This document shows, one piece after another, positions 1 through 64,000 of a DNA stretch of 64,000 bases. The notes beneath the pieces are model-generated. The model was given only the letters and a program-made list of their open reading frames with translations. It had not been told where the DNA came from and ran no database searches. Both the position numbers and the translations under genes were made by a program. Source of the DNA: Eledone cirrhosa (taxonomy: Eukaryota); NCBI GenBank assembly GCA_964016885.1, contig OZ024741.1, positions 294,004,001 to 294,068,000 of the forward strand. Direction: 5' to 3'. Each line of letters begins with the position of its first letter. The first letter of the stretch is position 1.

Positions 1-145
1 AAATGAGGTTGGAACTAGGAAGAGGATCCTGCTGTAGAAACCAAGCCAAAATCAATTCTGTTTGAGCAAGACACAATAGGATAACTTGTCTAGCCCATGC
101 CAGCATGGGAAAATGAATGTTAAACAGTGATGATGATTATGATGA
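1..145 (+). mobile_element. 3' end of RTE-type LINE/SINE with (GAT)n tail
   Basis: Diverged match to the RTE 3'UTR at 53128-53288 (aaatgaggttgg...gctgtagaaa...cccatgc..gcatgg...gatgatgat). Confidence 0.75.
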
Positions 146-651
146 TATATATTTAATTTGTTTGGGAGATAGAGAGGGTGCAAGAAAAAGAAAGAAAATG
201 AGAGTGAGTGAGACAGTGAATTTATAATTGTTGTTTGAAATACAGAGAGGATGAAAGATAGATAGAGAATAGGCAACAAAGAAAGTGAGTAGAAGTGACA
301 CATTGAGCTAGTTTATAATTTGTGTTTGAAATAGAGAGAATAAAATTGAGATAAATAGATAAGGGTTAGTTAAAGACAGAAGGTCAAAGAAAGAGCTGGA
401 ATATGGCAACAAAGCATGTGAGTGTGTGAGAGAGAGAGAGGGAGAGAGAGTAAAAGATAGAGAGGTTAAATCAACTAATGAGTGAAAGAGAGCATGAGAG
501 AGAGAGAGAGTCAGTGAGTTCATCATTTGTTTCCATATTCTAATTACTTTGGATTAATCATCCATGTTATGAAAAATATGTTTTAGCTGTGAATGTATTG
601 TATACAAAACAGATGTTAATTTCAGTTTCAAATAACTCTAGTGTTCATTTA

Positions 652-720
<69 letters not shown>

Positions 721-759
721 AAGTTTATTATAGAAATGGCTTTTACAGGGCAAGAACAG

Positions 760-782
760 TTTCATTCAATAGAAATCATCAG
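760..782 (-). ncRNA. Degenerate hammerhead core
   Basis: Minus strand CTGATGA-t-ttc-tatt-gaa-t-GAAA, then AATAAA and (TA)n at 720. Stem I does not pair. Confidence 0.35.
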
Positions 783-901
783 GAAATCTTCTCTGTAGAA
801 GACATTTTTATATTAAACTTAATACTTACACTCTACTCATCTATTGAGGACCTTACTAATTGTGGTTGCCACCAATTGAATCCAGGACTCACATCTATGT
901 G

Positions 902-959
<58 letters not shown>

Positions 960-1082
960 CATATATATGTAGCAATATACCCATTTAAGCCATGCTAGTT
1001 TGGAAAATAAACGCTAAACGATGATGATAAGTAGATGTGAAAAGGAAAAGGGAAATTGCATTGAAATGGGAAGAGAGCAAAA

Positions 1083-1270
1083 ATATATTATTTATTTATG
1101 TTCATACACAGAACAAAAGTGCTGTCCAAGGTTTCAAGGCCCCTATTCAAAAGTAAAGCTTTTAACGGTATCTTATAAACTCATATAAGCACCTGAAGAG
1201 AGGTCACTAATTTGATGTCTCTTGTATTCTGGAGGTATGGTCAAATTTGGGCCTTGAAACTATGAACATA

Positions 1271-1280
<10 letters not shown>
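1083..1280. mobile_element. Fold-back remnant with hammerhead-like core (Penelope-like end)
   Basis: CTGAAGA 1193-1199, long stem II (gaggtc..aatttga / tcaaatt..ggcctt), GAAA 1256-1259. Segment gggccttgaaac...atgaacataaataa is repeated inverted at 1083-1142. Confidence 0.5.
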
Positions 1281-1329
<49 letters not shown>

Positions 1330-1679
1330 GTGTGTGTGTGTGTGTTCTTTTTGTCGTTGTCATCGTTGTTGTTGTTGTGTGTGTGTGTCTATGTGTAGAT
1401 GCATATATATGAATATATGGGCCTATGTGTTGCAAATTTATGTTTTTAGTGGGAAAAGTGTAGTTGAATCATAACAAAATGTATGCTCACACACACATAA
1501 AGACAGACACACACGTATCTGTGCATGTTGAGGGTATAAATAATACTTTTATTTCTGATTCTTAATTAACTCACATACAAATGCTTGATAAACATTTCTG
1601 GAGGAAAAAGCTACATGTGTCTGCCTGTTATACATTTATGTGTGTATTTTGTTTATATATGCCTCTTTCTCTCTCTCTT

Positions 1680-1720
<41 letters not shown>

Positions 1721-1721
1721 G

Positions 1722-2104
1722 GAATTTAGCTTCAAACATAGCTGTATATAGATATGTATTTGAATTTAGTATTTCTAAAGAAATACGATATGTTTATAAA
1801 TAAACATTTAGAAAGCCATAGCTATGAAAAACACTGGCAGCTAATGCCACCAAGCAGTGCTCAGCAGAAGCTAGGGGGATAATCGTTGATGCATTTCGAA
1901 CTTAACTGGTTCTCTTCTGCTCCTGCAACTGCTGGACTTTGAAAAAAGGTGAAAATATATAGTTTTTTTGCCTGTTTAAATGATATGATTAATCTCGTTT
2001 GGATATGAAGCTGTTTAAGTTGGATCAACTTAATATACAATAGAATTAGAATTTAGCTTCGAACATAACTCTATACAAATATGTATTTGAATTTCGTATT
2101 TCTA
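1722..2104 (-). mobile_element. Partial-tandem element between microsatellites with degenerate hammerhead
   Basis: ~55-bp direct repeats at 1722-1776 and 2049-2104. Minus strand 1888-1919 reads CAGAAGA-gaac-cagttaa-gttc-GAAA-tgca-TC. Confidence 0.45.
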
Positions 2105-2112
2105 ATATATAT

Positions 2113-2162
<50 letters not shown>

Positions 2163-2186
2163 TAAAATAACAGATTAAAGTTTAAG

Positions 2187-2230
<44 letters not shown>

Positions 2231-2233
<3 letters not shown>

Positions 2234-3459
2234 ACTAGAGATTGATTAACATATAAATAAACATGAATAATCACAGGAGATAATTTTTACAAGTGTGTAA
2301 CCACACATAGCTAGGTAGGTAACTAAATAAAGTTGACCAGAACTTCAAAAATAGATACCTTATAATATGATTAATCTTCCCTGTATATATTCCATTAAAG
2401 AAATATATTTCACCAATTAATCAGATGGTAAACCACAGAGGTGGAGTCTTGGATTTTCAACAAGGAAGAAGTTCCAGCAATCCGTGTTTACACTTCAAGT
2501 TCAAATCAGCGACTGGCCAGCACGTGTTGTATTTACTAGAAATACACACATCATACTAGCTTCGTCCCAGTGGCGTGAATAGGGTTATCGACAACTAGAA
2601 ACAGCAGTCGAGTCCTTTCAACAGAGTTAACTCTACAATTAAGGAGCCGTATTTATATATCTATATCCAAAATTAAGATAAATCAAATGAATTTAATCTA
2701 AATCAAAATTATGGGTGTCATGCCAGAAAGACATGCGCCATATCACCCGCAAAATAAGCTCTAAGATTCTAACGAGTAGGTCCGAGGATTTTATAATAAC
2801 TAGAGATTGATTAACATATAAATAAACATGAATAATCACAGGAGATCATTTTTACAAGTGTGTAACCACACATAGCTAGGTAGGTAACTAAATAAAGTTG
2901 ACCAGAACTTCAAAAATAGATACCTTATAATGTGATTAATCTTCCCTGTATATATTCCATTAAAGAAATATATTTCACCAATATTCACGCCACTGGGACG
3001 AAGCTAGTATGATGTGTGTATTTCTAGTAAATACAACACGTGCTGGCCAGCCGCTGATTTGAACTTGAAGTGTAAACACGGATTGCTGGAACTTCTTCCT
3101 TGTTGAAAATCCAAGTCTCCACCTCTATGGTTTACCATCCAATTAATTGGTGAAATATATTTCTTTAATGGAATATATACAGGGAAGATTAATCATATTA
3201 TAAGGTATCTATTTTTGAAGTTCTGGTCAACTTTATTTAGTTACCTACCTAGCTATGTGTGGTTACACACTTGTAAAAATGATCTCCTGTGATTATTCAT
3301 GTTTATTTATATGTTAATCAATCTCTAGTTATTATAAAATCCTCGGACCTACTCGTTAGAATCTTAGAGCTTATTTTGCGGGTGATATGGCGCATGTCTT
3401 TCTGGCATGACACCCATAATTTTGATTTAGATTAAATTCATTTGATTTATCTTAATTTT

Positions 3460-3463
<4 letters not shown>
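2231..3463. mobile_element. Non-coding element: 565-bp partial tandem plus inverted copy, inserted in (TA)n
   Basis: 2231-2417 recurs at 2796-2982. 2983-3463 is the reverse complement of the monomer segments. Both ends abut (TA)n. Confidence 0.7.
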
Positions 3464-3499
<36 letters not shown>

Positions 3500-3585
3500 T
3501 AAAATAACAGATTAAAGTTTAAGCAAAGAATCGCTGCGTGTGTGTATATATATATATATACACACACACACACATACACACACAC

Positions 3586-3667
<82 letters not shown>

Positions 3668-3861
3668 TAGAAAGAGTCAGGGTCTGATGACTGAGCTCTT
3701 GCTGAAATGGTCCCCAGATATTGTGAGTGTGTGTGTAGTGGTGGGAGGGAGAGGTAAATATTTTGTATTTTCTTTATATAGTATATTTGAGGTCTACGAG
3801 GTTTGAAAGTGTACGGATGTTCTATTTATATGTATATTAGATGTACATAAAATTATATACA

Positions 3862-4100
3862 AGTTATCTCCTTCAAAATACAACCTTTGGGAAGTCACAC
3901 AGTGGTTCCAATGTCTTTTTCCATTGATTGTAGCAATACCAGATGTTATTTTCTTGCTCATTGGTTACTGGTATGTTTTCCACAGTCTCAAAATGATGAC
4001 CTTTCAACTTTGATTTTAACTTAAGGAAAAAGTAGAAATTGCCTGGAGCTAGATCTCAGCTTTATATATGCAGTATGACGAGGGGTGTATGATGCAGGGC
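3862..4100 (-). pseudogene. mariner transposase C-terminal remnant
   Basis: Minus strand translates DLAPGNFYFFLKLKSKLKGHHFETVEN, then after a frameshift HWNHCVTSQRLYFEGDN. This resembles mariner YSPDLAPxDF...WxxCVxxxGxYFE. Confidence 0.75.
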
Positions 4101-4280
4101 TATAAGTTGTGAAGCTCATACCTACATTAGTTTGTTAACCTGTTTAGTTCTCAATATTTATATTGTAAATTTTTAGAAGTGTTGGTGCTATGGGAGAAAC
4201 AGATAAGGATTGACTGAGTGGGAGGAGGAGAGAGGGATTAACTGTAGTGGGTGGGAGGGTGGGGAGTTGAGATGAGAGAG

Positions 4281-4465
4281 ACTAACTGTAGTAGGAGGGT
4301 GAGTATGGAGTAGAGCGACTAACTGTAGTGGGAGGGTGAGTATGGAGTAGAGCGACTAACTGTAGTGGGAGGGTGAGTATGGAGTAGAGCGACTAACTGT
4401 AGTAGGAGGGTGAGTATGGAGTATAGCGACTAACTGTAGTAGGAGGGTGAGTATGGAGAGGAGAG
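4281..4465. repeat. 37-bp G-rich minisatellite, 5 copies
   Basis: Unit actaactgtagt(a/g)ggagggtgagtatggagtagagcg at 4281, 4318, 4355, 4392, 4429, with degenerate copies on both sides. Confidence 0.95.
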
Positions 4466-5042
4466 AGATTAAATGTTGGGGGGGGGGGGAGAAGAGAAAG
4501 ACTAACTGAGGTATGAGGAAGAGTGGGAAGAAGAGAGAGAAATTAAATGCAGTGTGAGAGAGTGTGGGGAGAGGAGAAAAATTAACTGTAGTGGGAGGAA
4601 GAGAGGTGGGGGAAAGAGAAGTGATGAGTAGTGGGTGGAAAAGATAAAGAAACATTTTAATAGGAGGGGACACAGTGGTGAAGAAGAGCAGAAGAGACTG
4701 AGGGGGGTAGATATTAAGTGTAGTAGGATGAATTGGTGATGATTACCTATAGGAGTAGTTGTGGGAGGAATTGATAGTACTGTAAATGACCATCTAGCAA
4801 AATAAACCAATGCAAAGTTTACCCAAGGGATTCAAATATGGCAGAACATAACTATATGGCTTTCTTTTCATGGGCCTCAGTATAGTGTCTGCATACATGT
4901 ATATTTATATATAGATGTGCATATACATGTGTATGTATATATCAATAGATATACACTGATACTCATTTATGTATGGGTGCATATATGTATGTCTGTGTAT
5001 GTGTGTGTGTTTGTGAGTATATATATATATGTATATATACAG

Positions 5043-5093
<51 letters not shown>

Positions 5094-5204
5094 GGACACA
5101 CATATTTGTGTGTGTGTATTTATATATGTATGTATATACATTTATGCACACAAATGTGTGTTTATATATGTATATATATAGATATATAGATATGCATGTG
5201 TATT

Positions 5205-5264
<60 letters not shown>

Positions 5265-5502
5265 CATATATATGTATAAATATATTTATACAGACATTGT
5301 GCGTATGTGTATGTGCTGCTTATATAAGTCTTCATTCTTCTATATCATTGATTCATCTATATTATAACAATACCAATATTTATTTGATATGAAGTGGCCT
5401 GGCAGATATTAACTAAATTCTCTGGAGAAAATTTCATTTTTGTTCTTATTGTTGCAGTGATTGTTATTGCTATCTCAATCACCCACATAAAATAAATGAT
5501 TA

Positions 5503-5591
<89 letters not shown>

Positions 5592-6129
5592 TATTATTAT
5601 CATCACTATCCTCATTAATATTGCTATTGTTGTTATTGGGCTAGCCCTAAAACCAAGATTCTGCCATAACAATGACTTGGTTGATATATATAATATAAAC
5701 TGTATCTTTAATGATTGACTCTTCATTGGTTTCAAATTATGATTCCTCTGGTTAACAATAGGAATGGTAAAATGAATATTTGCTAGGGCGGTGGTAGGCG
5801 TGCATTCTTGTTTGGTGTCAAAACTCCTGTAATTGTATTAAAAGGGGAAATTTTAAAACTGAAAAGATGCTCTTTCAATTACATATTTAAGAGCAATATA
5901 ATTAATATTAGGTGGTTTCTCTTCTAATGTGCAAGCAGATCCTTTTCTTATTTCCTATGGTGTTCTTCTAAACTTCCAGTTATATTTTATCTATTTATTT
6001 ATTTGCTTTTATTCTTATTGCTTGTTTCGTCTGTTAACTACTCTCATTCTCATTCACTTTTCTACTGTACTCTCTAAAATGTCTTGGGTCCTTGTGGTTA
6101 ATAAATTAGACTATTATTACTTTTTGTCC

Positions 6130-6340
6130 TGTGGATTGGCAGAGTCATTGGAGCATCAGACAAGCTTTGCAGAATTTAGTAACAGTCTTTTACATTCTGA
6201 GTTCAAATCCCACTGACATCAACTTTGCTTTTCATCTTCTTGGGGTTGATAAAATAAAGTACAAGTATAATACTTTCATCAATAAAATCAACTCTTCACT
6301 CCAAACAAATTGCTGGCCTCATGCCTAAGGTAGAAATCAT
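6130..6340 (+). mobile_element. Diverged tRNA-derived SINE (family A, long variant)
   Basis: ggattggcag A-box, gagttcaaatccc B-box, core aactttgcttttcatc...gataaaataaagtac, end tgctggcc...gtagaaa. Confidence 0.75.
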
Positions 6341-6461
6341 TATTGTTCATCATATTTTCCAACATTTTTATGTGAGTTCCCACCTTAACACCAAAAGCCC
6401 CACCACTTTCTTGAAGTGTGTGCTGCAGTTGTTTCTTTTAGGGAATGTCAAATTGCATTTG

Positions 6462-6850
6462 TACTCTCAGGTACCAAATAGTAGGTGGGGCTTGGAATAA
6501 GTGGGGGTGGGTGGCGGAATCGATAATTTTTCTCGGTTGTCTCCCTTGATTTTTTTAAAAACCAAAATTAGTCATTTACTTTACATATTGAGACCCCGTC
6601 CATCCTATTTATTTTATAACATATGGGATTTCTTGTAATGTACTTTTTGTCATGTATAATGTTTTTTAATGCCTAAAGAAAATTTATTATTACAGGATGC
6701 TACTACTTGAAACAATTTTTTGCCAAACATAGATAAGTGAAATTTAATAAGTGAGGGGTTTGGAATAATAGTAGGGAGGTTGGAAAAAATCTGAAAAATT
6801 AATAAGCATTGGGAGGGGGGGGGGGCGATTATATTGGTTTTGCATTATTG
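6462..6850 (+). mobile_element. Non-autonomous DNA element (MITE-like), homologous to 44645-45012
   Basis: Internal ~200 bp matches the reverse complement of 44740-44900. Start tactctcaggtaccaaatagtagg, with repeated ttggaataa motifs. Confidence 0.6.
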
Positions 6851-6941
6851 TAGAGTGATGTTTATATTTTGTATGCATTCTGTAATTGGTATTATGAGTT
6901 TTAGAGTTAGATGTTGATTGTGTAACATGTACTGTATGGAT

Positions 6942-7425
6942 TCATCATCTTCATCATCATTTAACACCCGTTTTCCTTGCTAGCAAAGTTTGGATGGGTC
7001 ATCTTTAGACCAGGTCAGTACTCAAGCAGAACTACTATCCTCTCAGGTGGGCTAGGGACCTGCATCTTGCTTACATAGGTTTCTGTGCGCTACTGATCCT
7101 AAATGCACACGCAAGCCCTAAGCCCACTCAAGGCTAAATTCACACTCAAGTCCTTGGTCTACCCAAGACTAAATTCATACTTGTTCTTCGTCTACCCAAG
7201 GTTAATTTCACACAGAAGACCTAGGACTACCCAAGGCTAATTTAACACATGAGTCCTAGGTCTATCTGAGGCTAAATTCACACATATATCCATTATCTAC
7301 CCAAGGCTAATTTCATTAACTGTTCATTGTCTACCTGAGGATAATTTCACACACAAATCCTTGATCCACCTGAGGCTACAGTAGAAAGAAGACACTTGTG
7401 CTGGTGTACCACATAGTGAGTTTGA
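6942..7425 (-). mobile_element. SINE remnant with internal ~36-bp minisatellite
   Basis: RTE-type (CAT)n tail at 6942, SINE motif gaggctacagtagaa..gacacttg at 7372, ~7 units ctacccaaggctaaattcacac at 7120-7380. Confidence 0.6.
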
Positions 7426-7743
7426 TTATAAACAAAAATATGTAAGAAAGTCAAGCTATTTATTTTCAATCATGTCATATTTAAGATCTAAAATAATGGC
7501 CAAAATTGGAAGTACATGCCATTCTTTTCGATGAAGTCTTATGCAGAATAAAACATATTTAAATTTTCATAGGTTGTAGAATTATTTAGCTTGGAAAAAT
7601 TTAACATCAATTAACTGGCATTAAAAATGAAAGGAGATTTGGAAAAGATTTTACAAGAAAGTAAAAAGAAATTAAGAAGTCACTTTAGATAGATAATATA
7701 TATATGTGTTTTTGCATCTCTGCATTTGTCTCATTTATTCTTG

Positions 7744-7787
<44 letters not shown>

Positions 7788-7903
7788 GAAAATAGAGAAA
7801 TTAATGTGAGCAAGAAGCCAACAGTATTTCATAATATATAAGTGACTATAACATCAAGATGGAAAATATTTAACGTAAGATATGGGAAAATAATTCAAAC
7901 TCA

Positions 7904-7936
<33 letters not shown>

Positions 7937-7944
7937 TGTATGTA

Positions 7945-7988
<44 letters not shown>

Positions 7989-8354
7989 CGTGTGTGCGCA
8001 CGTGCGTGTGTAAACAAAACAAATAGCAATAAAAAAATATACTAGGCTACTTCTTTAAATTTATGATGCTCTGATGATCTGAAGCTGTTGATGGCAGCAT
8101 TTTTAAATGGTGACAAAATGTATCAGGTTCCTGTCAAAAATGTTTTCCTGAAAAGCATTTATGTAATCTTTATCTTGTCAAACATTATTTTCTCAGCATA
8201 TAAGTTCAGCATATAAGTTCAACACATTATAACACATGTGTATTAGATGTTCTTATATGTGTTTATGGCTTGCTGGTGATGTCAGGTGGCGAGAATTTCT
8301 TTCTTTGTTTTTGGTGTAATTTCTGTGTGAGTCTTTATGAGTGTGTGTGTATGC

Positions 8355-8391
<37 letters not shown>

Positions 8392-8449
8392 TAATATATA
8401 GGCATAATTACATCTTCAAGATGCTTCATATTCATTCACACACAATTGT

Positions 8450-8485
<36 letters not shown>

Positions 8486-8591
8486 CTGTATATAAATGAA
8501 GTATTTCCGTCGGAAAGGTACAGGAAAAAAGAGTGCTCTATGTAGGCAACAGAGCTTATTAGTTATGTAATAAACAACATAAGATAATTAT

Positions 8592-8652
8592 TTCATTTAC
8601 CAGTGGTTTCTTGAAGGCAGATGTTATGTCTGTCTTCAGTCGTCAGAATGAA
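8592..8652 (-). ncRNA. Type I hammerhead ribozyme (predicted intact)
   Basis: ttcatt-CTGACGA-c-tgaag-acagacataacatctgc-cttca-a-GAAA-ccactgg-TA-aatgaa. Stems I, II and III pair. GUA cleavage triplet. Confidence 0.8.
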
Positions 8653-8987
8653 TAAATAACAGGGTGTTTTATTAAATATGGATTTGAAAACAAAATTTAG
8701 GAAATATGAAAGGAAATAGGGGAAAAAAATTTATAAAAAATATATATAAAAAAATGAATATCCAGAACATAAACATACACACACTCAACTACGCGCATAT
8801 ACGTAATAGTACGTAGACGTATATTTTCTCACATAAGCGTATTTGCGTCAACATAGAAATACGAACAGGAACATTTTTTATAAATTTGTTTCCCCTATAT
8901 CCTTTTTGCCTGTTTTTTTCAGCCTCACTTTCATATTTCCTAATTTTGTTTTCAAATCCATATTTAATAAAAACACCATGTTATTTA

Positions 8988-9045
8988 TTCATTCTGACGA
9001 CTGAAGACAGACACATCTGCCTTCAAGAAACCACTGGTAAATGAA
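8988..9045 (+). ncRNA. Type I hammerhead ribozyme (predicted intact)
   Basis: Stem I ttcatt 8988-8993 / aatgaa 9040-9045, CTGACGA 8994-9000, stem II tgaag/cttca plus caga/tctg, GAAA 9027-9030, stem III A-cc-act-gg-T. Predicted cut after 9039. Confidence 0.8.
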
Positions 9046-9046
9046 A

Positions 9047-9123
9047 TTTTGCCTTTCATCCTTACGGGGTCGATAAAATAAAGTACCAGTAATGCACTGG
9101 GTAATTGCACTGGGTAATTGCAC
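9047..9123 (+). mobile_element. Internal fragment of SINE family A
   Basis: tttgcctttcatccttacggggtcgataaaataaagtaccagtaatgcactgggtaattg. The 5' head is missing where the fold-back abuts. Confidence 0.85.
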
Positions 9124-9689
9124 ATACAGAGAGAGAAAGTGAACCCTCGATACATATAAAAATATATATAGATATTTATCAATTTTTAATGGGATCACTC
9201 AAGGTGCAATATACAAACAGTTCCATTTGAAAGTCATTTAGTGGAATACACTTAGCGACAAAATATAATCTAGCTTAAACTCTTTCCATGGCAAAAGGCC
9301 ATTTCACCATTGAAATAGCTTAAGCTTGGCTTTAGGGCCAATGTATCTTACTAGTTTCAGTTAGTAGCATATCTCTATATACACCCTTACACACACATGC
9401 ACAGACAGGAATGCGTTCTGTGATTTTGGAAAAGTTGTACGAAGGTTCAGTGGCTAAAACAAATTTAAGAACTACAAAAATAAGTGATTTAGTTGTATAC
9501 TTTGCTACACTGGTATAATAATATATAAAGAGGTGGGTGTGAATAAGGACAGTGTTATGTTTGGCAGAAACTGAGTGCAGGAAAAAAGTCACACTAGGTC
9601 AATACTGGGCAAACAAAAATCTATTATCGGACTTTCCTCTCACCTCATATTGTGACTTAATTAGGAATCTGTTCTAAGCGGAAGTCTCA

Positions 9690-9905
9690 TCAGGTTAGTG
9701 CTTATCCTGGGTTCCCTTAGTGTTAAGTGACTGAGAGTACATGACTCTCCCTGGACAGGATGCTGGTCTATCGTAGGTTTAACTCCCCAGGTACTAAAAT
9801 AAAGTGTTTTGATCAAGAACACAACACACAACCTGGTCCAGGAATCAAACTGACAACATTACAATCATATTTCATGCATCATAACCATTGGACCATGCAC
9901 CTTCC
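9690..9905 (-). mobile_element. Diverged tRNA-derived SINE (family B-like head)
   Basis: Reverse complement of tgcatggtccaatggtta...gtttgattcctggacc...tgtgttgtgttcttgatcaaaacactttattt. Confidence 0.65.
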
Positions 9906-9934
9906 CACATTAGGAATCAGTATTAGTAATTATC

Positions 9935-10145
9935 ATAAGTGGAGTAAATTGGCAAAATTGTTAGAGCATCTGTGGAAATGCCATTGTGGTAGTCAGTCTG
10001 GCTCTTTATATTTTTAGGTCAAATGCCAATGAGATTAATTTTACCTTTCATAAGGTAAAATAAAGTACCAGTCAAATACTGGGTTGATTTAATCAACTTT
10101 ACCCTTCCCTCAAATTTTCTGACATTCTACTAATATGAGAAATCA
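9935..10145 (+). mobile_element. Diverged SINE family A variant
   Basis: ttggcaaaattgttagagc...ttttacctttcat...taaaataaagtaccagtcaaatactggg. Confidence 0.65.
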
Positions 10146-10327
10146 ATATAAATAATCATTATTATTGTCATCATCATCATCATCACCATCAATAGTAGGA
10201 GCAGCATTATTGGTTTCACCACCATCAAACCATATCATCATCACAATCTTCAATACAATATCATAGCAACACCATCATCACAACAATCATCATTTTCATC
10301 ACTATTTTATATATCATTTTCTGCCAG

Positions 10328-10410
10328 GAGTTGCGACCGGTATCAGCAATTGGAAAAACCAATAGAAACATTGTTTTCTAGGTCTAATCTGACGAGTTCC
10401 ACCTCACTTG
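10328..10410 (+). other. Candidate 83-nt internal exon of an unknown gene
   Basis: Acceptor tcattttctgccAG and donor TTG|GTAAGC. The single open frame reads SCDRYQQLEKPIETLFSRSNLTSSTSL. No homology recognised. Confidence 0.3.
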
Positions 10411-10834
10411 GTAAGCTAATAAGGTCTGGGATCTTGTTGATTGGGATAAAAAAAAAAAGAAACATCTTTATCGTCATCAACATTATCACTAATAATTGTC
10501 ATCATCATGATTATCTTCATCATCATCATTGTCACTTCACAGACATTTTCATATTTATCAACACCATCACCATCATCTCATACTTCAAAGAGAGAGAGTG
10601 TGTCAGAGAGAGAGAAGGGGGGGGAGGCAGCAGACAGGGAGTAGTAGGAGAGAATTTAATAAAAGGAAGTGTTTGTACTAATTTATAACCAATTATTACT
10701 ATAATGAAGTAAAGAATATTTTGAAAATTAAATTAAATAAACAAAACAATAATAAACACAAGAAAACAAATATAGGGTTAAAATAACCAAAATGCCTGAA
10801 AAAAAATAGAAAGATAGATAGTGATACACTAGAT

Positions 10835-10864
10835 GTATGTACATATATGTATATATACATATAT

Positions 10865-10916
<52 letters not shown>

Positions 10917-11179
10917 TTCTCTCTCTCTCTCTCTCTCTCTATGTATATATGTATGTGTGTATATATATATATATGTATATATATATGTGTATATATATAT
11001 ATATGCGTATATATATATATATGCGTATACATACATATATATATATATATATGCATATATATATATATATATGCGTATACATACATATATATATATATAT
11101 ATGCATATATATATATATATATATATATATGCATATATATATGCATATATACATACATATATATATATATATATATATG

Positions 11180-11219
<40 letters not shown>

Positions 11220-11273
11220 TATATATATATATGCATATATATATATATATATATATATGCATATATATATATA

Positions 11274-11313
<40 letters not shown>

Positions 11314-11357
11314 CATATATATATATATATATATGTATGTATATATGCATATATATA

Positions 11358-11405
<48 letters not shown>

Positions 11406-11538
11406 TATATATATATATATGCATATATATATATATATGCATATATATATATATATATGTATGTATGTATACGCATATATATATATACGCATATATATAT
11501 ATATACACACATATATATATACATATATATATATATAT

Positions 11539-11626
<88 letters not shown>
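10835..11626. repeat. ~790-bp compound (TA)n microsatellite with GC/AC interruptions, flanked by (TC)n and (GA)n
   Basis: Read directly. It is the source of six spurious IY/YI ORFs. Confidence 0.97.
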
Positions 11627-11631
<5 letters not shown>

Positions 11632-12064
11632 CATACATAGAGAGACAGTTGTGGATGGGGATATAAATAGAGATACAGGGATAGAAAAAGGAAGAGAGTG
11701 AGGGAGTGAGAGTGAATGAATTCTGTGGCAATTTTCACTGGTCTTAAATTCGATATTGATCAGATTGTCTTTGATTTTTGCAACATAACTTGATCATCTT
11801 CGATACAATTTTCACATTCTACTTGTGTTTTTCCAGCTGAAATGTATAATTAATATTGGGTGCTGAAACAAAATTGGATGGCAACCCCTTTAATTCTCTT
11901 CTACCTACCTACCCCTCAACTTTCTCTGTATGTGTGTGGGTGGGTGTTAATATGTCTGTGTGTGCATATGTATACATGTGGCATCATCCTCACCATTGTA
12001 TGTCTGTTTTCCACATTGGCATGAGTTTTATATATAGAGATATAGATTGATATATATATATATG

Positions 12065-12101
<37 letters not shown>

Positions 12102-12121
12102 GTGTGTTTGTGTATGTATAA

Positions 12122-12152
<31 letters not shown>

Positions 12153-12168
12153 TATATATATATATATA

Positions 12169-12220
<52 letters not shown>

Positions 12221-12924
12221 CACATGCACATATATGTTTATAAATGCACATGCATATATGTATGCATGTGTGCTTGCAAAAACTTCTCTGTATATAAGTG
12301 TATGTTTGTATATGTATATGTACACATACACATATGTATATATGCATATCTGTAAACCTAGACACCAACCCCTCCTCACTTCTACCCTATCACACACACT
12401 TAGGTACATACATGCACCATATAATAGGGAACTATTAAAAGACATCACTTCAATTTTAGAATTATTTTCAAAGTTCCTCGTTAAAATAAGTAGAAGTCTC
12501 TATTCTAGTATGAAAATGGAAGCATTAATTATCGTTAATGAGTAGCAAAAATGGTAAATTTGCAGACACACTGCTAAAGCAGCAACACTGAAATATGTCT
12601 TGCAGTATTTAGTTATGAATCTTTATGTTGTGAGTTCACATCTTGTTAAGGTCAACTTTAATGTTTCATCCTTGTCGTTGATGAGGAGAGGTGGATAAGA
12701 TACTTATTGGAGAAAAATGATGGGGAATATATATGAGTGTGTAGGTGGGTATTTATGTTTGTGTAAAACAATGTTCCAACTTCATTTTAAACTATCCATT
12801 ACCATATCTATATTTAAAAAAAGGAAATGTTGGTTTGTTTGTTAGCTATAAACATCTACATAAGAAGAATTACAATCTCCCTAACAGCTTCTCATTGAAG
12901 ACCATTGGCAAAGGTATCTAATGA

Positions 12925-13243
12925 AAACAGCACAGCTCCCATGACTTTCGGAAACATTTTTTCATACTTAGAGTTGCTGAAGCATGAAACAAACTACCTG
13001 CATCAGTTGTTAGCTGCTGAGACACTGCATCCTTTAAAACCTCAATGCTTCCTGAAATTTGCCAACACTACACCTGATACCCCCCCCCCCTCCATATAAA
13101 CGCACACATGTATATCATAACTCATATACTGTTCACTTTCCTGACATTTGTACATTATTCTATGTACTATACATGCACCTTTGATGAGTTGTAGTGCACC
13201 TGAGCACTGGACACAATAAGTTCATTATTATTATTATTATTAT
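12925..13243 (+). mobile_element. CR1-type LINE 3' fragment with (ATT)n tail
   Basis: Matches 62028-62335 (aaaacagcacagctcccatgactttcggaaac...gtgcacctgagcactg). Confidence 0.9.
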
Positions 13244-13244
13244 G

Positions 13245-13541
13245 ACAGTCAGTAGGCACCTCTTAACCCAATGTACACCTTACCCCATCCTTCCTCTCCC
13301 GTTTCATCCACTGTGTCGATGACACAACAGTCTACACTGTAAGGTGGCCATGTAGGAGACACAGTGAAAAGGCTCCACATTGTAAATATGGTTGGTGTTA
13401 GGAAGGGCATCCAGCTGTAAAAAACATGCCAGAGACACTTCCGTTCAAGCGAGACAAGGTCTCCCGACCATCAAATGGAACAAAACCGTCTAACCCATGC
13501 TAGCATGGAAGATGGACATTAAACGATGATGATGATGATGA
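13245..13541 (+). mobile_element. RTE LINE 3'UTR with (GAT)n tail
   Basis: Matches 22860-23230 (cagtcagtaggcacctct...ggaagggcatccagc...gatggac). Confidence 0.85.
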
Positions 13542-13651
13542 CAGATTTGATATAAATATAAATAGAACAGCAACACTAAATAGAACAAAACATTGTTTCA
13601 TAACTTTTAAATAGACCATAACCATTTTCTAAGATATAGTATTAAAGATAT

Positions 13652-13839
13652 AATTGTTTCTACTTTTGGCACAAGGCCAGCAATTACCCAGTGCATTACT
13701 GGTACTTTATTTTATCGACCCTGTAAGGATGAAAGGCAAAGTAAACCTCGGCGGGATTTGAACTCAGAATGGCAAGGACCGTAACTCAATGCGTCAAGTC
13801 ATGGTGTCCGACCCTCTACCGATACTGCCAATCCACCGC
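13652..13839 (-). mobile_element. Young full-length SINE family A with target-site duplication
   Basis: Complete head and core. TSD atatagtattaaagatata at 13634-13652 and 13842-13860. Confidence 0.92.
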
Positions 13840-14639
13840 TAATATAGTATTAAAGATATAATATTAAGAAAAAGAGAAACTACTACATGTAAGAGTTGTT
13901 TCCTTTGCATGCCTTCAAACACAGATAGCCACACACACATACATACACAAACACACATACACACTTGTATATAAATGTGTGTGTATATATATATATAAAA
14001 TAAAATATTATATATATACATAATAAAATTATAATATATATATATAATAAAAAATGACAAATAGTGATACAAAAGCAATTAATGTTATTAGGTTGACACT
14101 TTCGATGAAACAGAAAAAAATGTCATTGTATCAGACAGTAGTCCTTCATCAAGAGAATACAAGTAGATATATTAGAAATATATATTATACATGCATATGC
14201 AAGCACACACACATACATACATGTTTGTATATATATATATAAACAACATATGAAATGATTCAGAGCGATGTGTGAGTAAATATTTTGTATAATTGTAGGA
14301 ATATCAAAGTATATAGAAATGAAACAATATTACCATATGTAAAACTGTATTTACATCAAGGAATATAGAAAGAACCATAATATTCTTTTATTCTTTTATT
14401 GGCTTCAGTCATTAGATTGGGGTCATGCTGGGATACTGCCTTTAAGGGATTTAAGAGATTGTATCAACTCAATTACATATTAAGTTTGGTTCTTGACATA
14501 GAATTACACAAATACACACACATATCTTCACATCTGTTCACATATCATCACATCTGTTCACATATCTTCACATAACTACAAACACACTTTCCCTTATTTT
14601 TCTCTCTCTGTGAAAATCAGAACTGTGTTATGTGTTTCA

Positions 14640-15005
14640 ACAGTGACTATCCATTAGAATTACCATGATTCTCTTTTAACAAAATAATCACCAATTCAGT
14701 GTTTTATTTCTTGGGCAATACTGTATAGGTGTCTGGTTTCTAATGAAAGATATTATCTATGACTTTTTAACAATTTTGAATATATTCAAGAATTTAGAGA
14801 GATTTAGTAATGTCTCAATTCAGAAAAGTAGCAGCTCAACCAGGAGCGACTTGACCCTTTAGAGGAACCCCATTTTTCCCGCTTGTATTCACAATCATAT
14901 ATTTTTATTTTTGGTCACTATCCATAATTCACGACCATAAGTAAGGCTTGGCACAAAGATTGAATTAAAGATAACAAGTTTGGCTTTTATACCTACCTCC
15001 CTTCT
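14640..15005 (-). pseudogene. Old RTE (Expander-like) ORF remnant
   Basis: Minus strand REVGIKAKLVIFNSIFVPSLTYGRELWIVT, related to 38820-39235. Confidence 0.7.
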
Positions 15006-15024
15006 GATTATCTAGTGTAATAAG

Positions 15025-15237
15025 GGTTTCTGATTTAGGCACAAGGCTAATAATTTGGGGGAGTGGTAAGATGATTAACTCAACTCCAGTGCATTACTGT
15101 TACTTTATTTTACCAACCTCATAAGGATGAAAGGCAAACTTAACCTCAACAGGATTTGAACTCAGAATGTAAAGACCGGTAACTCTATGTTGCAAAACAT
15201 GTTGTCTGATGTTCTACCGATAATGCCAATCTACCTC
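15025..15237 (-). mobile_element. SINE family A, diverged
   Basis: Reverse complement of the head/core (ggatgaaaggcaaa...ggatttgaactcagaat...ctaccgata). Confidence 0.8.
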
Positions 15238-15700
15238 TGAGTGTCATAATAAATACTAGACTTATGGAATATTATATGTATATGTTTCATTTGTGTAGTT
15301 AAAGTTTGTGGCAGTAGTGGTAGTCCTTGAAAATGAATGCATATTCCCTTATCTGTTTCTTTTATTCAAACTTATTTGATTTTAAATTAGAGTTTGTTTT
15401 GTATGGTTTATTACTATATTGGCAACAGAGAAATCAAAGGATGTCACAAGCAGAATAGGGAATATTTAACGAGCAGTTAATGAATCTTCTAGAATATTAC
15501 CTGGAATGCTACATGAATTAAATACCTAGTTTGATGGCTCATAAAAATTATTAACGCTTGACATTTTCATGAAGACACACACACACATATGATTGTACCA
15601 CCTATTTTATATTAAACTGCACTTAATGTTGATACGTTTCGCCTAATGTCTTCTTTGTGAGCTTGTGGTCTTGATTTGCTTAACTACTGAATATATATAA

Positions 15701-15770
<70 letters not shown>

Positions 15771-16774
15771 CATATATATATATATATATTTATTAAAATA
15801 ACAAATTAAAGTTTAAGCAAAGATATCTGTGATGATAGTGATCAACATCATCATAATCATCAATGATATCACCATCATCATCATCACCATTATCATTAGT
15901 ACCACTACCACCATCATCACCTCTGCCATTATCATCATCATGTGTTGCTCCATAATTCCATAAATTCTCTACAATTCATATATTTTGCAAAGGAACATAT
16001 AAAACCAAAATGGTCTTATATATTCCACACATGGATCAGTTAATGGTAATCTGTGTGGTTCTACTCCTTTGTAACATTAAAATCAGATCAACTATACTAG
16101 CTGACAGGATTGACAATGTTGCATATAATATAGCATTTGTCATGATAAAAAAATAACAACCTAGGTTTGATAGCATCTATCATATTAAACTGGTTATATA
16201 TGAGGCATAAATTGTCAGTCATGCTGTGAAAAGGAGGATGGGAGATGGTAAGTGAGATAATAGAGAGACAAAAAGAAAGCAGTGGTGGTGGAAGAGGTGG
16301 CAGCAAACTCCAAACTTTTTTTTATCTTATGAAAAGAGAATGGTTAGTGTGTGTGAGAGAGATAGAGGGAGAAGTAAGAAAGGAATTATTTTTTAAAACT
16401 TGGGTCATTTTGCGGAAAAGAAAACGTGTGCGGAAAAGAAATCGAGAGAGAGAGACATGAAATGCACCCATTAACTCTATAAAGTGGCGAGAGAGAGAGA
16501 CATGAAATGCACCCATTAACTCTATAAAGTGGTAATGCTGATACCATAATAAAATGCACCCTGAATACTCTGTAAAGCAGTTGCTATTAGAATAAACTTT
16601 CAGCCATAGAACCCATGCGAAAATGGAATCTATGAGCAAAACTTGCTTCTCTCACCAGTCTAATCTTTAACCATGGTGATCCTTTCAATCCATGCCAGAA
16701 TGGGAAAACAGACCTAAAATGATGATGATAATGCACGTGAGACCAGAAGACTAGCTGTTCTAAACCATGTGGTC

Positions 16775-17175
16775 ATCATCATCAGACCCATTTTTTCCAT
16801 GCTCACATGGGTCCATTTCACCACAGCATTTCTTCACTCACCATCTTTTTCCATCATCTGCTCTGTGAATCTCAGAAATTTGAGATCAGCTCTCACCACC
16901 TCTGTCCATGTTTTCTTTGGTCTACCCCTATTGCAGCTTCCCACCACTGGGATTTCATGGCACTTCTTCACCCAGCAATCATCCATACACATCACATATC
17001 CATAACAACACAGTATTTTCTCTTGCATACCATTTTTGATTTCTCTTAAACCCTTTTCATCCAGGCTCTGCATTTCTCTCACATTTACATAGCACATCCA
17101 ATGAAGCACTGTATCTTTATTTCTCTCCAGCCTAAACATAACCTCTGCAGTCACTATCCATGTTTTGCTACTATG
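16775..17175 (-). pseudogene. RTE LINE 3' fragment
   Basis: ORF 16834-17154 RLERN...CCYGYVM..DDCWVKKC...GRPKKTWTEVVRADL, with a (CAT)n tail at 16775. Confidence 0.85.
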
Positions 17176-17920
17176 TCCTTACCAATGCAGTCTCCTCTAT
17201 TGCACACCACTTGGTCAATAGTTCAAAATGTTGACTTGAAATGAAAGAAGGAAAGAAAAAAAAAACACACTTTCAAGAAAATTGTAGAAGGAAGAAATCA
17301 TTAGCATTACAATGATTTTTATTTTTGGTTTTGTTTATTTTTTCTTGGGTTTTTCTTCATTATTGAACGAAAAGATAAAATGTTTAATTAGGCTGCCGTG
17401 TAAAATGTATTGATTGTGTTCCTTTTATAAATAGCTACCTATAGTTCAGTTGTAATGCCAGAGAAAATGTAACAAGTCTATGATGATTTTATTAGATTTC
17501 TCTTCATTGTCTTTGCCTTTCTAACTTCTAATTAATTATAGTGTGTCAAAAGTAGTGTTTTCACTATGTATGTGTGGGGGATGGCTACTATTTTCACCAT
17601 CCTTCTTATATTAAATCTATAGGCAGAGTTCTTCTTAAAAGTACGGTATGCATGACAACAATACAGGAGATCGTGTTAGCAAATTCTGGAAAAAAAAAAA
17701 AGCTGATATTAAATTTCCTTATATTTATTTTATTTTGTTATATGTTATTGATGTTGCTGTTTTTCGACCGACCACTTTATAACATGGAAATTTAATGCAG
17801 AGAGATTGAAGTTCTGGTTTTGCCTGAATTTGTGATGTTTCATCTGTTGGAGTTTAATATATTGAGAGGAAAATACACTGGAGTAGATCTTGTTGGCTTG
17901 TTCTTGTGTCTATTTAACAT

Positions 17921-17961
17921 TTCTTCTTCTTCTTCTTCTTCTTCTTCTTCTTCTTCTTCTT

Positions 17962-17990
<29 letters not shown>
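17921..17990. repeat. (TTC)n microsatellite
   Basis: Read directly. Confidence 0.97.
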
Positions 17991-17992
<2 letters not shown>

Positions 17993-18006
17993 TCATTATT
18001 ATTATT

Positions 18007-19434
18007 GCCTGGTTTGGATGGTCTGCCCTATGAACTTTATGTACAGATGCCAAAACTGGGACAAGGTGACGAGCAGGGTGGCTTCTCTCACCCAGAAATG
18101 GGCGGAGAAGAAGCTATCCCTGAAAGGTCGAGTGGAGGTGGCTAACGCGTACATCGCATCTGTCATCTACTACCGCCTGACCATCGTGCCTTGTCCTAAG
18201 CCTCGCCTGACTGTGCTGGAGCGTTTGCTCTTTCGCTTTTTGTGGAAGGGATGCGCTCCGATGGTCAGACGGTCCATCTGCTGTCAACACCCGCTTCGTG
18301 GAGGGCTGGGCATGCCGTGGCTGATGATGCGCAGACACGCGCTCAGGCTACGACATCTCCACCTCTTCCTCGATGGTGATCAGGTGTGGTTGCCGTTTTC
18401 TGGACGCGTCTTTCCCCAGCTCATCTCCTTGACGGAGCTGCAGTCCTGGGTCAAGCGAAGACCGAGAGGGAGCGCTTGGAGACTGGAATGTCTTCAGGCG
18501 CTCACAGCCCTCGACCAATCGGGCAATGTGATCGGTGGAAACTCCACCTTGGCGTTCTATAGAGGATTAGTGGAGGGGAAGAGTGACGACGTACTTGGGG
18601 AAACTCTAGGCGTCGACGAAAATGAACTAGCCAATCTCTTCGGAAGGACTTTCGGGCCGGGGCCTATAGACAACTTCCAGAAATCCCTGGCCTGGCAGTG
18701 CTACCGGGGAGCTTTGCCAGTTCGGGATAAACTCTACAGGCATGGCGGTGCTGTCAGCCGAGCATGTCCGAGATGCGCGCAGGGCGACGAAACCGTCCTG
18801 CATGCACTCGTCCAGTGTCCAATCACTGCTGACTTGTGGGTTTATGTCGAACACTTGCTGTCGTGTGTAGAACGGATCCGACTATCAGCTGAGTCCATCG
18901 TGAGGATTGCCCTGCCCTCTTCCTTTAGCTGGGAATGGCAGGCAGTTTTTATCTGTCTGGTGGCCATGGCAAACGAGATAGTATAGTGGACGCGTCTGAA
19001 AGGGCAGAAGACGACCACTTACTTCTTCGGTGATGCCCTGATTAATTTTTTCCAATTTCATTTGAAAAGGAAAATCAGGGTAGAGAGGGAGGTGCTCTCT
19101 TCCCAGCTTTTTGTTGAAAGATGGGTGAGAGAGGCAAGAATGGTCCGAGTGAATGGACCTACTCTGAGTATATGCCTGTAAATTGAAGGTGGAAAACTGG
19201 GAGAGGACATTTGCCCTAGTGGTCAGGGTCACCATGGCTTTTTTTAATGGGCTTTCTCCATGATGGCCCTCGGAAGTGTCCCCCCTATTGGGGAATTTTT
19301 CATTGTTCTTTTATTACATCCTCTGTTTTTTTTGTTTTTTTTACATGCAGAAATGCCCATTTGTACCGTCCTGTATTGTCCTGTACTATCCTTAATGTCT
19401 ACTTTATGTAAACCCTTGTGGTTAATAAAGAAAA

Positions 19435-19490
<56 letters not shown>
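18007..19490 (+). mobile_element. L1/Tx1-clade non-LTR retrotransposon, truncated ORF2 plus 3'UTR and (TAT)n tail
   Basis: PGLDGLPYELY piece, then WAEKKLSLKGRV...GGLGMP...CPRC-x8-H-x4-C knuckle. Premature TAG at 18984, natural stop 19179-19181, AATAAA before the tail. The N-terminus of the called ORF is microsatellite. Confidence 0.92.
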
Positions 19491-19491
<1 letters not shown>

Positions 19492-20866
19492 CCTGTTCCT
19501 CCTCCTTCTCCTCCTCCTTCCCCTCCTCCTCCTCCTTTTTCTTCTCCTTTTTCTTCTTGTTCCTCCCCCTCCTCATCCTCCAGTGATAATCCCAATTTTT
19601 CAAAAATGGAGACAAGAGCGATAGCTCAAATTATAGAGGGATCTCCTTGATAATCCACCCCATCCTCACCTGATACATTCTATGCTAAGTGTCTGGCAAA
19701 GAAACGTAGAGAGATTGTTGAGTTCAATCTAATTGGTGTGTATAGTGTGGGTTTTTTTACCCTGAATGTAGCACAACCAATATTTCTCTTACCACATTTC
19801 TAATGAAACACACTTTCTATGATATTTACATAATTATGGAAATAATGACGGCATTCAAGTAATATAACTAAATTTCTTAAGCTACCGAGATCTCTCAAGG
19901 TTTTATTTAAACACAAGAAAATATTCGTAAAACATGCAAAAATAAAACACAAAAAAGGAAGAAAAAAAAGAAAAAGAAAAAGAATGAAAAGAAGAAAAAG
20001 TAATGAAAGAAAAGGAGAGAGGGAGCGACATGACACCTCAGTCTGAGTGGTGCCTCAGCCATGCCCTGCAGAAAAATTGGCAAAGGCATCATCACTGAGA
20101 ATGGCCAGAGATACTCACTGCATCTGCCACCCCTCCTCAAATTAGACTACCATCTTGTTTCTTACATAAAATGATGATGGAAGGTTATTAGATAAATATA
20201 AACTTTTTAAAGAAATAAACTTCTCTATTATTAAAGATATGGCTGTGTGGTGAAGATATTTCTAATGATCCCTGGAGAAGGAATGGGCTCTGCCAGATTT
20301 AAAAATGCCTTCAAATTCATAAATATATATGTATATAAATCAGGATGGATTCAGTTTGAAACTAGTTAGGCCATTACTCAACAGGGTACTCAATACTTGG
20401 ACTCGTAGAGTATGGTAATATTATAAAGAATTGGGACCCGACTCTGAGCTCTTGCTGTTTCAACAGCTAGGCTCAATAGACTGATTTCCGAAGGGCTTGG
20501 CAGTTAACTGGATGGATCATCAGGAGATGTGCTTTGTCCAAATAATTGTAATATGAGTGTTAATTTTTGTTCATATATATATGGTTACAGAGTGGTTGTG
20601 TGTGTCGATATCTGATTTAGTGAATGTTTATATGCATGTGTGTGTCTATGTATGCATCCGAGTGTTTCTGCCTGGTCAACTTGAGATTGAATAATCATAA
20701 ATGGGGGTGGAGATTATATATATTGAAGAAATATAGTAGGGTCGGTGTGTGTGTATGTCTGTGCCTAGGCATGGTTATCGTGACCTTCAGACAACAGATC
20801 AATAAATTTGACATAAAACCTAGCAGCAGATTGCCCTTATGAAAGAATTGTCCAAGTTCACTGAAT

Positions 20867-20933
<67 letters not shown>

Positions 20934-20940
20934 TATATAT

Positions 20941-21129
20941 AATTGTTTCTACTTTTGGTACAAGGCCAGCAATTACCCAGTGCATTACTGGTACTTTATT
21001 TTATCGACCTCGTAAGGATGAAAGGCAAAGTTAACCTCGGCGGGATTTGAACTCAGATCATACAGGGAGGTAACTCTATGCTTCAAAGCATGGCGTCCAA
21101 CCCTCTACCAATACTGCCAATCCACTGCC
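20941..21129 (-). mobile_element. Full-length SINE family A
   Basis: Near-identical to 13652-13839, with tattatatat on both flanks. Confidence 0.9.
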
Positions 21130-21155
21130 TTATTATATATTATATATAATATATA

Positions 21156-21801
21156 TCTATATATCTAAAACAAAGAATTCTGTCTGTATGTCTGTCTGTC
21201 TGTCTGTCTGACTCTCTTAAACTCGAGAACCACCTAACCGACTTTCTTCAAACTTTACACATGTAATACTTATGGTCCTGTGAATGTTTTGAGCAAAATA
21301 AATTTCAAATTTTCCATGCCCTAGGAACCGCATTAGGCGATTAAGCGATCTCTCTCTATAATTCTTAGTCTTTCTTTTTAGATAGATAAATAGATATAAC
21401 GTTGCTCCCTTATAATATCTGTCTGTATGTCTGGATGTCTGCATTACGACATTATGACGCTATATGTGTGTGTGTGTATATATGTATATATAGTGTGTGT
21501 ATATATATATATATATAGTGTGTAACGTTTTTCGAAATATTTACTTCTGCATTCACAGATTGATTTTTTAGTTACAGAAGATCCCGTTAAGGGTGAAAGC
21601 AATGATTCCTTGCTTAAACTTTAATCTGTTATTTTAATATATATATATATAATTATATATTCGTGTACAGATATTTTTGCATACACAATAAGAAAATATA
21701 AACAAATGTATTTATTTCACGAGGCTCGATAAGGATAAATATATATCAAATATATAAGAACCCTAGAGAAAATCCCGAGCAACGCCGGGCCATTCTGCTA
21801 G
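21156..21801 (+). mobile_element. Non-autonomous Helitron
   Basis: A|TC 5' end (tctatatatctaaa), (CTGT)n near the 5' end, 3' hairpin cccgagcaacgccggg 21774-21789, CTAG|T 3' end, no TSD. Confidence 0.8.
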
Positions 21802-21805
21802 TATT

Positions 21806-21972
21806 ATATAGGGTCGGACGTCATGCTTTGACCCATAGAATTATGGTCCTTTCCATTCTGAGTTCAAATCCCGCCGAGGTCAACTTTGCCTTTTATCCTT
21901 ACGGGGTCAATAAAATAAAGTACCAGTAATGTACTGGGTAATTGCTGGCCTTGTGCCAAAAGTAGAAACAAT
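21806..21972 (+). mobile_element. 5'-truncated SINE family A
   Basis: gggtcggacgtcatgc...gagttcaaatcccgccgagg...agtagaaacaatt. Confidence 0.88.
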
Positions 21973-22004
21973 TATATATATATATACATCATCATCATCA
22001 TCAT

Positions 22005-22148
22005 CAGCGCCAGACAGTTGAGAGGGACCTGCGAGCGACAAACAGACAATGGCAGAACGCTGTGCAACTGGCTGCTGACCAAACACGGTGGAACACTATG
22101 ATGGCCTCATGCGTTGCAAGACGCGGGAGCTTCTGAGTCTGAGACTGA
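22005..22148 (+). mobile_element. Short RTE-type 3' end with (CTGAGT)-like tail nested in a (CAT)n tail
   Basis: RQTVERDLRATNRQWQNAVQLAADQTRWNTMMASCVARRGSF*, flanked by (CAT)n on both sides. Confidence 0.65.
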
Positions 22149-22328
22149 TCATCATCATCATTTTACGTCCGGGTTGGACGGGTTCTATTCAGCACAGCAT
22201 CTCTCCACTTGTCACGGTTCTTCGTCATCTCATCAGTGAGTTTCAGTGATCTGAGGTCTGCTCTCACCACCTCCACCCATGTTTGACGTGATCTACCTCT
22301 ACTGCATCTTCCTTCTACTGGCTTTCTT
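22149..22328 (-). mobile_element. RTE LINE 3' fragment
   Basis: Related to 16775-17175. Minus strand GRSRQTWVEVVRADLRSLKLTDEMTKNRDKWRCCA. Confidence 0.75.
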
Positions 22329-22341
22329 ATATATATATATT

Positions 22342-23231
22342 AAAAAGTTCAAAAAGTTCAGAGAGCTTATACCACTATTGGCCGCTAAAGGGTTCTCCCT
22401 AAAAATGAAAGGCAGGCTGTATGATGCCTGCATACGAACAGCAATGTTATATGGCAGTGAGACCTGGGCATTGTGTGCAGAGGATATACGCAGACTGGAG
22501 AGAAACGAAGCTTCCATGCTCCGCTGGATGTGTAATAGTAATATACGTGAACGGCAAAGCATATACGAACTAAGGGAGAAATTAGGAATAAGAGGGATCA
22601 GATGTTGTTTACACGAGAGAAGAATACGTTGGTACGGTCACGTGATGCGCATGAAAGACGACAGCTGTATAAAAAAGTGCAGGGCGATAAAAATAGATGG
22701 TAGCCATGGAGTAGGCAGACCCAGAAAAACCTGGGACGACTTAATAAATTCCGACCTCACACACTTACACCTCTCCAAGACAATGTCACTGGACCGAGAG
22801 CTTTGGCGCTACACAGTTATACAGAAGACCCGCCTTGCCTAAGTACAAAGCGAAAACCTACAGTCAGTAGGCACCTCTAACGAAATACACCCCCGTCCCA
22901 CTACCCCCACCCCATCCACACCACCCCCTTAAATGTGAAGTTATGTTGGTACTACAACATCCAGTCCGAAACAAATGAGGTCGTGTAGGTGTCATGACAA
23001 AAAAAACACACAGTCCACGCTGTAATGTGGCCGTGTAGGTAACACGGTAAAAACCTCCCAGTCCACACTGTAAATGTGGTTGGTGTTGGGAAGGGCATCC
23101 AGCCGTAGAAAACCCGCCAGACAGTTCTATACGAGCAGGACAAACAATCTTGCCTCAGGTGGGAAAACTCCCGTCCAAACCTATGCAAGCGTGGAAGATG
23201 GACGTTAAACGATGATGATGATGATGATGAT
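22342..23231 (+). mobile_element. Young 5'-truncated RTE LINE (subfamily 2)
   Basis: Open frame KFRELIPLL...LYGSETW...RWYGHVMRM...GRPRKTW to 22842, then 3'UTR and (GAT)n tail. (TA)n on both sides. Confidence 0.93.
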
Positions 23232-23769
23232 ATATATATGTATATAAACGTAAGTATGCATATGTACACACATATATATATATATATAAATACATATATA
23301 TATACATACACACTCATATATACATATACATATGTACATATGGGTTACATCGAACACTGATAATAATGTTTGAGTCCTTTGTAAACAAATGGCCCGATTT
23401 GAAGCTGTGCCATGCCAGTGAATGATCGTCACCTGTGTGTTCAACAGAAGAATGAACAAAGCTACATATGGGAATCAAACGTGTTGTTGTGGAGGGGAAG
23501 CAATTGTGTGACATACAGGGAGAATGGATGAGTTAAAGAAAGAGAGAGCTGGAAATGTCATTTGTTTTATACCCTTCTTATCTGTCTTCAATTATTTCCC
23601 ACTGCTACTTCCATTGTGTTTAAGAAAACATGCTGCTTCTTGAATTTGAGACATAAGATTTTAAAAAAAAGTTCATGCAATATTCTTGGATAGATTTCGA
23701 TCTCTGTCCCAAATTTTGTGAGAAATGTCAATGTTGTTTCAAGAAAAACAGACATTTTTTGAGTCTTAA

Positions 23770-23823
<54 letters not shown>

Positions 23824-24909
23824 ATGTGTGCACACACACACACACATGTGTGTGCAAATATATATATATATATAAAATACATACATCATCATCATATATA
23901 TACATATATATAATACATACATATATACACACAGCAAATGAATCTAGTCAAATTTTTCATCTTTTAATACAGTATTTATCCAATAGAACAATACATTATA
24001 ATATAATACAATTTACAATAATTTCGACGTAATGATTATTACAGCCAAAATTGAAAATTGAAAATCAACAATTGTTAGAAGAAAAGTATTTCTGGTCTGA
24101 ATTCTGATGATATTTAAACTATTTTTAATAAGAATTTTTTTATTATTATTATTTTTAAGAATTTTTTTTCTGAGTAATTGATTCCAATTAATTGATAAAA
24201 GATTTGATTGATTGACTAATAATTCCAAATGGATCTTCCGGGTTGTTGAAGACAGCAATTATTATTAATTGTTTATAAATAAATTATATATATATATCAA
24301 AAGAGAGAGAGATTTGAATAGATATTATGAATAGATAGGTAGGCAGGCAGGCAGGCAGGCAGGAAGCCATTTGTACATATATGTCTATTCACCATCCCCA
24401 TATATATATATATATATCATCATCATCATCATCAATGTTTAACGTTCATTTTCCCTGCTAGCATGGGTTAGACAGGTTGTCCTATTTAAGGCAAGTCATG
24501 GTCAGATGACCATGTCTTGTTCATACAGAACCAATTTTGGCTTATTTTAGAGAGAGAGGGTAGGGCCGATTACATTGTTAGAACTCAATGTGGTCTTGAA
24601 GAGATGGTTTCAGTGAGATTAGGTCAAGAGTGCTATGGTTTTTGTGGTCAGTGCTCATTGCGTAAGATTTACTCAAAGATGTTACTCAAACTACAGAGTC
24701 AATATATATATATACTTATATTTACAAAAATGCTTTTCCAATGATGAGACCATAGTGAAATAAATTACTCTCTATATTAAGTGGAGAAAATACATGATTT
24801 ATCTCAGATGGAAATGATATTTACAGGATAACAACTATTTCATTTATTTGAAATCATCAGTGTATATAATCAGTTCTATATAATAACTTTATTAGCTTCA
24901 TTATTTAAA

Positions 24910-25097
24910 GGGCGGTGGATTGGCAGTATCGGTAGAGGGTCGGACGCCATGCTTTCCAGCATAGTTACGTCCCTTTACGGTCTGAGTTCAAATCCCGCCA
25001 AGGTTAACTTTGCCTTTCATCATTACGGGGTCGATAAAATAAAGTACCAGTAATGTACTGGGTAATTGATGACCTTGTGCCAAAAGTGGAAACAATT
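24910..25097 (+). mobile_element. Full-length tRNA-derived SINE family A
   Basis: A-box tggcagtatcgg, B-box gagttcaaatccc, core aactttgcctttcatc..ggggtcgataaaataaagtacc. Confidence 0.92.
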
Positions 25098-25796
25098 ATT
25101 TAGAAACTATGTAATATGATAGTTGCAGCTTGATAACGTCCATCTTCTCCATTTCGTGGCTGTTGCGGTCCATGTTTAGTTTGTTGAGTTTCAGAAGATG
25201 GGCAGTCCACTTACTGTTTGACGAATTTGGGGAGGCGGGTTATGGGCTTGTTTAACAGAAGTCATGGGTGCTGGTTGGCGTTCAGTTTAGGATGTTTGCT
25301 TGAAGCAATAATGGTCTTATTTACATATAAATATTACACTCACATATATGTGTATGGTCAAGTCGCTCTTCAGTGCTACTGGTAACATATATCCCAGTAC
25401 AACATATGCATGGTCAGGTCATTAGCGACTAAACTGACAACCCTGCTAAACTTGCTAGGTGAGGAAGGTGATTTTGGACACCTTGCAGGATGAAAAACTA
25501 AACCTGTCAAAGGGCAGAGGAATTTTTAATTTTGGTAAGTTTTTTTTTTTTTGAGACTTCTAGTCTCCATTAAGTTATCTCTCTAGGAGAAGGTCACTCT
25601 GATATAAAACCTGTGACTTCCTTTCCCGCCAATGAGGTAGACCAGTTCTACTTTTTGGGTAAATGTATCCAATGTTCAGAGAATGGAACTGGCTCCTTGC
25701 AAAGCCTTTACTCACTTAAAAATGCTTCAAACATAGGCATCACTTGTTATCTAACATCTTCTTAAGTATCAGTGAAGTATTAAGTATATTAGTGAA

Positions 25797-25942
25797 GGTG
25801 CATGGCTTAGTGGTTAGAGCATTGGGTTTGCAATCGAAAGGTTGTGAGTTTGATTTTTGGACGGGGTGATGTGTTGTGTCTTTGAGCAAGACACTTTATT
25901 TCACGTTGCTCCAGTTTACTCAGCTGTAGAAATGAGTTGTGA
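25797..25942 (+). mobile_element. SINE family B head and core
   Basis: atggcttagtggttagagc...ttgagcaagacactttatttcac...cagctgtagaaatgag. Confidence 0.85.
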
Positions 25943-26593
25943 TCCTGCCAAATCAATGGCTGGCAGTAGTTCCAGCTGCACGCATTGAAAGACTGGTGTG
26001 GTGGTTCTGAGAATAATATGGCTTTGCAGATGATCAATGCAAATTGACAATGGAAAGGCGCTCCTGCTCGAGTTAGAAGAGAACTATTGACCTTCAGGAG
26101 AAGCAGCGAACCCTGGTATTCAGCAACTGAAGCAAATATGAAGTACACCAAATCCAATGCTGCTAGGTGCTGCCCTGGTTCTTCTTATTTGCGAGTGTAA
26201 ACTCGGCCAGATTAGATTAGATTAGTACCATATGATACCATTATTCAAAATCGAGTTGCAACCATCATGTATCATCTATACTAATCTACAAAATATACTT
26301 ATAAATTGCTAGAAAACACTCTATATATAAAGAATTGTTAACAACTCCTTGTCAGTACAGGGTTGGTTGCATGATGGTGTGAGCCTTGTGAGCTGGTATG
26401 GCTCTTCCATCCTCTGGGGAAATGGCTTCTCTATTCTGTCTGGCGGGTCAATTGGGGAGAGGGGGAGGGACGGAGGCAATGACAGTAGGAGTTTGGTTCC
26501 TTTGTGTTTAGACCTGGTATTTATTTGCTGCACCACACACACTTATGTTTTGTCTACACATACAATATCTTCATGGACAAAAATAGAAAGATC

Positions 26594-26635
26594 AACCAGA
26601 TAAATTTCAAATCTATTTGTATCTCATCAGTGACC
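26594..26635 (-). ncRNA. Degenerate minimal hammerhead
   Basis: ggtca-CTGATGA-gatacaaatagattt-GAAA-ttta-TC-tggtt. Stem I pairs with wobbles, stem II is damaged. Confidence 0.4.
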
Positions 26636-26717
26636 ATCTTCCTTCTTTGACTTGCCCCAAACATACTGCTCATTAACCCACATATAATTTGTAATACATT
26701 ATAACATTGAAACAAAT

Positions 26718-26749
<32 letters not shown>

Positions 26750-27066
26750 GTGTGTATTATGTTTTGTGTAAATAATTGCTAATGAACTGTTTCTGATTAA
26801 CTTATTGTTTACATAGTCATCTACCATTATCACCTGTCTAGAAACATACGTAGAAATTTAAAAAATCTATTTAAATTGTTATCCTTGGTTTTTCTCCATT
26901 TTAAATATATATCTATATACATGTATATATGTTTTGAACAATGTGAAAATAAAACAAAAGTTAAAGATGTCTGCTTAATTAGTTCATTATTTTACGTTCG
27001 TTCCAAAAGGTTGATTGATCATAATAAATCGATATATTAACTAATTGATAGTTGTTATGCCACCAC

Positions 27067-27117
27067 ATATTACTAGTTTCAAAATTCTAGATCCATCTTA
27101 CCGTTTTCCTCAGAAAC
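27067..27117 (-). ncRNA. Near-canonical minimal hammerhead
   Basis: gttt-CTGAGGA-aaa...ttt-GAAA-ctag-TA-atat, with palindromic stem III CTAG and weak stems I and II. Confidence 0.5.
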
Positions 27118-27131
27118 AATATATATATATA

Positions 27132-27402
27132 GCCTGGGTGATGTGTTGTTTCCTTGAGCAAGACACTTTATTTCACATTGCTCCGGTTTTCTCAGATGTA
27201 GAAATGAGATGATAGGACTGGGGTCCCTATCATTCCACTGTAAAGTGAACGTGTAGGTGCCACGGCACAAAAGCACCCAGCACTCACTGTAAATGAGGTT
27301 GGTGTTAGGAAGGGCATCCAGCTGTAGAAATCAAGCCAGAATCAGTTCCCGTCCCACCCTTGCAAGCAGGGAAAAGTGGACGTAAAATGTTGATGATGAT
27401 GA

Positions 27403-27405
<3 letters not shown>
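27132..27405 (+). mobile_element. 5'-truncated SINE family B with RTE-derived tail
   Basis: Matches 58385-58716 but lacks one 3'UTR repeat unit. Embedded in (TA)n. Confidence 0.9.
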
Positions 27406-27476
<71 letters not shown>

Positions 27477-27647
27477 CAGTGTTCTTCTCACCAAAATTTT
27501 TGATGCTTTTTTTTATCTACCTATCTGGCTGTCTATATATTTGTCAATTTCTTTGTTTATCTCATTACTATATAATATATGTATCTATCTATCAATCCTG
27601 CTCTGTATATAATATATATAGAAAGAGAGAGAGATTGATAGATAGAT

Positions 27648-27728
27648 TTCTCTCTCTCACCCCTCCTTTCCTTTTTCTCTTTGTTTTTCTATATAATATT
27701 GTAAATTTTCTATTTTTTGCAGGTAAGA
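27648..27728 (+). promoter_or_regulatory. Candidate 3' splice site / recursive splice site
   Basis: Long pyrimidine tract, then ttttttgCAG|GTAAGA (AG at 27721-27722). Confidence 0.4.
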
Positions 27729-29249
27729 CAAACGAATTTGATTGGTGCCATCTCTCCTGAAACATGTGTTGCTGTCATTTCAACATATTAAAATTTGCCC
27801 AAAGCAGAAAACAGTCAAGAATAAAAGAATACTAATATATCTATATACACAAAGATAATTCATTTTTTTCTTCTTTTCCTATGTTTTTCCTTTGTATCTA
27901 ACCTTTTAACATTTAAACCAGTGGCCATACTAACAATCAGTATTTGTTTCCTAGTGACTGTATATGGCATTCTTGGTACAATATCTTTAGAATTAAAACA
28001 ACCAAATCAGAGAGGAAGTTGAATTGTTTTTAATTTAACCCTTTTAATACTAAACCAACTGAAACTGCTTCTCTTCCTATCATACAAAACTGTTTGTTTT
28101 AAAATGTTTATATTTTTCTAAACACCTTTCATCATTATTTCATGTAAAAACCTTTGTTATGTTATGTTACTAAATCCTTTCATATCCTTGATTATTTCCA
28201 AACTTGCTGGAAAATCAGAGGCAATGTCTTTAGAAATATGGTTAAAATTTTATCATTTTTAAAAAATACAGGATACATGGTCTAGTAGTTAGAATGTTGA
28301 TCTCACAGTCATTTGATTATGGTCTTAATCCCTCCCACTGGGCTGTATGTTGTATCCTTGAGTCAACAAATTTCACTTAAGTCCACTCAGCTAAAACAGT
28401 GGGTACAGCAGCTGGAAGTTAACCTTGTGATGACAGACTGTCATATAATGCTGTACTCTCTGTCAGTTAACACTTCATATATATATATACACCAGACTTT
28501 CGCATAGCTTCTGTCATCAATACACTACTTACTGAGTATTGGTCAGTCTGAGGTTATGCTGGAAATCAGAATAGATTGTATACTAAACCAAATGATCGCA
28601 AAGCAAATTTCTTATCCTCACAGTCATGCTACTGCCCACTACTATTTTTAATTCATTATCTCAGTCACATCTACTAATTAATCTTGACAAAGGTTTATAC
28701 ACAGCCCAGCAGGGAAAACTTATTCTTAAATTAATACATTTTAAAAACCAACAGATTTCCCTGCCTGACATTATATATATATAGAGAGAGATAGATAGAT
28801 AGGTTTGTGTGTGTGCATGTGTGTAAGTCTGTGTGTCTGTGTTTGAATGCATCAATATTTTATCATTTAACATTGACATGATAATTCTAGCTGAAAGATA
28901 AGATGACAAATTACTTTTGAAATACACAGTATATTTTGAGAGGAGATCTAAGATCTCTGTAGAGGAATCTTTTTTTTTTTCAAACAAAATTTATGACTTG
29001 GAAAGATATAATTGATAATTTACTTGCAAGATTCATGAGTACGTCAACTATTTTTATTACTTTCAGAATATTCAATCAGCCAGCTTGTCTATGTCTATGT
29101 GGCATACATTGACAATGTAAATATGTAAATAGAGATATTGAGTCCTGATGCAATCTAAATAGTTTCAAATTTTCCAGCACAAATGCATTAACATCATTGA
29201 TATTATTATTGTCATTAATGTTGTTGTTATTATCATTGGTGGATGCCAT

Positions 29250-29460
29250 GGCTTGGCAGATCAGTAGAAGATCAGACAACATTCTTTGCAGCATATAGTT
29301 ATGGTTCTTTACATTCTGAGTTCAAATCCCACTAAGGATAGCTTTACCTTCCATCCTTACAGGTCAATAAAATAAAATACCTGCAATGTACTGTGGTCAA
29401 ATTAACCAACTTTCCCCTCACCCTCCAAAATTGTTGGCCTTGTGCCTAAATCAGAAATCA
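29250..29460 (+). mobile_element. Diverged SINE family A variant
   Basis: ttggcagatc...ctgagttcaaatccc...ttccatcctt...ttggccttgtgcc. Confidence 0.75.
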
Positions 29461-29479
29461 TTATCATTATTAGCTAAAC

Positions 29480-30925
29480 TCACTCAGAAATGGACAGCGA
29501 GAGAGAAAGCTGTCCTTCAAAGGTCGGTTAGAGGTGGTAAACACCTACATTACTTTGGTGGTATGCTACTGCCTGTCTGTCATACCATGCCCCCCCCCCC
29601 CAAAAAAAAAACACATGACCAAATTAAAATGCATGCTCTTCCACTTTTTTGTTGAAAGGATAAGACTGGCTGGTCGGAAAATCTTTTTACTACAAACATC
29701 AACTCCATGATAGCCTCAAGATGACATTGCTATTGATGAGCAGACATGCACTCTAGCTATTGTACCTGTGGATCTACCTGAAGCACTAAAACAGTGATGA
29801 CAATGAAAGTGAAGCTCAACCAGTGTGGGTGACTTTCATATAACATGTCTTCCTGCAGCTCGTCTCCCTGACTGAGCTGATCAAGCACAGATCAACATCT
29901 TGAAAGTGTTGCCAGGCACTCATGGCATTTTACCAACTGATGGCCTGGGAGTGGTTCTGGACAAAGACAATCTTAAGACTCTTCTGGAAGACTTTCTGGT
30001 CAGGTATCATGGATAATTTCCAAAAGTTCTTGGCATGGCACTGCTACAGAGGCGTATTTCCAGTTTTAGATAAGCTCCACGAGCATGGAAGTGCCAACAG
30101 TAACACCTATATGAGATGCACATAGGTTAATGAAACTGTCCTACTTCTATCACCCAGTGTTCTTGCATTGCAAAGTTATGGGCTTGTGTCAAACAACTGT
30201 TATCATGTGTAAGACAGATCTGGCTATCAGTTGGGTCTATAGTGAAACTTGAACTACCACCTTCTTTTAGAAGAGAGGAGCAGAAAGTCTTCCTCAGTCT
30301 GGAAGTTATGGCAAAATATGGTGTATTGTGGACTTAAAAGAATTGACATTGAACTTTCTTCTCTGGCCAAGCTGAAGGTGAGGGTAGAGATGGAGGTGTG
30401 TTGCCTTCTAGTGTGTTTTATGAAAAATGGGTGAGAGTGGTGAGATTTACATAACTAAATGAGCCTAATCTAACTATGTTTTTCTAAGTAAGAGGAAGGA
30501 AACATGGAGAGAGCACTTTTATTGCCTGTGGAGTAACAGAGTAAAGCTATGGCTTTGTGTGAGGTTTCTTGCTGGGATTACCCTAAAGTGCAGTTTCCCA
30601 CTTTTGGTCTGAGTGAATGGGCCTGCTCTGAGTAGGTGCCTTTAAATTGGAGGAGGACAATTGGGAGAGGACATTTACTATAGTAATCAGGGTGACTGTG
30701 GCTTTTTGTGGGCTTTCTCCATGAATGACCCTCAGAGATTTCTCCCATTGGGGAATATGTTTTTGTTTGATTTTTAAATGTTTATTTTTTAGTTTTGTTA
30801 TAACCTGTTTTTACACACAAAAACCCACACTGTATCATCCTGTGCCATCTCTATTGTTTGCTTAATGTCAGCCCTGTGTGGCTAATAAAGAAACCATTAT
30901 TATTATTATTTTTATTTTTATTATT
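29480..30925 (+). pseudogene. Degraded L1/Tx1 copy with doubled 3'UTR-like segment
   Basis: MDNFQKFLAWHCYRGVFPVLDKL matches the 18007-19490 copy. 3'UTR 30645-30900 ends aataaagaaa plus (ATT)n. Confidence 0.85.
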
Positions 30926-31923
30926 AATTGTTGTTATTTTTTAACTGTTTAATCAGGGAGGGAAGAGCAATGCTTATGAGCATGTCCCTTTTCATAGCCT
31001 CTTAGATTGCTGGATGGAAGCGTCTGATCTCTTCCTATCCTCATTGCTTAGTGCTAGTAACCATGTACAATTGCACAACTCATTTATATGATGTTGTATG
31101 TCCATAATTCTCATCAAGAAAAAAGTGACATCGGTGGGTCAAGAATCCTCTTCTGTCGAAGGAAGGGAAGAGAATATCCACAAACTGGATTACAATAAAT
31201 TAGACTCCACTAAAGGCATTAAAAGGTCAGGTGATGGTGTTAAACCAGGTGACAGATTGCTTTTGAACTCTAGTTCATTTCTAATTAAGGTGGTAACTTG
31301 GTAGAAGTGTTACAGTGTTGATCAAAGTGTCATGCATTATTTTCTCTGGCTATTTGCATTTTGAGTTCATATCCTGATAAGGATTTCATGCTTTTAATAT
31401 TGATGAATAAAGTACCAGTCTAGGGTGGGGGATTGGATGAATTATTAGAGAGCTGGAATGGGTTACTTTCTGTTTAATGTGTTTCTTTCTATTCTGAGTT
31501 CCACTTCCACTCTCTCTATCCTTCTCTGGAAGAAATCTTCTGTATTCAGACATAGACAGATGGTCTCTGCCAGGTTTTAAGCATGCCCAAGACATTTTGT
31601 ATTTCAATATGGCACCCTTATGACTTCCCCAGGAGTTATGGGACCATGCAAAAAAAAAACATTCTGAGTTTAAATCCTTCTATGGCCTACCAGCCATAAG
31701 AAATAAGAACCCCACCATGTAACATCCATAGTTAATTATGGAATGCCTTGAATAATTTCATGGTATCGATGATGGTCCTAAATGAGCAACCCTTTGATCA
31801 AATGTTTACCAGACATGACTCATCTTGCCTAGAGACCTCTCTAACTGCTGTTCTTAAATTTGTTTTAGAGCTTTGCTAATAATTAAACTTTAAATTTCTT
31901 AGATATTCTATTCCTTGGTTTAA

Positions 31924-32163
31924 CCCATTTGTTGTTATATTTCCAATGAAATACACTGCCTATCATTCTCAGCTCATTTTGAAAATAATGAAGGATTTAG
32001 AAACATTTAGTAATTTAACTTTCAATTTTAAACTGGTATTTGGAGCATAAGATTTCTGCATAAAATCATTATAGAAGGTTTTTAGATAAATATAAACACT
32101 TTAAAACAACCATTTTATATTGGAGAACTAGGAGTAGTTTCAAGTTGTTTGATATCAAAAGAG
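31924..32163 (+). mobile_element. piggyBac-type MITE, diverged
   Basis: TTAA|CCCATTTG ... CAAAAGAG|TTAA. Related copies at ~28036-28250 (-), 37224-37447, ~46190-46480 (-) and ~59845-60010. Confidence 0.55.
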
Positions 32164-34362
32164 TTAAGCCACAATAACTATCTTAAGAGGTAACCCCACC
32201 ACCAGCTTGGGCTGGATATTTATATGTTTTGTTAACAATTAAACTTTAGATTTCTTTCTTATATATATATATATCTATCTCTATATATATATGTGTGTAT
32301 ATATATATATGTTCCTTGGTTTAAGCCATTGTAACCAACCTAAAAGATAACCCCACACTACCAGGCTAGGCTGGAGAGGTCCATTTACATTCACTTGCTT
32401 ACTATCACAAACAGCACTAGAGAAATACATGTCCAGTAAACACAATTGCGTTAATTGCAAATGGCTTTTTAAAGCTAAACATAGTTTGACATGAATCGAT
32501 GGGATGCAGTGACCTCGTGTGCAGATTTTCTTAGAAGAAAACATTAAAAAGAAAGAAAAGATGCTCCCGAAATGTAAAATAAAAAAAAATGAGGAAGAAT
32601 AAGATTTTCTTCACTGGAATCAATGTGACCTTTTAAAGAATAGATCTTGTAGATTTACAATGTTAACTTTCTAAATGTGTTTCTATTGAAGACGAAGTCA
32701 CTAAAGATATTGATATATATCCCATATATATACACGTGTGTGTGTGTGTGTGTGTGTGTGTGCTATCCATGAAATCCTTATGTTCTAAGTTTCTATACTT
32801 ATCATACTGTAATGCGATACTGTTGTAGCTGTTGTATTGTTGTTATTGTTGTCCTTGTCTTCAGCATTGTGGTGGTTGTTGTTGTAGTGGTTGTTGTTAC
32901 TACTATTGTTATTGTTCTTCATCTTCTCATTTTTGTTGCTCCTTTTTCTTTTCTTTTTATCTTTTTTTTTATAATTTACCCTTGACTTTTCATTTCCAAT
33001 TAACTCTCTTTGATCTTACATCTATTTAAAAAAAATTTCTCTCTCTTCTTCCCTGCATCATCATCATCACATAATTTTTCCAGCTAGCAAGGATGGGTAG
33101 ACAGGTTTCCACATACTGAGTCAGTTGTCAATCTTAAAGCAGAGCTATTGACCTCTCAGATATTCTGGGTACCTGCACCCCTCTTAGATATACTAATGTC
33201 TTCTACCAAATGCATTTTATCACAATATCAGCACTAGGGATGTTATGTTTATGAGGCACCTGAAGGGTGCTCCCAAGCTTTTGTTTGTCATGGTTTTTTT
33301 GTATGGTTAGATGCCCTTCCTATCACTATCCATTTACAGAGTATACATGGTGTTTTTATTATGTAGATCCCCAACAAACCTGTAGGATCTTCCCAACCCT
33401 TTGTTTGGCATGTTTTCTATGTCTGGATGCCCTTCTTATCACCAACCACTTTACAACATGTAATGGGTGTGTTTATTATGAAGATCACCTATGTTACAGA
33501 AGTTGTCATGTCTTTGACATAACTGAAGAGTCCGTTCAACACTTTGCATTAGATATTATCTATATCTTCAAAAGTTTTGTCAGTATATTCATTTCATATT
33601 TAACATATTGTTAGTGCAAAGGTTATCTTCCCCTTTATTTTATCCATGGCTAAAACTAGTTGGGTATCGAAAATTATGATTGGTGCTCTGAAATAGCGAT
33701 GTATATATGAATATATATGCTTAATTAAAAACATTTTTAAGACCTTGTGCTATTATTTTTAAGTAGTGACTATGTCACTTACTTCTTTTTTCAACAAACG
33801 AAGGGAGATAAGCTGACAGATCTGTTGATCTATTTTTTTTATTCTCTTCACTGGCCTCTATATTGTACTTATGCTTCTCTTCATTTAATAAATATATTGT
33901 TATTTAGCACCAGGATAGTCCTGATTTCAGAGCCCTATGATCAACAATGTTTCAGCCATGACCATCTACACTCTTTTAACTCTCTGTCTACCTAGAGTGA
34001 CAGCCTAAAGCAAGGCTCATCAGCTTTCTTTTGTAATGGCTAATTCATTTTTATAGTTCTACCCATGTCCCATATATTTATTATATCATATCGTACATAT
34101 AAATATTTGAACATTTCTGAGGACCACAGAGAAGACCTGAATAGTTCATTTGTAATCCACAGCAACATGTGGCTGACCCTTCTTAAAACTTGTTTTCCCC
34201 ACACTCCAATGTCCCAAACTTTTCTTTCTCTCTCTGAACTCTCCATTTCCTGAAGAAAGACTTATGTCCAACATGTCGAAACCCTCTTCTACTTCTTCCT
34301 AAGCATGAAAGTAACAAAACTTTGTGATTTTTTCATTTCTGTGTTTGTCTTGTCTATTCTTG

Positions 34363-34406
<44 letters not shown>

Positions 34407-34644
34407 TCAAACTTCACACACACAGATGGGCAGACTGTAATCAATTTACTGATTACAAAGAGGCATAACAGTGTACATACAAAGGAGTAACATTCTGAAC
34501 AATTAATTTAACTATATAAACATGGAGAGGGACGGGCTATGCCAGACTTAAAATGCCCAAGAAATTCTGTATGTCATTATGGCACCCTTGCAATCACACA
34601 TGCACAATAATACTGACATAGACAATCAGATGCAAGTACATCAA

Positions 34645-34990
34645 TACATATAATGCACACACACACAATCAGACAGAAAATTACATACACACACACATTG
34701 GTCCACACACACAAACACAGAGAGAGAGATTATCACAAACAAACACATTGGTACACACACACACACAATCAGACAGAAAATTACACACATAAGCACATTG
34801 GTTCACACACACAAAATCAGAGATACTCACAAACACAACCACACAGATAATCACATACACACAAGCATATTGTTCATACATACAAACACGTGCACACATA
34901 ATCAGACAGATAATCACACACACAAGTACATTGGTTCACACACAATGAGACAGACAACCACACACACACACAAACACATTGACACACACA
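34645..34990. repeat. ~45-bp CA-rich minisatellite
   Basis: Repeats of acacacaatcagacagaaaattacacacacacacattggt. Confidence 0.85.
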
Positions 34991-37509
34991 ATAACACATA
35001 GAAAAGTATTTAGTAAATATAATTTCTAAGTATTTGTTTGACTGTACTGTACTACTTCACTTTTCTATTTTATTTCTTATGTTGTCTGGTCAATGCAAAA
35101 CTGTTGATTCATGATGATTGAACCACTAATTATAATACCATATATAACAAAAGAGCTCTTCTCTATCCCTCTCTCCTCACTTCTCTGTCCCTTTCTCTCT
35201 TTCTCCCCCCCCCCTCTCTCTCTATATATATATTTTCCCTCCTACCATAGATGACATTGTTAAATGAAAGTTCTTTTTAATTAACAAAAGTATAAAACCT
35301 CTAGAAAATTCTCTTACCTCGGAAATAGTTGTTAAAACCCGTCTGCAATGGGTTATATATAATGAAAGTAATTAATCAACAAATTAATTTTATTATATTT
35401 TATCTTGGCTATAGCAACAGAAGATAGAATTGTTTTTTGTTTTTTTTATTATTTAATTTCTAATTTATTTGTTTTTGTGATTTGATGGGTTGGGCAAGGT
35501 TCATATTATCTTTCTTTTTATCCTGTTTTTCTATAATTTGAAACAAAAAAAAAAAAATTGAATTTGTCATTAAAAAAATAGCTATCAGATTCTTGATAAT
35601 AGTCATTTGTTTCCTTGCTTGGTTTGACTTTTGGCATGGAGGATCTGTTGTATATGTGTTTGTGAATGTGTGTAATAGTGTGTGTGTGTGTTTTTCTGTG
35701 TGTGTATATATATGTGGATGTGTGTGTAGGTATGTGCGATTGTGTGTAGATGTGTGTGTGTGTGATTGTGTGTGGGTATGTATGATTGTGTGTGGATGTG
35801 TGTGTATTTGTGTGTGTGTGTATATATGTTTGTATAGTTGTGTGTGTGGTTGTGTGTGTATGTGTGTTTGTGTGTGTATATGTGTTTCTGTATGTGTGTG
35901 TATATGTTTTTGTGTTTCTGTTTCTATGTGTATTTTCATGATCAGGTTAAAGTTTATTCCTGAAAAAGAGAAAAATATTCAATAAATAAATAAACAAACA
36001 AAAAACTAATTAAGCCATTTTAATTTTTTTTTCAATAAAAAAAATATTTTAAAGAAGTAAGATATAAAAATTAAATAAAATAAGGAATATGTAAGTATTC
36101 CAACAACCAAGAAAAATAGCTATATAGGCCTTCTCCAGACCAACAACACCACCAACATCAACAACATTTGCATACAGTTAAAAGGAGAGACACACAGAAA
36201 CACATACATACATACATACTAACACACACATACATACATGCATACTAACATACATACACATACATACACACATACATAAATAACATACATACATACATAG
36301 AAGCACACAGTGACACACTTGCATAGACAGACACACACATACATAAACTCACATTCACATAAACACAAATACATGCACCTCTACTCACATAGACACACGC
36401 ATACATAGACACACACACACTCATAGACATACAGACAGACACACACACATACACAAACATGCACACTTATCATCACAAAATATCTAGAGGTTAGTTTTTC
36501 GGGGGGTTTTTCGAATGAATAATTAAAGAAAAATATTTTAATATTACCTTAATAATTTTCGTAATTTCATTATGAACAAGAATTTTTCTGTGTGTATGTG
36601 TGTGTGTGTGAGAGTGTGAATGTGTGTGCTTGAAATTCTATAATTTTCTCCTGATTATAATTTTAAAGCATTTTTACTTCTTTATTTTTTCATTTTGGCA
36701 AGGTGAGGCATTTTCATAAATTTTTATTGAATCGATGTATACGGCTGCGTGTGTGGAAATATACAGCACTACTCCTGTATACATTTATTATACAGCATAA
36801 CATTTACATATATCTATGGTACTCCATTACTTCTGTATATGCCTATGATACAACACTGTACCTATAGATACTTATAGTATGGAACTACATATATATATCA
36901 TGCAAGTAAGGAAAAACGAATATAAAAACGATGATATATATATATATGAAAAGAAGTGACATGGTATCACACCTTCAGTTTATTACTTCATCCTATTATG
37001 CACATTTCAAATACATCAAAGTCATTGTGTAACAATTATTTGATGTTGAGCAAACAACACTGATTACTTAGAACAATATACATAGAGAGAGAGACATAGA
37101 ATTGTAAAATTCCCGATTGTGGTGCCAAGCAGTTTCATCTTGTGTGTCCAGGAAGCCTTTTCAAGAGTGTAGTCCCATGATTAGTAATTCACTAGATCTC
37201 TGTATTCTGTAAAGTGAAGATTTTAACCATTTCATTATCATATTTCTAATGACATCCACTCCTAATGATTTTCAAATAATATAACTAAATTTCTGATTAT
37301 TAAGCTGAAGTCTGGGACATAGTTTAACAAACTGTCTTAATAAAATTATGATGGAAGATTTTGAGATAAATATAAACATTTCAAAACAAACAATTTTGTT
37401 TCACAGAACCAAGTGCACTTTTAGGCTGTTTTATATCAAAAGAGTTAATATATTTCTTTAAGATACTCCATAAGAATTATTGTTGAACGTTTTTTAAAGA
37501 TATTCCTGT

Positions 37510-37870
37510 ATTTATTTACTATTTTCAATCATTTGACACTGGCCATGCTAGTACACCACCTACAAAAAGTTTAATCAATCATATTGATCTCAGTACATTT
37601 TTTTTCCAGTCTGGTACTTATTTTACCAATTTCTATTTATTGAACCATTCATTTCTGTGATATTACCAAACAGTAAACATAAACACATACACACACATAC
37701 ATAAAATCACAATGGGCTTCTACACATCTTCTGTCTCCCAAATTTTACTCTCAAGGCTTAGGTCACCTCAATGCTATAGTAAAGACACTTGGCTATGGTG
37801 CCTTGATGTAGGACTGAACCTGAAACCACATAGCTGTGAAGCGAATTTCTTAATCATGCAGGCATGCTTG
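37510..37870 (-). mobile_element. Diverged octopus-type tRNA SINE (family C) with internal CA tract
   Basis: tcatttgacactggccatgct...gggcttct...gctatagtaaagacacttgg...ggactgaacc. Partial copies at 14380-14480 and 28495-28630. Family assignment is from recall. Confidence 0.65.
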
Positions 37871-38034
37871 CACTTATGTTATTTGGGGATTTTTATATCT
37901 GGAACAAGTTTTCTGGAAGTCTGGATTTTCTTTTTAACAAACCATACATAATCAGTAGGTTTTTCAGGAAATTAAAGCTGGTTTCTACAACTGTGAGATA
38001 TTTCCTTACTTCAGTCTCATACTATCATTATTTT

Positions 38035-38212
38035 GGCATTATCGGTAGAGGGTGAGACGTCATGCTTTCTAGCATAGTTATGTCCCTTTACGATCTGAGT
38101 TCAAATCCCACCGAGGTTGACTTTGCCTTTCATCCTTACAGGGTCGATAAAATAAAGTACCAGTAATGCACTGGGTATTTGCTGGCCTTGTGCCCAAAGT
38201 AGAAAAAATTAT
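38035..38212 (+). mobile_element. SINE family A
   Basis: Matches 24910-25097. Confidence 0.9.
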
Positions 38213-38819
38213 TATACAATGGCTGTATTATTTATTTACTTATTTATTGTTTCTTTATTCATGTAATCTCTGCCATGTTCTCCCATAATAACACAAGTTG
38301 ACCATTCAAAGTAAAGGTAAAGAACAAACCATTTATTTTTCAACATCAACTTTCTTCTCCCTGTGATCTCTGACACAATAAAATTAGACACAACCATTAA
38401 AATGAATAAAAGAACTTTCTGCATGGTTAACTAACTTTTGTGGTGATGTTATTAGAATCCTCTACATTTCACAAACCTGTTAACTAACATATTATTGCCA
38501 GTCTGTACACATTAGTTTAGTTTACATTACTGAAACTCTTTGCAAATATTTTTCTTGTTTGTAGTAATCTATTATAGCATTGATATTCTGAGTAAAGAAG
38601 CACTGAAGAATATATGGTAAACTCCAATGTACTCCAAAGAACAATTAAATCTCAAAGGTCCAGTAACCCAAGTTAAGTTTAACATATATATAAATACAAA
38701 CATATACATTAACATACAAATATACATAAACACACAAATATATATATAGGATGCAGGCATGCTTGAGTGGTTTAGAATTTTGCTTTGCAACCATGAGGGT
38801 AATTAGAAGAACAGAGGTA

Positions 38820-39235
38820 GGTGAAAACACCAAACTCACCTTTTTCAAATTAGTATTTGTGCCAATCCTTACATATTGTCCTGAATCTTAAGTAATGACC
38901 GAAAGAATAATTTTGTCAATACAAGCAGCTAAAATAGGGTTCCTCTAGAGGGTCTTTGGAGTAATGTTACTCAATAGAGTGTGTAGCTCGGAGATCAGAG
39001 AGCTGCTACTTCTTCGAATTGAGAGATCAAGGTTCCAAAATTACAGAATTGCTGGACAAATTTTATGGGCAAAACCAATTGGCAGAAGACCCAGGGGTAG
39101 ACCCCAAGCAAGATGGTTAGAGATTGGCTGGTTTTGTTTGGGGATCAATTGGAGATGGCTGCTTCTGACAGGACATGCTGAAAGGAGTATTTGCAGGTTC
39201 TGCTCTCAGGATGAAGAAGAACAACAACAACAATA
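38820..39235 (+). pseudogene. Old RTE (Expander-like) 3' remnant with (CAA)n tail
   Basis: FKLVFVPILTY...IQAAKIGFL...SSEIRE...LLLRIERS...GRRPRGRPQARW. Confidence 0.8.
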
Positions 39236-40037
39236 AAAGCTATGAGGGTTTATGTTTGGTAACATAAGCATGATTTTTCTTTTTTACCAAAGCCTCTGAT
39301 CAGCCCAAGCTTTGTAAATAAAATTAAGAAGACAGTAATTGTAGTGAATAGATTGTTCATGTAATTCAAAAGAACTGCCTTGACACATATTGTGCCATGC
39401 TGATTACACTTGAAATTTACATGAAGGATACATAGGTCTGTGGAATAATCAGTCACTTTGCATACTAAGGGCTGAAATACTTGCCTGAATGGGGTTTTTC
39501 TCTGAAGACCTTCTGCTGTCCAGCTCTCCTGAGAGTTTCTCCCCACCAATGAATAAGTTATTTGGTTAATTTAAAAATTGGCTGCTCACAAGCTGTTCTT
39601 AATGAGGGAGTCTATCATATATAATTATATTCATACCATCATCATTATCATCACGTTACATCTACCCTTCCATTTTTAAGATGGTAAATTGTGGTTTGAG
39701 AGAGATTTGCCTGCTCTTTCAAGTAAGCATTTTTTAATCATTCTTGTTGTTTATTAGTATCAGGTCTACCCTGATCCAGTAGACCAATTGCCAAATATTT
39801 TCCAGTCATAACTTTTCCTGCCTTTTATTCAGATAAATCTATACCTTATGCAATTTTTATCCCTCTTGTATTTATGGTGTTGACTTGGTAGAGTTGTTAA
39901 AATATCAGCTAGAATCCTTTGTAGTATTTATTCAAGCTGACTGTGTTTTGAATTTAAATCCCTTTGAAGTCAACTTTGCCTTTCATACTTTCAAGATTGA
40001 GGAATATAGTAACAGTCCTGTTTAGTATTGTGGTTGA

Positions 40038-40126
<89 letters not shown>

Positions 40127-40134
40127 TCTCCATC

Positions 40135-40178
<44 letters not shown>

Positions 40179-41660
40179 GGTTGAGTGGTGAGATTTGAGG
40201 AGGGTTTATCTCAGTGATGGACAAATGATTTGGAAAGTTGACTTTTTATATACACTTCACTTGTGTGTGTGTGTGTATGTCAGCATGAGTGAAAGACAAT
40301 AAAAAAAGAGAGAGCAGAAAGACAATTACTGAATATGGTTAAATTGTAATTAAAATCATTCTCTTGAATTACATACATTTCCAAGACGTAAAATTCTATT
40401 TTTATTTTTTAAGAAAAAAAGTTTACTTAATAAGATTTTCGATGACTAAGTTAAAAAGTTCAATTTGATAGATTTTCAATTTTAAAACAATTCATATACT
40501 AAAAGAAAAAAAAAATCATGTTGAATTAAGTAAAAAAATAAAATGACATCTAAAAAACATAAAAACACAAAAACTCCACACAGACAGCCATAGAACTATT
40601 AGAAATGGATTGTACAAACATGCAGTATTAACATTAAATGGTATAACATATATATTTGCTGTGTATTTTAATGTAATTGACTAGATGTGTAGCTGAATTA
40701 GTTGTAACTTTATTGCACATGATATTGCAGACTTTTTCAACTGCAGCATTGTGAATTTCTTTTCTGCCAATTTTTTCATTAGCACATCTCCTATTACACT
40801 GCAAGATGGAATTTCTATAAAGTGTCTCAATGTAATGTTTCATAAACATCATAGGAGCAAGTATGTGTAAAGTAAGAGGTTTAAGAAAATGAAAAAATTG
40901 TAAAGAGCAAAATCATTTTGAAAAAATGGTAGGAAAATATCGTAAAAAAACATTATAAACACACATAAAAAAGACATTGTTTCTTTTCATTCTGTGTGGT
41001 CACGTAGCAGGAAGAGAGATTCTTTGACGCTGTGTAATCTTAGTATGACATTAAAACGTGCCAATGCAATTAAGCCAGGGCCACTTGCAATAACTTCAAC
41101 TGTGGTTATATATATGCTGTTATAGTTGTGATGTTTATCAGATGGAACATCCTAAAATTGTTACATTCTACAAATAACTGCCTAAATACAAGAGCAGATT
41201 TCTTTTCTGCTGCCCACACATGTCCAATATATCCTTAAAAACTAGAAACATCCTGGCTAAGAAGCACTCACACTCATACTACAATCAACCCAACTTCCCA
41301 TACCTCCCCTCTACCTTAGAACACTTAGCTCCTTGAAACCCTTTACTATAGAGATGCTCTCTGATTAACATCCAGTAAGACACCTAAGGTGCCCTCTCCA
41401 CCTGTTCCTCTACCACTCCTATAGATCTCTACCTTATTGGATCTAACCCTAATCCTAATTTTCTTAACAACTCTTCTAATTGCCTATAAATAAGAAATAA
41501 GTTTAGCAGAAATAAGTTTGTTATTCTTTTATTCTGACAAAAAAGGGTTTCCTCCCCTTTCCAATATTTCTACACGCCTAACCACTAATAATTATTTCCC
41601 TTTTCTTTGGAACTTTGTTTATAAAAGGAGAATTGAAGAATTGTAACCATATAAAGATGG

Positions 41661-41718
41661 CTGAACTGAAGATCTGAGTGGATCCACATGTCTCACCCAG
41701 TGAAACACGTGTATTCAG
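41661..41718 (+). ncRNA. Type I minimal hammerhead ribozyme (predicted intact)
   Basis: ctgaa-CTGAAGA-t-ctgagtg...cacccag-t-GAAA-cacgtg-TA-ttcag, with 5-bp stem I and palindromic stem III. Predicted cut after 41713. AATAAA 41734-41739. Confidence 0.85.
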
Positions 41719-41781
41719 AAAATGTACTGATGTAATAAAGCAATTTATATCTCTCTCTCTCTCTATATATATATATATAAT

Positions 41782-41812
<31 letters not shown>

Positions 41813-41944
41813 AAGCCACCATTCTATCCAGTAACGTGGTAGTGCTGATGCCACAATAAAATGTTCACAGTACATGATTTAAAGTGGTTCGCTTTAGGAA
41901 GAGAACCATGCCACAGAATGCAAGTCAAAAAATGATAATAATAT

Positions 41945-42650
41945 GATAATAATAATAATGATAATAATGAAATTATTGTGTACAGTGCTCAGGTGCACTA
42001 CAACTCATCAAAGGTGCATGTATAGTACATAGAATAATGTACAAATGTCAGGGAATAGTGTATGAGTCATGATATACATGTGTGCGTGAGTATGGAAGGG
42101 GAGTATTAGGTGTAGTGTTGGCGAATCTCAGGAAGCATGAAGGTTTTAAAGGATGCAGTGTCTCGACAGCTAACAACTGATGCCGGGAGATTGTTCCATG
42201 CTTCAGCATCTCTGAGCGTGAAAAAATATTTCCAAAAGTGATGGGAGCTGTGCTGTTTTCTGACTTTGTTGGCATGCTCACTTGTGTTAGACACATGGAA
42301 ATAAAAAAGGTATTCAGGGTTGTTGTTGGCAAGATGGTTAATAATTTTGTGGATGTTTACCAAGTCAGTTGCCAGACATCGGAGCTTCAATGTATCCATG
42401 CCCAGGGAAGTAAGGCGTTCAGAATATGGTAGATGCCTGATGGAGGGTATTCGTTTGATTGCATATCTCTGAACCGTTCCCAGGCAGTCAATGTTCTGAG
42501 CAAGATCGGTGTTCCAGACTGGTGATGCAAATTCTAAGTGTGATCGCACCATAGCTATATACAGCTTTAAATAGATAGCTGGAGAGTGGCTGACAAAGGT
42601 CTTGCTGATTGATGCTAAGACACCCTTGGCCTTCTTGACAATTTTAGAGA
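41945..42650 (-). mobile_element. CR1-type LINE, 5'-truncated
   Basis: ORF 42106-42654 LYIAMVRSHLEFASPVWN...VQRYAIK...LPYSERL...WNNLP, with an (ATT)n tail. Confidence 0.92.
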
Positions 42651-43778
42651 CCATTTAATGTCCATTTTTCCATGTTAAAATGGGTTAGATGATTTGTCTC
42701 GTTGTGAAATATGTCAGATCAGATGATCATGTCTTGCTCATACAGAACTGGTTCTGGGTTGGTTTCTACAGCTGGATTCCCTTCCTAATATCAACCACAT
42801 TTACAGTGTGTACTGGGTGCTTTTTGCCATGTCACCAACACCACTTTACTGTGTGGGCTGGGTGCTTTTTATTGTGTCACTAATATGACCACTTTACAGT
42901 ATTGACTGGCACTTCATATATATATATATAATGATTTAAAATTGTCCCACCACTATATTTCAATATAAATTTACACTGTAATAATCATCTTCAAGTTAAC
43001 ACTATTTCAATGAATCAGTTCGATTTTTTTTAAAATTCTATATAATATTTCTGCATTTTTATTTATATTTTCTTCTTCCAATCATCTCCTATGTGTGGTA
43101 GGGGTGTATAGTAAGTACTTGGATATTGTATATAAATAGATCTATACATAGTAACCAACCAGCTGATCACAGTGTTATGAGAAACACCTGCTCAGAGAAA
43201 TCTATTTCTTCATGTAAACAACAATTTTCAACTCGTATTTATAGGCAAGTTCTACACATACACTTATTTATTTATTTATTTGATATTATCATTATTTTCT
43301 ATTATTGTATATATCTAGTTAGATACATAAACATATGTGAGTGTGTGTGTGTCTGTATGGTAGGACTGTGACCACCAATGCAATATGTGCCAGCATTGCT
43401 ATGATATATATATTTGACAAAATCTAAATCTATTTAACGTAACAATTATAAAAATATTTTTTTCAGACAGATTAAAGAAAAACATTGTCTTTAAATATAC
43501 CCCATGCTTTTCACTTTTACTTTTCATATATATGTGTGAGTATATATGTAGGTGTCTATATAGATATATTTATATGCATATGTATGTCTTTGTATATATA
43601 AATATGTATGCATATATTTATATATATATATATATATGTGTGCGTGTGTATTTATTTATATATATACATATACAAGCATACATATATATAAATATATGCA
43701 TATATATTTATACATATGCAGACACACACACATATATATATATATATCATTTTTTAATGTATATATATCTATATGTTA

Positions 43779-44092
43779 AGGTGCTTAGCTTAGTGGTTAC
43801 AGCGTTGAGCTGACAATCATAAGGTTCTGAGTTTGAATCTCTGACCAAGCATTGCATTGTGTTCTTGAGCAATACACTTTATTTCACATTACTCCTGTTC
43901 ACTCAGCTGTAGAAATGAGTTGCCGCATCACTGGTGTCAAGCTGTATCGCCCTTGGACAACATCAATGGTATGGAGAGGAGAGAATGGCACACATGGGCG
44001 ACTGATGATCGCCCACAAACAGACTTTGTCCAGACTTTTAGAGGAACTTTCTAAGTACAAAATTGTGTTCATTCATGACTGAAGGAGGCCTA
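43779..44092 (+). mobile_element. SINE family B head with a different 3' body
   Basis: gcttagtggttacagcg...ttgagcaatacactttatttcac...gctgtagaaatgagttg, then a non-RTE tail. Confidence 0.75.
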
Positions 44093-44392
44093 AAAGAATA
44101 TATATATATATTTATATATATAGATTTGTGTATGTATACATATTTATGTAATATATATACATGAAGCTGTGTAAAACTTGAATAACCTATATGTTGATTT
44201 AAACTTCATAGTTATCATGATTCTGTATGCCTAAGAAGCATACTTAAATATTCTTTTTCAGTTTTTATGATTTAAGTGTACAAATGGCAAATAGAGAGAT
44301 AGAGTTATGAACTTTCGGTGAATAACTTGTACTGTACCAAAAGATAGAATTTTGGACAAAGATCAGCTCCTGATAATCTCTAGATTAGAGTG

Positions 44393-44450
44393 AAAAGCAA
44401 AATATTTTTGTTGTCGTAAATGTTATAGCATCATTTAAGTTTATCGTAAA

Positions 44451-44488
<38 letters not shown>

Positions 44489-44545
44489 TTTACGATAAAC
44501 TTAAATGATGCTATAACATTTACGACAACAAAAATATTTTGCTTT

Positions 44546-44546
<1 letters not shown>
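44393..44546. repeat. Perfect 154-bp palindrome centred on (TA)n
   Basis: 61-bp arms 44393-44453 and 44486-44546. Confidence 0.95.
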
Positions 44547-44587
<41 letters not shown>

Positions 44588-44644
44588 TAGAGAGAGGGGG
44601 AGAGAGAGACATACACACATTAATATGCATTGTACATAAGCACA

Positions 44645-45012
44645 TACTCTTGGATTTCAAATAATCTCCCCCACTGCTTATCAGCTTTGGGATTTTTTAC
44701 ACCACCCTCGCTCAACCCTCGCTCTTATTCCACCCTCTCTTATTAAATTTTGCTAATCTATCTCTAGCAAAATTTTATTTTAAGTAATTGCATTCATGTA
44801 ATAATTTTCTTTAGACATTTAAAAAACATTATACATGACAAAAAAGTACAAGAAATCTCATATGTTATAAAATAAATAGGATGGTTTGGGATCTTAATAT
44901 GTAAACTAAATGCCTAATTCTGGTTTTAAAAAATTATTGATTTCGAAAAATTATTGATTTTCCACCACCCCTCTGCTTATTCCAACCCACTCCTATTATT
45001 TGGGACCCGAGG
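44645..45012 (-). mobile_element. MITE-like element homologous to 6462-6850
   Basis: Imperfect TIRs ctcttggatttcaaataat / attatttgggacccgag and a shared interior. Confidence 0.6.
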
Positions 45013-46509
45013 CTTCATACATGCATACACATTTCACTACCCCATTCCATACCAATCCACCTAATACTAGCTGTTTTGTCTAAACAGAGCTTATCACTAT
45101 TTTTACGGTAGTCACATAGGTAACTATCTATCTGATTAATTAACAGTGCATTTCACCTGACGTTTAACCAATGAATTCCTTTTATCACATAGACAATACT
45201 GCAATGCCATTATGCCAATCTTGTACAATACGAACATAGCATTCCTAATATTTTTGGCATGAATTCAAGAATATTCAAATACGCCAAGTGAAGTAGATTA
45301 ATACAAGTAGTGTTTATTTTAATTTTGGCCAGTGTTGGTTATTATCAGATTATGGCCAAGGTGTGGGGTTGTAGTGCAATGAAGATGGGGGATAGAGGTT
45401 GTAGTATAGTGATGGTGGAAGTGTGTGTATGGTGAGGTGAGGGAGGAATTGAAATTGAAAATAAATAATTAATTATATTCTTTGATTGATTGTGAGCTTC
45501 CTAATAAAGTTAGGAGGGAGAAATGGGTGTTGCAAAGTCATTTAATTTAAATTGAATTGTTTAATTTTATTTAACAAGATGTGAAGAAATATCACCAATT
45601 CTCTGTGACTTAGAATATTATTTTGAGAGATAAGGAGGCCATTTATAGATAACCTTGTTATTCTAGCCACAACAAACCATTATGTTGAACAAACAGATAT
45701 CAGGTTAAGGTGTTGAACTATTGATCGTTTGGTCAAGAATTTAAACCTTTGACCATTCGATACCAAATATTTCATTGGTAAAATGAAATACATAAATCTG
45801 TATGCTTTTTTTTTTTTTTTTAACTCTCAAATCCTCTTCACTGCAGTCATTAAGCCAGCTAGAAACAGCAGCCAGTTATATTCATCAAACTACATACGAC
45901 AAGCTTTAAAAAAATGGCCATTCATTAAATTGGTGAAGGATTGGATCCTCTGTTAGTTTCCATGTTGAGTATTCAATTGCTGAAGCAATTGAATATCTTA
46001 CTTGGTAACTTAACTTGTAAGTGGTTGAGTATCCCACAGACATGTGCTCGTAGGTCTACTCATTGGGGCTAGTCTGTGGATAAACAACATTACAAATGTC
46101 CATCAAACCAAATACTGCCCTTTTAAAACTAAGTACACATTGCATCCTATTTGATTAGGTCTGCTTGTTGAGGGCTAACTTACTTATCACTTTTGATACC
46201 AAGCTACCAGAAATAACCCCTGTTTCTATGATTCAAAGGCATTTATTTGAAAATATTTATACTTTTCTAAAAAAAATTTCATTATAATTTTATGTAAAAT
46301 TCTTTAAAACGAGAAAGTTGTATTTCTAAATCCCTCCAAATTTTTTTATCATTTTCAGATTTATTAGAAAATCATAGACAATGTCTTTCATTAGTAATAT
46401 GGTAATGAACCATCCATCATAATTTTTTAAAGTTTTTAAAGTCCCAAACACCAGCTTAATAATGGAAAAATTATATTACCATTTGAAAATCATATGGAGT
46501 GTCTTTCAT

Positions 46510-46945
46510 TAGAAATCATCATTACCATCATTTTTATGTCTGTTTTTCTATGCTTGCATATGTTCATCATCTCCTCTATGTCTCTCAGCAATTTGAGGTC
46601 AGCTCTCATCACTTCTGTCCAGGTCTTTCTTGGTCTGCTTCTACTGCCGTTTCTTCCCACTGGTATTTCCTGGCACTTCTTCACCTATCGATCATCATTC
46701 ATGCGCATCACATGTCCGTAGCAATGCAGTCTTCTTTCCTGCACACCACCTCGGATTCCTCTTAAACCCAGTTTCTCCTTCAGTTCATCCAAGCTCTGCC
46801 TTTCTCTCATATTTACATTGCACATCCAACAGAGCATGGATGCATGATTTCTCTCCAGTCTACAGGTCTTCTGCAGTCACTGCCCAGGTTTCACTACCAT
46901 ATAGCAATGCATTTCACACACAGGCATCATACAGTCATCCTAGAA
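46510..46945 (-). pseudogene. RTE LINE 3' fragment
   Basis: Same family as 16775-17175 (KKCQEIPVG...RPRKTWTEVMRADL). Confidence 0.85.
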
Positions 46946-47368
46946 ATATGCTGATGAAAGAGTTAAATCTCTTTCAAATTACATACTGCCATATAAAAAA
47001 AAAAAATGAAATTGTAAGTGTACAAAAAATGTGATAGGCATATTTGATTATAAGGATGCTTAATCAGGGTTGACATATGAGGTTAAACAACAAAATATAC
47101 AGTGTTTCTTTTTAAAACTATAAATTAAAAAAATATATTTAATATGAAATAAAATAAAATTCAAAAAATAAACAGTTAATTAAATCATTAACAATATTTA
47201 TTACCAATTTAAAATATATTATTTGTCTCTTATCTGATTAATTGAGTGTCATCTACAAAATGAGATTCTGTTTGTGTTTGTCTCTCTCATTTATAATAAA
47301 ATACACATACTCACTTACACATATAACCTCTCTTTTTCTTCTGCTCTATTTCTCTCATTTTCTTTAAA

Positions 47369-47401
<33 letters not shown>

Positions 47402-47507
47402 TACTGCTTCTCTTTTCTTCTTTTTCCCTCTCACATTCTCTCCATCTCTCACAGCCCCTCTATTTATTTTTCAAATCGCACTACATTTCTCTCCCTATCT
47501 CTATCTC

Positions 47508-47538
<31 letters not shown>

Positions 47539-50368
47539 GATAACTTAAGCTGTAAACCTCTTAGTAAATGGTTATTGCCTTCCTTAATAATTTGGGAGAT
47601 GAGCTTAACATTTTCTGAAACTTCAAAGAAGCATTTGCGTATTTGATCAACCTGCTAGAAATAGTAGCCATGCCATGTCTTTCTGAAACAATACTTGATC
47701 ACCGTTTTGTAAAAAAAGGGAAGAACACATTAGATGATCTAACCTTAGATAAAACTAGAAAAATAAGACGGCCATCGTTGGTATTTCTTTGATGATAGGA
47801 TTCAATCAATAGTTGACATGGGCACTAAACAACAATAACAATAAAGGAAGATAATGAGACACAGTATGGTACAGCATTGAAACAATATATGTGGTGGTTA
47901 GGATTGGGTCTAATCTTGCCAGTGCTTAATGTCTATTATGTTGTATTTTGTAGAGGGTGAGTCTTAGTTCAACCTGGGAACACAATAGATGTATTGTATT
48001 GTATTTTTTGTTGGATGGGTAGGTCTTGGATTGACCCATGTAATATTTGATAAATTGTGTTTTTGTGGGGTATATAATCCTTGATTTGACACTCATAGTA
48101 CTCGATGTGCTGCGTTTTTTTGTTGGGTGTAGGCCTTGCTTTGACACTCGTAGTATTTGATGTACTGTATCTTTTGTGGAGATGAGTTTTCAGTTAACAC
48201 TAATGCCACATGATGTGTATTGGATTGTGTGTGTGTTTGCTTCTGTTCATTTCGGTTTTTTTCTGGTGGGATTAATTTCAGTCTGGCCCAAGCAGCATTT
48301 GGTATGTATTGTGGGATATATATTCATCAGCTAAGGGAGCCATGGGGACACAATCTCTAGCATACCACCAAGTAAAGCATTTTTTAATAGTAAATTACTG
48401 ACTACTGTATACTAATTCATCCCCTAAAAACAGCCTGAATAGTTGGTATACTACTGGCAATATTTGGTGTACTGTATCTTTTGCTCTGCTTTCTCCAGTC
48501 TTTGCTTTTAGATAACAATTCATTATATTGTGATTTCTGCTTATAGCTTGGTTAGAAGCCTCTTTATCTCACTGTCATTATCAAAGAAAATTAGCTCATA
48601 AATATATATGTGTGTGAGTGTATGTATATGAATGTATGTATTTGCATTTGTATATATGTATTACACACACACATAATCTTGGAACTATGGACGGCAAAGG
48701 ATGATATATGCATGTGTGTGTGTATGTATTTGTATGTATGTATATATATATATATATGCGTGTGCATATATATATATAATCACTGTTTGTTTATTGTTAG
48801 TGGCAAAATCAACTTAAGACTTCCATTAATGTTTTTCCATTATCTCATTTATAAAACTAGATTTTCACTCGAAAATCTGAAAATGTGTTACTAAAAAAAA
48901 TCTCTTAGTTGAAAATAATTTATTTAAAATGTGTAAAATAATGAATCTTTTCTCATTGAGCTAAAATGTTTTGAAATATATATAATATATATATAAGTAT
49001 ATACATATATGTGTGTGTATGTATATAATTATATATGTGTGTGTGTGTATAGATATAGATAGATATGTATGTTCGTGTAGATTGTGGTGTATGTACCTGT
49101 AACTGCTGCTTGAATTGTAGGGGCACCATAGTGACAAACAGCACTTAAATCTGGTGGAGTCCATTTCCACTCCAGGTCTGAATACAAACGATTTCTTTAA
49201 TAAAAGGAAACCGGGTAGTGAGCAATTGAGAAAGAGATATAGAGGAAGAATCGACCCAGTATTTGACTGGTACTTTTTTTATCAACGTCAAAAGGATGAA
49301 AGGCGGGATTTCAACTCAAAGAAGAGAGAACCAGGAAAACTACTGCAAAGCATTCTAACTAACATTCTAATGATTCTGCCAATTCACTGCCTATGTGTGT
49401 AGACTAGATGGTACTAATTGAGACTAGTAAGGCCATTATTCAACTTAGTATTCCATACTTTAAGGAAAGTAGAGTGTAGATATAATTTTAAAGTACATAA
49501 ACTTAAGCCATTTCAATGGCACAACAATTTGACTATAGTGCTTACATATCTTATTATGGCTATACACACACACACGCACATGTGCTCAAAAGCCTATATA
49601 TAATACCTGTAATAGACACAAATGCCAAAACATAGACTTAGGCTTAAAACCTCTCACGTCTTGAGATGTATGAGGCAACCAAAGTGCTCCAGTGACAATA
49701 GTCAGTTGTATCTATCAATTCATTGTTCCAACTTTTATTGACAAAATACTGGTGATTTAGCAACTTTCTTCCTTATCTTCCAGTTTTTATTTGTTTATCC
49801 TACCATATATTTCCAAAGAAGGGTCTATGTCTAAAATGTCATGTAACTTTTTTATTTCTCTGAGCATTAAATTGATAACATACATATATCTAAAAAGAAA
49901 CTCATCTTGTGTTCATGATATATTCATTACAGTGATTCCTGTGTCTACTATATATATATAAACTACCAATAAAGATTCTAACTTCATTGTTTCAAAGAAG
50001 ACGGTATGATCAAACTGATATACTATGTCTGATAGTATACAGTTCTATAACTACTATAGATCAGTCAAGATATGATCAATCCATCGAAACGATCATAAAA
50101 CAACGAATAGGATATGTAAAATAACTTGTCTTTGTTATCATTGTTACAAAAACTATTATATATAATATATATATATATATGTTGTGATTTGTACACAGGA
50201 AAATTTATAGTGCAACCTTAAGTTTCATGGTTTGACAACCTTACATAAGTGCAATCAATTTGTGTCAGTCATTTCATATATATATTTTCATATTACCCAC
50301 TCTACTACCCCAAGTATCGAGTACTCTGGTGGGTTATGGTCTAGCTGGTTTTAACCACACCCTATCTG

Positions 50369-50420
<52 letters not shown>

Positions 50421-50421
<1 letters not shown>

Positions 50422-53288
50422 GAGTACATGGAGGCCATGGAGTTGGCACAAGGAATGAGGAAGGATTCAGACTTCTAGAATTCTGCGACGCCAATGACAT
50501 GTCGATATGTAACACAAACTTTAAAAAACCCGACAACCACCTGATCACCTATAGATCAGGGGAGCACTCTAGTCAGTTAGATTTTATCCTCATCAGAGGA
50601 CGTGACAGATGGACGGTCGTAAACACAAAAGCCTTCCCTAGTGAGGAATGTACATCCCAACATAGCTTAGTTGTCAGCAACCTCACGGTCAGAACTAGAC
50701 GAGCCCTGAAACAGAGGCCAACCTGGAGAAGAAAGATCTGGAAGCTGAAAGTCCCCTCAACCAGTAACAGATTTAAAGATATTTTACTCAACGCCTACGA
50801 CAGTAAAGAAGAACAGATAGAGACATTTAACGTAGAAGAGAACTGGGAGTTCCTAAAAAATAACTTACTAGAGGCGACGGATGAGGTTTGTGGCTGGAGT
50901 AAGACCTCAAGCAGGAGGAGAGTGACTTGGTGGTGGAACAATAAGGTAGATGAAGCAGTCAAGGCCAAGAGACAGGCATGGAAAGAATGGAAGAACGGGG
51001 GGAGCAGGGTACATTACATAGAGACCAAGAGGGAAGCTAGGCGACAAGTATACTTAGCTAGGAGGGAAGCAGAGGTTAGAAAATTCAAGCATGTTTTACA
51101 ACGTGAGGACCAGAAACAGGAGGTATTCAAGATTGCGAGGCAGTGTGTCAGAGATAGTTGTGATGTCATTGGAGAGAAGTGTATCCGGAATGATAAAGGT
51201 GAGCTTGCCCTCACAAGTGCTGAGAAGAAAGATGCATGGAAGAGTCATTATGATAGATTACTAAATGAGGAGAATGCATGGGAAGAAGAGACCCTACCCC
51301 ACGTAGACCCTATAGAGGGACCAGCAGTACAAGTCAGCGGCAGCGTAGTAAGTAAGGCAATCAGAGATATGAAGATAGGGAAGGCAACCGGTCCATCGGG
51401 TATAGCTGCCGAGATGCTGAAGGCATCTGGGTCTGTAGGTCACACTATAACCACACGTATCGTTAACCAGGTAATACTAGAGGGGGCCATACCAAAAGAT
51501 TGGTGCAGTAGCATCATTGTCAACTGCTACAAAGGTAAAGGCGATGCACTAGATAGAGGAAACTATAGAGGTATAAAGTTGATGGACCAGGTCATGAAAG
51601 TAACAGAAAGAGTTATAGCACAGCTGATTAGGGACCGGGTGAATATAGACGAGATGCAATTTGGGTTTGTTCCAGGGAAAGGCACCACTGATGCGCTCTT
51701 CCTTGTGAGGCAATTACAGGAAAAGTACCTAGCTAAAAGTAAGCCACTCTACTTGGCATTTGTCGACCTTGAGAAAGCCTTTGACAGAGTTCCACGTGCA
51801 GTAATCTGGTGGGCTCTTAGAAAACTAGGAGTAGATGAATGGCTTGTGAAAGCGGTACAAGCCATGTATAGGGGAGCAGTCAGCAAAGTTAGAATTGGCA
51901 ATGAGTATAGCGAGGAATTTAGCGTACAGGTTGGGGTCCACCAGGGCTCTGTTCTTAGCCCTCTCCTGTTCATCATAGTCCTGCAGGCAATAACGGAGGA
52001 GTTTAAGACCGGATGCCCATGGGAACTCCTGTATGCTGATGACCTCGCACTCATAGCTGAATCTATGGTAGAACTAGAGAATAAATTCCAAACCTGGAAG
52101 CAGGGACTAGAGAGAAAGGGCCTCAAAGTCAACATGACAAAGACTAAGGTCCTTATAAGTAGACGAGAAAACAGAACCCAGATCCCCTCAGGGAAATGGC
52201 CTTGCTCAGTATGTAGGAAAGGTGTAGGTAGGAACTCCATTCTTTGCCCCAAATGCAAACAATGGGTACACAAGAGATGTAGCGGGATCTCAGGAAGCTT
52301 AATTAAGAATGTAGGATTCACATGCAGCAGCTGTGCTGAAACAGCAAGCAAACAGCCACAGGAAACAAGTACCACCAATCTCTGGGAGGGCCCTGTAGAA
52401 ACAGTAGACAGCTTCTGCTACCTAGGTGACCGAATTAGCAACGGAGGTGGGTGCTCAGAAAGTACAATAACTAGGGTAAGAACGGGATGGAAGAAGTTTA
52501 GGGAACTACTACCACTGCTAGCTGCAAAAGGCTTCTCCCTCAGAATGAAAGGCAGACTGTATGATGCGTGTATCCGAACAGCGATGTTGCATGGTAGTGA
52601 GACCTGGGCGCTGAAGGTGGAAGACTTACGTAGATTAGAGAGAAACGAAGCCTGCATGCTCCGATGGATGTGTAACAGTAATATACGTGAACGACAAAGC
52701 ATAAATGAATTGAGAGAGAGACTGAGCATAAGAGGAATCAAATGCTGCGTGCAGGAGAGGCGGTTACGCTGGTATGGACATGTGATGCGTATGAAGGATG
52801 ACAGCTGCATAAAAAGGTGCAGAGCACTAGAAGTTGATGGAAACCGCGGAGTGGGGAGACCCAAGATGACTTGGGATGAGGTGATAAAAGCCGACCTTAC
52901 CCAACTACACCTCTCAAAGTCAATGACACACGACCGTGACTTCTGGCGTCACGCAGTAATACAGGGTACCCGACCTCCCATGGGTACATGCTGAAGCATA
53001 TAAACAATATGCCCCCCCCCCCCCCCACCGCAAGGTGGTCGTGGAGGTGCCACGGCAAAAAAGCACCCAGCCCACACTGTAAAGTGGACGTGTAGGCGCC
53101 ACGAAAAAGCACCCAGCACTCACTGTAAATGAGGTTGGTGTTAGGAAGGGCATCCAGCTGTAGAAATCAAGCCAGATCAGTTCCTGTATGAGCAAGGCAT
53201 GGTCAGCCGACCAGACACTGCCCACAACAGGACAACCCGTCTAACCCATGCTAGCGTGGAAGAACGGACGTAAAACGGTGATGATGAT
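50421..53288 (+). mobile_element. Young 5'-truncated RTE-clade LINE
   Basis: Uninterrupted frame from ~50424 (VHGGHGVGTRNEEG), 3'UTR with internal repeats, (GAT)n tail, (TA)n on both flanks. Confidence 0.96.
50499..52994 (+). CDS. RTE ORF: C-terminal AP-endonuclease, reverse transcriptase, embedded PHD finger
   Basis: SQLDFIL..SQH (APE), NYRGIKL, QFGF, FVDLEKAFDRV, GVHQGSVLSPLLF, YADD, YLG, and C4HC3 at 52203-52334. The N-terminal endonuclease is missing, so the Met is not the true start. Confidence 0.93.
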   Translation: MSICNTNFKKPDNHLITYRSGEHSSQLDFILIRGRDRWTVVNTKAFPSEECTSQHSLVVSNLTVRTRRALKQRPTWRRKIWKLKVPSTSNRFKDILLNAYDSKEEQIETFNVEENWEFLKNNLLEATDEVCGWSKTSSRRRVTWWWNNKVDEAVKAKRQAWKEWKNGGSRVHYIETKREARRQVYLARREAEVRKFKHVLQREDQKQEVFKIARQCVRDSCDVIGEKCIRNDKGELALTSAEKKDAWKSHYDRLLNEENAWEEETLPHVDPIEGPAVQVSGSVVSKAIRDMKIGKATGPSGIAAEMLKASGSVGHTITTRIVNQVILEGAIPKDWCSSIIVNCYKGKGDALDRGNYRGIKLMDQVMKVTERVIAQLIRDRVNIDEMQFGFVPGKGTTDALFLVRQLQEKYLAKSKPLYLAFVDLEKAFDRVPRAVIWWALRKLGVDEWLVKAVQAMYRGAVSKVRIGNEYSEEFSVQVGVHQGSVLSPLLFIIVLQAITEEFKTGCPWELLYADDLALIAESMVELENKFQTWKQGLERKGLKVNMTKTKVLISRRENRTQIPSGKWPCSVCRKGVGRNSILCPKCKQWVHKRCSGISGSLIKNVGFTCSSCAETASKQPQETSTTNLWEGPVETVDSFCYLGDRISNGGGCSESTITRVRTGWKKFRELLPLLAAKGFSLRMKGRLYDACIRTAMLHGSETWALKVEDLRRLERNEACMLRWMCNSNIRERQSINELRERLSIRGIKCCVQERRLRWYGHVMRMKDDSCIKRCRALEVDGNRGVGRPKMTWDEVIKADLTQLHLSKSMTHDRDFWRHAVIQGTRPPMGTC

Positions 53289-53653
53289 ATATATCAGGAT
53301 TAAACAAGTATTATATTCAACAGAGTACTCTATACTTAGGATACTAGAGTGTGACTATATCAGAAAGAGTTGAGACCTGACAGCTGAGCTATTGCCATTT
53401 CAACAGCTAGTTCCAGACTGTGTGTTTGTGATTGTATGTATATTATTTGTACTTCAAAAGATAACATTTCAGCTGCAGCATAAATTTGATGTACCTCAGT
53501 AAACTGAATATAATATGCACATCCTCATTTGTATATTCTTATATACACATATGCATACATGTGTCTATTTAAAATGCAGAATGGTCTCTTGGGGCATTCT
53601 TCCTCAGCTATGATATTTTAAATATATAATATCTTTTAAATATATATACATAA

Positions 53654-53685
<32 letters not shown>

Positions 53686-53871
53686 TAATATATATATATA
53701 TAATATATATATTTAGAAACACACAGATACATGCGGACACACACATATATACATGAATGCATCCGCACCCAACTGTGAGTTAAGGGTGCCAACTTCACCG
53801 ATGTTGCTCAATGAATGACTGGGACAGACCAATTCAGTTTGAACCGGACTGAACCAGTATCAGAGTTAAAA

Positions 53872-54034
53872 ATACATTATGAAGAGAGAAGAAACATTTA
53901 GATATAATTAGTAATAAAATGTATCATACCTAAACTGTTCCTAAATTCCTCTTCTTTTAGGAATTTAGGAACAGTTTAGGTATGATACATTTTATTACTA
54001 ATTATATCTAAATGTTTCTTCTCTCTTCATAATG

Positions 54035-54037
<3 letters not shown>
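53872..54037. repeat. Perfect inverted repeat, 79-bp arms, 8-nt spacer
   Basis: Arms 53872-53950 and 53959-54037. The right arm runs into (TA)n. Confidence 0.95.
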
Positions 54038-54075
<38 letters not shown>

Positions 54076-54093
54076 TATATATATATATATTAT

Positions 54094-54135
<42 letters not shown>

Positions 54136-54138
<3 letters not shown>

Positions 54139-54214
54139 TCATCATCATCATCTTCGTTTAACGTCCATTTTCCACGCTAGCATGGGTTAGACGACTCCTG
54201 TCTAACCCATGCTA
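54136..54214 (-). mobile_element. Ultra-short RTE 3' end with 5' inversion
   Basis: (CAT)n tail, then tagcatgggttagac-gactcct-gtctaacccatgcta (15-bp arms). Confidence 0.8.
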
Positions 54215-54854
54215 TATATATATGTAGAATCCTGATATATATATAATTATAACAAAGAAAAGAGTATAATAATATTTATTCTGCCAATTTGTGAGCAGTT
54301 TTGCATTAACATGCAGCTAAATGTCAGTTAAAGAGGAGAGATACAGCCATCAACACATGAGTATATATAAATTATGTATTGATGAATATATAATATATAT
54401 ATATATTTAAGTATATTTATTCATGTACATACAAACTTGCATTTTTATATGTGTGTGTGCACTTAGATGTTATTTATCAATAAAGAATTATATATACATA
54501 TGTATATAAAAATACTCATTTCATTATGGCTGTATCTCGTAGCCTATATATATATAGTTTAATAAATGAACAGAGAACAAAAAACAGAGAGGCAGTACAA
54601 ATGATATGGTTTTAGTTTCACGCTTAAGAGTGGGGGGTATATATATATATCTTCATCATCATCATCATATATATATATATATATATATAGATATTATATA
54701 TATTCATATTAGTAAACTTACATGTGCATCTTTGTATAAATCCACACAGACATATATATATATATACACACACACACAGACACATGCACACCCACTTATA
54801 TATAACTCAAACCAGTATGTAAATCAGTCATAATATGATGTTGATGAATATGCG

Positions 54855-55400
54855 TGTGTGTGTTTGTGTGTATGTGTATGTATATGTATTTGTGTGTTGT
54901 GTGTGTGTTTGTGTGTATGTGTATGTATATGTATTTGTGTGTTGTGTGTGTGTTTGTGCGTATGTGTATGTATATGTATTTGTGTGTTGTGTGTGTGTTT
55001 GTGCGTATGTGTATGTATATGTATTTGTGTGTTGTGTGTGTGTTTGTGCGTATGTGTATGTATATGTATTTGTGTGTTGTGTGTGTGTTTGTGCGTACGT
55101 GTATGTATATGGATTTGTGTGTTGTGTGTGTGTTTGTGCGTATGTGTATGTATATGTATTTGTGTGTTGTGTGTGTGTTTGTGCGTATGTGTATGTATAT
55201 GTATTTGTGTGTTGTGTGTGTGTTTGTGCGTATGTGTATGTATATGTATTTGTGTGTTGTGTGTGTGTTTGTGCGTATGTGTATGTATATGTATTTGTGT
55301 GTTGTGTGTGTGTTTGTGCGTATGTGTATGTATATGTATTTGTGTGTTTGTGCGTATGTGTATGTATATGTATTTGTGTGTTGTGTGTGTGTTTGTTGTG
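54855..55400. repeat. 45-bp minisatellite
   Basis: Unit gtgtgtgtttgtgcgtatgtgtatgtatatgtatttgtgtgttgt. Confidence 0.95.
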
Positions 55401-56055
55401 TGCGTATGTGTGTGTTGTGTGTTTATGTGGTGTGTACTCACACATATATATATATTTATTCCTTGATTTGTTAATAATTGATTTACCTGAAATATTTCTT
55501 ATCCTCAAGAGAATTGTCAGTGATACATATATGAGAGAAAATCAAGGAAATGTTTTTCATTTCTTTCCTCTCGTGGGAACATTATATACATTCATGAGTT
55601 TCAGGTATTCATAAAATAAACTCTAAAAAAAAAACTCATTCACTAAAACAAACCCACATGTGCACATGTTTATATCTGTGTGTATATGTGCATATATACA
55701 TTTATATATGTATGGATATGTACATATATACATATATGTCTATATGTATGTATATGTATATACATACATACATACATGTCTATATGTGTGTATATGTACA
55801 TACATACACTGATGGACAAATGAATATTTTAATATGTTGTTCGATGTGGTAGCGTTTATTTAGCATATATGATGCTATAAATGTGTTTGCATTCCTCTTT
55901 TCTTTCTTTCTTTCTCTCTCTATATATGTATGTGTGTGTCTGTGTGTATAAAAATATACATTTCTTTATGGTTGTACCGTGTAGTCTATATACATATATA
56001 TATATATATATATATAAAAATACAAAGTTGTATGGAAATATTCAGAAATGAATAC

Positions 56056-56402
56056 GGTACATGGCTTAGTGGTTAGAGCATTGGCCTTGCAATCGAAAGG
56101 TTGTGAGTTCAATTCTCAGACCGGGTGATGTGTTGTTTCCTTGAGCAAGACACTTTATTTCACATTGTTCCAGTTTACTCAGCTGTAGAAATGAGATGAT
56201 AGGAACTGGGGTCCCTATCATACCACTGCAAAGTGGTCATGGAGGTGCCATGGCAAAAAAGCACCCAGCCCACACTGTAAAGTGGACGTGTAGGTGCCAC
56301 GGCAAAAAAGCACCCAGCACTCACTGTAAATGAGGTTGGTGTTAGGAAGGGCATCCAGCTGTAGAAATCAAGCCAGAATCAGTTCCCGTCCCACCCTTGC
56401 AA
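56056..56402 (+). mobile_element. SINE family B with RTE tail, cut by the gap
   Basis: Near-identical to 58320-58666. Confidence 0.9.
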
Positions 56403-56602
56403 NNNNNNNNNNNNNNNNNNNNNNNNNNNNNNNNNNNNNNNNNNNNNNNNNNNNNNNNNNNNNNNNNNNNNNNNNNNNNNNNNNNNNNNNNNNNNNNNNN
56501 NNNNNNNNNNNNNNNNNNNNNNNNNNNNNNNNNNNNNNNNNNNNNNNNNNNNNNNNNNNNNNNNNNNNNNNNNNNNNNNNNNNNNNNNNNNNNNNNNNNN
56601 NN
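56403..56602. other. Assembly gap (200 N)
   Basis: Read directly. Confidence 1.
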
Positions 56603-57660
56603 TGTGTGTTTGTGTGTATGTGTATGTATATGTATTTGTGTGTTGTGTGTGTGTTTGTGCGTATGTGTATGTATATGTATTTGTGTGTTGTGTGTGTGTT
56701 TGTGCGTATGTGTATGTATATGTATTTGTGTGTTGTGTGTGTGTTTGTGCGTATGTGTATGTATATGTATTTGTGTGTTGTGTGTGTGTTTGTGCGTATG
56801 TGTATGTATATGTATTTGTGTGTTGTGTGTGTGTTTGTGTGTATGTGTATGTATATGTATTTGTGTGTTTGTGCGTATGTATATGTATATGTATTTGTGT
56901 GTTGTGTGTGTGTTTGTGCGTATGTGTATGTATATGTATTTGTGTGTTGTGTGTGTGTTTGTGCGTATGTGTATGTATATGTGTTTGTGTGTATGTGTAT
57001 GTATATGTATTTGTGTGTTGTGTGTGTGTTTGTGCGTATGTGTATGTATATGTATTTGTGTGTTGTGTGTGTGTTTGTGCGTATGTGTATGTATATGTAT
57101 TTGTGTGTGTGTTTGTGCGTATGTGTATGTATATGTATTTGTGTGTTGTGTGTGTGTTTGTGCGTATGTGTATGTATATGTATTTGTGTGTTGTGTGTGT
57201 GTTTGTGCGTACGTGTATGTATATGGATTTGTGTGTTGTGTGTGTGTTTGTGCGTATGTGTATGTATATGTATTTGTGTGTTGTGTGTGTATTTGTGCGT
57301 ATGTGTATGTATATGTATTTGTGTGTTGTGTGTGTGTTTGTGCGTATGTGTATGTATATGTATTTGTGTGTTGTGTGTGTGTTGTGTGTGTGTTTGTGCG
57401 TATGTGTATGTATATGTATTTGTGTGTTTGTGTGTTTGTGCGTATGTGTATGTATATGTATTTGTGTGTTGTGTGTGTGTTTGTGCGTATGTGTATGTAT
57501 ATGTATTTGTGTGTTGTGTGTGTGTTTGTGCGTATGTGTATGTATATGTATTTGTGTGTTGTGTGTGTGTTTGTGCGTATGTGTATGTATATGTATTTGT
57601 GTGTTTGTGCGTATGTGTATGTATATGTATTTGTGTGTTGTGTTGTGTGTGTGTTTGTTG
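56603..57660. repeat. 45-bp minisatellite, second and longer array
   Basis: Same unit, including the variant gtgcgtacgt...ggattt. Confidence 0.95.
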
Positions 57661-58248
57661 TGTGCGTATGTGTGTGTTGTGTGTTTATGTGGTGTGTACT
57701 CACACATATATATATATTTATTCCTTGATTTGTTAATAATTGATTTACCTGAAATATTTCTTATCCTCAAGAGAATTGTCAGTGATACATATATGAGAGA
57801 AAATCAAGGAAATGTTTTTCATTTCTTTCCTCTCGTGGGAACATTATATACATTCATGAGTTTCAGGTATTCATAAAATAAACTCTAAAAAAAAAACTCA
57901 TTCACTAAAACAAACCCACATGTGCACATGTTTATATCTGTGTGTATATGTGCATATATACATTTATATATGTATGGATATGTACATATATACATATATG
58001 TCTATATGTATGTATATGTATATACATACATACATACATGTCTATATGTGTGTATATGTACATACATACACTGATGGACAAATGAATATTTTAATATGTT
58101 GTTCGATGTGGTAGCGTTTATTTAGCATATATGATGCTATAAATGTGTTTGCATTCCTCTTTTCTTTCTTTCTTTCTCTCTCTATATATGTATGTGTGTG
58201 TCTGTGTGTATAAAAATATACATTTCTTTATGGTTGTACCGTGTAGTC

Positions 58249-58286
<38 letters not shown>

Positions 58287-58319
58287 CAAAGTTGTATGTA
58301 AATATTCAGAAATGAATAC

Positions 58320-58716
58320 GGTACATGGCTTAGTGGTTAGAGCATTGGCCTTGCAATCGAAAGGTTGTGAGTTCAATTCTCAGACCGGGTGATGTGTTGT
58401 TTCCTTGAGCAAGACACTTTATTTCACATTGTTCCAGTTTACTCAGCTGTAGAAATGAGATGATAGGAACTGGGGTCCCTATCATACCACTGAAAAGTGG
58501 TCATGGAGGTGCCATGGCAAAAAAGCACCCAGCCCACACTGTAAAGTGGACGTGTAGGTGCCACGGCAAAAAAGCACCCAGCACTCACTGTAAATGAGGT
58601 TGGTGTTAGGAAGGGCATCCAGCTGTAGAAATCAAGCCAGAATCAGTTCCCGTCCCACCCTTGCAAGCAGGGAAAAGCGGACGTAAAATGATGATGATGA
58701 TGATGATGATGATGAT
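58320..58716 (+). mobile_element. Full-length tRNA-derived SINE family B with RTE-derived 3' end
   Basis: A-box tggcttagtgg, B-box gagttcaattc, core ccttgagcaagacactt. The 3' ~200 bp matches the RTE 3'UTR 53035-53288 and ends in a (GAT)n tail. Confidence 0.92.
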
Positions 58717-59003
58717 ATAGTCTTATATATTCCTATTAGTAAACTTACATGTGTATATATGTATAAATCCACACAGACATACATATATACACACAAGCTC
58801 ATACATATACACTCTCTTATATATAACACATGCCAGTATGTAAATCAGTCATAAAATGATAATGGTGAATGTGTGTGTGTTTTGAGAATCTCTCTCTCTC
58901 TATATATATATATAGATAGATAACTTTCTTTTATAGATAGATAGATATACATTCATACACATATATTCACACACACACACACATACGCACACACATACCT
59001 ACA

Positions 59004-59067
<64 letters not shown>

Positions 59068-60149
59068 CACATATGTTTGTATATACGTATGCATGGTACG
59101 TCTCCACCCCATCCAAACACGAAATGCAGACATAAAGTGATTATGTTATTTTAAGTTTCATGAGATATTTTCAACCAGAAATTATGACAGTGAATATGGG
59201 AAACCTGAACAGACCAATGTAATAATTTAATACAACAATTTCTAATTAAAATATGAGGAACCTAGCACTTTCATGATTCAGCCCAAAATAATAGCAATGT
59301 TCCTGCTATTGTTGTTGTTGTTCTTGTTATTTAGCTTTAGGTTAGCTTTTATTTAGCAGACTTATGAACAAATGTATGCCAATTGTGAGTGACACAGGAT
59401 TTTGTGTATCTCAGAATATACTATCCAATGTGTTTTTCCCTTTATGTCTTTTCACGTTTTAACCATTTGCAATGATTTAGCAAAAAATATCTAAATACAG
59501 TTATTTTAATTCGAATGATTATAGTATCACTTCTTGTGGGCAGATAGTTGTGAAAATTTGCAGTATTCATGTAATGACTTTAAAATTTAATATGATGTCG
59601 TTATGGTTCCACTTTATATTTTTATTCAGCTGTAGTAATATTATGGAAACTGACTATTGAGTCATTCATTTAGCTGAGTTTTACAAAGTAATCATCATCA
59701 TTGTTTAACGTCCATCTTCCACGCTTGCATGGGTTTGGAATAAAAATATTTTCAGTAAATGCTTTCATTACCATATTTCTAATCACTATTTCTAGCATGT
59801 GGAATGATCACATAGCTGATTTTATTTGACTGTAGGAAATCCTTTCAATACCATATTTCCAATGAAAGTCACAGATTATGATTTTGAAATAGTTTTGAAA
59901 ATAAAGAATTTGTATAGATTTAATAAAATAACTAACTTTCTCAAGCCGAAGCTGCTCTTTTGAATATAACTTAACATAGCTTCTTACATAAAATTATAAT
60001 AAAAGGTTTTAATAAATATCCCCATCAACATGTTCCCATGACTGATGCAGCCAGTCATTGTGGTGCCACTTTAGATGTATCACTGATTCAGCCAGTTGTT
60101 AGGTGTCCACTCTAGATTTAGCATTGGTGCAGCCAGACGTCAGACTGCC

Positions 60150-60390
60150 CCTCTAGAAACTCTTACAGTCAGTTGTCACCATTGGTCTCTATTCTCCGTT
60201 ATGCGTAGAAGAGCATTGGTATTGTGATCAGTCCAATTTTTTATGTTGTCAAACCAGGATTTTTCTTGTCTGCCTCTTTTTCACCCACCCTCTACTGAGC
60301 CCCGAAGGACGGTTTTGGACAAGGAGTTTTGGTGGGATATCTGACCATACTAGGCAAGCTTTTAACGATTGCAAGGGGTGGTTCCTGTTA
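60150..60390 (-). pseudogene. Old RTE/BovB-like remnant
   Basis: Minus strand YGQISHQNSLSKTVLRGSVEGG*KRGRQ..SWFDNIKNWT. Confidence 0.7.
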
Positions 60391-60438
60391 ACTTGCTGCT
60401 TATCAAATAAATGTAAGCACTTTTAAAACAGCCTTGTA

Positions 60439-61267
60439 CAGTCGAGTCCGCTTAAGAGTATACCCTCAGGAATGGAAAATAGTATACTCTTAACCGGACT
60501 ATACTCTTATACAGACTAAGTATTATTATTTTGAGTCTTTCAATGATTAAAAATCGCTTGCTTTATTATCGTTTAAAATGCATTTATAAGTAAAAAAAAA
60601 TGAAAGTTACACCAAAAAATTCAACAAGAATTATTGCAAATTATAGATAAATTAAGCAATATTTCAACATATTGGTATGCAATTTTTATTTCCTAAAAAT
60701 AGTCCAAAATGCTTTTTTTCACTCGATTGCTCGCAATTTTTATTTCAATCAATTCCTCGATCTCAGACAGAGTATAATTTTCAAACTTTTCAAACAATTG
60801 CAGCATATAGGACCGTACAGTCAACAAAGTATTCCGTCTTTTCCAGAGATCTAAAATATTGATAAATGATTAAAGTTATGTTAGATACCTATGCACATTG
60901 ATATTATAAATATAAAAATAATACATACTAACCTTTCTAGTTAATTCGGTTTCAATATAATCTACTTCTTCCTCCTCTTCTATTATCATTTGAATTGTTT
61001 TAAAATGGTTATGTTACATTATAAGCCCAATTTACTTTACCGTATTCATTATACTCTTATTCAGACTAAATTATATAGAAAATATATAAACGGGAATTGA
61101 TTATGCTATACGCTTATGCGAACTTGCGAACTATACTCTTATCCGATATACTCTTAAGCGGACCCATGCACTGTATAGAACATAGTACATAAATTGGGGA
61201 ATTGATTATGCTATACTCTTAAGCGGCCTATACTCTTATCCGATATACTCTTAAGCGGACTCAACTG
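60439..61267. mobile_element. Tc1/mariner-pogo (Tigger-like) MITE with TA TSD and duplicated right end
   Basis: TA|CAGTCGAGTCCGCTTAAGAGTATA ... TATACTCTTAAGCGGACTCAACTG|TA, with subterminal tatactctta repeats. Confidence 0.88.
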
Positions 61268-61720
61268 TATCAGGGTACCATGTGTGGTTGCATGCTGATT
61301 GGCTGCAAAAGAGATAATCTTATATCAAGCCAATAATATACATAGGTTTTACAAACCAGTATTAAAACATTGAGCGTAAACATATATTATATAGATAAAT
61401 ATTCCTAAAACTCATTAAAAAAAAAATCTAAAATATATAAATTCTCCAACTTTCTTGTCACTGATGCTTTCATTCTTTTTTTATTCATTTATTTATTGTA
61501 TGTTTGTTTTGGGAGATAGGGGTTTATTAATCTAAATTCTTGAAGCAAAAAGCTGTTTTGGTGGTAACTTAAGTGCTATTTCTAGTAGATGAAGCAATCA
61601 CATAGTCTTCCTTTTTCACATGTAGCTGTAACATTCTGCTGAAGTTAATCTTATGGAAATTAACTGTCGAACCAATCTTTTAAGTTTTACAAACTAATAT
61701 TAATATAGTTTGTAAAACTA

Positions 61721-62335
61721 AGCTGTATACAGCTATGGTACGACCACACTTGGAATTCGCATCATCAGTCTGGAACCCCTATCTTGCTCAGAACATTGAC
61801 CTCCTGGAAACTGTTCAGAGACGTGCAACCAAGCGCATACCCTCCATCAGACACCTACCATACTCTGAACGCTTTGCTTCCTTGGGCATGGATTCATTGA
61901 AACTCCGACGTCTGGCAACGGACTTGGTAAACACCCACAAAGTTATTAATCATCTCGCCAACAACAACCCTGAGCACCTTTTTGATCTCCATGTGTCTAA
62001 CACACGTGGACATGCCTACAAAATCAGAAAACAGCACAGCTCCCATGACTTTCGGAAACATTTTTTCACGCTTAGAATTGCTGAAGCATGGAACAAACTG
62101 CCTGCATCAGTTGTTAGCTGCCGAGACACTGCATCCTTTAAAACAGTCATGCTTCCTGAAATTCGTCAAAACTACACCTGATGTCCCCTTCCATACACAT
62201 GCACACATGTGTATATCATGACTCATGCACTGTTCATTTTCCTGACGTTTGTACATTACCCTATGTACTATACATACACTTTTGATGAGTTCTAGTGCAC
62301 CTGAGCACTGTACACAATATTTTAATTATTATTAT
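61721..62335 (+). mobile_element. CR1-type LINE, 5'-truncated, relatively young
   Basis: ORF 61735-62181 VRPHLEFASSVWNPY...VQRRATK...TRGH..K...FFTLR...WNKLP, then 3'UTR and ATT tail. Confidence 0.93.
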
Positions 62336-62360
62336 ACATTATTCTCATTATTATTATATA

Positions 62361-62541
62361 AGGTGGATTGGAAGTATCGGTAGAGGGTCGGACGCCATGC
62401 TTTGATGCAAAGAGTTACGGCTATTCTGAGTTCAAATCCTGCCGAGGTTAACTTTGCCTTTCATCCTTACGGGGTCGATAAAATAAAGTACCAGTAATAC
62501 ACTGGGTAATTGCTGGCCTTGTGCCAAAAGTAGAAACAATT
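62361..62541 (+). mobile_element. SINE family A
   Basis: Matches 24910-25097. Confidence 0.9.
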
Positions 62542-63385
62542 ATTATATAAATATTTTATAAAGTCATTTTTTTGTATAACATATTTAAAAATATATATTT
62601 CCCTACTTTCTTCCCAGTTATAAATCCAGTCTTTTTTCTGTGTATGTGGTCGTATTTATCGAAATTCTTGAAGGGAAAATGATTTTATGGAAATCTAACT
62701 GATATTTCTGGCAGATGGCATGACCACTTGTAGCTGTTTTATTCAGCTGTAGTTAATATTATGGAAATTGAGTGTCCAACAAATTGTTTACTTCAGTTAT
62801 ACAAACTAATTCTAAAATATCAACAATAATATGATTTTAAAAAACCAATACACAGATAAATATTTTTAAAATTCATTTATCGGAAGAATATTTTTTTAAT
62901 ATACATATATATATTTCTATATTCCCAGTGAAAATTTCAGATCTATCAGGTTTTTTTTTTTTTTTGCTTTTTATTTTCAAAATTAAATTCTTAAGGAAAA
63001 AATATTCTATGTAACTGTCAATCAGAAATTTGGGTTATATTTATAAAGTAATTTGAACCAAATCTATTTTATTTTATTTATTTATTTATGTATTTATTTA
63101 TTTATTTATTTATTTATTTATTCATTTTTTTTTACAAATATATCTAAAAATGTAGGTAAACTCATCTGAATTAAGTGAAAATGTCTCAAAAAAGAGAACT
63201 ACCACAATACATAAAAAACAAAACAGAATATAAAATTTACAAATAAAGTAATTTTGAAACATAAGAAATGGTTTTCATTTATAACAAATTAAAATAGAAA
63301 TACAAGTGTATTTTTTAGTTTTGTTTTGTACATTGTATGTGCATACATATGTATGTGCATATATATACTTACATACATATATGTG

Positions 63386-63416
<31 letters not shown>

Positions 63417-63446
63417 ATATATATATATATATGTATGTGTATTTAT

Positions 63447-63508
63447 ATCATCATCATCATCATCATCATCATCGTTTAACGTCCATCTTCCATACTTGCA
63501 TGGGTTTA
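63447..63508 (-). mobile_element. Ultra-short RTE 3' end in (TA)n
   Basis: (CAT)n-cgtttaacgtccatcttccatacttgcatgggttt. Confidence 0.8.
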
Positions 63509-63566
63509 TCTATATATATATATATATATATATATATAGATAGATATATATATATGTATGTATCCG

Positions 63567-63601
<35 letters not shown>

Positions 63602-63629
63602 CTGTATTTATTAATATATATATATATAA

Positions 63630-64000
63630 GGAGTAGGTAGAAACTCCATTTTATGTCCCAAATGCAAAGTATGGGTGCATAAAAGATGTAGTGGGATCAC
63701 AGGTAAGCTAACTAAGAACATAGATTTTATATGTGTCCGGTGCTCTGGTGCAATAAGTAGCAGCAAGTGCCGACAGAATACTAGCTCAATCCATTGCGCA
63801 GAGGGTTCTATAGAAATAGTGGACAGCTTCCGTTACCTGGGTGACAAAATCAGCAGTGGGAGAGGGTGCTCTGAAAGTACAGTAGCTAGAGTCAGAACTG
63901 GATGGAAAAAGTTCAGAGAGCTTATACCACTATTAGCCGCTAAAGGGTTCTCCCTAAAAATGAAAGGCAGGCTGTATGATGCCTGCATACGAACAGCAAT
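63630..64000 (+). mobile_element. 5'-truncated RTE LINE (subfamily 2), runs off the window
   Basis: Open frame [22 protein letters not shown]...FICVRC...DSFRYLGD...GWKKFRELIPLL. The overlap with 22342 onward is near-identical. Confidence 0.93.

Follow-up and report, generated by a model that had tools for sequence, protein, structure and literature searches.

A probable truncated Hydra-clade Penelope-like insertion with two hammerhead-bearing 3′ ends head to head in Eledone cirrhosa

Penelope-like elements (PLEs) with adjacent inverted copies have been published (Craig et al. 2021, PMC8557442, Fig. 2 legend and Files S1/S2; also PMC3846280 and PMC4209133), and the accessible text of PMC8557442 names the formation of their head-to-head structures and one-sided tails as open. 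It also lists RWK, DKT, CxCx5C and CxxC/CxH without CCHH as diagnostics of the Hydra clade, and treats a length below 3 kb as a tendency of that clade that is not diagnostic. For Poseidon of Anolis, the available part of PMC11167929 reports that both target strands are cut and extended in vitro, with two RT start sites and a predicted dimer. The literature that we searched, with partial coverage, held no explicit statement of twin priming for PLEs.

We analysed a 64,000-nucleotide stretch of the Eledone cirrhosa genome (contig OZ024741.1, positions 294,004,001 to 294,068,000; hereafter the window, whose numbering is used throughout), in which an element at 8486-9047 had been predicted to carry an outward-facing hammerhead ribozyme at each end. 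We conclude, with a probability of about 0.88, that this feature is a truncated Hydra-clade Penelope-like insertion with two hammerhead-bearing 3′ ends head to head at (TA)n, likely produced by both nicked strands priming RT at two fixed start sites. Its parts are as follows.

8460..8485, no strand: (TA)n microsatellite, probably the target of insertion
8486..8874, minus: arm 1, the 5′-truncated 3′ end of a Penelope-like element assigned to the Hydra clade, 389 nt, with the family's long end; colinear with other copies at 78-91%
8486..8559, minus: tail, ~74 nt separating the short family end from the long one (bimodal ends; ORF continuation)
8592..8652, minus: left-hand type I hammerhead motif, predicted to be cut at 8598/8597 (descriptor; pairing across families)
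8742..8872, minus: 'spacer', the part of arm 1 unmirrored by arm 2, CpG-rich element sequence
8873..8874, no strand: point where the arms meet head to head, overlapping by 2 nt (AT), placed by eye against family copies
8873..9047, plus: arm 2, an inverted copy, more strongly 5′-truncated, its last ~30 nt (short end) absent
8920..8922, plus: CAG after a pyrimidine tract, a possible splice acceptor, deleted in arm 1 (alignment with the sister family)
8988..9045, plus: type I hammerhead motif, right copy, loop II 3 nt shorter, predicted cut 9039/9040
9048..9110, plus: fragment of an unrelated SINE-like repeat, headless unlike the other window copies, clipping arm 2

The inverted repeat is real. 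Its arms, 8590-8741 and 8873-9047, are identical at 146 of 148 aligned columns, with gaps of 26 nt (right-arm sequence that the left arm lacks), of 3 nt in loop II of the right copy, and of one base at two places. The length of '~460 bp' first ascribed to the repeat is that of the whole span (458 bp), which comprises arms of 152 and 175 bp and a spacer of 131 bp. The left copy does continue past the repeat up to (TA)n, for 104 nt against the ~100 nt predicted, and the spacer is indeed CpG-rich (8 CpG in 131 nt, o/e 2.37 versus 0.38 for the window). This spacer is ordinary pseudo-LTR sequence, colinear in other family copies. Because those copies are colinear with 8874 to 8486 on the minus strand, spacer included, arm 1 is a 5′-truncated element end and arm 2 a shorter inverted copy. 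In three longer copies (L124, L126 and L127) the sequence of arm 1 runs on into the start of an ORF. Nearly all of the family ends displayed adjoin (TA)n or (CA)n; a target-site duplication is not discernible within the (TA)n here.

The repeat had also been described as stopping about 8 nt past each predicted cut. This holds for the right arm, which alone sets the limit: arm 2 stops at 9047 against the SINE-like fragment, at a junction found once in the 3.0-Gb genome. A recurrent PLE-SINE chimera is ruled out by that single genome-wide match. One other copy (L045) stops, by eye, at the same point as arm 2. Ten more copies of the SINE-like repeat lie in the window (at 6224, 13740, 15138, 21029, 21885, 25009, 29343, 38122, 49304 and 62453), and the head region missing at 9048 is present in 9 of those 10, the nine viewed. 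Two identical tRNA-like matches just over the Rfam threshold (56055-56124 and 58319-58388), neither called by ARAGORN, are probably SINE heads in a local duplication. Elsewhere in the window are a degenerate tandem array of period ~35 nt (7079-7378) and open frames that resemble LINE remnants (17796-18983, 22255-22839, 42109-42654, 50370-52991 and 61684-62178).

A search of the genome with the right arm gave 95-99% identity in the 40 scored of 1757 candidates. An exact 19-nt core pattern had 483 matches genome-wide and its reversed control 0, so that the motif is not a product of chance; counted as exact core matches, the family has at least 483 copies. Among the first 100 of the 483 matches listed there were 13 neighbours within 10 kb, namely 11 outward (9 of them within 1 kb), 2 direct and 0 inward. 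The two-headed form thus recurs across the genome, as had been proposed for checking. All 11 outward spacings in these first 100 matches differ, ranging from 36 to 4424 nt, and such directly observed variation of the junction indicates that the two-headed form arises anew at each insertion. Many family copies have no second arm within 1.5 kb. As a separate observation, the flanks of L035, L031, L039, L044, L143 and L145 hold other hammerhead-bearing repeats of different sequence, some of them head to head, in the same TA tracts, which suggests several further PLE families.

The identity of the element follows directly from longer copies. One of them (L046) has ORF remnants, then ~1.65 kb of simple-repeat-rich sequence, then the same hammerhead. 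The end of its ORF matched 41 loci, of which 20 were fetched and read from a table. The same hammerhead pseudo-LTR lies downstream, within the fetched range, in 10 of these 20, and directly upstream of the ORF start in 3; an inverted piece adjoins the 5′ end in 13. In L124, L126 and L127 the sequence past the hammerhead passes through the 'tail' into an ATG, placing the tail between pseudo-LTR and ATG in full-length copies; L124 has the order pLTR-ORF-pLTR, and L126 and L127 have a pLTR directly upstream of the ORF. Partial tandem pseudo-LTRs with a hammerhead, an adjacent inverted 5′-truncated copy and a tail at one end only are all found here, as expected of EN+ Penelope-like elements. The suggested link to PLEs and their inverted copies is thereby established by ORF linkage and recurring pairs, and longer copies carry an RT-endonuclease ORF of the kind that the original prediction had proposed to look for.

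The ORFs of the present family (family A) are broken in all four long copies read (L046, L124, L126 and L127). A sister family (family B), with 81-82% DNA identity to family A over the ORF, has intact ORFs of 714-715 aa, and family-A fragments are 88% identical to it in the RT segment. No intact ORF of family A was thus encountered, and the evidence on protein structure is taken from family B. A model of the family-B 715-aa ORF built with 98 homologues reached pLDDT 93; the best eight PDB structures found for it by Foldseek are telomerase RTs. A single-sequence fold (pLDDT 34.5) was unusable. In look-alike Atlas clusters, RVT_1 and GIY-YIG are found in part of the members, PF01541 in 21-47% of them. 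A GIY-YIG-type pattern, VVY...YVG with downstream R, H, E and N, is conserved in 99 homologues. Pfam and PDB sequence searches with the ORF returned nothing significant.

RMRWK and SDKTK are present in both families (the RWK and DKT motifs). The linker CSCRKP(D/E)EC fits CxCx5C, CSLC..EK..LN..CxH supplies CxxC/CxH around E and N, and CCHH is absent, there being no cysteine between VVY and YVG. The Neptune clade was rejected on this last point, as its CCHH with two cysteines inside GIY-YIG is missing. Insertion is into (TA)n, as in the Hydra clade. The element is longer than the <3 kb to which that clade tends, with a tandem period of ~4.3 kb in family B (L175) and ~4.7 kb in L124. Judged by its motif diagnostics, the element is a new family of the Hydra clade of EN+ Penelope-like elements.

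Some further features of family B were noted. It comprises L175, L176 and L177 (G000:C4:259410500-259420400, C5:121795500-121805400 and C3:285685000-285694900) together with L051-L080, and its intact ORFs occur in numerous nearly identical copies. Each unit has two hammerheads, of which the terminal one reads GUA in 14/14; the internal one, located ~250-350 nt beyond the stop codon, carries G at position 17 in 26/28, and from this sequence should not cleave. In 8905-8940, L127 and L175, a pyrimidine tract followed by CAG and then CCTCACTTTCATAT is common to the two families and sits where their strong homology sets in. The tract and CAG may be a splice acceptor, and the simple-repeat-rich 3′ region may be an intron.

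Both strands of the window were scanned with a type I hammerhead descriptor, which found three sites: the two outward-facing copies, one per strand, and an unrelated site at 41666. Each copy has the parts originally listed, that is, a 6-bp stem I, CUGACGA, a long stem II, GAAA, a short palindromic stem III and GUA, and thus the type I core CUGANGA/GAAA/UH with three stems. They had been called intact. That description rests on the motif and its covariation; Rfam gave no hammerhead match here, either at the gathering score or at E<=10. Of 108 hammerhead copies 98 could be parsed. Over 41 of these 98 the three stems are 91.5% paired, with covariation of 0.149 versus 0.113+-0.007 (0 of 500 shuffles) and double changes in stem II; these double changes go back to two or three lineage events, and the covariation is supportive of a hammerhead fold rather than proof of it.

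A C-A mismatch noticed earlier at the base of stem II is present and widespread: 54/56 family-A copies have C·A at this position, which is U-A in 13/14 terminal family-B copies, so that in family A stem II is closed neither by G10.1-C11.1 nor by another pair. Core position 7 also varies between the families. The mismatch is a family-wide state and not the decay of a single copy, and many Hydra hammerheads in the accessible supplement of PMC8557442 list a mismatch next to the core. Stem III consists of three palindromic pairs, through which two copies co-fold at -28.6 kcal/mol versus 2 x -9.8 kcal/mol. Minimal hammerheads have been given a dimer model and have low activity in vitro (PMC4209133, available part), and a PLE hammerhead is described in the portion of PMC11167929 available to us as protein-assisted and, in vitro, dispensable for insertion. 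The hammerheads here are pseudo-LTR cargo, and are predicted to be weak, dimer- or protein-dependent, and foldable only in transcripts that start in the spacer.

The 3′ ends of the family fall into two discrete classes, ~38 or ~105 nt past the predicted cut. The ends of 62 copies labelled A were 30 short (~23-34 nt past 8590), 28 long (81-104 nt past 8590), 2 other and 2 without context; about three of the 62 are mislabelled family-B copies, and the plus copy of L045, scored short, really stops like arm 2. A segmental duplicate (L029) was left out before pairs were counted. Adjacent outward-facing ends made up 37 pairs (29 long/short, 7 short/short and 1 long/long). The seven short/short pairs and four long/short ones involve family B and were dropped (five use the internal hammerhead repeat and two are misread long tails). 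The family-A pairs kept are 25 long/short, 1 long/long (L146) and 0 short/short. Nine of these came from a tail-anchored search; the pairs not selected in this way are 17/17 long/short (p=1.5e-5 against 0.5). The true end of arm 2 is absent here, so that the long/short rule rests on other copies and not on this locus. In several insertions (L009/L040, L019/L048, L112, L126 and L176) only the tail is inverted at the 5′ end.

None of 29 tail-anchored copies has a 5′ start within 2 nt of the ribozyme cut, which rules out ends or 5′ truncations at that cut; in L187 one tandem piece starts 2 nt from it. Among the 5′ truncations of L132-L160, 8/29 lie within 15 nt of the hammerhead start (the equivalent of 8647-8661, just upstream or at the start) and 6/29 near the short end. 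Such clustering may point to a start of the RNA, to stalling of the RT or to microhomology with TA.

Long/short pairing of ends fits priming on both target strands. We infer the both-strand model by analogy, borrowing it from a Poseidon-clade element. The endonuclease would nick both target strands at TA, the long site would be used for priming on one strand and the short site on the other, and both cDNAs would stop early and be joined by microhomology (AT at 8873-8874); a later deletion or SINE event would then have removed the short end of arm 2. More tentatively, and with the odds somewhat against it, a dimeric integration complex may prime both strands with obligatorily one long and one short RNA start site, often on two RNAs. 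If so, long/short pairing, tail-only inversions and arm-specific loop II alleles would be the genomic record of the mechanism, and the head-to-head structure of Penelope elements in general would be explained.

The same element could instead have acquired its inverted arm when a single cDNA folded back and primed itself or switched template, which we consider unlikely but worth weighing. Self-priming fold-back was proposed for rotifer Penelopes from junction palindromes (PMC3846280, accessible part), and sister arms resemble each other somewhat more than random pairs do (0.033 vs 0.052 in 13 pairs of a sample chosen by similarity). Fold-back alone, however, explains neither the one-long/one-short outer ends nor the tail-only inverted pieces, and the junction at 8873-8874 falls short of a perfect palindrome. 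Loop II has a 3-nt indel at family level that differs between sister arms in 5/13 pairs, that of 8486-9047 included, which is about what independent draws would give, though the indel could recur by slippage; rare variants are common to sister arms in only 1/13 pairs.

Far less probable is the retrozyme reading first raised, a non-autonomous two-headed element that moves as a unit and yields a self-cleaved hairpin RNA. Two complete cores and the frequency of compact two-headed forms (nine of the pairs in the first 100 of the 483 matches listed lie within 1 kb) would suit it, but the 11 differing outward spacings in that sample mean that the form is not copied as a unit. The arrangement here is head to head and not a head-to-tail tandem, and neighbours in that sample are 11 outward against 2 direct. 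Nor do the ribozymes cap a purpose-built element, since junctions differ in every pair and the ends lie off the cut site. The predicted fold of a both-arm transcript (-237 or -258 kcal/mol) pairs the hammerhead core fully with its antisense copy; forcing the hammerhead fold costs +77.7 or +81.1 kcal/mol, and +7.0 or +4.7 kcal/mol if transcription starts in the spacer. The core is buried in the hairpin, and the antisense arm is the first to be transcribed; a transcript is thus predicted either to form the hairpin or to be cleaved, but not both, and a long hairpin with a self-cleaved 3′ end is unlikely by these models.

A read-through hairpin is a possible candidate dsRNA and ADAR or Dicer substrate. 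Retroposed copies show no A-to-I imprint (A>G 39 vs T>C 47 in 118 copies, p=0.59), a test that covers those copies and says nothing on transcripts of this locus. Nothing specific on cephalopod hairpin editing was found in the literature searched, from which most subscription journals fell outside coverage.

We give practically no credence to a DNA MITE with terminal inverted repeats: the feature is short, non-coding and of fold-back shape, but in place of fixed symmetric terminal inverted repeats and a uniform length, the TIR features that were to have spoken for a MITE, there are asymmetric ends, varying internal junctions and mostly one-armed copies, and the autonomous partner codes an RT, not a transposase.

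As one of hundreds of dead fragments, the single locus carries little weight. The family is of use as material for study: the genome supplies hundreds of two-armed insertions whose ends fall sharply into two classes, and the young sister family has intact 714-aa ORFs open to assay. Two-armed insertions may, besides, give rise to double-stranded RNA in the host.

Several described systems resemble this insertion, as compared here with the accessible parts of their sources. In Poseidon of Anolis (Frangieh et al. 2024, PMC11167929), which belongs to another clade, two RT start sites define a tail and the target is AT-rich, as in the present family; the tail is 30-40 bp in the Poseidon literature versus ~70 nt here, and the hammerhead overlaps the ORF start there but lies ~220 nt upstream of the ATG here. 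Non-LTR retrozymes (PMC7229834; bioRxiv 10.64898/2026.07.22.740005) are non-coding, PLE-related and equipped with a type I hammerhead, as is this locus, but form head-to-tail tandems of units of ~170-400 nt, whereas the arms here are head to head with a variable junction. The dual hammerheads of Schistosoma mansoni (Cervera and de la Pena 2014, PMC4209133) lie on opposite strands 100-700 bp apart and were attributed to truncated PLEs, like the present pair. Its minimal hammerheads share the long stem II and palindromic stem III and have low in vitro activity, and at the base of stem II their consensus is G10.1-C11.1, in contrast to C·A and then U-A here.

Among the Hydra-clade elements of PMC8557442, Hydra-1_Obim in particular is similar, with the same RWK, DKT, CxCx5C and CxxC/CxH, no CCHH, a (TA)n target and a hammerhead; the palindromic stem III (acca-N-tggt) is shared, and its N-terminus and YDSAD motif are closely similar by eye. 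Its hammerhead stems I and II are different, the present unit of ~4.3-4.7 kb, with a simple-repeat-rich 3′ region of ~2 kb, exceeds the <3 kb of the Hydra clade, and pseudo-LTR tandems occur in the present family whereas Hydra-1_Obim is listed as 'no pLTR'. Penelope-13_HM, also of the Hydra clade (Files S1/S2 of PMC8557442), is listed as having a 5′-truncated inverted copy at the 5′ end, with one and the same hammerhead on each strand, but includes ORF sequence where the present insertion consists of pseudo-LTR only.
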